From contig NEEC01000009.1 of NCBI GenBank assembly GCA_002189035.1, positions 2,666,001 to 2,730,000 of the forward strand: a DNA stretch of 64,000 bases. Reading direction: 5' to 3'. The translations under genes were made by a program, and so were the position numbers. Positions within the stretch are counted from its first letter, which is position 1. The number at the start of each line of letters is the position of its first letter. Below the pieces are notes generated by a model. That model did no database searches and had not been told where the DNA came from. It worked only from the letters and a program-made list of their open reading frames with translations. This DNA comes from Utricularia gibba (Eukaryota; Plantae; Magnoliophyta). Shown piece by piece: positions 1 to 64,000 of the stretch.

Positions 1-3000
1 AAAGGCATGCTTTGTGACAAGATCACTGTCACAGTTCCCATTTTTTATTTTGTGATCGTGATGGACACCTCTGCCTGCTGATGGTACGGAATTATTATAT
101 GATGTCCCAGTATTGGATACCTTCGGTTTTAGTTTACCACGTTTCTTTGTCTTGCTGCTCCCCATAGCAACGCCATTTGTATGCCCATGAATTTTGTCCA
201 TCTTAAATGATTCCGTTTCTTCGACACCCTCAGCAAACGAAGCAAAATTATCATCTTCAGGCAACCAATATGGTGAGCCAAGCTCCTTAAGGTGGCCCAT
301 GGTCAATATGAACCTGTGGCCTTGAGGACACTCATGTTCAAATCCAACATATATGGAATCATGCTCCATTGAAATGTTCCTGGTCATTTTATCAACACCA
401 TTCATATTTGCAGGCGAAAATTTGTTGCTAATGCCGGTTTCTTGCCATGCTCTGTCAACCACAGTGGCCCTTTCGAATTTCCCAGAGCCTTGATTAGGAG
501 TGCTGCTGCTATGTTTCTCCATAACAAAAACTTGTGCACCCTGCAGCCCTACACCTTCTTTGCTGGCACCTACAGGAGACTTCCTATCCAAGAGTATACG
601 AAATGCTGAATTTGAAGCCGCAGGTCCAGCAACTACTTCAGCAAATGGTTTCCTCATTGTAAAGTTAGATACCGCCTTGGTGACAGAACCATCATTACTA
701 GTCTTTTGATTGATATCAGAGATCCTAAGCTTTCTTCCTAAGGCATCATCCACTGCACCAGCACCTACAGGAGCAGCATCAAATGAACGTGACCCCACAT
801 CATCAACAATTTCAACTTTGCTCATGGTGTCCCTTTCCATGCAGGGTTGCTGGGACGCAAATTTTGGTGAATGACTTGATTCATTAAGCTTCCCAAGATT
901 CAGAGTCCAACATTGAAGAAAATTCTGATTTTGACAAAAGCCGCTCTGCAGCAACCCCTTGGATGGTTTGTAGTACTTTGCACTACCAATACGAACTAAA
1001 CTCCATGGCAGTGGTTGTACATGCCCATCACATTTGGGCTCCGGCATTTGAATGGACGACAGAAATTGATCACATTCTGAAAATACACTGTATGTAACAT
1101 TTGCATTTTCGAAATCGAAGGGGTCAGGTCTCAGTTGTCTGGAACGACCACAAGCGCATGCATGGAGATACATGTATCCACTTGAATGAGGATTTCCTCC
1201 ATCATCAGGGGTATTATGCCTCTGATGGATGCAAGGTTTGTCAGTCAGACTGACTGCATCGCATAGCTGCCTTCCAGAAGTCCAAATAGAAGTACATTCA
1301 TCCTGCAATTTTGTAAGAAAAAGAGGCACAGATGGCCCCTTTACTATGGAGGAAAACGCATATAAGGCCCTCTTTAAATGCTCTTCATGTTGAGGACTAG
1401 GATAGAATGGGGAAGGTTATCCAAATAGACCTCCCTGGCAAGTGGATAAGACTTTTCACACCACCAAGTCGAAAATCTGGTGCTCAGCCCACTGCATTTC
1501 TTCATATGGGATATAGCCAATTCGTATGGTTCAGAAGATCCCAAACTTTCCCTTGATGCTAACACAAAACCTTCTTTCCCTGCCTTGCTAGATTCAACAG
1601 AACAAGATAAATCAGAATTGGATGACAATATTCTTTGCAAGATAACAAGAGAATAAGATGACCACGTATCAAAAGTGGGAAGGTCAGGATTAGTCACAAC
1701 GTTTCCAGATGAAGCTGGCATAGAAGGCACTGCAGAGGCTGAGGCAGCAGCGGCAGCAGCAGCAGCTACTATGCCACCACCCAGAGCAGAGGTTGTGCTG
1801 CTACTAGTAACCAAACCACCTTTGCCTCTCAAAAGACCAGACTGCCGTAAGATGAAATCCTTAATAGAGGCAACATCCTCTTTGTTAGTATTCTGTAGAT
1901 GGCTTCCAGTCAAAAGAGACTCCAGTGTTGTTTTTCCCTTCAATACTTCATCAACCAGGTGAACTGTAAAGTCAAGAGCTTCACCACTTTGAATTGAAAA
2001 AATATCTACAAGAGAAACGGCTCTTGATGCATCAAGAACAAACAAAGGGGCTGAAGAAGCAATAGCTCCACCCCTAACCCCAGGGTGACCACTTTCAAAA
2101 TTTGAAAGTGTTCGGCACTTCTTCATTGAAAATCGAATTTGTGCCTCGAGGGAAGATTGCAATTTCTTTTTAAAACCACCAACAGAATTCACAGCAGATT
2201 GTGATAGCATCATAGCTGGCTGAGGTCCCTTGGGAGTCGAGGATGGCCTAGTTGAAGTGCTCAAATTCGAATGTGCAGAGTTCCCTAATGTCTCTTCCAT
2301 ATTTCGACCATGCTGTGACTCATTGAAATCATCCAAAAAACAAAAAGCATAACCGGAGCATTTAGACTGGGTGAGGAAGCTGTCTGAGAACCTGACAGCA
2401 TAGTTAGGCCAGTTGAATCCTTTCTACTCAGTATCATTCGACCCCTAGACTGAGAAGGCTTGTCAGGCGATTCATTCAAAGCAAATGTTCTTGAATTAGC
2501 AGAAGAATGTGGGTGGGACACATTCTTTGGTCTTATAAATGGTGCAATTTTCAATTTAGCAGTTTGCAACACTCTAAACCTTTTCAACATTTGCATATCA
2601 AATCGAGATCCCTCTTGAATAAAAATCACTATGTGGCATACCTGCACAGACAAATAACACATTATTTCATAAACCATTCAAAAGGTCCCTATTGAACACA
2701 GAGTTCATTAATTAAGTTTATGCATACACTTGACGCATGGGAAAACACCTAAAACAAAAACTTGAGAGAAGAGAATGTGAATGAGTTGAGCTTACCAGGA
2801 ACATAAAAAGCAAGCCTTGAAGATCCGAAAATTCATGTTCATCCGTTAAGGGTTCAGACTCAAGACTGGTATCAAACAGTTCACCATCAGAAGAATACTG
2901 TAAATACACAAACCCCTGCTTGTCGTCATAATACCAACTCAAATTCCTGCCCTCAAGCCACTTCTTTACATCCTGATTAAATTTTTCTGGGTCAAATTGA

Positions 3001-3502
3001 AATGGAGTATCCAATCTCCCAGAGCCAAAGACATGACAATCAACTGTTTTGTTGATTAAGTGTGCAACATCATGGTGGTGTTTGCCAATGAATCCCACCA
3101 CTATAATACCGTTCTCAGAAGAACCCCCAGCTACGGCCTTGCCATTGAATCCTTCAGCTCCATGACTTGAGTTATCGTGCGAAGATTTTGTGGTGATGAA
3201 TGTGTTGTTAGCTATTACTACCTTGAACGGTTCCTGGAAGTTGTCACATGATTGTTTCACATAATAATGTACGACATTATCAAGTACTTCCAAGTGAAAA
3301 GCTTCAGACTTTGGATTTTGAAAAAAAAAAAAAAGCTTCAGACTTTGCTACAAAGTAATTTAAATTAAAACAATGCTCTGAAAAGTAGCATGTGAAACCA
3401 AGAAGAAACAATCTAATTCGAATGGGCAGTCAACCTATTGAAGATTACCTTTCCTTCTCCAATACCCGGGCAACTAGGCACACCTTCCATTGATACATCC
3501 AT
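1..3502 (-). CDS. SMG8: SMG8-like nonsense-mediated decay factor, 3' end beyond window. Inferred exons 3502-3449, 3233-2796, 2641-<1; two apparent -1 frameshifts (A6 at 2335-2340, G4 at 1409-1412)
   Basis: Plant SMG8-type motifs IIVVGFIG, HEFSDLQGLLFMF|VCHIVIFIQEGSRFD, RQLCDAVSLT.KPCIHQRH, NFTMRKPFAEVVAG and YVGFEHECPQGHRFIL; frame from about 1408 stays open to position 1; GT-AG junctions keep phase. The start exon is inferred from phase only. Confidence 0.8.
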
Positions 3503-4584
3503 GACATGAGAAGGAATCTGGGGTTTATAAATTTCACATTTACAAAATCACGGAATGCCAAATTAGAGCAAATGCAAAAAAAATGACAGAAGGCCAAAGA
3601 TAAAACAATGCAACTTAGGACTCCACCATGGTTCCAAAGCATACCCGAACATGAACTCCATATTGGTATTCCAAAATTTCTCACTTTAGAAGCAAGTTAT
3701 CATAAAAAAAAAACATAAACCCAGCTGCAATAGCAACACAGAACACACCAAACACTGGTCCAGTGTCATAAAAAAAACACCCCAACACCTCAAATGTACT
3801 CCGTGGCTAGCAACGATGGAATTCCGACTCCCACGCGGTGCTGAAACTGAAGTAGGTGAACATCAACTTACACAAGACTCCCACAGCATCACAAATGAAA
3901 ATCTTTTTGATGAAAATACTACATCAAAAATTAGGTTGAATTCCAAGTTCCGGACACAAATCAGCGATTTTACCTGCTCCCTCCCGACCACCTCTTCACA
4001 AGACGGCACAGGAATCACGAACCTCGGAGTTCCTGGTTCCCCATAATTCCTCGTACCCAACTTCTGAGCAGAGGAGCCCGGAAAGAATTACGTTTCTTTT
4101 TTGCGTAAATTAGGTTAGGTTGGATTCCAAACAAATTTTTTATAAAAAAATGATTGAAAGAAAAATAAAGTATTTTTCAGAAAATTAAGGAGAACCAACT
4201 ATTCAAATATTTTTAGTTACCGAACCGCACAAAAACATTTTTTTATTTTTTATGATAAAAAAATTAAAATACTTAATTATGAAAACAGCATTTAAATAAT
4301 ATTTACTCATAGAGCTATATAAAAAACGAACAAATTTTATATTTACATCCATTTAAATTATTAAATATATTAATAGATTTCATTCGAAATTCTGGTTTTT
4401 CGATTAAGAGATAAGACAAGAGGGCCATTCCGTCTTTTTGATACATGACACCGGGCAACTGAAACGGGCAGTTGAACGGCGGCACTACACCACAGTGAGA
4501 AGTTCTACGGCGGCGGCAATTCAAGAAACCTATCGATCAAACCTATTCATCACTCAAAAACACAACAACACGTACCAAGTCCTA

Positions 4585-7500
4585 CTAGTAGCCGTAGTTT
4601 GCACCGTAAAAATCACCCGTCGGAGCATACCCTTGCGTCGCAAGGTTGTTGGATGGTGCAGATGAAGAGGAATAAGGTGGACCATGAGACGAGTAGGGGT
4701 TGAGAACTTGGGTTGCGGCGGCGCCGCCGGGGATGTTCTGGGCATTGTTTACGGCATCAGCAATCGAGTTCTGTGCACCAAAATGAAGATCATCATTACG
4801 GTAGTGTGGGGTGCAGGATGAAGCAGCTGCCAGCAAGGGAGTACTTGGAAAAAAAAAAGAGATTGAAGGTGGATGGGAGTACTTGAATCAGTTGCTGAGC
4901 AGCTTGAACTTGTGAAGAAGAGCCATCAATTTCAACGGTCATCTCGCCAGGAACGCCTCTTGTTTCCTGAATCGCTATAGTGGCACCACTAGCACGCCGG
5001 ATGTAGCTGATGTTTGCACCATTCATGCCAATGATCACATCTGCATATAAAAGTGGAATTTGCATATTCTGGGTGACCTGCAGCGGAAGATTGATATGAA
5101 GGTCGTTAATGCACAGATAAGAAATGATTGATATGCACCCATGATTTTATCAGGGACAATCATATAGGCATTATGATGGAAAGATAGAAAAATATAGGCT
5201 CACCTTGGCAATCACGGCCTGTTGTGGCTGCATGCTAGGTGCGGTAATTCCAGAATCCCTCAGATAATTAGGTGGGACTCGAGACTGCATGCCTAAGGGA
5301 GAAATCTCAGAAGGGTAATTGTCAAACTGACGTGCAAGAGGATGGCCACCATGATTCAGAGGGAATGATGGGGAGGCGGACCCCAAGATTGAGACATCAG
5401 AGGTTCTCGAACACCAGGACGTTGCATCTACTCAAAAAATGTCAAACAGAGGTTCAATAAGTATGGGTAACAGATGTATCACTATGTGGATAATTCGTTA
5501 TCTGAAACTTGCCAGCATTTCAAACACTCCGATGATGCTTCGATCTACCAAGAATTTCCGAAGATGTGCGGCAATTAATTCAAGTGCTTTCTGCACACCA
5601 GCAGGTTCTCCGTGAATCTCTACGATGCTATCATCAGGCAGAGCGAACACAGGCAAGTTCTCTGCATAGAAGAGAGCTGAACAGAGTGAGATTGTTCTCA
5701 TTTATGTAACCAAGATTTATACAAACCACCTCATAGTTAATTACTTGAGTCGGAATTTGGTGAAATGCCTGCCTAATGCAGGTTAAATAGGCATAGCTGA
5801 ATTTTTAACTCATATAAAGAAATGATATTACACGTTGCCCTCATGCTTTTAGAATAGCAGAAATATGTAATGGTGTAAATCATCCACTGAATAAGTAAAA
5901 TGCAAAATGGGATCCAAATTTTAGGACGCATACGCAACAAAACACTGAAGGGTTAAAAAGGAGGCTTATGCAGATAAAAAAAAAAAAAAAAGAGAGAGAT
6001 GATAGATCAGCAATCAGTAAAATGCAAAATGAAATTCATCCCCCGTTCATTTGCAAAGAGAGAAAACATTTTTTGCACTCTCAAAAAAAAATTGGGTATT
6101 TGATAGCATGCTTACGTTCACCAAGAATTCTAATAGTACAGTGTGAATCATCCTGGATAGATTTTACTACGGCGCCCTGCTTCCCAATCAAGCTTCCCGC
6201 TTGAAGGCCTGCTACAAGGAGCCTTGTGCATATCTTTCCATTCCCAGCAATGGGTACATCTGTATCTGTTTCAATAATGTGTTTATGAATCTTTAGCAGA
6301 CCATCCACAGCAGGTGGATTAAGAAGATCCGGTTCCTCTTTTCCTGAAACAAGTACCTGAAAAGACACGAATCTGATAAGCCATGTGCAACCAGTAAGAT
6401 GCTTCTTCAACACAAACAAAAAGAACATTAAACAAACTTATATTTAATGACCAGGCACCAAATAACTTAATTTTTTTTAATCAACATTCCTTCATGGACT
6501 ACAAATGTTAGAATTGTGCTTGGAGCAGAATACCAACCAACACTTTCTTACAGAAAAGAAAAACCCGACCTCCATTATAGTATAGATGATAATAAAGATG
6601 GCAATGATAGCAATTTTACCAAAACCTAACTACAGGATTAAAAACTCACAAAATTATAAGCAGTCACCTAGCAAAAAATATCTATATTTTCATTGTTTTC
6701 AGTTCTTGTATCTAGTTATGAAATCATCCTGGTTTCGCAAATGTGTGGAGGAGGGGAGGGGCATTTTACCGGTTCTTATAATGATCAAATAAACTCTTCA
6801 CTGGTTTTAAATTGCAGAAAAACTTTAGTTCTTTCAGTTGGTAAAAGGTCCCGTTTGCCATTTTCAACCTCTAATGTACTTTCCACGGCAAATTTCAAAA
6901 ACTCGAGCAACACGCCAATGTACCAAGTTCTCAAGTTACAAGATATAGAGCAATGCCTCTTAGGTACAGATGTCTCTCAGTTTCCAATCTGAGGTGAAAT
7001 AATCAGATGACCAGTTCAGAAGGTGCAAAAGGTCAACATGGTATAGATTTCTCTTCATACACAATCTGAATAGGTAATCAGATGGCCACCAGAAAATGTA
7101 CTGTTTACCACTGAAAACGCTGCAGTCAGAAGCTTTACTCTTCAGGTTTGAAGCTACTTGAATGATTGAAATCTTGCTAAAACTTGCATATACCTGCATC
7201 CATTCATCTGATCACCATAATAAGAGATTTCTATCTTCAGAAACCTGATTGTCTTGATTTTAAGGGTGTGGGCAATTAACTACTATATTCTTTCCAGATA
7301 TATTAGCATTATCAAGGATAGGCTGTGGATACAACTATATTTGTTCGGAAAGATGTTCTTTCAATCTCCAAAGTCAAGAACGGTTGTGATATTCTCAAGT
7401 TTCGTTACTCCAGGGGTTATGTTTAAATAGAAATTTCCAACAATTTCATAATATATAAAATTTATTATTCCAGCAGAAATGGCAATCTATTCCACTATTA

Positions 7501-8102
7501 GAAAAATGCACAAGGTAACGATAGCACCTAAATCACCAAATACTGCAGCAGTTAACACACCTGAATCCAATCACCCACTATAAGAAGAAACGTAATGCAC
7601 CATGAAACAAATTAATTAAGAAGCACATGCAGAACCCTAAGAGCGTGATACCAGAAGGAAATCGATGATTTACTAGAAGCCCAAAGAGAGAATAAAAGGA
7701 GATTTTGATGCTCACTGTTCGTTCTGCAGAACCCGGTGGACCATCAAGAATTTTAATTCGAGCCTTCGTTTCCTCACAAATTTTCTTAATGTATTCTCCC
7801 TTACGGCCAATGATCCCACCAACCTTCTGCACAGGAACCACCAACCTAAACACATTCTCTCCAGGCCACCCAGGCCATCGTACTTTCTCAGCTGAAAAAT
7901 CATTTTTTTCACCGACTAATTCTTCATACGAATCAGTTTTTTCTGGAAAACTGTTATCCGGAGATGTACAGGTCTGGGGTATAAACTCTTCAGGTGGAGA
8001 ACTATCACGCTCGTTTTCTTCGGAAGGATGAAACTCCTCAGGAATGCTCTCTGTACCCGCAAAATCATTCAACTCTTGCACCTCAATATCTTCTTCGGCC
8101 AT
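4585..8102 (-). CDS. FLK: Triple KH-domain RNA-binding protein, FLK/PEPPER family (FLK-like); about 6 exons, -1 at G4 5370-5373
   Basis: [27 protein letters not shown] (KH1), [17 protein letters not shown] (KH2), [28 protein letters not shown] (KH3); C-terminus ...GANYGY*. Confidence 0.85.
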
Positions 8103-8782
8103 ATTCTGAAAGGCCGCCGACCATAAGGCTCAGAATAGAAACCAAAATTAACTAAACTTACAAAAAGATAAACCGTGAAGCCAAGTCACGGTGTCCGAAT
8201 CTATCTGAAACAATGCCAAATTGAGAAAGCATCTAAAAATCGAACTTCCAAGAAAGAGACCCCAGAAAGTGGTGCACAAAATTCAAATTTTTTTGGTTCT
8301 ACAAAACACAGATAACAGTGCAATCAACCATACAATAAAAACCCATAAACAAACGCATTCTGAATCCGAAAGGACGCCTCCGCTGACACATGTTCGCACA
8401 AGATGACAAAAAGCGAAGAAAGAAACCCTAAAAACACGCGAAACTACAAGAAGCACTCTAAATTTATGATGCAGAAACATGAACACTTACACAATCCCCC
8501 GTTCGACGTCTGGGATCACCAATCAGCCGCTCGCTGGATTGGAACAGCACGGCACCAGAAGCGGCGAGATGAAGCGGCCTGCTTACCCTCCGCTTTTACT
8601 CTCCTCCCACTTACCTGCTCCCGTTTCGTACTCCTTTTCTTTTTATAGAAAAAACATTTTTTCTTTTTTTTTTACCATAAAAAACATAATTTATTATTTA
8701 ATCAAAATATTATATTATAACATAATTTATTAAAAATAAAAGGTTTTAATTTTCAATATCTTACACAAAAAAGGGCAGTCAT

Positions 8783-10701
8783 CTAACTTATATCTGGAAT
8801 GGCATTGGGAAGGGAGCAGGGCAAAGATGGAGATGGCGACGCAGTAGACTTCCTCAGCCATTCCCTCTGCCTCTCATTAGCAAAGCAAAGCACAGTCTCT
8901 TCACATACTTGAAAGGTGGATGACGGCCGAGCCGGCTTGAACGTCTGTAGCTTCGAGTACTCCGTTAGCAGATGATACATGTAATCGTAGACACGATCCA
9001 TGTTCAGGGTTGCCATGAATTCCTGCGCTGCTCTCCCTATGGCCTCGGCCTGAGGTTATGTATGCAACGAGAGGTAATGAGAGGGAGCAGATGATCCAAA
9101 CAGGAGGAGTTTTTGTGAGGGTTGTATACCTCGTAGGAGTGTGTGTTGCCCCAATCAACTGCTGTTTTGATTTCATGGCAGATGTCGTAGGATGGGATCG
9201 GCAAGTAGTTCTTCTCAGGGATGAGGCCTCGGCTTAGGAAGTCTTGGTACTCGGGTGATATTATCAGAGGACATGATCCACAGGCTAAGATGTACTTCAA
9301 GCTTACAGACCAGGCATACCCTTCTGCATAGATCTTGTATCTGATAAGAACCAGGGATAAATGTTACAGAACGGTGCCAAAAAGAGCAGGCAACATGGAG
9401 CTCTGGAAGTTGTGAAATTTACCTGTAATCACATTGGGTTGCTAGCTTCGAGTCCTTGAAGCCTTCTCTTATTGCTGCGTCCCAGTCCTGACGATTGAGC
9501 AATGCTCCATGAACTTTTCTAACTACTCAAGAAACTGAACTAAAAAGCATCGTCTCCAAAAACATTATCTTTTTTGAAGTGATTGAATGCTTAAAATACG
9601 TTGAGAAGACAATTTGGTGCAGGAAAGGAAGGCAACATCTCCACTGCCAACTTTTTCTCCCAGAATTCATTAAAAGGGTACCTGAATCATGATCTGAGCC
9701 CTCCAGTTTCTAGAATGGTTGCACTGAAGAAGTTCCAATCTAATAGGAGATACGACACCGGGGTTGCCTTTCCAGTAAGCCAAGGGCCATTTCCTTCCCC
9801 AGCTTCTTCTCTTAGATCCTTGCTTAATGCTCTGAAACTCCTCATCCCATGGCGCAATGTTGATTTCTGACCTGTCTTCAAGCAACACTCAAACTTCAAC
9901 TGATTACAAAAACCAAATATCAAAGGAAATGCAAGCAAAACGTGGATCTTTACCATCCCCAAAAGGACCAATCAGGGAAAGGAATGTCCAAGTGATCCGG
10001 TGAAGTACAGTACCGGAAAAGCGGCAGAAGCTTAGAAGTATCGTCGGTTCTATTAATTGTGGGCTTATCCATACAATCGAACATCAAATCGACGTCGGGA
10101 ATCATTCCCGGAAACCGCCGCAGGAGCTGGAGAAACCCCCAAACCGTAAACATCGCGCGGCTCTGTACGCAAGCGTAGTAGAATTCAACGTACAGTTTCC
10201 CACTAATTATCACCACCCGAAAAGCCGCCCATTGCTTTGCCGCCATTACGTGGTCAATCGAAATCTTGGAATCTGCCCACGGTTCCAAATCATGAAAAAT
10301 GCTCCCGAAGAAATCAGGACACTGCATCGCCGACTGATCGGGCTTAAAATCGACGGTTTCCGCAGTGCGATTGCAGGATAAATAGATGCATTTGAACATC
10401 GTGGAAGCGGTGGAGTATTTCGAAACGGGTTCACGTATTTCGGCGGGGAAAATGTGCCATGGAGTGGGCTCGAGGTTATGCCCAGCAATCGTCTTCGTTT
10501 GGGTGATGAAACTGAACACCTTCAATCGTCGAACGAGAATCAATCACATAAATGACGTTAATGCACGAAAAAAAAACATTGAAGTAAACTCACCTGGAAG
10601 AGCAGGAGCAACGGTAAGCCACAGAGAGCGATGAGAAGAAGGGGACGAGGGACGAAATCCAGGGCGCGGGCCTGGCCCCGGACTGTGGAGAAAAGCCGCA
10701 T
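8783..10701 (-). CDS. Glycosyltransferase family 90 (CAP10/Rumi-like) type II membrane protein, 6 exons
   Basis: MRLFSTV...LLLLFQ|VFSFITQTKTIAGHNLEPTPWH, PDVDLMFDCMDKP, DIPFPDWSFWGW, AYWKGNP, YKIYAEGYAWSVSLKYILAC, MDRVYDYMYHLLTEYSKL; all junctions GT-AG and in phase. Confidence 0.9.
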
Positions 10702-11020
10702 CGGAGAAGGCTCGTCGGAGAGATTCTGCCTCCGATGAATCAGAAGAATACCGTTGGGTGGCCACGCCTGGCGAGTTCATAGGACATGGAAAACAAACTT
10801 GAAGGCGCAGCATAACAGAAAAAGGCCGTACTGCGGAATTATTTAATATTTACAAAAAACAAATTCCCCAAAAAATTATTAATAATATTCCAAATATTTC
10901 CAAATAAAAAGTCTAACTAAAAGATTATCTGACATGACATGCATTAAAAAAAAATACGATTTTGATTTTATAAATATAAAATAAAAAACTTAAAAACGAA
11001 AATAAAATAGCAGCCATTCA

Positions 11021-11047
11021 GACGTCATAAAGATGCAGGTGACGTCA
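11021..11047. promoter_or_regulatory. Two GACGTCA (bZIP C-box/as-1-like) motifs 20 bp apart in the 440 bp divergent promoter between GT90 and the FIT-like gene
   Basis: GACGTCA at 11021-11027 and 11041-11047. Confidence 0.35.
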
Positions 11048-11139
11048 TGCTTCACGCAGAATAAAAATATAAAAGTCAACCACAGAAAGCTGAAATGGGA
11101 GGAGTGAGCTCCTAACGCCAAAGTTACAGCAAGAGAAAA

Positions 11140-12235
11140 ATGAAGGAGGCTGCAGGTTTCGAGAACGGAACCACCGATGACGATCCTTTCTGGGACTTGG
11201 ACTTCACGCCGGAGGACAGCTTCGAGTGTGTCGACGACGTTTTGACGGCCGGAGATTGTTTTCTTTCCCCGGCGGCGTTGTCCGGGACCGGCTCCTCGCC
11301 GCAGGACGAAGGGGGAGCCATCGACGAATTGTTACCCACTCGAGCGTCGAAGACCACGAAGAAGAAGAAGAAGGTATGCGAGAGAACCCATCGATCGAGA
11401 AGTTCGGCGACGGAGTGCCGACGGAGGAGCAGAATGAGAGATGATCTCTATGTTCTGCGTTCCTTAGTGCCCAACATCACCAAGGTAATTCTCTGGTCAA
11501 ATTAACCAGGCATCTCCCTTCTTCCAAAACCCTGTGTTGCTCACTGCAGATGGACAAAGCTTCGATAGTCGGGGATGCAATACTGTACTTGCAAGAACTG
11601 CAGATGCAGGCAAATGACCTCAGGGTGGAGATCTCTACCCTTGAAGCATGTAATGTATTCCCACCATCACTCGGTCGCCTTGCCAAGAACTACTCACCAT
11701 CTCTACATCCCATTAACAGCAAAATCTACCAGGTAACATTCCAAGGTTTTTCCACACAGTAGATGAACGGCAATCATATCAGTTGAATTCGCAACGTGAA
11801 GAAACTTCAGTAGGTTTAGGATGGATGATGAAGTTATCTTCTTGTTGTTGATGGGTATTTTGTGGGGCTGCGGATTGCAGATTGATGTAGTTCCGATATC
11901 GAAAACCGAGTACTACGCGAGAATCCTGTCGAGCAGAGGAAAATGCGTAGCTGCATTTCTCCACAAGGCCCTCCATTCACTCACGAGTATAAGTATCCAG
12001 GCTTCTCAGCTGGCTGCCTCCCAAGACAAGTACTCCTTCACTCTCACCTTCACAGTAAGCGTTTTCATATCTCTCTCGCGCTCTGCCGGTTCAATTCTGC
12101 TCTCTATCTCTTTCTCTGTAGGTTATCGGTACAACTGTGCAGGTGAATGAAGGGGAAGTGGAAGGAGGGCCACGATACTTGAAGCTTTGGCTTGGAAGTG
12201 CCCTCGTGCTCGAGGGGTTCGAGGTTGAGTTGTAA
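11140..12235 (+). CDS. FIT: FIT/FER-like bHLH transcription factor with C-terminal ACT-like domain; exons 11140-11484, 11550-11732, 11881-12054, 12143-12235; 264 aa
   Basis: LYVLRSLVPNITK|MDKASIVGDAILYLQELQ, KALHSLTS, LKLWLGSALVLEGFE match the FIT/FER architecture; all exon lengths are multiples of 3. Confidence 0.8.
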
Positions 12236-12502
12236 GTTTGTTCAGTATATCATACAAATGAAAATAAAATATTTAAATTTATAAGAAATTATAAATCATT
12301 ATAATATATCGAATACTATATTTTATAATATGATACAGTTTATTTGAAATTAATGTATACTCGTTTCATATTATTAAATAGATCTCATATTTCATACCAC
12401 AACAAACCCATAATCTGGATACTTGGGGAATAAGACAGGAAGAACAGCAGAAACTAAAGCATCAAACTGCAACACACTGTAACAAATGACCAAACTCGGA
12501 AA

Positions 12503-13474
12503 TCAATCCTCAGAACTCGGGATGGGCTCATGGGAGTGGATGATGAAAAACACTTCATACACGATTCCCGCGAGCGCACCGCCGATCAGTGGCCCCGCCC
12601 AGTAAATCCAGTGGTTTGCCCACTTGGATGTCACGAGAGCCGGGCCAAACGCCAGCGCGGGGTTCAGGGCCGCGCCGGTGAAAGCTCCGCCTGCGAGGAC
12701 GCTTGCTCCGACGATCAGCCCGATTGCCAGGGGACCCAGGATTCCGATCTCGCCTTTCTTAGGGTCCACCGCGGTGGCGTAGACGGTGTACACGAGCGCG
12801 AATGTAAGAACAATCTCGAAGACGAAGGCGCTCCAAATCGACACGCCGGTGACTGCGAACGTGGGCACTTCCTGTGAAGTTGTAGTTCAATAAATACGTA
12901 TTATTAAAAAAAGTTAAATACGTAAAATACTCAATGCCTATTAATAAAAAAAGGCATTATTTTTCCAACAAAATGATATTTCAAGCTAAATATTAAATCA
13001 TTTTATTACAAAAAATATATATTTACTAATATCACAGATCAGATATTTGAATAATAATTAATTTTTGATAAGTTGACGAACCTGGCCACCAGTGGTAAAC
13101 ACGAGGAGGCCGGCGCCGGCGACGGATCCAAGAAGCTGAGCGATGATATACAAAATGCCGCGGAAGAAGGTGACGTTACCGCCTACGAAGAGGCCGAAGG
13201 TGACCGCAGGGTTGACGTGGCCACCGGAGACGTTAGCGCTGACGGCCACAGCAACGAAGTAGCTGAAGGCGTAACCGATGGCGGAGGAAACGAGGCCGCT
13301 TCCGGTGAGCTTGCTGTAAGCTATCCCGGAGCCGGAGGCAGCGAAGACGAATATGAGGGTGCTGATGAATTCGGCCACGGCCGCCTTCACGACTCCGGGC
13401 CGCCGGAACTCATCGCGGTTCCCGACCGCGATGCGGCGAAGCGGGACGTTGAAGTAGTCGTTGCCGCCGGGCAT
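12503..13474 (-). CDS. TIP1: Tonoplast aquaporin TIP1, divergent copy A; exons 13474-13082 and 12871-12503 (stop probably 12510 if one G is missing at 12519-12521)
   Basis: Two NPA boxes ([25 protein letters not shown]), [24 protein letters not shown]. Confidence 0.9.
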
Positions 13475-14060
13475 TATGGAAATGGACAAGGATCGATCTG
13501 CGGTATGATATCGTGTGAGTGGAATGAAGCCATGAGTCTGCTCCTTATAAGCATGTGCACTACTCCCACTTTTATTAAAATATATTTTAAAAATATAAAT
13601 TATATCCAATAAAATAATACTGATAAAAAAATCTAATATGATAATGTGTTACTGAATTTGAATCCATTTAAATTATAAATGTATTAAAATTCATTATTAT
13701 TGATAAGAAATACGTAGCTGTACATTTTCATATAGTTCTTTTAAAATATCATTTTCATTATTCGTCCAATAAATTGTTTTAAATTTCGACGAAATTTTGT
13801 CAAAATCTCAACAAATTTTGGATTTCAGATTTATTCGGTATTACGGAGATTTGTTTATTTGTTCGTAATTTCATTTTTGGAATGAAGTTTGGAATTCGAA
13901 GATTAGATCCAAGTTTCTACTTTAGAACAAGCATTTTCGACCTAAGTAGAAATAATGTTACGGGGCGACAGGTACACTTGCTGCATTTGAACAAATGGGG
14001 CACATGGTATGTATGATTCGCCATGCTTAGCTGGGTGTTAGTACTTATCCATTACGCATG

Positions 14061-14274
14061 ACGTGGCTGCACCATCCATTCCTGCTTAGCTGGATCACGA
14101 TATCTATCTCTTTCATGCTCTTAACCAATAAACACCTGCCACGTGTAAGTCTCGGATCAATTACCCAATCATTGGAGTTGTGCGGCCCGTATTGGCCCAT
14201 GGCTTTAATGGGCCGGGTCAGCCGTACAACCCAATCCAAGTTAAAATGTGTCCATAGCCCATAGGGCACGTGGC
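14061..14274. promoter_or_regulatory. Cluster of three ACGTGGC ABRE/G-box motifs upstream of TIP1 copy A
   Basis: ACGTGGC 14061-14067, GCCACGT 14138-14144, ACGTGGC 14268-14274. Confidence 0.55.
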
Positions 14275-14534
14275 TAGGTCAGGCCTCCTCGTACCATTCT
14301 GACAGGCTCTGCCACTTACCAGTTCCCAGATAGCTCTCCATGACTCGTTTTTAAATAGAAAATACCCTAATTTATAATAAACTCAACTTATTAAATAATT
14401 AAATATTAATAAATATTACTATGACCAGTATATATACTTTAATATACTATATTTATTTTAATTACCCAGCAAAAATGCTGCTACACACAGGGGATGAAAA
14501 CACAAGAAAGGCGACGAAGGAATCAGCAGAAGGT

Positions 14535-15521
14535 TTAAGAACGAGGGGGAGAAAGCAACGGGAAAGAAACAAACCGCAAGACGGCAAAAGAGTCGACACC
14601 AAACGAAACCTGGGGTTCTTCATCAGAACTCCGAGAGGGGCTCATGGAATGGCTGATGAAGAATGCTTCATACACGATGCCGGCGAGGGCGCCGCCGATC
14701 AGAGGTCCGGCCCAGTAGATCCAGTGGTTTGCCCATTTGAAAGTCACGAGAGCAGGACCAAAGGCTACAGCGGGGTTCAGGGCTGCCCCGGTGAAAGCGC
14801 CGCCGGCGAGGATGTTCGCTCCCACGATCAGACCTATTGCCAGGGGTGCCAGGATTCCTATTTCACCCTTCTTAGGGTCCACCGCGGTGGCGTAGACGGT
14901 GTACACCAGCCCGAATGTTAGAACGATCTCGAAGACGAAGGCGCTCCAAATCGAAACGCCGCTGACGGCGAATGTCGGAATTTCCTGCGACGGTTTTAGG
15001 GATGAAAATGAATGTAAACAATATATCATTTCCAACCGATTGCTTAGCTAACAGTAGATTCAGTATTAAAAAGAGCAGTGGAAAAAAGATGGTTCTATAA
15101 GTTTACTTACCTCACCGCCGGTGGTAAAGATGAGGAGGGCGGAGGCGGCGACGGATCCAAGAAGCTGAGCAATAATATAAAGAAGGCCACGGAAGAAGGT
15201 GACGTTACCGCCGACGAAGAGGCCAAAGGTTACGGCGGGATTCACGTGGCCCCCGGAGATGTTAGCTCCCACGGAGACGGCGACAAAGAGGCCGAAGGCA
15301 TGAGCGATGGCGGCGGCGACGAGGCCTGTAGGGGAGGCGGGGCCGTTTCCGGTGAGCTTATTGTATGCTACACCGGATCCGGACCCTGCGAAGACGAATA
15401 TGAGCGTGCTGATGAATTCAGCCACCGCCGCCTTCACAACTCCTGGCTGACGGAACTCCTCGCGACTCCCGACGGCGACGCGACGGAGGGGGACGTTGAA
15501 GTACTCGTTGCCGGAGGGCAT
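14535..15521 (-). CDS. TIP1: Tonoplast aquaporin TIP1, canonical copy B; exons 15521-15111 and 14984-14535 (stop probably 14623 if one G is missing at 14646-14647)
   Basis: [49 protein letters not shown]; ar/R residues H/I/A/V typical of TIP1. Confidence 0.92.
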
Positions 15522-16316
15522 TTTCGGAAGGGCGTAGGGTTTGCTGAGTGGTGTGTGAGGGATGAGGCTACGTGCGCGCTCCTTATAAGCTTGCGTTCTG
15601 TTGCCTTGTGATGTTTCATTTAATTTTTAAAATAAAAAAAATTGTATTTTTTTTACATAATATCACACCAATTCATTTTAATGCGAAATAATAATTTTAT
15701 CTTATTATTATTCTTAATTATTGAGAAGATAAAATTGGTTGCGGATGAGCAACGTTACATATGCATCACGTGACAAAAAGAATCCCGAATCGAAATAATT
15801 CAACGAACAGAGTGGGGCCAGAAGCCGTGGCAAGGCAACATAGTACACTGTCCTGTTGTCGGGTTGGGTGGAGATGTCCAATCGCCACTCGAAACGTGGA
15901 CGCTCCAGATCATTTTTACTATTATTAAAGCTATTTAATCATTTTTTCGAATATACCGTTTGGGAATTTTTTTATTATTTTCAGAATTTTAATTAAATTT
16001 GACACACCTTCATGGTCTCTTGACTACTACCAGAACACAAGTGAAATAGAGCAAACATAAAAGCGTTTTAAAGGGCAACATGGAAGAGGATCCCTAGCTT
16101 GAGGGATTCATCCACCTGATAAGCAACAGCCCCACAAACTGTCAACAATATGGAAAGCTTCCTGCAAGACTGTGATCACATCTTTTCAATCATACAGCTT
16201 ATTCGCATTTGATCAGCAACTGCAAGTTGCTTCTGGTGAAACACAGGGGTTAACTGCAATTTGCCTAATCAAGGCATCCCAGCTTCATAGAAATGGGGCA
16301 AGAGTAACTAAGGAAG

Positions 16317-16606
16317 CTACTTTTTAGGATAAACCTGGCTGTCAGGGCCGATATCGCGGGAGCCAGTGTTGACGTACGGCCCTCGAAAAGTTGCTTGGGG
16401 AGGCAGTGGTTTTGATGAATCTATCACGGGGGATCCTGATGATCTAGACCTGAATTCAACAGCATAAACTCCCTTGTAAATAACAAAGCAGACGAAACTG
16501 GTTTGCTTCAAAAGTTCACCTACGCCATGTAAAATGGGAAGGCCAGCCCAGCTGATGCAAAAGCTACTAATCCAGCTGCCATGACAGCATTCCGACTTCG
16601 AGACAT
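16317..16606 (-). CDS. 71-aa single-pass membrane microprotein MSRSRNAVMAAGLVAFASAGLAFPFYMASRSSGSPVIDSSKPLPPQATFRGPYVNTGSRDIGPDSQVYPKK; exons 16606-16524 and 16449-16317
   Basis: ATG, 74-nt GT-AG intron in phase 2, hydrophobic stretch at aa 8-27; tail KPLPPQATFRGPYVNTGSRDIGPD recalled as conserved in uncharacterised plant proteins; probable 5' UTR intron donor near 16982. Confidence 0.75.
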
Positions 16607-17220
16607 GGATGGATTTAAGGGGTATCGTGGATTCTCCGATCACCTGCAAGTAACAACCAGAGCGTTTACACAACAACATACAACAGATGCGAGGCTTTCA
16701 GGAATGACAAGCCACTTGAAACTTGAGAATGAGTCCAACACACTTGGACTCATTCTCAAGCTAATGATGCGGTTGGATTAATTCCATTAAATCCCCTATT
16801 GAACCATCACAATCAAACATCCTCCATCTTCACATCAAACTACATGAACCCTAAAACCCAAGCGGCAGAAAAAAGAAAAAAAAATCAGCATTCAGATTGT
16901 ACTCCAACTTGGTGAAAAACTAACATATTAATTGCAAATTGCAGATTCATCACAATATCGATAAGAACAATTTCAACATTCACCTGAGAATGAGCGCAGA
17001 TTGCCTCCCCTGGCACGCGATTACCCCCAAATTGCAGGTTAGGGCGTCGAACTAGAAAAACAGAAAGGGGCAAGAATTGTGATTGGGCCAGATGTACTGT
17101 GTCCAGTCCAGGCCTAAAAATCTCGGTTCTGCTTCAAATTTGAAATATAAATATAATTTCCATAAAAACAATATTTTAAAATTAGAATAATGGATCTTAA
17201 AAAGGGGAGTTAGAAAAAAA

Positions 17221-17251
17221 TGGGGCCCACAGGCTCACTCATGTGGGCCCA
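17221..17251. promoter_or_regulatory. Site II (TGGGCC/GGCCCA, TCP-binding) motifs in the divergent promoter between the microprotein and SCPL51
   Basis: TGGGGCCCA 17221-17229, TGGGCCCA 17244-17251. Confidence 0.45.
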
Positions 17252-17494
17252 GAACATGGAATTCAGTTCTTTGTTTGTACAAACTGGTCCGCATTCATTG
17301 GTTAGTTGCAACCACGAAGGGAAAGGTCTTGGGAGGTCAAATCTTTATGGTCTGTAGCCCCAGTATTTTTTGGATACTGACGTTGGGAATCCCACTGAAC
17401 GGGGATACGCAATTCCAGGAATCAAGCCATAAAGCTTGTACTTTTTCAGCAAAAAACCATTTCCCCCCAACCCAGAGAGTGCGAGAAGTCAAAA

Positions 17495-20170
17495 ATGGAG
17501 AGACCCCGTGTTGTTGTTTATCTTCTTTTTTCGTTTCTGTGGGCGTCTGCGAGTGTTGAAGAAGGATTGACGGTGAAAGCTGCAGGGACTGCAGATGGGT
17601 CTGAGTTGTGGGGATATGTGGAAGTTCGGCCGAGTGAGTTTTTGGTTACGAATCTGCGCTTGTTTTTTCTTGCATTTAATGTGTCCCCCTTTTTTTTTCT
17701 TGTGATTTCTTCTGTATTATCACAGGAGCTCACATGTTTTGGTGGTATTACCGAAGCCCAAACAGAATTCCTGGTCTCGACAATCCATGGCCAATCATTC
17801 TTTGGCTCCAGGGTGGACCAGTGAGTACCCGGCTCAGTGATTATCGTTTGCGTGTCGTCTGTTTGTTTGCTTCTTATTGTATTTTGGCACTCTCTTATCT
17901 AAATTTTTGTGGGTAGTTACAATTCTTAATTAGTGTTGTTTTTTATTTTCAACATCCTTGAGGATTCATGACAATTGGATGTGTTTGCTCTAATACCCCT
18001 GATTCATGTAGGGTGGTTCTGGAGTTGGAATTGGAAATTTTGAAGAAGTAGGGCCTTTGGACGCATTCTTGAAGCCAAGAAACTCAACTTGGTTGACACA
18101 TGCTGATCTTCTCTTTGTGGTTGGAATGGAATTCACGGTTATGACATTGAAGGGGTGAATCCTAATGAACATAGCTCATTTTATTTTATTTTTTATTTTC
18201 TGTAGGATAATCCAGTTGGGACAGGATTCAGTTTTGTTGAGGATGAGCAGCTTCTCGTGAAAACCGATGAAGCTGCTGCAGCTGACTTAACTACACTTCT
18301 AATTGAAGTTTTCAACAGAAGACCGAGTTTCCAAACTAGCCCTCTTTACATTGTAGCTGAGTCTTATGGCGGAAAATATGCTGTCACTCTTGGATTATCA
18401 GTACTCAACGCTGTTGAGACTGGGAGACTTAAACTCAAGCTTGGAGGTAAACTAACGCTATTTGCTTCAAAATGCTGGTAATGGGATAACACATTAAAGG
18501 ATAGACTAATAGTAATGTGTTTCAAGGGGGCTATGTTTCATTCCAAACTCTTGTTTGTATGGTGAATGAGCATGCGTAGTAGAACTTATTCGATCAAGTT
18601 TGCTTCCGATGGTTCCTTAGAGCAATTTGTGTATTCTGTGATTAGTTATGTTGACACACAGTACACTAGCGGAGCTTTGGGATAAAGCTGATTATAGTGT
18701 CCATTTACAGGAATTGCCTTGGGTGACTCCTGGATTTCTCCTGAGGATTATGTGGTATGCTCTCTTTTTGGAAGTTCAAGAGTATTTTGAGTTGATTTTT
18801 CATTATCTGAGACTGTACACACCACACAGTTTTCTTGGGGTCCTCTGCTTAGAGATGTCTCAAGGCTGGACGAAAATGCACTTGCTAAATCAAACAGGTA
18901 TAATCTTATTATACTCCCCTGTGTTATCATCTTGCTTATGACCATTTCATTGTGTGGAAACAGTTTGGCTGAGAAAATACATCAGCAGATCACGTCCGGC
19001 ATGTTTACCCAAGCCACCGAATCTTGGATTGAACTTGAAGAATTTCTCACCGTCAGCAGTAATTCAGTGGTAAACTTTAACATAACCAGATTCATTTTGT
19101 TGTGTTCTGTTTTGGTCAACAATGGATTGCATCCTGAGCACTAAAATTCTTGCAGGATTTCTACAACTTCTTGTTGGATACAGGGATGGGCGCTATATCG
19201 ATCACAGATTCTGAACAGACCCAAAACATGGCAGTCACAAGATACAAAAGCTATCTGAACTCCTTGGGAACTACCAATGGTGGTAGTGGTGATCTTAGCA
19301 GCTTGATGAATGGTGAAATCAAAAGAAAACTCAAGATCATCCCCGAAAACGTCGAGTAAGTTGTATCCTTTTGGATGTCACTGTTTCTTCTGTCGTAATG
19401 TGAGCAACCTCCAGCCATGATCCACAGATGGGGAGGCCAGTCAGATAGAGTTTTTGCTTATCTGGAAGGGGATTTCATGAAGCCAAGAATCAAAGAAGTG
19501 AGAAACTGCACATTTTTCACATCACTACCACACAAGGATCAGCTCATGATGCGCCCTCTTCTCTGCTTCTACAGGTTGATCAGTTGCTGGCTAAAGGAGT
19601 CAATCTAACTATATATAGTGGCCAAGTAAGATCCATTGCCCCCCTCCTGGTACCTCCTTTCAGTGTGGTCTGAAGCTTTCTGCCATCTGCAGTTGGACGT
19701 CATCTGCTCCACCAAAGGAACCGAGTCATGGATCAAAAAGCTCCAGTGAGACAACTCCCATAACCTTTTTTCCCTTGAAGCTCCAACACCCTTCTTGTGT
19801 TCCAGCACGGGAACACACGAACATGAGATCTTGATTTTGCTTGATTCAACAGGTGGGCTGGTCTGAAAACATTCATGAGCATGGACAGAACGCCAATCTT
19901 CTGCGACGGGAAGCAAGGCACAAAAGGCTTCTTCAAGTCCTACAGAAACTTGCACTTCTACTGGGTTCTTGGAGCGGGTCACTTCGTGAGTTCCTGGTTC
20001 ATCATTTCCACTGAAACCCATGAGATTTTCAATCAAAACCTTCGTTCCCAGATCGAATGTATTCTGAAGCGCTGCTCTGATCTTCCTATTTTCAGGTCCC
20101 TGTGGATCAGCCATGCGTGGCACTCAGCATGATAAGCAATGTCACGCAGTCCCCTGTTGCTTCCAAATAG
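17495..20170 (+). CDS. SCPL51: Serine carboxypeptidase-like 51 (S10 family), about 12 exons
   Basis: Signal peptide, ELWGYVEVRP, AHMFWWYY, WPIILWLQGGP|GGSG, DNPVGTGFS, AESYGGKY nucleophile motif, FYWVLGAGHF|VPVDQP, stop TAG 20168-20170. Confidence 0.92.
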
Positions 20171-20472
20171 CTGTTAATGACCATTTAGGTCATATTTTTT
20201 TCCTAATTAAAGAGGAAAATAATAATATTTTAATCTATATCTGTTTATTTAATTATGAAAAAAACATTATATCTATTTATAATTAATTAGCAATTTTATT
20301 ATTTTAAAGCAATTATAGAATTATAATTATTACTTTATTACAATTACTTATTGAAATTGTTTTTTAATAAGTTGGGCAGAATTCATTTGTGAAATTTGAG
20401 GTTTCTCTTGATGAAATTTGCACATCCAGTCTGATTCTGATTGCGTGTGTCGAGGATTGATTGATTGGGGGG

Positions 20473-21654
20473 ATGGCGATTCTGTATGCTGTGGTGGCGC
20501 GTGGCACCACTGTGCTGGCGGAGTTCAGCGCCGTGACGGGGAACACGGGCGCGGTGGTACGGCGGATACTCGAGAAGCTCGCTGATACAGAGTCGCCGGA
20601 GGCGAGGTTATGCTTCTCGCAAGATCGATACATCTTTCATATCCTGCGATCGGATGCCCTCATCTTTCTCTGTATGGCTAATGACACTTTCGGAAGTAAG
20701 TTGATCCAGCTGAGATTTAGCTTGTGGAAAAGTCTGTGTTGATCGAGGGTTGAGTTGGTGTGGTGAATCTGAAATTAGGGTTTAATCTTGATTTGGGGTT
20801 TAAAGTCTTCATTTTTGGTGAACTCGCTTTGTGATAGTGCTATGAATAGCTACTTTATTTGCATCTTTTGAAAGTTGGTCTTCTTAGCATCCATATAGAA
20901 AGCAAGCATATACATTGTCTTTAGAACAGTCTGAAGGATTGTATCCTGTTCAGTTTTTCAGTTAACGGGATGAAGTGTTGCTTCATATATTTGCTGTTGC
21001 TTCTACCAACAACGTTTAGTGGATGGGGATTGAATTTTGTCTCTCAGGAAGAATCCCATTTGCATATTTGGAGGATGTTCAAATGAGATTCATGAAGACC
21101 TACGGAAGAGTATTTCTTTACGCCCCTGCTTATGCGATGAACGATGAATTCTCGAGAGTTCTCCACAAGCAAATGGAGTTCTTCTCCAGTAGCCCCAACG
21201 CAGATGCACTCAATCGTGTCAGGAGTGAAGTTAGCGAGGCATGTTGAACTTTTTTGGCTTTCTGGTTGGAACTAACTTAGCATTGTGGCGGACTTGGTTT
21301 TACCCATATGCCACGCAGGTTCGCACGATAATGGTGGATAACATAGACAAGATATTGGAGAGGGGTGACAAGATCGAGCTCCTTGTTGATAAAACAGCCA
21401 CAATGCAGGATAATGCATTCCACTTCAGAAAACAGTCCAAGCGACTCCGCAGAGCTCTGTGGATGAAAAATGCCAAGCTCCTGTAAGTACTTCAGCCCTT
21501 CAATTCTGCAGCAGACATTCTACATGAAGTCTGATCTCCTTCCCTGTTGATATATCTCAGGGCCATGTTGACATGCTTGATTCTACTACTCCTTTACATC
21601 ATTCTGGCCTCTGCTTGTGGAGGCATCACCTTGCCTTCCTGTAGATCGAAATGA
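20473..21654 (+). CDS. VAMP714: R-SNARE VAMP714 (longin + synaptobrevin + TM), 4 exons; intron 2 is GC-AG
   Basis: MAILYAVVARGTTVLAEFSAVTGN, RIPFAYLEDVQMRF, VRTIMVDNIDKILERGDKIELLVDKT, TM ending CGGITLPSCRSK*. Confidence 0.92.
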
Positions 21655-22325
21655 AACCATCTACTTTACTTCGTTCCTGCAAATTACATCTGTAGTATGG
21701 ATTGCATTGATGTAACTATATTCCCATATTTGGATGTTGAAAGTGTGAATGAACTATTTTGTGCCAAGCCCCGGTTCATCTTCGCAAACCCAAACAGGAA
21801 ACCTACATGCGTGAAAATGTTGCAAATGTCATATTATACGTATTAATCTTATCATTGATTCGTGGTTTAAAATGATTTAATCGTGATTTTATCGAGTTTA
21901 ATCCAATGCCTAACATAGATAGGATCCAAAATGTTAAACTAGTATTCATTAAATTATTAAAATTAGAGCTACTTCTATCAATGGGATGTCTAATTAATTC
22001 TAAAATAAGATAATTGCAGAATAAAAATATTCTCCATCTAACTCCATAACTGGAAGTGGTGCCATCTTTGTGTTTGGAGTCGGTTGAGATACTCTTCTGC
22101 GGCTGTAAAAATCTGAAGCAGCACGTGCAAAGTTTGCATTTTGTAGACTACCCACATACTTTGATCTGTAGTTATGTACACGCAGCAGGCAAATATATGG
22201 TATCACATTCCATTGGCGGACGGATGGCCGGAGTAAAGTGTAGTTGGAAGTGGGTATCTTGATTTTTAATGCTTCTGGGATAAGCAAAGAGGCGAGAAAA
22301 AGAGGAAAAGAAAAGTATCCGGGGG

Positions 22326-25300
22326 ATGCTTCCGGCGAGGTTTGTGGCGGCGTTGTTGCTGCCGGTTTTGGTTGCAGGGGTTTTTGTGGATGGTGGAGAA
22401 GAGAAGCGGGTGGTTCTTAATTTAGAGAGGGCTAATCATTCGAGATTGGCGATGGGTCATCTCATGAAACGTGATTTGATTAGACACAAGAGATTGTCAC
22501 AGCAGCGGCTTACTGGGGTGGTTGATTTTCCTGTTGAAGGCACTTATGATCCTTTTCTTGTTGGGTATGGATTTTTTTTCTTCTTGATCATTTCATGTTT
22601 TTGCCTGATTTTTTGGGAGAACTTGGGCGTTCCCAAGATCCTCGCGGTTGGAAATATATACCTTTGGGTTCACTCATTTCTGCCATCTAAGGTTGATAGT
22701 CCGTGGATTCAAATCTTGACGTTTCTTTCTATTTTTGGCGGATTTGTTGCAATCAATCACATTTTTTAACATGTGATGGTGCATTTTCTTGTTGAAGGCG
22801 CTTATGATCCTTTTATTGTTTGATTTATTGTCTTGTAGAATGTTTGTTTCTTTTGATCACGTATGTCTAATTTTTCTGGGAGAAACTGGCTGTTAGGTGG
22901 TGAGTTAGATAGTCCCTAGATCCAAATCGTGACATTTCTTTATTTTCCTTCTTGTTTTTTGTGGTCAAATCTGCTGTCATCACCTTTTTAACTTGCGATG
23001 GCTGATCATGTTTTATAGGCTTTATTTTACGAGAGTTAAATTGGGGACTCCTGCAAAAGAATTTTTTGTGCAGATAGATACTGGAAGTGATGTGCTTTGG
23101 GTTAGTTGCGCCTCTTGTGAAGGTTGCCCCACATCAAGTGGACTCCAAGTACATATACTCTTCTTTCTCGCAAATCCTCACCATACTTGTTTGTTTCTTT
23201 TCTTTTGAAGTTTTTTTTTTTCTTATTAGTTGTAATAAGTATGTTGCTTATTGTAGATCAAGCTTGAGTTTTTTGATCCGGCCACCTCATCTACAGCCTC
23301 TCTTTTGTCATGCTCGGACCAAAAGTGTGGTGTGGGAACATTATCATCTGATTATTCGTGTTCGGATCGCAATCAATGTGTCTACACATTCCAGTATGGT
23401 GATGGAAGTGGAACATCAGGATATTACGTACATGACAAAATACATTTGGACACAGTTCTGGGAAGTTCAGTAACTTCTAACTCCTCAGCAAGTATTGTAT
23501 TTGGGTGAGTTCTCATCTCCCAATTTCTTCAGAAACATGTTCTTGATGGATCAGCTCTTGGATATCCATATCATTTGGTGCATTACCTTCTCTATTGAGG
23601 CGTCCGTAATAATGTAGATTTTATTTAAAATTTTGACTCCTCCAGTTGTAGCTCATCACAATCTGGAGATTTAACAAAGACGGACAGGGCAACAGATGGC
23701 ATTTTCGGTCTTGGACAACAGGGATTGTCTGTGATATCACAACTTTCTACTCAGGGTGTCACTCCTCGTGCATTCTCTCATTGTTTGAAGGGAGATGGTG
23801 GTGGAGGTGGTGTATTGGTGCTGGGTGAGATCGTTGAGCCAGATATAGTTTACACACCACTAGTGCAATCCCAGTATGTGTTTTCCTCAACCAGAACGCT
23901 GACAAATGCTGATTCTTTTTTTTTTTTCGGAGGGCGGTAGGATGGGATGATGCAGTCAGTCAAAGGATCACAAAATATTGGCGGAACTTAGTTTATGTAA
24001 TTTCTATGTAATGCCATATGCAGCTTCCGTGCTTGTAAAAGATTAGGGTTGATTGGTAACCAGTGTCGACATTTTTTTTCCACCTATGTGTCAGATTATC
24101 TCTGTAGTTGATCCCTTGTTGCCATCTTTGGGTGATTCTTTGTTTTGAGAATTTTTGTATTAGTGAGTGCATATCATCTCCCCCTTTCTGTCTGTTTTGC
24201 AGTTAACGTCTCATTGATGTGTTCTCCATCTTCGAATTCTCAGGCCCCATTACAATGTTAATCTGCAGAGTATTTCTGTTGGTGGTCGGACATTGAAACT
24301 TAACTCCTCTATATTTGAAACTTCTGAGAGCACTGGAACAATTATCGACTCAGGAACTACACTCACATACCTTACTGAAGAGGCATATGAACCTTTTGTT
24401 TCTGCGGTAAGTTTTTTCCAGTTGGATTTTTTGTGTTCGGTTGGAATTCGTCGCTCTTTGAAACAGTTAACACTGTATGATCTATAATTTGGACTATTTT
24501 CTTCGCATCACCAGGTCACTGAAGCCATGTCACACTCTGTACGACCTCTTCTGAATGGAAAAGATTGCTATCTTACAACTTCCAGGTTTTTGTGACACAT
24601 TTTGCCTGATCTTCTGAAAAAGATTGCCTCTTTTCTTATTGTATCTCTTTGTTCTGTTATTCCTGCAGTGTCTCGAGAAGCTTTCCTGCTGTTAGCTTAC
24701 ATTTTTCTGGGGCGCATCGTTAAAACTGAGACCCCAAGATTATCTTCTACAGCAGAATTCTCTAGTGAGTCATGTTTTTTATATCTGCCCCCACGTATCT
24801 CTTCTTTATTTTCTCTTTTCTGGTGTAAAAGTCTTCTCCTCCTCCCTATTTTCAACTCTATATGCATAGGATTTGAAAATTCTAGCTGCGAAATAATCAT
24901 TCATCTTCCACATCTTTAGGGTCCGGCCACAGTATGGTGCATAGGTATTCAAAAAACAAAGGGTCAAGGCATTTCAATTCTAGGAGGTAACAGACCAGGC
25001 CAATGATCCTCATTGACTTACCACATATTCACCTTATCATCTTCTTTTTTAATAAACAGACACCTCATCTTAAAGAAGTCTAAATCTTTGTTGTTTGACT
25101 TGGTATATCAGAAAAAAAATACTCTTTGGTATACTTTTTTTTGGGTCTAACTCTTTGTAAACCATTCCATTTGACTTGGTATAAAGATTTCATGATGCCT
25201 TCTCCCTGCAGACCTTGTTCTGAAAGATAAGATCGTTGTCTATGATTTGGCAAATCAGCGGATTGGATGGAAGGATTATGACTGTAAGTTTCTCTTGATT

Positions 25301-25583
25301 CTCTTCTTTCTCATGTTTACGAAACTCATGTCTCACATACACAATGGTTATAACACATTGAATCTTAATGCTGCTATTTGCCCCTCCATGGAATTGGAAT
25401 ATCACAGGTTCGTCGTCGATGAATGTCTCCACAGCTATCAACAACACAGGTAACACCGGATTCTTAAACACAGGACAAATTAAGAAAAGTTCAGCGGATC
25501 ACAAGCTTTACTGTATAGCATGGAGCTCCATTTTGACAACTTTACTCTGGACAACCTTATCTGTCATCCCCTCATTTCTGTGA
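22326..25583 (+). CDS. A1 aspartic protease (atypical, C-terminal hydrophobic or GPI-like tail), about 10 exons; -1 at G4 24709-24712
   Basis: Signal peptide, LYFTRVKLG, catalytic IDTGSD and [23 protein letters not shown]|[13 protein letters not shown]. Confidence 0.92.
22524..23015 (+). repeat. Degenerate tandem duplication (period about 258 bp) of the end of exon 1 plus intron 1 of the aspartic protease
   Basis: GTTGAAGGCACTTATGATCCTTTT (22533) vs GTTGAAGGCGCTTATGATCCTTTT (22791), followed by several more colinear blocks. Confidence 0.75.
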
Positions 25584-25764
25584 AAGAGCCTGGCTTGTTT
25601 CCCTCTTGGTATGGTTGTTGTCATCACCATTCTTGGGCCTCTATAGAAATCTTTTAGCATCATGTATACAAGATCTTAGTTGAGAAATAGTGAGTGGAAT
25701 ATGTATCGAAGAACTGCAGGCTTTTTGTGTGTATAGTTGTGATGAGTGGAAAGTGCAGTAGGTC

Positions 25765-25905
25765 GAACTTCGCACAGTTTTACAAAGAACTACATGGATT
25801 CTTCAACTGGTTGATATGCAATTGCAGAAGTGCAACAGATTGAACTTCTCACTGTTTTACAAAGAAATACATTTGATTCAACTGGTTAATATGGGAATGG
25901 AGCAG
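25765..25905. repeat. Two-copy degenerate tandem repeat (period about 77 bp) between the convergent protease and PDAT 3' ends
   Basis: GAACTTC.CAC.GTTTTACAAAGAA.TACAT..ATTC..AACTGGTT.ATATG occurs twice. Confidence 0.6.
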
Positions 25906-26027
25906 CAGCACCCCTTTATTTTGTTTAGAATCTAAGAAGGGTAAATGCCTGATGACTGTTAACGGTGTTGCTTCTTCGTTGCTCAGCCTCTCCCACGTCT
26001 CTTCAGGTACAATAAGCCTGTTCTTTT

Positions 26028-28653
26028 TTACACTTGAACCTTAACCTTATCTGACATTCTCATGATATCAGAGTAGATTCTATCGCCCCCCATCTCCGTC
26101 CCTGATAATCCGGCCGCCACGCGCAGAATGTCCTCGATCAATGCAACATTACCCATAATGTCAACATGAGCACCACTTTCCGATCCTCGACCCTCCAGTA
26201 GATTTGCTGGTGCTTTATGCTTGTACTCCCTTATGTATGTGGCCATTCCAGAAGGATTGAAGCGTGTTCTCCCTCGCCACCCCTTGGCACACATGAAGCC
26301 AGCGCTTAGAACATTCACTGTCTCATCTCCATCGGAGAAGTATACACCGCCTTTCAAGCAGCCATTTGGGCTGCCATCAACAGAGCTGTCGATTTGCAGA
26401 GGTATGCCACGGCACCGGTTCGTTTGTGATAGCTTGTAGACATAGGCTCTCTCTGTTGGAATCCCAACTCCATATAAACAGTAGATTTCCATGTCGGGTG
26501 CATCAGGTAACCTATCAAGATATACATGTTGTCAACAACAATGATAGTGTGATCAAAAGAAACATGAATACTACTTACTTTGTCTCCAGTGGATTAGACC
26601 AGTATTTGTAGTGATCATATTTGGGATCATTCAGGTCATCAGCTAAACCGTGAGAGAAATGAGCCTCTGCCCTTTTCATCATCTTTGGAGCTACAGACCG
26701 GAGAAGATCAAACAATGATTCCACTGTGTAGGTTTTGTTTTCCAAAATTTTGAGGGGCGTCTCATGGCTCATCTCATCGTACTCAGTCCAAGTGTTTCCA
26801 CAGAATGATGATCCATTGCTTTTTAGAGAAGAAGCACGTTGCAGTAATGCCTCTTCCTGGATAGCAAGAGATCATCAAAATCTGTACATTTCTTAGGAAG
26901 AATCACGTCTCATTTACATGCATGTACCTTGAAACGCAAACTGGGGAGGTCCGAAGAATGCAGCTCTGATGCTAGTTTCCCAAAAGAGACTACTCTTCCG
27001 TACTTTGTAGCCTCTGGCATTTGAAAACTTTTCAAGCTGTCTGTTTTATTGGCCATTTTCGATGAATTGCAAACATGATACTCTTCTGGAGACGAATCCA
27101 TGTCACCCCAAATGGCCTCTCCACCTCTTGGCAAGAGGGAAACCACCGAGTCCCATGTTCTTATTACTCTCATTATGTGCTCCAACGTCTGAATGCCCAG
27201 CATTTCTGATCCTAATAGTCCAGGGGCCACTGATCTGCAAAAAGAAACCATTACAGAATCAAGAACACATCTACAACGCACAGTAGGAAGTCTCAGTGTG
27301 TGTCACTGGCTCATCTAAATAATGGAATCTACCACGAGTTAAAAGATTTTACCTTATGAAAGCAACATCTTTACTCTCAGCAGACAATATACTAGCCATA
27401 GCTTTGGGAACTCCAAGGAAGGCTGGTGCGATATTCACTACAGATTTGATGTACTTGGCACACCAGCCGGGGCCGCCGCCACCGCCCATTGGCGGTGGTG
27501 ACTCCACCCATTTCATGAAATGCAGAAAATAGTTAACCCCCATGGAATGTGGCACCACCACCACTTTCTTTTTGCCATTAGTGACATACATCAACTCGAT
27601 TCTGCTCTTCAATCTACTCAGGGTCTGATCTCTTATCTAGTCAGAGAATTGTGTAGATCACAGCAAGATCAATATCATATGATAAACACAGAGAATAGTC
27701 TGAAAATGACACAAGGGAAACACAATCTCCAATGTTTACTTTGATTCATCTATGCTGAGCAATGAGGATTCAAGTCAATATCCCACAACTGGCTTCTATA
27801 TTGAATACAGAATGCAAAGAAAAGTATGTGGATAGAACCTCTGTATTTTGAAAGGACAATCTCCAGTCATATGCAGCCATGTACATGTTCTTCCCTTCGT
27901 ACCCAATTCTAGCCAAATTCTCAATCAGAATTGCCCAAACGAAGTATCCCGGAGAGAAATAATCGGCTGCGACTAGCCCCGGAACAGCACGAACACGGAT
28001 TCCCGGTGGATCAAGCCCGGTTTCATTGTCCAGAGAGAGGTGCTCCAACCAGCACATTGGCCTAAAAAGGCAGAAAATTGAAGGAAGACCGAAGGGAAAA
28101 AAACAAAACAAAGAGGATGCACTGCTGAACAGAGAAAAGCTTTTGCTCTCACTACGTGAATGAAACAGTTGAACTGATGAAAATGTCAAGATGGTCTTGC
28201 AGTTTACCTTTTGAATATTTCAGTAAAACTACCACCCCAGAGGCGTTGGCGGAAGAGCCCATCGGCGCATTCACGGCCCTCCCAAAGCTCAAGCCCGCCG
28301 GTGACGGTGCCGGGGACTAATACCACGGGATGAAGCGCGGTGACACCCTGACGCCGCAGCCTTGACCCTGGAGTCTCCGGCGACTGTAACCCGGGCAAAT
28401 TTGGCGGCAGGCAGTGATATAGAATCAGAAGTAACCACCAAGTCGTGCATAAGAAACCGATCAGCCAGCAACAAGAATCTATGCATCTAAGGATTCGTTT
28501 CTGCGGTTTTCTTTTAGGCTTTTCCTCGAACACGTAATCTTCGTCACTTACATGACTTTTCCGGTCATTTCTCTTGTACTTTTCGGTCCTCTGCTCACCC
28601 TTGGCGGGCTGAAGGAAGTTGTGCTTTCTGAGGCGGGGAACCCATGAAACCAT
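26028..28653 (-). CDS. PDAT2: Phospholipid:diacylglycerol acyltransferase, PDAT2 type, 6 exons
   Basis: CIDSCCWLIG, HPVVLVPG, AYDWRLS, lipase-like VVPHSMG, YWSNPLETK|LPDAP, GDETV, HVDIMGN; G-box CCACGTGG near 28853 and TATA near 28808 upstream. Confidence 0.92.
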
Positions 28654-29508
28654 TACAAGAAACGAAAAGGGAAGAACAAAATCACGCCCTCCGTTCTTGC
28701 TATGAAATCATTCAAGATTGGAAAGCAAAATGACACCCACAAGGGGGAAATATAGCCGTGAAGACAACAAACACTCAAACCCAATTTCAAGGATCAATGG
28801 GAATACTTTATAGGGAAGTGGCAGATGTTAACGACGCCAGAGAACCTCAATACCACGTGGTGAAGGTGCGTGCAAACTAAGGTGACAATAAAAAGATCAG
28901 ATTTTTCTCTTACAGAGATTCTGGGTATAGCCTCCATTGTCGTTAACTTCGACGCATGCAACTAAATAGAGAGATCTCACATACCACATCTGACGCAGAA
29001 GATCAAGATGAGGTATTCTTGCTAGTTAATTACGACGTTGATAGGAAGGAAACGAAAACAAAGTTAAATATTCCTCTACGCAAAACTCCAAATTTTGAGA
29101 GCTTCGAGGCTTACTATTTGCGGCAAACACGTGTCGGAGGCGAAATGCCGGCGCGGCGCCCTCCTTCGCCGTAAGCTTGAATTTCTGTTAGCTTCGTGTG
29201 GATTACCATCGCAGCGTTTTGCTTCTCTAGAAACTCTACATCACTGAGCGATGTAGGCTTTATCTACACGAGGAGAAAGAAAATGGCGAAGTCGCTATTA
29301 TAGAAGACTCATGGCAGAAAACTCAAGAAAGGAAAGATCGCCGGTGAGTTCACGGCGGCGGATGGTAGGCCAAGCCAATATGGGCCCTCCTAGCAGGCTG
29401 TCTTTGATGAGCTGGTGGACATAATGGTTGTTGTAAGCTTGGCCCAATCCAATTGTTGTTAATTAAAAAGTAAAAAAATTAAACGAAAGAAATCATCAGG
29501 ACGGGGAC

Positions 29509-30671
29509 ATGTCGGAGGAGGAATCCGACGTCCCGCGGCGGAGACTCTCGTGCCACAAGTACTTTGATGCTCTATGGTTTTGCTACTGTAAGCCTCTAAT
29601 TCTTCCTGCGCTTCTGTTTCGTAAATCATTCTGCCACTGATACAGTTAGGGGCTCCTCTGGTTCTTGTTGTTGAAGCTTTCTTTTTTATTTCTCGATCTC
29701 GGGTTTGTGTGAACTGATAATCGTTTTGGAATCGTGAATGGTGAGGAGGAATAATCAGCATGTCACTATACGTTTCCTCACTGGCTTTTGGTAAACAAGA
29801 GATCTGTTACGGACGTGCACCCCAAGTGTTTGATAATATGCCAAATGAAATATTTTGCAAGCTAGAAGGTAATATGAATGCGCGTTTATTTTTTTTGGGT
29901 TTCAGCTCCTGTACACCAGATGCAGCAATACTATCGGGTTGGCGTCTTTGACACTTGTGGGGGGAAATGGAGTGATCTTATGGATTGTTTAACTCTTAAA
30001 ACCAAGAGAATTTCTGAAGTTGAGGTAGCCTCTGGGCCTTATGTTGTCGTCTATTTACATTCTCATCTGCTTCTGCTTGCATGTTGACCTTGGCGATGGT
30101 CATTACCATCTAGTATGTTAGATTAGTTGCCTTTTTTTCTGCACAGCTTAAAGGGCATAGTGTAACTGTGCTTAACATGCTGGTTATCTTTTGTAAATCT
30201 TGTGTTGGGTTGCAACTTGAGATATAATGAACTCAATGCAATTGTGAGATTGATATCTGTGAATCTTTCCTTTTCCTGATGGTTCAAACTTCTCTGGAAG
30301 TAAGAAAGAATGAAGCACACAACCCATCACTATGGGTGTATCATGTGTCAGAAATGCTTATGTCAAGTTTGCCTTTCTCTGGTTGGTCAACTGCTACCTT
30401 TTCTGTGATGTATCAGTTCTACGTCTGTGAGCACAAAACTCCACATTCTCCCTATTACTGTATAAGCTAGGACACCATACTCGGTTTCATGTTGCTGATC
30501 AACAGCTCTCACATATGAATTTCCTGGTGATGTAATGGAAAAAGTTACTGGTTTCAGGAAATTCTTGATGCCCGCGAGAAGTCTCAGCAGCACATATGGT
30601 CCTTTCGGAGCCCAAGAGAGTCAAAATCCCATTGGAATAGGCTCTTTGGACATCTTGATGAACAAGATTGA
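29509..30671 (+). CDS. Emi1/DUF3128-like small twin-CX9C protein, 103 aa; exons 29509-29587, 29906-30024, 30558-30671
   Basis: MSEEESDVPRRRLSCHKYFDALWFCYS|PVHQMQQYYRVGVFDTCGGKWSDLMDCLTLKTKRISEVE|EILDAREKSQQHIWSFRSPRESKSHWNRLFGHLDEQD*; phases 1 and 0 consistent; two CX9C motifs. Confidence 0.85.
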
Positions 30672-31094
30672 GATCATGCATTTAAAGGCACTGGTTTGAG
30701 CAGGAAGCAGCTGCCTGGAGATTCTTGAGCGAGCAAGACATTTTTCAGTAGATTCATATGGTAATTCACCAAGATTTGTTTTTTTGGGCAAATTCATTTC
30801 CCATCTATGTGCCCATGGCCTTCTTTAGAGATGCAACGATGCAAAATAATTTATCCTGGTGGGATTTTTTCAAGCAATTTGTTTTGATTCTAAGCCATTT
30901 TCATGGTTTCATTCGATGGAATCCGCGATTGTTGAGAATTAAAACACACGTGGGAATAACTGAACATGAAGTGAAAAGAATCCCTTGAAATCAAAAACTC
31001 TTGAAACCACAAGAATTGCAAATCCGCTAAGCTTAACTGGAATAGACAGGGATAAAGGAGTGATCTTTAACTGCAGTAAGGCTACTGTCCTGCT

Positions 31095-31952
31095 TAATCA
31101 AAGAGACTGAATCCCATGTCCTGCAACGACCACAAAACAGCAACAGGCGAAGATCAGCATGCATTACTCAGATTATAATCAAACAACGTGAAAAATAAGT
31201 TGCTAAATGGTTCCAGGAACTCACATCATCGGATTCTTCCTTTTCTTCGACCTTCTCTTCTTTCTTCGTCTCAGCAGCAGCCGGAGCAGCAGCCCCACTA
31301 CCAGCACCAACAGGCGCAGCCACGGCAACTGCACCACCACCTCCACCAGCAGGGACAGAAGCCAACTTTTCTCGGCCAGCGGCAATCAGTTCAGTTATAT
31401 CCTTTCCCTCAACTTGGGACAACAATAACTCAATTTTATCATCATCAGCTTCAGCGCCAACTGCATGAACAGAAAATGATGAATCCAATAATTACTTGAG
31501 TTGAGCAGGAGCAACTGCGCCATGCGAATTAGGTGAAATACACAACAATCTAGCCATCAAGACAAATCAATGAGAGGATAAAAACAAGAAGCACATCATG
31601 ATTCTCATTGAAGGATTGACACAAGCTGCACACAAGGAAGCATAAAGCGGCACACTTTCGAACATTTTGCTTGTAGACCCAAGAAACTGATTCAAACAGC
31701 GTACGTAACAAGAAATCCGCAAAGGAAAGCATGATTCCAGCAGTACAACTACAAATTCCGAAATAAAAAAAAAAAAAGGAAACGCTCTACCACAGCGAAT
31801 AGATTCACCAGCAGCACCCACAATCATCCATTTCCCAAAACGAACACAGAAACGTATCACAAACCTGACGCCAATATATCCCTCACGTTCTCAGCAGACG
31901 GAGAGGTGTTGCCACCCAGAACCGCCAACAAATACGCCGCAACAACCTTCAT
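31095..31952 (-). CDS. RPP2: 60S acidic ribosomal protein P2; exons 31952-31865, 31460-31225, 31121-31095
   Basis: [29 protein letters not shown]|VGAE...EEKEESDD|DMGFSLFD*. Confidence 0.97.
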
Positions 31953-32142
31953 TCTAAACAAAATAACCAAAACTCAACGAACATTGAACCGGAACACTAC
32001 AATCAATGATCGCAAAAAAAAAACCTCAAAATCAAGAACCTGAACTGCGTACGAGAACAATAGATTACTCGAGAATTCTCAAGGAAACCGTGAACAGCAA
32101 GCAGCGGCCGGCGGAGGTCGCGATCGGAGTTAAAATTTCAGG

Positions 32143-32236
32143 CTTTATAGTTAGGGTTTGAAGCCGCTCTCGTTATTTGGGCCGACGCTGGGCATTCTCA
32201 TCGAGTTTTATTTCGGATTCCAACCCCCGAGGCCCA
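32143..32236 (-). promoter_or_regulatory. RPP2 core promoter: TATA, telo-box (AAACCCTAA) and two site II motifs
   Basis: CTATAAAG (rc 32143-32150), TTAGGGTTT 32151-32159, TGGGCC 32178-32183, GGCCCA 32231-32236; this combination is typical of plant ribosomal protein genes. Confidence 0.7.
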
Positions 32237-33385
32237 ATTTCTTACCCGAACCGTGAAATACTAAATAAATAATAAATAAATAAAATATGTTTATTCCCTA
32301 AACATTACGTTAAATATTTTAAATTTAATAAATGAGAATAATCCAAAATACAAGTAATTTTTGTTTCAAAAGAATTAAAAAATCCAAAAACGATTGTTAT
32401 TTTTAATACCCATCATAAAAAAAAACATTTTTTGAAAAATTATATCAAACAAATGGAATGAAAGTAGTACTATCCAAAAGGGCATAAATGCCATTTCACA
32501 TTCCCAAGGGAGAGTCAACTGCCCAACGGAATAAGATCGGCGAGGTGCATGAATGCATTCACAGCCTATTGGAAAGAGTAAATTTAGGGTTAGTGGCCTA
32601 CTGGCCTAGGAGAAAGTGTGCGGTCGTGGCATGGCATCAATCACAATGTTCGCTACGCTACAACGCTTTTGTACACCATAGCCCTGTTACTTAATTGCGT
32701 TTTCCTAATTAATTTATCCAAATCGTAACACTACTAACCACAATCCTATAAAATATAATTGATTACATGGAATCATCCCCATCTTATGCAGCACCGTACT
32801 GTAACATTTTTGAAACGGAAAAAATTGCACGAATAGTTTTTATTATTTATCTAAGTGATATAATTGATTTAGAAATAGTATTTTAAATCATATTATTTTA
32901 AAACCGTTTATAATTGATCCCGATTGGTTGAAAATCGGGTAAAAATGAAAACAATTGGAAACAATTATTAGAGATATAATTAATAATGTAGAAATAGTTT
33001 TGCACAACGCCCATGAGGCTAGTAAAATTATATAAAAAAATAGTTTCAATATTTTTTGGGAACACTCTAGTTCTCAAATGTAAAAATATATTACATTTCT
33101 TATATAAATTATTTAATTGCATTATGTGTGTTGACTATAGTAAGTTTTTTAAATATTTAATTATATATTTATTTTTATGTTTTAATTGGGTTCAATAATT
33201 TTAATCTTGGTACTCTACTACTTAAATATTGGACCAAAACCCAACCACATAATTCCTTGGGGTTTTTGTGCCCACTCCTACTTGCCCTATGAATAGCGCC
33301 AGAAGCACACATTCCCTCTTCCTTCGTTCTTGTCCTTTCATGTTTTTTTTTTTTTTTTTTTTTTTTTTGCCGTAAATCTCTCTCC

Positions 33386-34447
33386 ATGGAGCTCAGACAG
33401 GCGGCAGCTGCGAAGGTGGGTGTCTGCACCCGTGTCCGATACTTGATGCTGCTTCTTGTAGTCGCAGCCATCACCGTCTTCCAGTTGGATCTCCTTCGTG
33501 ATTATCCAGAGCGCACCCTTTTCGATTACGCGGCTGTGGACGTCGACGAGCCGAGGTTGAGGATGGAAATCATCGAGTTGATCGGAAGGAAGGCGTTTGG
33601 AAGGGAGTTGGGCGGCAAGTGGCGGCCCTCTGAGGATTCCATTGTGAGCTTCCGGAGTTATCTGACTGACTGGGCGGAAAGGAAGAGGTTCGAACCAGGC
33701 GTTATGATGGAGGAGACGGCGGCTCTGTTCTTCCACGGAAGGCATTCCACTGTGCTGACGAATCGCACGGCCAGGTTCCGAAGCTGCGCCGTCGTGGGAA
33801 ACAGTGGAATCCTCTTAAAGCATTATCACGGCAGCTTCATCGACGCCCACGAAATCGTGATACGCCTGAATTACGCCCCGACCCGGCGGTTCGAACGCCA
33901 CGTCGGATCGAAGACGAGCGTCTCCTTCATCAACAGCAACGTCCACCACTACTGCTGTGCCTTCCGATCCATTCCTTACTGCAAGCGAAACTTCCAGGAC
34001 GCCGCCACCGTCATGTACATGTGCCAGCCGATCCATTTCTTCGACTACCTCCGCTGCAATTCCACAGAGCACCCGCTTCTCATCACGGACCCAAGATTCG
34101 ACACGCTCTGCGCCCGCATCGCCAAGTACTATTCCCTGAAGCGGTTCGCGGCTGAGATGGGAGGGGATCTGGCGGAATGGGAGGAGACCCATGGCGGCGC
34201 CGAGTTCCATTACTCGTCGGGGATGCAGGCGGTGATGCTGGCAGTCGCGATCTGCGAGAAGGTGAGTGTGTTTGGGTTCGGGAAGGCCACGAACGCGCCG
34301 CACCATTACCATGATCGGCAGAAATCGGAGCTCGCCCTTCATGACTTCCGGGCTGAGCATGATCTGTACGAAGATTTGAAGGAGAGGCCATGGAAGGTAC
34401 CCTTCATTTCTCCCGACTTCCAATTTCCTTTATTTGAAATTTATTAG
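33386..34447 (+). CDS. GALT29A: GT29 sialyltransferase-like / beta-1,6-galactosyltransferase GALT29A-like, copy 1, intronless, 353 aa
   Basis: N-terminal TM, sialylmotif L RSCAVVGNSGILL...IDAHEIVIRLN, YSSGMQAVMLA, HHYH...ELALHD. Confidence 0.9.
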   Translation: MELRQAAAAKVGVCTRVRYLMLLLVVAAITVFQLDLLRDYPERTLFDYAAVDVDEPRLRMEIIELIGRKAFGRELGGKWRPSEDSIVSFRSYLTDWAERKRFEPGVMMEETAALFFHGRHSTVLTNRTARFRSCAVVGNSGILLKHYHGSFIDAHEIVIRLNYAPTRRFERHVGSKTSVSFINSNVHHYCCAFRSIPYCKRNFQDAATVMYMCQPIHFFDYLRCNSTEHPLLITDPRFDTLCARIAKYYSLKRFAAEMGGDLAEWEETHGGAEFHYSSGMQAVMLAVAICEKVSVFGFGKATNAPHHYHDRQKSELALHDFRAEHDLYEDLKERPWKVPFISPDFQFPLFEIY

Positions 34448-36300
34448 TTTTTTCAAAATCAATTTTAATTCGGGAATTATTGTAAATAAAAAAAATATAA
34501 AAAATGTCTTGATTATTTTTTTCCAATTCAAAATGTGATTTTCTTAATATTATAATCAATTAAAATACAAACGCCACCAAAACATAACATTCGAAAAAGC
34601 GTGGACGCGGACACGGACACGGACTCGAGCTCGGGCACTTGGTTTCGTAGTTTCCGAAAGCGTTTAATCCTCATTAAAAAAAGGTAATTCCCGTCAAATC
34701 ACATTGATTAGCACAAAAGACGCGTTAATCCTGGCTAATTTTTTATTCGCCAATATTCAATTTTATGATATTAAAAAAAAGAAACCCAATTTTCCAGGCC
34801 CAATTATGAGCGGCGAAGACTTTCTATTTTTTAATTAATTATTATTTCAGTCTATGGCAATTTAGTATCTGAGCCTGTAACTTGCGCTATTTTGACTTGA
34901 AATTTTAGTTCACGTTTTCTATTTATTATAACCATTCTTTTTATATGCTTATGAACACAACTTTATGGTTTTATGTTATCCTTTTTTTGGGAAAAATTAT
35001 CATACAAGATTAAGAGTGTATTGTTATTTAATCACATCTTATTCCCCATCCATAATCAATGTGATATATTTAGGATATATCTTAACAAGTTGATGTTCTT
35101 AAACTTCCCCCCCCCCCCTTAATTTGTTAGTAATTATAAATAAAATGTTATACTCTTAAAATGAGAATTTCTGATCCCGCTATTTCTATTTTTCTAAAAA
35201 GTCTATTAGAATTGAATGATTCAACGTGATTCATTCATAACGACCTTCGAAACATTATACCGTATGAAACATGAATCATTATAATTTGAAAAATATCATG
35301 TTAGAAACCAATTGTATCAACGTGATGAATGAACTTCAAAACAGTATAAGGTGGTCAGCGTGAATCTTCGCATCCATCGTGGTAGACGACATTTATATTA
35401 CATATTTTTAGTAAAATATTCAAATTTTATTTTATTTAAATAATTTAATTTTGAATTTCGACGGTATGAATCATAGACCTGAGAGGGGCTGAGAGTTCCG
35501 AAGGAAAGATGTAAATTTAGGGTTAGTGGCGTAGCCGAGAGGGTACGGTCGTGGCATGGCATCAATCACAATGTTCGCTAGGCTACAACGCTTTTGTACA
35601 CCATAGCCCTGTTACTTAATTGCTTTTTCCCAATTAATTTATCCAAATCGGGACACTACTAACCACAATCCTATAAGAAAAAAATAAAATAAAACACTGG
35701 GTACATCGATTACATGGAATCATCCCCATCTTATGCAGGAGCATACTGTAACATTTTTGAAACGGAAAAATTTCTATTATTTGTATAAATAGTATAATTG
35801 ATCTAGAAATAGTATTTTAAATCATATTATTTAATAACCATTTATAATTGATCAAAAAATTGTTTGAAAATCGGGTAAAAATGAAAAAATTGGGACCAAT
35901 TATTAGAGATATACTTAACAATGTAGAAATAGTTTTGCAAAACGCCCATGATTATAATTTAAATTCAACATTTTTTACAACACTCGTCTAGTTCTCAATT
36001 GTGAAATATTGTGAAAATGTATTGTATTTGTTTTATAAATTATTAAATTGCATAATATGAGTTGACTATAGTATGTTTTTTGAATGTTTAACTATATTTT
36101 TTAATTTTAATTTTTAATTGGATTCAATAATATTAATCTTGGTACTCTACTAGAGCAAAACCCAACCACATAATTCCTTGGGGTTTTTTTGCCCTCTCCT
36201 ACTCGCCCTATGAATAGCGCCCCAGAAGCACACATTCCCTCTTCCTCCATTCTTGTCCTTTCATGTTTTTTTTTTTCTTTTTTGCCGGAAATCTCTTTCC

Positions 36301-37361
36301 ATGGAGCTCAGACAGGCGGCAGCTGCGAAGGCGGGTGTCTGCACCCGTGTCCGATACTTGATTCTGCTTCTTGTGGTCGCAGCCATCACCGTCTTCCAGT
36401 TGGATCTCCTTCGTGATTATTCAGAGCGCACCCTTCTCGATAACGCGGCTGTGGACATCGACGAGGCGAGGTTGAGGATGGAAGTCATTGAATTGATCGG
36501 AAGGAAGGAGTTTGGAGGGGAGTTGGGCGGCAAGTGGAGGCCCTCTGAGGATTCCATTGTGAGCTTCCGGAGTTATCTGACCGACTGGGCCGAAAGGAAG
36601 AGGTTCGAACCAGGCGTTATGAAGGAGGAGACGGCGGCTCTGTTCTTCCACGGAAGGCATTCCACTGTGCTGACGAATCGCACGGCCAGGTTCCGAAGCT
36701 GCGCCGTCGTGGGGAACAGTGGAATCCTCTTAAAGCATTATCACGGCAGCTTCATCGACGCCCACGAAATCGTGATACGCCTGAATTACGCCCCGACCCG
36801 GCGGTTCGAACGCCACGTCGGATCGAAGACGAGCATCTCCTTCATCAACAGCCACCACCACCACTACTGCTGCGCCTTCCGATCCATTCCTTACTGCAAG
36901 CGAAACTTCCAGGACGCCGCCACCGTCATGTACATGTGCCAGCCGATCCATTTCTTCGACTACCTCCGCTGCAATTCCACAGAGCACCCGCTTCTCATCA
37001 CGGACCCGAGATTCGACACGCTCTGCGCCCGCATCGCCAAGTACTATTCCCTGAAGCGGTTCGCGGCTGAGATGGGAGGGGATCTGGCGGAATGGGAGGA
37101 GACCCATGGCGGCGCCGAGTTCCATTACTCGTCGGGATGCAGGCGGTGATGCTGGCAGTCGCGATCTGCGAGAAGGTGAGTGTGTTTGGGTTCGGGAAGG
37201 CCACGAACGCGCCGCACCATTACCATGATCGGCAGAAATCGGAGCTCGCCCTTCATGACTTCCGGGCTGAGTATGATCTGTACGAAGATTTGAAGGAGAG
37301 GCCATGGAAGGTACCCTTCATTTCTCCCGACTTCCAATTTCCTTTATTTGAGATTTATTAG
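36301..37361 (+). CDS. GALT29A: GALT29A-like copy 2; one G missing at 37134-37136 (copy 1 has GGGG at 34219-34222), probably an assembly error
   Basis: Near-identical to copy 1; frame breaks at YSSG and resumes MQAVMLA in another frame; no other lesions seen. Confidence 0.8.
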
Positions 37362-37509
37362 GGTGTGGTAACTGTGATTTAGTTTGACTTAAATTAAAAG
37401 TAAAAATAAGTATTTTATATAATAAATCTATTTGTTCTAAAACTTAATTTCTAATTCTACAATAAATTCTACTTATCAAGTTGTTGATTAAATCACATAG
37501 ATTACACTT
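37361..37509. mobile_element. 149 bp Tourist/PIF-Harbinger-like MITE with TTA target-site duplication
   Basis: Absent from copy 1; flanked by TTA (37358-37360 and 37510-37512); imperfect TIR GGGTGTGGTAACTGTGATTTA vs rc AAGTGTAATCTATGTGATTTA (14/21); AT-rich interior. Confidence 0.65.
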
Positions 37510-38764
37510 TTAGTTTTTTCAAAATTAATTTTAATTCGGAGATTATTGTAAATATAAAAAATGTCTTAAATATTTATTTTCCAAAAACCCTTCAAAATGT
37601 GATTTTCTTAATATTATAATCAATTAAAATACAATAACCACCAAAACATAACATTCAAAAAAGCGTGGACACGGACTTGGGCGCTTGGTTTCATAGTTTC
37701 CGAAAGCGTTTAATCCTCATTAAAAAAGCTAATTCCCGTCGAATCGCAATTATTAGCACAAAAGATGCATTAATCCATGACTAATTTTTTAATAATCAAT
37801 ATTCAATTTTTTAACATTAAAAAAGCAACTCAATTTTCCAGTCACGATTATGAGCGGCGAAGACTTTGTATTTTTTAATTAATTATTAAACCACTCTATG
37901 GCAATTTAGTATCTGAACCTGTAACATGCGCTATTTTGACTTGAAATTTTAGTCCACATTTTCTATTCATTATTTCTTATTAATTTATATATTTTATACT
38001 AATTTGATTTTTTAAGAAATAAATTGTATTTTATAGAGTTTTAGAACATTTTTCCATCAATTTAATGAAAAATCAAAACTCCAAAATTTATGAGTTTACT
38101 AGTACACTAATCTGAGACCGAGTGCCCAAATAATTTATATTCTATATTTTTAGTAAAATACTCATATTTCATTTTGTTTAATTTAATTTTGAATTTCCAC
38201 GGTGTGAATCATAGACCTGAGAGGGAGGTGAGATGTCGGAAGGAAAGATGTAAGAAGGGAAGCAGCACGCTTGGTTCTGTGTAATAACCGGCGGTTAAAT
38301 TTCGAATGTCCGCCAGGTAAATCCAAAGATTCTTCTTTAATCAGAACGGTAAAGGTGCGACGACGGTGAAGTGACTGTAAATCGGTAAAATTTAACACAC
38401 ACGAAGCTTTTTCTGAGTTAGTACTCGGAGATGGAACAAAAGACTGCCGGCACTTTCCGTCCGTCGTCTCCTTTAACCTGGGCATCTCTGGGTTTTCTAT
38501 TCCGAGGTAGACACGCACCCAACACATTTTTCAACATCAGACTGCCTCTTTTTTGGTTCCCCCACAAAAAAGATTCGATTTTTTTGAGTCGTGAGACCAT
38601 AGGAGTAGTGTAAGTCTTGTTAGGCCAGGATGTTATCACTAATTCTGCTGATTTCATGTGTGTTTTTTGGATGTTCAATGAAACTAGAAAAAACGTTTGA
38701 TAAAGATGAAGACTACTCCCAAGCAAGGAAAGTGGAATGATCATTTTGATGCGGATTACAGGGT

Positions 38765-39529
38765 TCATGCACGACCGGGGTTCGCAATCGATCGTCGGGC
38801 TTTGGCAGCGGTTTCGCGCTTGCAGTTGAAGTAGAGGGCGGCGACAGGGAACCCCAGGTCGTTTTCTCTAGCGAAATCCCTCGTGTTGAAGCCATCCCGA
38901 CAGGCGGGAACTTTTCCGGCGAGCCCTCTCTTCTTCTGCTCGAACAGCAGGAACGCGTAGCGGTGGATCCCGATGCACGGCCTCGGCATTTCGTAGCTCA
39001 GCAGTTCCTTCCCTGGGAGGGGGCCAGGGTTACCGCACAGCCCAGCTCAAGCTAAAATATAAGGTTTAGGCGTACCGAAGGAGGAGTCCGTGGAGCCAGG
39101 GATGTCGGTGACCAGCCTGAAGAGTCGAGTTTCAGAAGAATCTTGAAGGTTCTAAGCGTTCCAAACAAATCAAAATAGCTTACCAATGCAGGTGCTCCTT
39201 TAGATAGGGATCACTAGGGTTAGGAAAATCAGGATCTGTCATGATCTGATCCAAAAAAATAAATACAAATAGACAAAAAAAAAGCCTCATATTATCAAAA
39301 AATGCAGAAACCCATGATATTATACCAAGGTGAAGGATGATCTCATGTCAGCACCATGAATCTGGACCCTTGGTTTAGATTTCACGGTGGATGGGACGAT
39401 CTCATGCCCATTCCGAACCATCCGGTCGGCGGCGTAGCTCACGGACAGTTTCACAGAAGGTATGAAGTCATCGACAATGTCTCCGATCACATGTCCGATC
39501 ACGAGGGAGTCGGAGCGCAGGTGAGCCAT
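38765..39529 (-). CDS. CEN: PEBP family CEN/TFL1-like floral repressor, 184 aa; exons 39529-39326, 39245-39184 (62 bp), 39116-39076 (41 bp), 39012-38765
   Basis: Canonical 62 and 41 bp inner exons of FT/TFL1 genes; EHLHW (TFL1-type His, not FT Tyr); GIHRY; segment B ending RDGFNTR. Confidence 0.88.
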
Positions 39530-40163
39530 GGAGACACTTAATAGGAGGAAGGCGCTGAACAAGCTCTGGTTGAGGTACTCAATGCATGCAAGCAAGCGAC
39601 TTTATAGGAGGAGCTTGGAGAAGTATGATTTGACATTTTCTCTGAAGCATATTTGTTTTAAAAGGTGCTGCGAAATGCTTGAGAACTGTCATAGTTATAC
39701 TGGATTACGAGTCTTTGGGAAGATGCTCCTGGTGTGGTTTCAGCTCTTAGGATGATCCTTTGAGTGAGTTAAAGACACAGCAGCACCTTCTGCTGTCTGA
39801 TCTAACTACGAAGCGTGAGGCGCCTGAAATTCAAGAGCTGGCTGACAATCTGCAAATGGGATCTAAATTTTAGGTTCTTGGAGTTTCAGTCAAACAATTT
39901 GGACTAGAACACAAGTGAGCCACACATTTTGATGTCCAAGTAGTTCCCTAACGGGCCCTTCACTTACCCACATGTTTTGATGTCCAAGAGGTTCCCTAAT
40001 ATGCAAATAGTAAACCCATCTGAGCCCTCAAGTTTTGATGTAATCAAATGTTTTGATATCATGTTGAAATTAAAAATTTAAAAAATTAAACGATCATATG
40101 TAAAATTAAAATACATAAAAAATATATATCATATTAAAAAAAATTATATACGATAAATTAATA

Positions 40164-40166
<3 letters not shown>

Positions 40167-40240
<74 letters not shown>
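40167..40240. repeat. (AT)37 microsatellite
   Basis: Direct reading. Confidence 0.97.
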
Positions 40241-40242
<2 letters not shown>

Positions 40243-42485
40243 CAATTTTATTTGTGTATGTATGATTATTTGCTCTAATACATTCGACTGGCCTCGTCAT
40301 GGTGGCTGCCGGAATCAGCATCCCGAAACGGCGCCGTAGAGCGCCATGGATCGGCCCCGACGCCCGATCTCTCCGTTGTCTGCGATGGCGCCGTACGTGA
40401 GGCGATCGGAAGCCCCTGGTGCTAGGACAGGATCAACCACTCTACCGACAGGACTCAGAGTAGCTGGCGGTATGGCTGCATCTCCCTCTGTGGGCTTCTT
40501 TCTGAGCAAACCCTCTGCAACTGCGATTGGGATTGCTCCTGAATATATAATCTTAAAATAATTGAGTTAATAAATAATTTTATAATTTTTTATTCTACCC
40601 GAAATTGCGATAAAGAACACACGTCTAAATAAAACTTTTTTAAAAAAACACATTATTGAAAATATTGATGTGTAGTATGTTATTGGTATTTTTAATGTGA
40701 AATTACCAAATTACACATATCCCAAGTCAACTAGTGGTAGCCAATGTTGAAAAGAACTTGTTTAAGCATTATAATTCCCTATTCATCAAGCAACCACACG
40801 AAGTTTGACTCACCACAGTCAACTACACCAGTCATGACATAATCGACATTTTCGAGTAATATTTTAAATTTCGATGAAATTTTTCGAAATAAAATATTTT
40901 AAAATTTACTTAAATTTTATTTTTTTTAGATTCAACAGTTGAATTTCCGAAATCTGAAATCACAAAATCTATTCATGCAGATACCTATTACATCATTTTC
41001 TGAATTGGTTTTCTTTGATTTTTGAAAATTTTAATTTACTTCATAAATTATTTAATTTCTCATATCTCTATTTTAGCGTTTAGATAAGAGATTAATTAGA
41101 ATAATTATATTATTTACTTTTTATTTATTCTAAAAATATATTTATATCATAATATTAAATTTTACAATAATTTGATATATTAAACTTTATAATAATCCTA
41201 CAAAACAGTTTTGTAATCTCAGAATTGATCTATTATAAATCACATAACATAACACGTACGTATGGTGCAGAAAAGTCAGCTTCGAAAAAAGTCAACGCGG
41301 TGCATAATAAAACAATATATTATTAAACTAGGAAAGCGGAGGAGGGGCTACCGTCCGGTCCGGTAAACCAATGAGCGTTGACTAACTAAACAATAATTAA
41401 ATTTAATTAATTACAGTTTTGGGTTGGTTCAGATGTCGCGATTGCGCGTTTCCGGAAATAGATAATATTGATAGGATGACAGGGAGCCTAACCCGACACA
41501 CACTCTGCCGATCACAAAAAAACAAACCCGAATTATTCCAAACAGTGACCGATAAATATAGAAATTCATGTGGATATGCATGGAAAGTCATATAGTACTT
41601 CATGTTGAGTGCAATTATGAATATTCTATTCAGAAAAGGGCGTTTTGGTCATTTCACCTGACCGAAACCGCTCATTGTTTTCTACATGCTATGGGATTGG
41701 ATTGGATTAATGGTTTTATTTTGATCCATTTGATTCTTAATTTTGATGATCGTATCGGATAATTAGATTATTTTTTTCGATTTTATATAATGTTACCACA
41801 TTGTAATGGAGATTATCTCTTGCAGATAAAATAGTTTTATTATAATATTCGTTGATAATAAATATATGATGATATTATGTTTGATCGATCATGACGCAAT
41901 CATGAAAGTGTGTATGCATCTCCAAATTTGTGGTGTGGTAAAAATTATGATTTGATGATGAAAATCAATCTTATCATTTTGATATCAATGTAACTTGGGA
42001 ACTCATTTTATTATATGGTAAAATAAGGAAAATTAATATATATTCGATTTTCAATAACTAAAATAATTATAGTGGAATTCGAAAATATTGGAAATAAAAT
42101 ATAAGTAGTATGTCAAGATTCGATTATAGTAATGAAGGCTAAACATGTCATTTTAGTAAAGGATAGAGACTTTTGGTTGACTTCCGTTTTTGCAAAAACT
42201 GAATTTGGATCTCCTTTTTATTGCGTTTTTATTGGAGTAAAATTCAAAGATATTTCAATATTGGAATTTTTTATTTTTATTTTTGGATTTTGAATAATGT
42301 GATGTTGTGCGTATTTACAAAAATGTCACCCATCGGGTTCTATTAATTTGAAATTGAGCGTTTAGCGACTTGAAGAAAATTAATAATTGAAGCCTATAAG
42401 GTGAAGGCCCAATTTGCCGACTGGGGGAGCTCCGGAATTGACCGGCGACCAGACAGCGTGTGCGACGTGTGAACGGGGGGATGGG

Positions 42486-43723
42486 ATGGACTCCGCCCCT
42501 ATTTCTTCAACTTTTCAGGGATCGGGATTAATGGCAAATTCAATTCAAACCCAAGAGGCGTCATCGTCGTCGTCGTCGTCGTCGTTCATGTGTTCTTTCA
42601 GGGGGAATACCGCCGGCGAGGATCAGCACCGGCGCGGAGGTGCGATTCTCGGTGCCGTGCCGCAGGATATAATCCGGATGCAGATTCTGGATAGAGTAGA
42701 CGGGTCTAGTCTGGCGGCCGCCGCCTGCGTCTCCAGGGAGCTGCGGTCGCTCTGCGGGGAGGAAGTGCTCTGGCGCCGGCTTTGTAATTCAACGTGGCCG
42801 TCCACCGCGGACGCCCGCGTGGCAGAGGTAATCGCCGCCTTCCCGTCCGGATACCGATCCTTCTACTCCGATGCTTATCCGGAGGCTGGATGCCGGAGGC
42901 CGGGGGCGGTTTCGGCGGCCCGTGGATTGATCTCCGCGGTGGATATTTATGTCGACGGGAGATGGGTTTATTCGAAGGTTCTTGAAACGGAAACGGTTTC
43001 TTCCTGGTTCCGAAACTCTCCGCTTATCGTAGACCTCTTCGATCAGAAGGAGGCTCCGGCGAGTCTGGTCCTTCCTACGGAGCTTCTATCGGGGGCAGAG
43101 GGTCGCCTGAGTTTGAGCTGGATTCTGATTGACCCATCAACAAAACGGGCGATCAACGTGGCTAATCACAAGGCGGTGGAGGTAAGACGGAGCTTGTTGG
43201 ACACGGATACCTACGCCGACACTCAGTTCCGTTACTCAAACGTCATCGAAAGCGGCGGAGATGAGATGGTGGAGTGCGCCGTGACGATCACGTGCCGCGG
43301 CGACGGCTCCCAGAAAGAGCGACTCCGACAGGTAAACTTCTCTAATAATCAAGAGTTCTGGGGTCCAAACACGAACACAATAAATAAATGGGTGGAAAAT
43401 CGAATTATGTGAATTCATTCACCATACTAAAGTTAAACCCGCCCTTCCATTGTAATATGCAGGTGAGCTTACAATTTCAAGACATGGAGGGTAAAATCCT
43501 GGCCGGAAAGGAGTGTCTGAGGATCGTGAGGGAGGCGATGGGCGGCGGGCGGAGGAAGAGGCGGTGCGGCGGCGAGGAGTACGAGACATTTGTGAGGAGG
43601 AAGGAGAGGAAACGAGAGAAGAAGATGGAGGCGGAGAAGAGACTGGAGATGGTGATCATCGTGGCCGTAGAAATCGCGGTGTTCGTCGCCGTCTGGAGGC
43701 ATGTTCTCTGGTGGTGGTGGTGA
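42486..43723 (+). CDS. F-box protein, At2g27310-like family with C-terminal TM; exons 42486(or 42531)-43331 and 43463-43723
   Basis: ILDRVDGSSLAAAACVS...LWRRLCNSTWPS, FYSDAYP, LISAVDIY, LSWILIDP, RQ|VSLQFQDMEGKIL.G.ECL; 131-nt phase-0 GT-AG intron. Confidence 0.88.
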
Positions 43724-44561
43724 GGTGATCCAGAGAGACACACACACATACACCCACTTGTAAGTGTTGATTAAAAAAATGAGACACCAATTTATTTCTT
43801 AAAATGACGTTAGAAAAGAAAGCAGACGCCCCTTTTTCATCATATTTTAAATAATATCAAATCATCGTGAGTATAATAATAATAATACCTTTTAACTTGG
43901 GCTGCACGCCAGATCAGCATATCTGCGTCCCCTCTAAATTTCGATCGCGACATCCTTCTACCGGAAGAGAGGATGAGGGTGATACTGGAGAGATGCTCAA
44001 TGCGGAAGAATGAAGCAAGGGTTTTCGATGGATCCACAGATAAGAAAGGGCTCAACAGGGGAGGGAAGAGGGATATATGAAAAAGCTGAAGCTTCTTTCT
44101 GTTGGCAGGAAATTAGGATGGGGAAAGACAAGAAAGAGGATTCATGATTCGATGGTAAATGGCAGATCAAGATGCTTTCGCGAGGCTGGAGTGGAAGTAT
44201 GATACCAAAACAGAGATGAGGGTTTACCCTTGTGATGGACTGAGTGAATGAGGAAAGTGATTTGGTGGAAGCTGGAACCAGAGAGTGAAGATGATGACCA
44301 AAGATCTTGAAACACATTCTTGCATCAAGATCATCTGAAGAATAGTTAGATAGCCTGAGCAACATATGGCTTTTATTATCCAAGGACAATAACTACAAAG
44401 TCTTTGCATATCCTTATTCCTGGGAATCTGCATAGTTATCTATACCAGTTTAGTTTCAGCAACAATTCGACTGACGAACCGAGAAACAGGGGCTCGAAAC
44501 CTTACCGAAATCAGAAGTGCTTCGTTTCCATTTGGGGAAAAGGTACTGGACATTTCATATT

Positions 44562-45760
44562 TCAGGCGATGCTCTTCCCAAACAGGCTCTTGCGTATCTG
44601 AAGCATAACAAGAAGAACGTTAGGTTTTACTATGCCAACAGTTACTTAACTGAAAAAGGTGCTACTTTGGGACTAAACATCATACAAGTTGTTTGTGACG
44701 CATACCTCAGGCAGCTTTTTACGGAACACGACTTCCAATCTGGCATCAAGACTGTTCTCGTACACGATTTTCCCATCCCTAGATGCCAAAACCACGCCTC
44801 CAGAACTACAGGGTAAAGAAACAAGAATCAACTTTTAACTCATATGGCTCTCTCCCTGCCGAACTACCTTCAATGAGCAATTACAATTCTTTCTGAAAAC
44901 TAGTAAGTTCAGGCGTTCACAGGATTCTTCTTACCAGGAAGGGCCATGATCGTTGTCTGACGAAGGGGCTGGTGGAAGGTTCACTCCATCGACTATGATT
45001 TCAGGGGTATGGACATTTGCCTTCCCAGCATACTCATCTTTGGCTCGCTGCAGGATTGACTCTACCAATGATATATCCTCTTTACGACACCGCAGCAATA
45101 CAGAGGGCTCTCTGAGCCTCAGCAGACCCTGAGACGCACAGATGCATGTTTATTTCTAATCGAACCAAAGCACTTATGCTTGAAGAATCCACAATTTACA
45201 CCGATGTCGAGCACCCTAAAAAGTAGCAACCTGAACAACAAGATCCTTGAGAAGATGCCGGTAGCTGTCTTGGTCGCCACTAACCTTCAGCAGCTCATTA
45301 GATGCAGCATCCTTCATTTCGTTGACTAAATCATCCTGTGCTTGAAGAACTCTTAGTCGAGAGGCATTCAATTGCATTGAGTAGTCACTGTGGACAGCAC
45401 GCAAATCGATACATTCAGAAATCAGCGATCATGAGAAATGCACAGATCAACATAATCGGAAAACAGCGTTCAATTGAAAACCTTACATTTTCTTCCGCAC
45501 TTCGACTTGCTTATCTTTCCGCTCGTACTCTTGCTTGATCTTCTTCTTCTCAGCTTCCACTAGCTGCAGCTTCTCGATATTGAATTCCTACAACGAAACG
45601 AAGAGAATCCGTTCAGATCCTTAAACAAACCCCGATTCTGATGGCGGCAGATTCTGACTTCTTCAGCGGAGACGGAAATCTCGTTGGCTTTCTCCTCCGC
45701 CTCCTGGCGGATGAAGCGGACCATCTGGTGGATCTGCTTGGAGACATCGACGTCGTTCAT
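44562..45760 (-). CDS. VHA-E: V-type H+-ATPase subunit E, 6 exons
   Basis: MNDVDVSKQIHQMVRFIRQEAEEKANEISVSAEE|EFNIEKLQLVEAEK, IDYSMQLNASR, CSGGVVLASRDGKI, KKLPE|IRKSLFG. Confidence 0.96.
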
Positions 45761-46346
45761 CTTCGGATCGGAATCAAGTCCCCTTGGAATCGCAAATTCT
45801 CCCCACGACGGCAAGAAAGGGGAAGGTAAAGGTAGTCGATCACTCGGAGTCGCTAGCACGTTCTAAATATATACAAATGCCCCTTTTTGGGCGGAGAATA
45901 CGTGTCCGTTTTAATCCGAAATGGGCCCTTTTTCCTTTTATTAAATCCAATATATTCCGCATATTTTTCATAAAATCCTGGTCTGACTTGATCATTTTTT
46001 AGGATATTATTTTTTTATTTAAATATGTTCATATCTCCATGTATAACTAATGTGAAATATTATCTAAATATATTATCATTAAATAATAAATAATAAATAT
46101 ATATATTATTGTTTATAAGTGAAGTTATTTGTTTCAATGTACATATTTATAAAATGAAATTTATTTTATTTAATTATCGTATATATTATTTTTATATTGA
46201 AAAAATGATTTCATTTTATATCACGTAAAATACATTCCAAAATCCAAAACACCGCTTCCTCGTAAGGTGTTATTATTCATAGAAGTCGAAGGTGTCATTT
46301 TTTATTCCCGTGATAAATAAACGTAGTGCACAACGTGCTGCGCGCT

Positions 46347-46805
46347 TCATGGGCACGAGGAGTTCGGGTATTGACAATTATGCAGAGGGTTGGGCCCTCC
46401 CGGAACCTCCCTAAGCTCCCGCATCGCCCTCAAAATCTCTTCATCGTAACTCGGAACCTCCTTCGCCTCCTCCAACAACTGTTCGCTCCATTTACGAGGA
46501 TATGAAAAATAAGCTCGAGGTTCTCAGGAATTTTCGCTATCAAATACAGGCGAAGATCATGTAAATTGTTTGCATATTACCTGGGAATGAAGAAGCTGCA
46601 CCTTGTGTACGTCTCTGGTGCAGTCTGCAAGTAACATTCGAAATTAGCGAAAGTGCGGGAATCAAATCGGAAAAAAAAATGATGATCGATCGGAACGGGC
46701 GGTTTCCGTTCAGGTGGTGATTCGATTCCACTGACCGGCGACGTTGGTGAAGACGAGGCTGATTAGAACGAGGAGGCAGACAGCGGCGGCGGCCTTGGAA
46801 ATCAT
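46347..46805 (-). CDS. Divergent CLV3-type CLE peptide precursor, 81 aa; exons 46805-46736, 46624-46581, 46478-46347; CLE motif REVPGGPNPLHN
   Basis: MISKAAAAVCLLVLISLVFTNVA|DCTRDVHKVQLLHSQ|LLEEAKEVPSYDEEILRAMRELREVPGGPNPLHNCQYPNSSCP*; signal peptide; GT-AG introns in phases 1 and 0; not in the ORF track. Confidence 0.85.
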
Positions 46806-47399
46806 ATTAACCGCCATTTTAATCCAAATCGGTGCTTTCAGATGAACTGCGCGTCGGGATATTTATAGACTGAAAAATATCCCGAATAACGGTAAATTGA
46901 ATGCGCTGTAATGTTTTCTTATTTTCAAAATATTTTCAACGTTGATGGCGAATCTGGGAAACGGATGGTAAATTCAAAAAAAAAGATATTTTTAATAAAT
47001 ACGAAAATTGCCGCATTCGTATTCGCAAAATTAGTAATTCAACATTTTTTTAAATAAATTAACACGAATATCCAATGAAATAAATACATGACAAATTACT
47101 ATATTGACCAAAAAATAAATATGGCAATTTTTAAGTAGTAGGGTGTGAGGTTTTGGTAAGGAGAAATAACTCCGTAAGATTCACCTTTTTTGGTCGATCA
47201 TTTACAAAAGCGGTTATAGATTATATATTTTAAAATAAATAATAAAATTAATTAAAATTAATATTAAAATTCACCTGTTGAGTGGGACCCATGAAATTTG
47301 TATGACAGTTGTGTTTGTGGGAGGGTGGTTGATTAGGTCTTAATCGGCGCTATGGTTGGGGAGCTTGGGCAACAAGGGCTGATCATGGTGGTGCCGTAG

Positions 47400-47950
47400 G
47401 CAGCGGCGATGGCGTTTTCTTCTTGCGGGAGAAGGCCGTGGGTCGAATCGAGCTTGGGCCGCCTTTCTAGTGGCAAGGTGTTTGAACGCATTGAATCGGA
47501 TTCGGAATTAAGCGTGGGTTCCCTTTGATGTCGCCATCCTTGAGGCATCACCGTGCGACCTTCTTCTCATGTGATGGTGGGGACGGCGGTTGCTGACATG
47601 TATTCGGAATGGGGTGCCTTTGATTTGGGTAAGATTATTATTTGATCACATGCGTTTGGCAGCAGTGGTTTCATGGAATGCGGTGGGGTGAGTTTGAAGA
47701 AGCAGTTAACATGTTCGATGAAATGCCCGACAAGCAATTTCAACATGCTGCTATCGAATATTTTATGAAGCCATTGGAGGTTTGGTTGGTGCGGGAGATA
47801 TGAGGATGAAGATGAAGGCTCATGAGGTGCAAAAGAAACCAGGAGTGGCGTCATTTAGCAGGGGATAAATATCATCCTGACACCGTTTGCGTTCACTTTG
47901 TTCTGAATCACCTGTTGGGTGAACTTAGACAACTTGCCTTCCTGCATGGC
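47400..47950 (+). pseudogene. Degenerate PLS-class (E/E+) pentatricopeptide repeat relic
   Basis: Fragments in shifting frames: VGTAVADMYSEWG, FDHMRLAAVVSWNA, GEFEEAVNMFDEMP, MKMKAHEVQKKPGVASF (E motif), AGDKYHPD (E+); stops and large deletions. Confidence 0.7.
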
Positions 47951-48025
47951 ACTACTACTGTCAAAACAAATCCTAATCCTAGAAAGTTTTCTGCTGCGGG
48001 TGCCAGATGCAGAACAGTTAGTCCC

Positions 48026-48482
48026 TCATGGAACTCCTGGCTTCTGAGGATCCTGTCCAGCATGGTGCAACGGGTCAGGCCCTGCCGGAACTGTCCTCAG
48101 CTTTGAGCCCTCTGCAATCTCCTTGTTCAAACCTCCACCATAACGGCTCTTCAAAGCCATCTTCCTCACTTCCAAGAGCAACTGAAAGGTGTACGCACCA
48201 TTAGGTCCCATATGCGCGTACAAAGAGTAAGTAACATTTTTTTTTTTTTTGTCTAATGCACGTCCTCCATTATTACCTCCCACGCAGAGCTTGCAGCTTG
48301 TCCACACTCCTGCTGCACTCTGTGATAACAACATCATTACATCTTGTATAAAATAAGAAATGCTCTCATGTTTTTAACACAGATAGCTAACCAGCAGCCT
48401 CACTGAGGAAGAAGAAGCAGACCAGCACCATCAACAAACAAGGAGCAGCAACCACAAAACCAGAACCCCCGTTTCTCGCCAT
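48026..48482 (-). CDS. CLV3: CLAVATA3 orthologue, 96 aa if one C is restored at 48279-48281; exons 48482-48392, 48319-48277, 48181-48026; CLE motif RTVPAGPDPLHH
   Basis: Signal peptide MARNGGSGFVVAAPCLLMVLVCFFFLSEAA, three-exon CLV3 layout, KLRTVPAGPDPLHHAGQDPQKPGVP* tail like eudicot CLV3, TATAAAT at 48533-48539. Confidence 0.85.
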
Positions 48483-49397
48483 TGGAACAACCTGAGACAC
48501 TGCGTAGAGGCCAAGCCACGAGGGAGGACGCATTTATAATGGGAGGAGGAAGCAACAAAAGAAGTTGGGGAGAAGGAATGATTGCATGAAGCAGCCATTT
48601 CCAAGTGAGTTCAGGGGCTATGAAATGACACAGAGGGTTTTTTTAGCACAAAAGAAGGGGGACTGAGGAAACGTTAATGATCATCCACTATTGGGCGTGG
48701 ATTGCTTTCTGGTCGGCGCCGTTCAGGAATGGATGGGCCGGGGGACTGTCACATGACATGGATGACGTCGTTGCTATGAGTTCTGAGGCATATGCACATT
48801 GCCACTGCAGTTGCTTCCTGCCTAACGGTCATGTCATAGGGATCTCCTTTCGCCCCGAAAAGGAGTTGCGTACTTTTATACAAATATATTAGATATTTTT
48901 AATACTTTTTTTAAAAAAATATTTATTTTTTATTTTTAAAATTTTTTCTGAAACGACATCACCTATAGTCGTCCACCGTGCCGTACATCAAGCGCCAGTG
49001 GGACAAAAGGTATGATGGAGACTGGTGAATAACAAAAACTTTCTCATACCTTGTAAATGTATAAGAAAATGATATATCTAGGAGGGCATTGTAACATATA
49101 ATTAATGATTTTGAATTATTTGTATTTAATAAATATATATTTAAAATTATATTTTATTTAGAATATATGTATAAATTAATAGCTTTTAAAAATATTTTTA
49201 AAGAATTTATGTGAATATTTTATAAAATAACACGTGAATTAGAAGATCTCTGCGTCTGCGCCGCCTTGCTGTTCTTGTGCTTGAAAATTTGTGCGTCGGG
49301 AGAAAAAATCCAAGAAATCGTTGATTCTTTGGGAAGCGTGCAGATTTGGATTCGGTTGGGGTTGGGGTCGATCGTCAGAGCTTCTGTTGCTGGTAGT

Positions 49398-50150
49398 ATG
49401 GCGGAGCGTGATGGACCCGTAACTGGGTATCCGGTCCCTAATCCCAACGGTTATGCCCCGAATCCGCCGCCGCCCGCCGCTTACCCCTATGCGGCTCCTC
49501 CTAACAACGCTTACTACAACCACCAAAGCAACAATCCTTACTACCTTTCGGAGCCGTATAATGTCCGCCGCACCGTCTGGCTGCGCCGTGTACTGGCTTT
49601 TTTCATCGCCGTAGTTGTGGTTTTCGCGGCTATTTTGTTCATTGTGTGGTTGGTCCTCCGGCCTTCCGTGCCGCAGTTCCGGGTAAACTCATTATCGATT
49701 TCGAATTTCACTTTGAGTAATGACTCCTTGGTATCCCTCTCCTCGGATGTCAATCTCACAGCCCGAAACCCTAGCAAGAGGATGTCTCTGTATTATGATC
49801 AGTTGGAAGCAAACCTTATTTACGAAGCATGGTCACTTTCAGAAACAATGGTATCCCCATTCTCGCAGGGTACTAGAAATGTGACTTCTTTTTCAGTAAG
49901 CTTCGCGGCGGCGGGCAGTTTTCTTGATGTGTCTGCGGCGCAGAGGGTAAACAGTGATTTGAGAAGCAATCAACATGTTCGGCTTGATTTGAGGATTTTA
50001 TCTAGAGTTCAATTTCAAGCTAAGGCTTTTAGAACTAGATGGAGGTTATTGAGGGTGTTTTGTGGGGATTTGACAATACAATTTACACGCACTAACAGTA
50101 GCTACTCCGGCTTCTTGGTTAGCCCAATGCAATGTCGTGTGGAGATTTGA
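49398..50150 (+). CDS. NDR1/HIN1-like (LEA_2 domain) protein, intronless, 250 aa
   Basis: Pro-rich N-terminus GYPVPNP, TM ...FIVWLVLRPSVPQFRV, NPSKRMSLYYD, VFCGDL, C-terminal C.V. Confidence 0.88.
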   Translation: MAERDGPVTGYPVPNPNGYAPNPPPPAAYPYAAPPNNAYYNHQSNNPYYLSEPYNVRRTVWLRRVLAFFIAVVVVFAAILFIVWLVLRPSVPQFRVNSLSISNFTLSNDSLVSLSSDVNLTARNPSKRMSLYYDQLEANLIYEAWSLSETMVSPFSQGTRNVTSFSVSFAAAGSFLDVSAAQRVNSDLRSNQHVRLDLRILSRVQFQAKAFRTRWRLLRVFCGDLTIQFTRTNSSYSGFLVSPMQCRVEI

Positions 50151-50172
50151 GGTTTAAATAAAAGGAAACCTT

Positions 50173-50485
50173 AGTTTTGTATCATTTTATTACTGCTTTT
50201 TGGTGATGTATTCAGGATGGGAGTTGCATAGCATGCAACTTCTTTGTAAATTATGTTATATCGAACCGAGATGAGCTGTCTATGCTGCAGTTCATATACA
50301 TCATTTTCGTGTGGAGTATTGACTTAAGAAAAAAAAATACTTTCAGCTGAGTTTTGTATCATTTGTTATTGCTTTTTGATGATGAATCCTGGTTAGAAGT
50401 TGCATATTATGCTTCGTCTCTGTAAATTGTGAGTATTGTTACCGGGAACCAAGACGAGCTTTTTGTGCTGCACTTCATGTACATC
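50173..50485. repeat. Degenerate two-copy tandem repeat (period about 177 bp) in the NHL 3' region
   Basis: AGTTTTGTATCATTT...GCTTTTTG.TGATG...GTTGCATA...TGTAAATT...GAACC.AGA.GAGCT...TGCTGCA.TTCAT.TACATC at 50173 and 50350. Confidence 0.7.
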
Positions 50486-50649
50486 CAAGATCCTGCTTCT
50501 ATTTGTGAACTGTCGTTTTGTCTTCACTCACCATTTCATGGCTTCTTCCGGGCGAAGAGTAAACACCATTTTCAAACTACGGAACTTGTGAGGTTTTGGT
50601 TAAGGTGAGTAATGAGTCTCAAGTTTGCATTTTTACGAAGAAAGAGGTA

Positions 50650-52297
50650 TTACATTTTCATGCATACAATTGGAACATTGATCACAACATTCTTGATGCT
50701 GCCATTTTTGTCATCTTCTTGTCTACTTTTTTCTCTGAAGTTCGCGAGTTCGCTGAGCTCCTTCACCGCTTCGCCAATGCTCTCCACGCTGCTAACTGTA
50801 TCGATCAGCATCGAAGCAACTCCGGCTAAGGGCGCAAATTGGAGCAGGTTGTTGTGACGATTCTCCGAAATCAAGAGGGTTCCTATGTTTTTGGCTGCTG
50901 TCTCCATACTACCTGTTTGGAGACTCGGCCGAGTCATCGTCTTCAGTGCCCGGGCAGCTTCTCTCAGCGCTTTCGCTGCCTCGTTGCTCACGCTTGTAAA
51001 CGCGTCTTGGAACGGATCTTGTATTTTTATTTCCTGCTGTCCGCGAGAGTGTTAGTGCTTTGTAGTGGTCAAAGGTGGATTTTTTAGGGTAATTGTCGAA
51101 GAAGGGGGTTTCTGGGATTCCATACATGAGTTTTCGAGTTGAGGAAGATGGTTAGAGCGTCGACTTTGCGGCCGCATTCCCTTGTAAGATTTCCAATTTT
51201 GAGGTACTGCTGCCATGGATGACAGTACTTAAAGCGTCCATGACCCGGTTCCCATCTTGCGAAGTTCGCCTGAAATTTACAGGTCACAGTCATGTTTCTC
51301 CATGGAATTGTAACTCAATAATTTTCATTTTTTCACACACCAAGATTTCTTCTTTGTTTTTGGAATCTGCTAGAATGCTGGTTATGGTGCTAACTGACTG
51401 TTTGCTCTTCTCTGTTTGTCCTCCTGCTTCTGTTGTTGTGAGGCAATCTGAAAAAGGAGGTTAGAAGAAGTTTTTAAGAGCATGCCATTATGTTTTAGAA
51501 TAGTTGTGCTTTTATTGTAGGCTTTGGAGTGAACCTTCCAGGGAATTCGCAATTTTGTCGATGTTTTTAGCAATGAGATTCTGAAGATCTTCTCCAGCCC
51601 AAACGGGACTAACAAAGATGGCCACCATCAGGCAAGTTGATGCACCAACTAGTATTGTGCATAGCCTTTTCTGAGCCAACATAAGTACATCATCTGTTCT
51701 GTAGCCTGATATGGAAATGAGGCAGAATGTTAAGATGAACATCAGCATTCCATAGTCGTATCTGGCTTTCACTTGGGGAAGGAATCGCAGGAATGTCGAA
51801 GTTACAGCTGCAGGAGTGAGGGAATCATATCTGAGCTTCCGATAGGTTCTAAAGTAACTTTCTTGCCTGTGTTACTTTACCATGTATGAAGACGAATAGT
51901 GCACTCAGTAAAGGTTCACCAGTCTTCCCTGAAAGAGTGGCCAAGTGATGAGCTCCGATGCCTAAGCCTCCGGCTACTAATGTTGCAAGTCCCTTATTTA
52001 CTCCTTTTCCCAGTGTTGCTCCTGGAAGATAACAAATGAGGAACTGTGTTTGTTCTTTAGGATTATTGATGCAGAATGTGATAGTATCATACCGACGGAG
52101 TACTCAAAGATGACCACAACTGTGATTACAGCCCATATTGAAGAGTCTCCAAAGTTGTTGTAGAATGGCTGAAGGTAATAGAACAGAGAAACAATTGTGA
52201 GCGCTAGGCCAACTTTAAATGAATGGATCAATCTCCTTGGATCCTCCTTTGCTATCTTGACCATTTGATGCACTGATTCATTCATTTTAGTCTCCAT
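50650..52297 (-). CDS. ALMT: Aluminium-activated malate transporter / anion channel (ALMT), 6 exons, apparently intact
   Basis: EDPRRLIHSFKVGLAL, WAVITVVVIFEYSV|GATLGKG, KARYDYG, PVWAGEDL, ANFARWEPGHG; exons join in phase; TATA near 52415. Confidence 0.9.
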
Positions 52298-54276
52298 GCT
52301 TGCGTAGATTCTTGCTTTTCTACTCCCTGAATGTCCATCTCAACAACTCAGTCTTCAACTCTACAACAAATTGAGTATCTGGCTTTGCTATGGGATTCTA
52401 CAAGCAGGCAACTTATATATATGAGTGGAGTCACTCCAGCATATGGCCCAAAGAATAGATCCTCTACGTATTGCCAGTTCCATACGAAATTTGCTGAAGA
52501 TGTGGTAGGAATGGCACATTCTCCCCACAAATGCATGGTAAAGGTAAAGATAGGTTAGTACCACTTGGTGATTACATTCGCCTAATGGAGGACAGTTTCA
52601 CTCAAAACTCAGTGATTTGGTCACTTTTTCTCTAGCTTGCCTTTGTATTTCCACCCTGTGTTGAAACGCTCATACCAACTATTGCGCATTGATGTTTAGT
52701 CAGAAACAAGTACAAGAGTGCTGACTGACATCAGATGAGATTTCTTAAACTGGGAGTTACTTTCATCCCTTTTTTACTCCCACTTTGTGTGGCCTTCATT
52801 TGCTAATTGCTTCCAGGTAGGCAGCTTTAGGTATGGAAGATCTTACACATATGGAACTAACTCCATTTGTCTGGGAACGAGACATTCCATGTCATGATGA
52901 GCTTTCAGTAGCTTTTTTCTTGTTGTGACTTTTCATTTGAGCCCTTGGTTTGGAATACCTCCAGCTACAGCAGCATATATGGATTTGATTTGATTCTCAT
53001 TACACCATTATCTCCTGTCCCAGCCATGCATATCACCCTTTTCTCTTTCTTGTCCAGCATTGAGGTTTTTAGACAAGTGATGTTACACCCAACAAACACA
53101 TCACCATTGCAGTTTTAAGTAGAATGAATGAAGGATTCTGGCATTATCTTCAACACATATATTCTATTGCTGTATTATTTCCCAGGACATGTACCTCATG
53201 GATGGATTCTCCAGACAGGGGTGGAGGCAGGGATGGAACATCATGAACCTGATCCTCCTGCTCAGTTCGTGGAACACATGAATCCACGGATGCCCCCCCC
53301 TGCGGTTCGTGCATCTACCGTTGCTTTTTCTTGTGTGTGTAATCTGCAGATGCCCGGCCTGGTTCCAATGGTAATGCCGTAGAAGGATCTAGACATCTAG
53401 TCCTAAGCATTCAGTTCCTGTGGATGGGATCCATCAAGGTAAACGCACTAGTAGCTCCTTCCTTTCCATGGCATGCTGATATTCTTCTTACCAGCAATAC
53501 CAGTTTATGTTAGCAACAGATGCTTTGGCTGTCGGAGTATCGGGTCTGATCGGTACTAGGTTTCATCGGTTCCGGAACCGTCGGTTTCGATTATTATGAT
53601 TCATTAGTTAATCAACTCTTTATATAATTTGAGTAAATTACTGATTTGAAATTATGTTTAATTTTATATTTAATTAGATTCAAATATACTATTTTAATTC
53701 TAGATAATTATTTTTTATATAATATTTTATAATATATTAAATTGTAAAAAAAGTGTAATTTAAAATTATGAATATTTTTAAAATGGATTATTTAATCAGT
53801 TTGGATTTTATTTTTTAAATATTTTTCGTAAACAAAATAAATTAATAATTAAAGAGAAGAAATTGCAGCATAGTAAATATTTTCGAGTAAAGAAATGTGC
53901 TTTAATCCTAATAATTGAGATGCAGGCGTGGACTCCTTTCATTGGTAGAGGCCAGGGTGGCAGTAGGGAGTGTCGTTTTTATTTATTTATTTAATTGGTT
54001 TTGGTGTATTAGACAATTACCGCGGAGCCCCTGTGGGTCCCGTGACTGTAGCCGTTTTAACTGAAGAAACGGAAAAAGTGAAATTACCCCTCGCGACAAA
54101 GTTGAAAGTCGGCACTCTGTAATTTCTTCTTCTTTTTGTTGTTGTTTTTGCGGATTCTTCTTTTTCCATATCGGTTTTTCGAAGATCCGCTCTTCTTCCT
54201 CCTTTTTTCTCCAAGGGATTTCACCAGTTTGGCTGATTGGATCCGAATTCACATACCGGTAAAAAAAAGATCGGAA

Positions 54277-55880
54277 ATGGCGACCGGGAAAATGGTTCTC
54301 AGAATCAAGCTTCTTTTGCTTTCTTTGTTCCGGTTGAAATCCGTCTGTGGTGAGTGATTTTTTAGCATTTTCTTCTTGTTTCGATTTCTTGGAAGTTAAT
54401 TTTTAACTTGTTCATTGGGGATTTAATTACGGGACCATAAAAATTCTCAGGTGTTTTTTAGCTATTGAATGAAGGATTGCTTCTGGATCGTTCTCAAGTT
54501 TCTGGGTTTTTTTCTGGGTTCCTTTATCCGATGGGATTTCAATTTCGGATACCCTTTTTTATTCTTCTGCTTGTTTTGAGGCGTACAAGGTTTTCCTCTG
54601 TGTACAATGGATAATAGCCATGGCTAATTTGGCTTGATTGTCATGTTTTAAGGTTATCCTTCCCTCGTTAGACGCTTTTCCTATAAGGATATAAAGAAGG
54701 CAACTGATGGGTTTCTTCGAGTTACTGATGACTCGGGGTATCGAGGGGTTCGTATAAGGCCATTTTTCAGGACGGTTCTGTTGCTATGGTGAAGGAACAT
54801 CCTCTTTCAGATGTAGATGATGAGTCTTTCTATAAGGAAGTTCAGGTTTTGGCATGTTTGCATCATCGCCATGTTGTTACACTTTCTGGATTCTCAATGG
54901 GCGCTAGAAGGTGTCAGTTTGAATTTCAGCATTCATCATTCATCATATATTGGTGCCTGAAAATCCGCTGACTCTTCAGGTTTCTAGTGTTCGAAAACAT
55001 GGAAAGGGGAAGCTTGAAGGAGCACCTATCTGGTACTTAGTTCATCATTTCTCACATTATGTGTTCCCATCCTTCATTTCAATAGCCAACTTTCTGAATT
55101 TTCAGATCCTCTTAGAACTCCTCTGAACTGGAGAACAAGACTGCAAATAGCCTCTGGCATTGCTGCTGCCGTTGTTAGTTTCACAAATCCTGACCCTTGT
55201 TGATTGAAATGACTCACACCAAGTGATGAATTTCCCCTATGCCATGATGCAGGAATACTTGCATTTCTTCTGCGATCCTCCGATTTATCGAGTGAGGATA
55301 AGCTCCAGCACAATAATGCTGGATGAAGAAATGATCCCAAAGGTAGCTACTGAAACCAACTCAACCCATTCTGTGCTTGCTTTCTTTAGCCCCGGAACCG
55401 ACAACTTACATCATTCTGCTTCCCCTTCTGCCAACATCACAGTTTTCAGATGTCACCCTCTCGAATGGATACCACAGCAACGAAGCAACACCCTCATGCT
55501 CCTGCTCTAGAGGTGTGCAGCAGCCTTCCCAACTTCCCCTGTTCCACATCTCCGTGTTTCCACTCAACTTCCACTTCCTTGCAGAGTGCAAAGGTCAAGA
55601 CTGCAAGGACATGGTGTTTCGACTGGGGCTGGTGATACTGGAGCTGCTCACGGGACAGTCTTCGGACAAGGGAGGTGTGGATCTGGTGCAATGGATCCAA
55701 GATGAGAACTCGCCCCAGTCGGTGCACAAGATGATAGATCCCGATCTGGGCAACAACTACGAACCCAGGGAACTCAGGAGCCTCCTCAACGTTGCCAGAT
55801 TATGCATCAGGTCCCTCAACATGCGAACCGTATCCACTTCACGAATTCTCTGGTTTCTGCAGAAGAAGATCAGCGTTTAA
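54277..55880 (+). CDS. Receptor-like cytoplasmic kinase-fold protein lacking HRD/DFG (probable pseudokinase), about 7 exons; -1 in G runs at 54735-54748
   Basis: RRFSYKDIKKAT, YKAIFQDGSVAMVKE, LHHRHVV.L.GF, LNWRTRLQIASG, EYLHFFCDPP, GLVILELLTGQ, MIDPDLG. Confidence 0.85.
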
Positions 55881-57490
55881 CCCCGTAGTAGTACTGTGAA
55901 TAATTACCCCAGTTGTATTCTTCATTTTTTTATTAATATTATTTTAAAACGGATTTAATAATTTATAAATATATTTTTTAAAAAATAAATATTATTATTT
56001 AAAAAGCGGAATTAATTTTATCATTGATTTTGAATAAGTAAAAGTACATATATTTTTACTAAGAAGAGAAAGCAGTTGTTGGGTCCATGTTTTGAGGGTG
56101 TCGGAGTCGGTGTCCGTGTCCGTGTCCGTGTCCGATCCGCTAGGATAAGAGCAAGTGGCACTCCCAAAATCTCCACCTGTACCACCAAGCATGGAAACCC
56201 AAGGCTTTATGGAGGGGGGACCACCGACAGTATCATGCTGGGCTGGGCTGGGCTGGGCAGGGCAACCCACCCAATCAAATTATTTCATTTTTAACGCTCC
56301 CAATTTTTATAAACTATAATATTTATTTCTTAATTTTTTTACTTTAGAAAGGAAACGGTGACGTTTCAGTTACGGTTTAAAAATAATTTAGGATAAATAT
56401 TTATCATAAAATAGAAGCTAAGTTTTTTGACACTTTTTAAAGTAATAATCAATTTTAAATTTCTATTTTTTTATCGATTCAAAGTTTTTCGTTTTTTTTT
56501 TGACAAAATTGTTTTTGAATCAATTTTTTACAAGGATAAATTATTTCAATCCGAGTCTTTGTTTAGCTTTTTTGCATTTAAGAGCAGAGGCATTGGAGGG
56601 CATTCGTTACGTGTTGAACTACGTGGACACAGAAAGAAACATTTAAGCATACCCCTCGTTTTTGTTTAGTCATTTTAAGGTTTACATGAGATATCCGACG
56701 AGCTTTTTTATGATTGGGGACAATTAGGTGAAGGTATTATAACAAATAATTTCATATGATACGATCAAATATATAATATTTTAGATCAATATTAATCTGT
56801 TATACCTAATTTTTAATTTAGTTCTTCCAAAATGATGGTATACGTACGAATACCAAATCCAGGGCTCCCATTTGTTGTGGGCCGCCGGAGCCGGAGAACC
56901 GCCTCCTGTGGCAGACTCAAAAGTTGGAATAGAAGGAAGACCAGAAGGAGAGCCTAAAGTACAAGTAGCATTTGATTCTATTTATTTGAATTTATATTTT
57001 TTTTTAAAATAAACATCATTCATATTTTATAAAAAAATATTTATAAATATTTTTTAAAAAGAAAAAATGTTCAACATCATGGTTTCAAAAATATTGAATT
57101 GAATTGGAAGCAATAGTCCCCATTCTTATTTGAGTTTTAGTTATTTTTTTGAATTTTAAAACTTGTTTGAGGTTCTAAAATTGATTGATTTAAAAAATAT
57201 TTAAATATAATTAATGTATTATACGTGATTATTAAAATGATATATTTATTAATCTATTAGTTGTGAAAATATAGGAAATATGAGGCGTTTAACTAGATTA
57301 TGAATTAGGGTTAATCAAATGAATAATCATGTTTTAGGTTTTTTAGGCATAATTTAATTTCATTATCCATATTGGAATTGGGGGAAAATGTAATATTGGA
57401 AAAATGTAACAATAATGCAAATGGGGGGTAGTGCAGAATAAAGAAGATTTCACTGTGTTGAAATCGATTCCAATGTTTGTTGATTGAAGG

Positions 57491-59254
57491 ATGAGGAGGC
57501 ACGGCGGGTACTACGGCAGCGACGCCGGCGGGTATGCCAACCCTGCACCCCCAATGCAGCAGAGCGGCAAGTCTGGCTATTATCAGGGGCGCCACCATGA
57601 GCAGCAGCAGCAGCAGGACGGAGGTAAGCCGAATAATCAGTTTCGGTGGGAATCGGACGCCCTGCAGCCCAAATTACCTCAAACTGCTATGTCGCCTACC
57701 GCGCCTTCTTCCTACTCAGAAGGCAAATTTCAACTTTTTTTTTGTTCAGTTGTTTTTTCATGCTTGTGGCGGACGCTGCTGAGTGTGGCTGTCGTTTTTT
57801 TTTTTTTTTTTTTCTCTAATTTAGGGTTTTTAACTGGCAATATGATTACCTGTGTTTTGATGTTTGGTTGATTTACTCTTTGTTACTCATCCCACCCCCG
57901 GGGTTTTGTAAATGCAACTTACCTTTGTGAAGGATAACTGGGGGATAGGATCCGGATTCTGTGATATAGAAGATATTGGTCAACGGAAAAAAGATTGAGA
58001 ATTTAAATGGGGTATGTTTAGAATGGACTGGTGAGAAACTCTAGGTATAGGTCGATTTTGGATGCCGTGTGGATATCTATGGAAAAGACACTTGGAATTG
58101 AATCACTCAAGGAACTGATGAGTGGTGTGTGTTTGCTGATGATCAGTTTCTGATTCTAAGGTTGTTTTCCTTGTCGGGATTATGATATGTTGGATTGAGC
58201 TTCATGGTTGGCGTACTGTTTATTGTTTGAAGAAGAAGATTAGAGTAAAATAAGCTGTCAAAGAACAACAAATCAGATTGCTTCATGATTTTTCAGATCG
58301 TTTGCTCATGTGTAATTTGATGTCCTTGAACATCATTGCTCAGGCATTTGCTGCCATTTTGGTATCAACAAGGGAATCCTTTCTCTACTCTTCAAAGAAC
58401 TTTTTATGCCTTCTTGGTTGAGTACAGGCTCCTGACTTGATGAATTATTGGTATCATCAGCTACTGGTCACATTTTCCTGAGTTTGATATTTTTCTTATA
58501 GGCCAAGGACTTGAGGCGCCTAGATCATATTACCTAGACCAGAGGCTGGAGTCTCGGATTTCATCCGAGGGACAAGGTGGTGGAGATCCCAGATCACGAA
58601 CCCATGAGCAGGATATGGATATCGGCTATGAAGATAATCGATCATCCCAGACTTTAGAAGGTCTTGAGAAGAGAATGTTTGATGATTTCATGCATTTGTG
58701 GGAAGAAAAGACCACTGCAGAAGATGCTGAGAACTCCAGGCACCGAGAGGTACGTTTGTATTCTTATACTGTTTCACCAGCCACTCTATATTTGCTCTAT
58801 TTGCTGTACTTTAAGCCTGGAAGTACTTTTTCCTCCAATTTCCAGTTATTTCCCAGGAACCTGTCATTCATGTTTGACGGGTGTGTTGTTTCAGCGAATA
58901 AATACCATCAACCTGCAATACGAAGAGCAGTTAGCAGCACTCCGAGCTCGGCATGCAAGCCAGAGGGAAGAGTTTCTGCATCGAGAATCTCAGGCAAGGA
59001 AAGAGCAGTACCAGAAGGCTATGATGGAACAATACCCCCCAAACAGTGGTGGCGGTGGCAGCATTGCCACAGGCAACCATGACTTCAATGCACCTCCACC
59101 CGGAGAACTGAACCGAGCTTACAACTCCGAGTCCTATGACTCGTTCAGGGAGCGAGGCCGGTTTCCTGGAAGCAACAGAGACCATGGATATGATTCCAAA
59201 GCTTCATACCCAAGAGGGCGTGCTTACAATACCGGCTCACGCTATTACAATTAG
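57491..59254 (+). CDS. Uncharacterised Q/G/Y-rich protein with coiled coil; exons 57491-57722, 58502-58749, 58895-59254
   Basis: QTLEGLEKRMFDDFMHLWEEKTTAEDAENSRHRE|RINTINLQYEEQLAALRARHASQREEFL, YPRGRAYNTGSRYY; in-phase joins, first donor read as GC. Confidence 0.8.
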
Positions 59255-59889
59255 GCTAACCATCATCCTCAGCAACAGCACAAGCACAAGCAGCTCCTCT
59301 GTTGGTATTTTCTTCTGCAAGAAAAATCTCATCTTTTTTCTTGGCTTTAGATTTGTCATAAGACTGGAAGCCGTATTGGGTAGATGAGCTCGACACTGGC
59401 AAGGAAGGGCGGTTACTGAGTCTGCTGCCATTTTGTAGTTAGTTAGGGTTTTTTTCTTCCTGTCTCAGATCAAACTGATACTGCCTTAAGATTTTAATTC
59501 AGTCCTTTTTTAAAAAAAATTAAATAGTCTTTTTTTTTTCCAAAAAAGGTGTTTTTTGTATGTGATTTTTTATTAAGGAAAACAATATACTTTTTTACTA
59601 GTTGCAGTAAAAAAGATGGTGGAAATGTTTTTGAGATCTGATCCGACGGTTAAAATTGATGCACTGAGAGACGTCACTTCCACGGAGAACCTTTGCGGGA
59701 ATATCCCCCAATTTGCTTTTTTGTTGAAGCGCGACACCATTTTCGTCGCCCCGGAACTCGAAGAGTTTCATCTCTGCGGTGAACTTCAACCACGTTCGTG
59801 AAGCTAATGTGCGCCTCTGCGATTGTGTACTTCCATCGTTGAGCTCGTGTTTGTTCGCGATTACGCACATAAGCGTATGCGTAATATAT

Positions 59890-64000
<4,111 letters not shown>

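Follow-up and report, generated by a model that had tools for sequence, protein, structure and literature searches.

Gene content and exon structure

The 64-kb window from the bladderwort Utricularia gibba, by which we mean the whole stretch of 64,000 nucleotides analyzed here, contains exactly two CLE dodecapeptide motifs of the form R-x-V-P-x-G-P-D/N-P-L-H-H/N, both on the minus strand. The ATG of the second gene (gene B) lies 1,208 nt beyond the stop codon of the first (gene A), in agreement with the preliminary description, which placed a second CLE gene 1.2 kb downstream of the first on the same strand. The features of the two genes are as follows.

48482-48026, minus strand: gene A, assigned below as the CLV3 ortholog
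48392-48482, minus strand: gene A exon 1, coding part of 91 nt, encodes the signal peptide and ends in phase 1 at the donor CTG|GTTAGC
48277-48319, minus strand: gene A exon 2, which encodes ECSRSVDKLQALRG and has 2 further nt; 43 nt in all, one base below the 44 nt of the orthologs
48026-48181, minus strand: gene A exon 3, CLE motif RTVPAGPDPLHH, tail AGQDPQKPGVP and stop codon (sequence and HMMER)
48097-48062, minus strand: CLE motif of gene A (motif scan of the window)
46817-46347, minus strand: gene B, second CLE gene, 3' of gene A
46860-46867, minus strand: gene B TATAAATA box, 50 nt before the ATG (read directly)
46736-46817, minus strand: gene B exon 1, 82 nt, encodes the signal peptide MAVNMISKAAAAVCLLVLISLVFTNVA and ends in phase 1 at the donor CCG|GTCAGT
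46581-46624, minus strand: gene B exon 2, 44 nt, DCTRDVHKVQLLHSQ, donor CAG|GTAATA, phase 0 (alignment with gene A)
46347-46478, minus strand: gene B exon 3, CLE motif REVPGGPNPLHN, tail CQYPNSSCP and stop codon (motif scan and comparison with Buddleja CLV3)
46412-46377, minus strand: CLE motif of gene B (motif scan of the window)
46301-46306, minus strand: gene B AATAAA, a likely polyadenylation signal (read directly)

All four introns of the two genes are of the GT-AG type, and exon 2 is in both cases followed by GTAATA. The three-exon layout claimed earlier, with a signal-peptide exon that ends in phase 1, a second exon of 43 or 44 nt and GTAATA donors, is thus present in both genes, but gene A does not join in frame as assembled. 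The exons of gene B join in frame to a precursor of 85 aa, which ends in the CQYPNSSCP tail that had been read from the sequence before. The precursor of gene A has about 96 aa, and both are thus small precursors of less than about 120 aa, as is typical of CLE prepropeptides. A hydrophobic core at residues 9-26, read from the sequence, suggests a signal peptide in both precursors. The two dodecapeptides are identical at eight of the 12 positions and differ at positions 2, 5, 8 and 12, the same four as first reported. The peptide of gene B has E2, G5, N8 and N12 and is without the CLV3-type D8 and H12, and its tail replaces the CLV3 tail NG..P.KP.TP.

No Pfam model matches either precursor. Neither product is present in the protein collection, where an exact look-up of six candidate products found none, and a homology search of the same collection returned nothing for gene A or gene B. 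However, this search also missed tomato CLV3, which is present in the collection, and its blanks therefore mean little. In the papers searched, neither dodecapeptide was found as a literal string, nor was any treatment of Utricularia CLE genes. Standard annotation appears to miss both genes of the bladderwort CLV3 locus.

Gene A and its relationship to CLV3

A HMMER search against 1.84 billion representatives with exon 3 of gene A as the query gave the CLV3 proteins of Lamiales as the best matches (E 5e-9 to 2e-6), with those of Perilla, Sesamum and Buddleja as the top single-motif matches. Further matches belong to CLV3 from other eudicots, among them the “protein CLAVATA 3” of Prosopis. Gene A shares the promoter module, the exon layout and the tail with CLV3 of Lamiales (Buddleja KAG8387440.1, Sesamum and Perilla). 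Its exon 1 donor is at a position homologous to the donors in Buddleja, Sesamum and Perilla, its exon 2 starts with EC(S/R) and its exon 3 with L(L/F)LE, and its dodecapeptide agrees at 11 of 12 positions with the RRVPAGPDPLHH of the three genes compared. It differs from them in T2 and in the length of exon 2, which is 43 nt as assembled.

The upstream region of gene A contains two features that are also found in front of CLV3 in other species.

48576-48633, minus strand: proximal promoter module of gene A, conserved, with CTGTGTCATTTCATA at 48633-48619 and AATGGCTGCTTCATGCAATCATTC at 48599-48576
48532-48538, minus strand: TATAAAT box ~50 nt ahead of the gene A start codon, aligning with the CTATAAAT of the orthologs

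The CLV3 upstream regions of Sesamum, Perilla, Buddleja and tomato have in common a module that consists of AATGGCTGC..GCAATCATTC, CTGTGTCAT and TATAAAT. It has a single match in the whole window, located upstream of gene A, and none in 100 shuffles. The neighbors of gene A, a LEA_2 gene upstream and a convergent PPR relic downstream, match those in Sesamum and Buddleja. The HMMER matches, the promoter module and the LEA_2/PPR microsynteny together indicate, at the level of sequence, that gene A is a CLV3 ortholog, as had been proposed, and that of a Lamiales plant.

A missing base in the assembled exon 2 of gene A

With the four orthologous splice sites, gene A as assembled is out of frame. 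The 91 and 43 nt of the first two exons leave phase 2, while the conserved acceptor cag|TTG at 48181 requires phase 0, and the joined product meets stop codons upstream of the CLE motif. The break in exon 2 is found at ..CGTGGGAG|GTAATA, on a GGG run (48279-48281) in which one base is absent. The window contains a further -1 break at a GGG run (37134-37136), in a Glyco_transf_29 gene. Since the deficit is placed on such a run and a second gene in the window is broken alike, its most likely cause is an error in the assembly consensus, in which one G of the run was dropped, rather than a genuine lesion.

If the deficit were instead real, CLV3 of the bladderwort would be a recent pseudogene or would be rescued by a non-orthologous acceptor, which we consider unlikely. 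The out-of-frame reading speaks for it, as does an alternative acceptor (AG 48166-48165, with exon 3 from 48164) that gives an in-frame product minus the residues LLLEV, and the DNA runs of several samples contain 0.56-0.96 of the words of this stretch, which speaks against a gross assembly error at this place. However, the rest of the gene is intact and conserved, including the promoter module, the ATG, the signal peptide, the splice sites, the near-complete match of the dodecapeptide to its orthologs and the tail, and both breaks in the window sit at GGG runs. Rescue by a donor after 48403 was rejected, as the intron would start with TG, and the GT one base earlier keeps the wrong phase. An enumeration of GT/GC-AG models yielded thousands of in-frame models and was uninformative; only the acceptor at 48164 retains three of the four orthologous sites. 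It is very unlikely that the frameshift is real and that the bladderwort leans wholly or partly on gene B as a replaced or re-tuned shoot stem-cell ligand. This ligand would then combine a rewritten peptide (E2, G5, N8 and N12) with a new tail and a promoter of its own, in a rootless plant in which organ identities are blurred. A CLV3 model of the bladderwort requires a check of this one base prior to use.

Origin and age of gene B

The exons of gene B are 82, 44 and 132 nt long, with phase 1 followed by phase 0, and those of Buddleja CLV3 are 76, 44 and 165 nt with identical phases; the length of exon 2 and the phases are also equal to those of Sesamum CLV3. The exon 2 peptides of genes A and B align, as the preliminary description had it, with a score of 34 that was reached by none of 5000 shuffles (p ~2e-4), and the whole variable domain of gene B is homologous to that of gene A (p ~2e-4). 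In a comparison with six tomato CLE precursors, gene B obtained its top score with tomato CLV3 (p 0.045). It shares with Lamiales CLV3 the layout as well as the DCT and LLEE starts, and with Buddleja CLV3 the stretch SY.D.E...ELR.VP, a similarity that extends beyond the CLE motif. It differs from Lamiales CLV3 in the four substituted peptide residues, in the Cys-pair tail where the Lamiales proteins have NGQDPKKPRTP, and in the upstream region, where a search of the window and an alignment with four asterid CLV3 genes revealed no CLV3 proximal promoter module. Nor did an alignment of the 3' flanks reveal a conserved element common to gene A or B and the 3' regions of Lamiales CLV3. Because exon 2 of gene B is homologous to that of gene A and the layout is that of Lamiales CLV3, a putative origin of gene B from CLV3 is well supported.

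The best tree of the precursors places genes A and B as sisters (75/80) within the Lamiales CLV3 clade (97/94). While this is the topology that had been anticipated, an AU test with the tomato ..VPGGPNPLHN CLE genes added did not separate it from a tree in which gene B groups with these genes (p-AU 0.52 for the latter).

The region between the two genes contains the remains of another gene.

47565-47853, plus strand: relic of a PPR (E-motif) gene that is convergent to CLV3 in other asterids (tblastn)

Only residues ~131-192 and 442-471 are left, as identified by tblastn with the PPR proteins of Sesamum and Buddleja, and the relic has a weak Pfam PPR match. In Sesamum, Buddleja and tomato, CLV3 has this PPR gene as its neighbor. 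Since the relic sits between them, genes A and B do not form a simple tandem, a term that had been used too loosely for the pair. A blastn comparison of the two loci matched the CLE motif alone, with zero non-coding similarity. The synonymous sites are saturated (pS 0.69-0.72, pN 0.38, omega ~0.2-0.3), in the same range as for pairs of Lamiales CLV3 orthologs, and the synonymous distances are both saturated and noisy, and thus unfit for dating the duplication. The saturated synonymous sites and the absent non-coding similarity indicate that the predicted duplication is ancient. The proposed local duplication of CLV3 stands in so far as the layout, exon 2 and the variable domain point to a CLV3 origin of gene B, but the event is old and a PPR relic separates the two genes. 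In four other asterids, namely tomato, Buddleja, Sesamum and Perilla, a search up to 10 kb from CLV3 found neither another CLE motif nor a relic of one.

Probable constraint on gene B and its predicted function

In simulations of neutral drift, the open reading frame, the four splice sites and the six key CLE residues were all kept in 3.6% of the cases at 0.1 substitutions per site and in 0.02% at 0.25 substitutions per site. That gene B is intact despite saturated synonymous divergence argues, on the evidence of the sequence, for its having been held under long purifying selection. As the conserved CLV3 proximal promoter module is lost, gene B is probably expressed differently from gene A, in pattern or in level. 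The transcript that was expected from gene B was not seen in the RNA runs X6, X8 and X9, which are small (9-86 million letters, meristem origin not shown); of the words sampled from 46270-46850, they contain a fraction of 0.00.

Gene B would act like any A-type CLE gene. A TATA-driven transcript would be spliced from the three exons, and the 85-aa precursor would enter the secretory pathway by means of its signal peptide. The dodecapeptide would then be excised and the Cys-containing tail trimmed, with Pro4 and Pro7 presumably hydroxylated and Hyp7 arabinosylated, and the mature peptide may be perceived by LRR receptor kinases of the CLV1/BAM type. Gene B would in this way be a diverged, partly redundant or subfunctionalized partner of CLV3, comparable to CLE9 in the Solanaceae. 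A shift in receptor preference, which the preliminary description linked to a new stem-cell signaling module, would be a prediction for gene B. Of its four changed positions, 2 and 5 are reported to be tolerant in CLV3 (PMC12661658), and N8 and N12 recur in CLE peptides of other genes (tomato list in the supplement of PMC9670457).

The mature peptide by itself would also fit another affiliation, namely that gene B is an unrelated N8/N12 CLE gene (CLE9-13-like, ..VPGGPNPLHN) that is located near CLV3 by chance. The dodecapeptide is identical at 11 of 12 positions to that of tomato CLE38 (RIVPGGPNPLHN), as compared to 8 of 12 for gene A, and a tree that forces gene B together with tomato CLE38, CLE51, CLE5 and CLE23 matches the free tree in likelihood, as given by the AU test above. 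We take Arabidopsis CLE9/10 to belong to the same peptide class. However, these four tomato genes have a single exon, while gene B has the intron positions and phases of CLV3 and a 44-nt exon 2. Furthermore, tomato CLE38, CLE51 and CLE5 have no tail after the dodecapeptide, and their variable domains show no relationship to that of gene B (p 0.6-0.8), which matches gene A (p 2e-4). Gene B is also located only 1.2 kb away from CLV3, and a chance neighbor is very unlikely. It is also quite unlikely that gene B is non-functional, as a copy that is silent or died very recently and has a promoter that does not work. It is absent from all three RNA runs, is without the CLV3 promoter module, and no ortholog or annotated protein was found for it. 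However, genes of the CLV3 class are active in only a few cells, an RNA run of small size easily misses them, and gene B retains a TATA box at -50 and an AATAAA, along with an open reading frame, four canonical splice sites and the key CLE residues at saturated synonymous divergence. On balance, we find it reasonably probable that gene A is the CLV3 ortholog and that gene B arose from CLV3 by an old duplication in its vicinity and was kept by purifying selection.

Comparison with known CLV3 paralogs

Back-up copies of CLV3 set the response of meristem size, and hence of organ number, to mutations, and they have been studied mainly in the Solanaceae, maize and Arabidopsis. The bladderwort pair would be a further case of this known pattern of back-up copies and not a new principle. 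It would represent an independent, old CLV3-linked paralog with an altered peptide in a Lamiales plant of unusual body plan, and it would add a natural experiment on the divergence of peptide versus promoter within CLV3 pairs.

The compensating paralogs SlCLV3 and SlCLE9 of the Solanaceae, of which CLE9 buffers the loss of CLV3 in tomato (Kwon et al. 2022, bioRxiv 10.1101/2022.01.03.474791; PMC12661658), resemble genes A and B in that a CLV3 ortholog is accompanied by an old CLV3-derived paralog with three exons, and in that both the peptide and the promoter have diverged. However, SlCLE9 is located on chromosome 6 and SlCLV3 on chromosome 11, whereas gene B adjoins CLV3. SlCLE9 originated shortly ahead of the diversification of the Solanales (Kwon et al. 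2022, bioRxiv 10.1101/2022.01.03.474791; PMC12661658), and this origin at the base of the Solanales, on another chromosome, indicates that SlCLE9 and gene B represent separate events. SlCLE9 also retains D8 and H12 (REAPMSPDPLHH), while gene B has N8 and N12, and compensation by gene B in parallel to CLE9 would be an analogy.

In the spiny Solanum species, SpriCLV3a/b and SaetCLV3a/b are local duplicates of CLV3 (Benoit et al. 2025, PMC11964936). Like genes A and B, they consist of two copies in one neighborhood, with other genes or transposons between them. However, the Solanum copies are young, and SpriCLV3a is identical to SpriCLV3b in both coding and cis-regulatory sequence (PMC11964936), whereas genes A and B show synonymous saturation, share no non-coding similarity and encode different peptides.

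Two CLE genes on the minus strand

A motif scan of the 64-kb window identified two CLE dodecapeptide motifs and no more, one in gene A, the CLV3 orthologue, and one in gene B, a second CLE gene downstream of it. The exon models of both genes were built after direct reading of the two loci.

CLE motifs and exons of genes A and B (slashes mark splice junctions)
48482-48392, minus, gene A exon 1: ATG at 48482, donor CTG/GTTAGC, phase 1
48319-48277, minus, gene A exon 2: 43 nt, donor GAG/GTAATA
48181-48026, minus, gene A exon 3: acceptor cag/TTG at 48181 conserved
48097-48062, minus, CLE motif of gene A: RTVPAGPDPLHH
46817-46736, minus, gene B exon 1: ATG at 46817, donor CCG/GTCAGT, phase 1
46624-46581, minus, gene B exon 2: 44 nt, donor CAG/GTAATA, phase 0
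46478-46347, minus, gene B exon 3
46412-46377, minus, CLE motif of gene B: REVPGGPNPLHN

The introns are GT-AG throughout and 72-111 nt long, and a TATA box lies ~50 nt 5' of the ATG in both genes. The exons of gene B join in frame into a precursor of 85 amino acids that begins with a hydrophobic leader and ends in the CLE motif and a nine-residue tail, CQYPNSSCP. The preliminary description had the exon layout of both loci right, and its observation of two CLE genes stands with one correction: in its model of gene A the assembled exons do not join in frame, probably through an artefact.

Gene A and its frame break

Searched exhaustively with HMMER, exon 3 of gene A matched 17 proteins at E values up to 0.001. 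The top single-motif matches were CLV3 proteins from three members of the Lamiales, Perilla, Sesamum and Buddleja; CLV3 proteins of other eudicots came next. Gene A can be assigned as a CLV3 orthologue, and the matches put the genome within Lamiales.

Exons 1 and 2 of gene A (91 + 43 nt) end in phase 2, while the acceptor at 48181 needs phase 0, and in the joined translation of the model first proposed, stop codons are met before the CLE motif. The frame chosen there for exon 2, ECSRSVDKLQALRG, proved to be the ancestral one and homologous to exon 2 of gene B: their score of 34 was reached by 0 of 5000 shuffles, and the other frame had no homology to exon 2 of gene B (p 0.68). The start of ECSRSVDKLQALRG also agrees with the ECS.../ECR... 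of exon 2 in Buddleja and Sesamum CLV3. The CLV3 exons of Buddleja measure 76/44/165 nt, separated by introns of phase 1 and phase 0, and exon 2 is 44 nt long in Sesamum and 47 nt in Perilla. The ancestral frame and the exon lengths of the orthologues indicate that exon 2 of gene A is short by one base, the deficit lying in its final few bases, ..CGTGGGAG/GT, a G run.

This break is quite likely an assembly artefact, given a similar break in the window and the intactness of the rest of gene A. A Glyco_transf_29 (sialyltransferase-like) gene at ~36253-37361 on the plus strand has a -1 frame change inside a conserved motif, within 37125-37145, where the reading ..HYSSG continues as MQAVMLAVAICEKVSVFGFG in the next frame, and the Pfam positions run on across the break, which sits at a GGG run (37134-37136). 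Like the break in exon 2 of gene A it is a one-base loss at a G run, and it is probably an error in the assembly consensus. The sole simple canonical rescue of the frame in gene A is an acceptor at 48164; a donor after 48403 was ruled out, as the intron would not start with GT.

Neighbourhood of the two genes

Sesamum, Buddleja and tomato have a PPR E-motif gene directly 3' of CLV3, on the strand opposite to it, and a relic of this gene is found between genes A and B.

Genes around CLV3
47565-47853, plus, PPR E-motif gene relic: middle deleted, ~90 of ~525 codons remain
49266-50150, plus, LEA_2/NHL gene, upstream of CLV3
50650-52300, minus, ALMT malate-channel gene, upstream of CLV3

Since the relic separates the two CLE genes, the pair described as tandem is proximal rather than strictly tandem. 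The relic itself exemplifies gene loss through deletion in a compact genome. The LEA_2 gene is placed upstream of gene A as it is at Sesamum CLV3. Both the ALMT and LEA_2/NHL families occur near CLV3 in Sesamum; there, ALMT is on the other side, which suggests that the neighbourhood has been locally rearranged relative to Sesamum. Exons of a PEBP gene of the TFL1/CEN type at 38765-39595 (minus strand) were identified by eye, the last exon alone being without a Pfam match.

Origin of gene B

The layout of gene B is that of Lamiales CLV3 (phase 1, 44-nt exon 2, phase 0). Its exon 2 begins with DCT, and (S)DC(S/T) is found at the same point in many eudicot CLV3 proteins; its exon 3 begins with LLEE, compared with LLLE/LFLE in Lamiales CLV3. 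Genes A and B have homologous variable domains (p about 2e-4), and tomato CLV3 scored best against that of gene B among six tomato CLE precursors (p 0.045). In a tblastn search of the CLV3 neighbourhoods of tomato, Buddleja, Sesamum and Perilla, exon 3 of gene B matched CLV3 genes only, the match in Buddleja reaching 11 residues upstream of the CLE motif.

The best precursor tree paired genes A and B (75/80) within the Lamiales CLV3 clade (97/94). This support is weak: when tomato CLE38, CLE51, CLE5 and CLE23 were added, a tree forcing gene B beside them and the free tree were equally likely (p-AU 0.52), because the dodecapeptide of gene B is identical to that of CLE38 at 11 of 12 positions. 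These four tomato genes are intron-less, whereas gene B has CLV3-type introns, and its variable domain did not match the tomato CLE genes nearest in peptide (p 0.6-0.8). The derivation of gene B from CLV3, as the preliminary description had proposed, is well supported; it rests on the structure of the gene, the homology of its exon 2 and its linkage to CLV3 rather than on the tree.

Age and selection

No non-coding similarity between the two loci was detected by blastn. Synonymous sites are saturated between genes A and B (pS 0.69-0.72; pN 0.38), the comparison covering about 58 synonymous sites, too few for a date. The duplication is old, since the two genes are at least as far apart at synonymous sites as gene A is from the CLV3 genes of other Lamiales. 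Tomato, Buddleja, Sesamum and Perilla have no second CLE motif or relic within 10 kb of CLV3; gene B is either confined to the Lentibulariaceae lineage or has been lost or moved elsewhere.

Omega is 0.21-0.40 between gene B and any CLV3, and 0.20-0.38 among true CLV3 orthologues. In simulated neutral drift, the reading frame, four splice sites and six key CLE residues together survived in 3.6% of cases at 0.1 substitutions per site and in 0.02% at 0.25. The omega within the orthologue range and the simulated loss argue that gene B has been under purifying selection through most of its history.

Comparison with known CLV3 paralogues

Buffering of CLV3 by paralogues is established; SlCLE9 originated just before the Solanales diversified and was lost repeatedly (bioRxiv 10.1101/2022.01.03.474791), and in spiny Solanum redundancy was restored by local CLV3 duplications (PMC11964936). 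Gene B is a further CLV3-derived paralogue. The U_gibba_v2 assembly was among the genomes of a 2025 pan-angiosperm CLE scan (PMC12661658, supplement); the literature searched contained no text on Utricularia CLE genes and neither dodecapeptide string, RTVPAGPDPLHH or REVPGGPNPLHN. Changes at positions 2 and 5 are reported to be tolerated in the CLV3 peptide (PMC12661658). As N8 and N12 occur commonly among other CLE peptides (tomato CLE list), the changed peptide of gene B need not mean a new receptor preference, and the shift previously suggested is putative.

Promoter, expression and annotation

A proximal promoter module, CTGTGTCATTTCATA ... AATGGCTGCTTCATGCAATCATTC ... TATAAAT, lies 5' of gene A (48576-48633 for the module proper, minus strand) and, in unchanged order, 5' of CLV3 in Sesamum (locus L003, ~9750-9795), Perilla (L004, ~9655-9715), Buddleja and tomato (upstream of 10001 in L002 and L001). 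It is a candidate core cis-element of CLV3, and is absent upstream of gene B. In the form CAGTGTCATATCAT ... AAATGGCTGCATC.GCAATCATTC ... CTATAAAT, this short module is kept from tomato to Lamiales.

In RNA runs X6-X10, 0.16-0.33 of the words of 46300-48550 are present. None of the listed runs, which are small, contains gene B, and its share of words (46270-46850) is 0.00 in the small runs X6, X8 and X9. Some portion of 46851-48550, the part with gene A and the PPR relic, is thus transcribed.

The deposited CLV3 models of Sesamum (KAL2239281.1, L003 10001-10389) and Perilla (KAH6773006.1, L004 10001-10356) begin inside intron 1 or exon 2 and lack the true signal-peptide exon, as does the Sesamum latifolium model KAL0460003.1. 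This exon lies ~120-160 nt further upstream, behind a TATA box.
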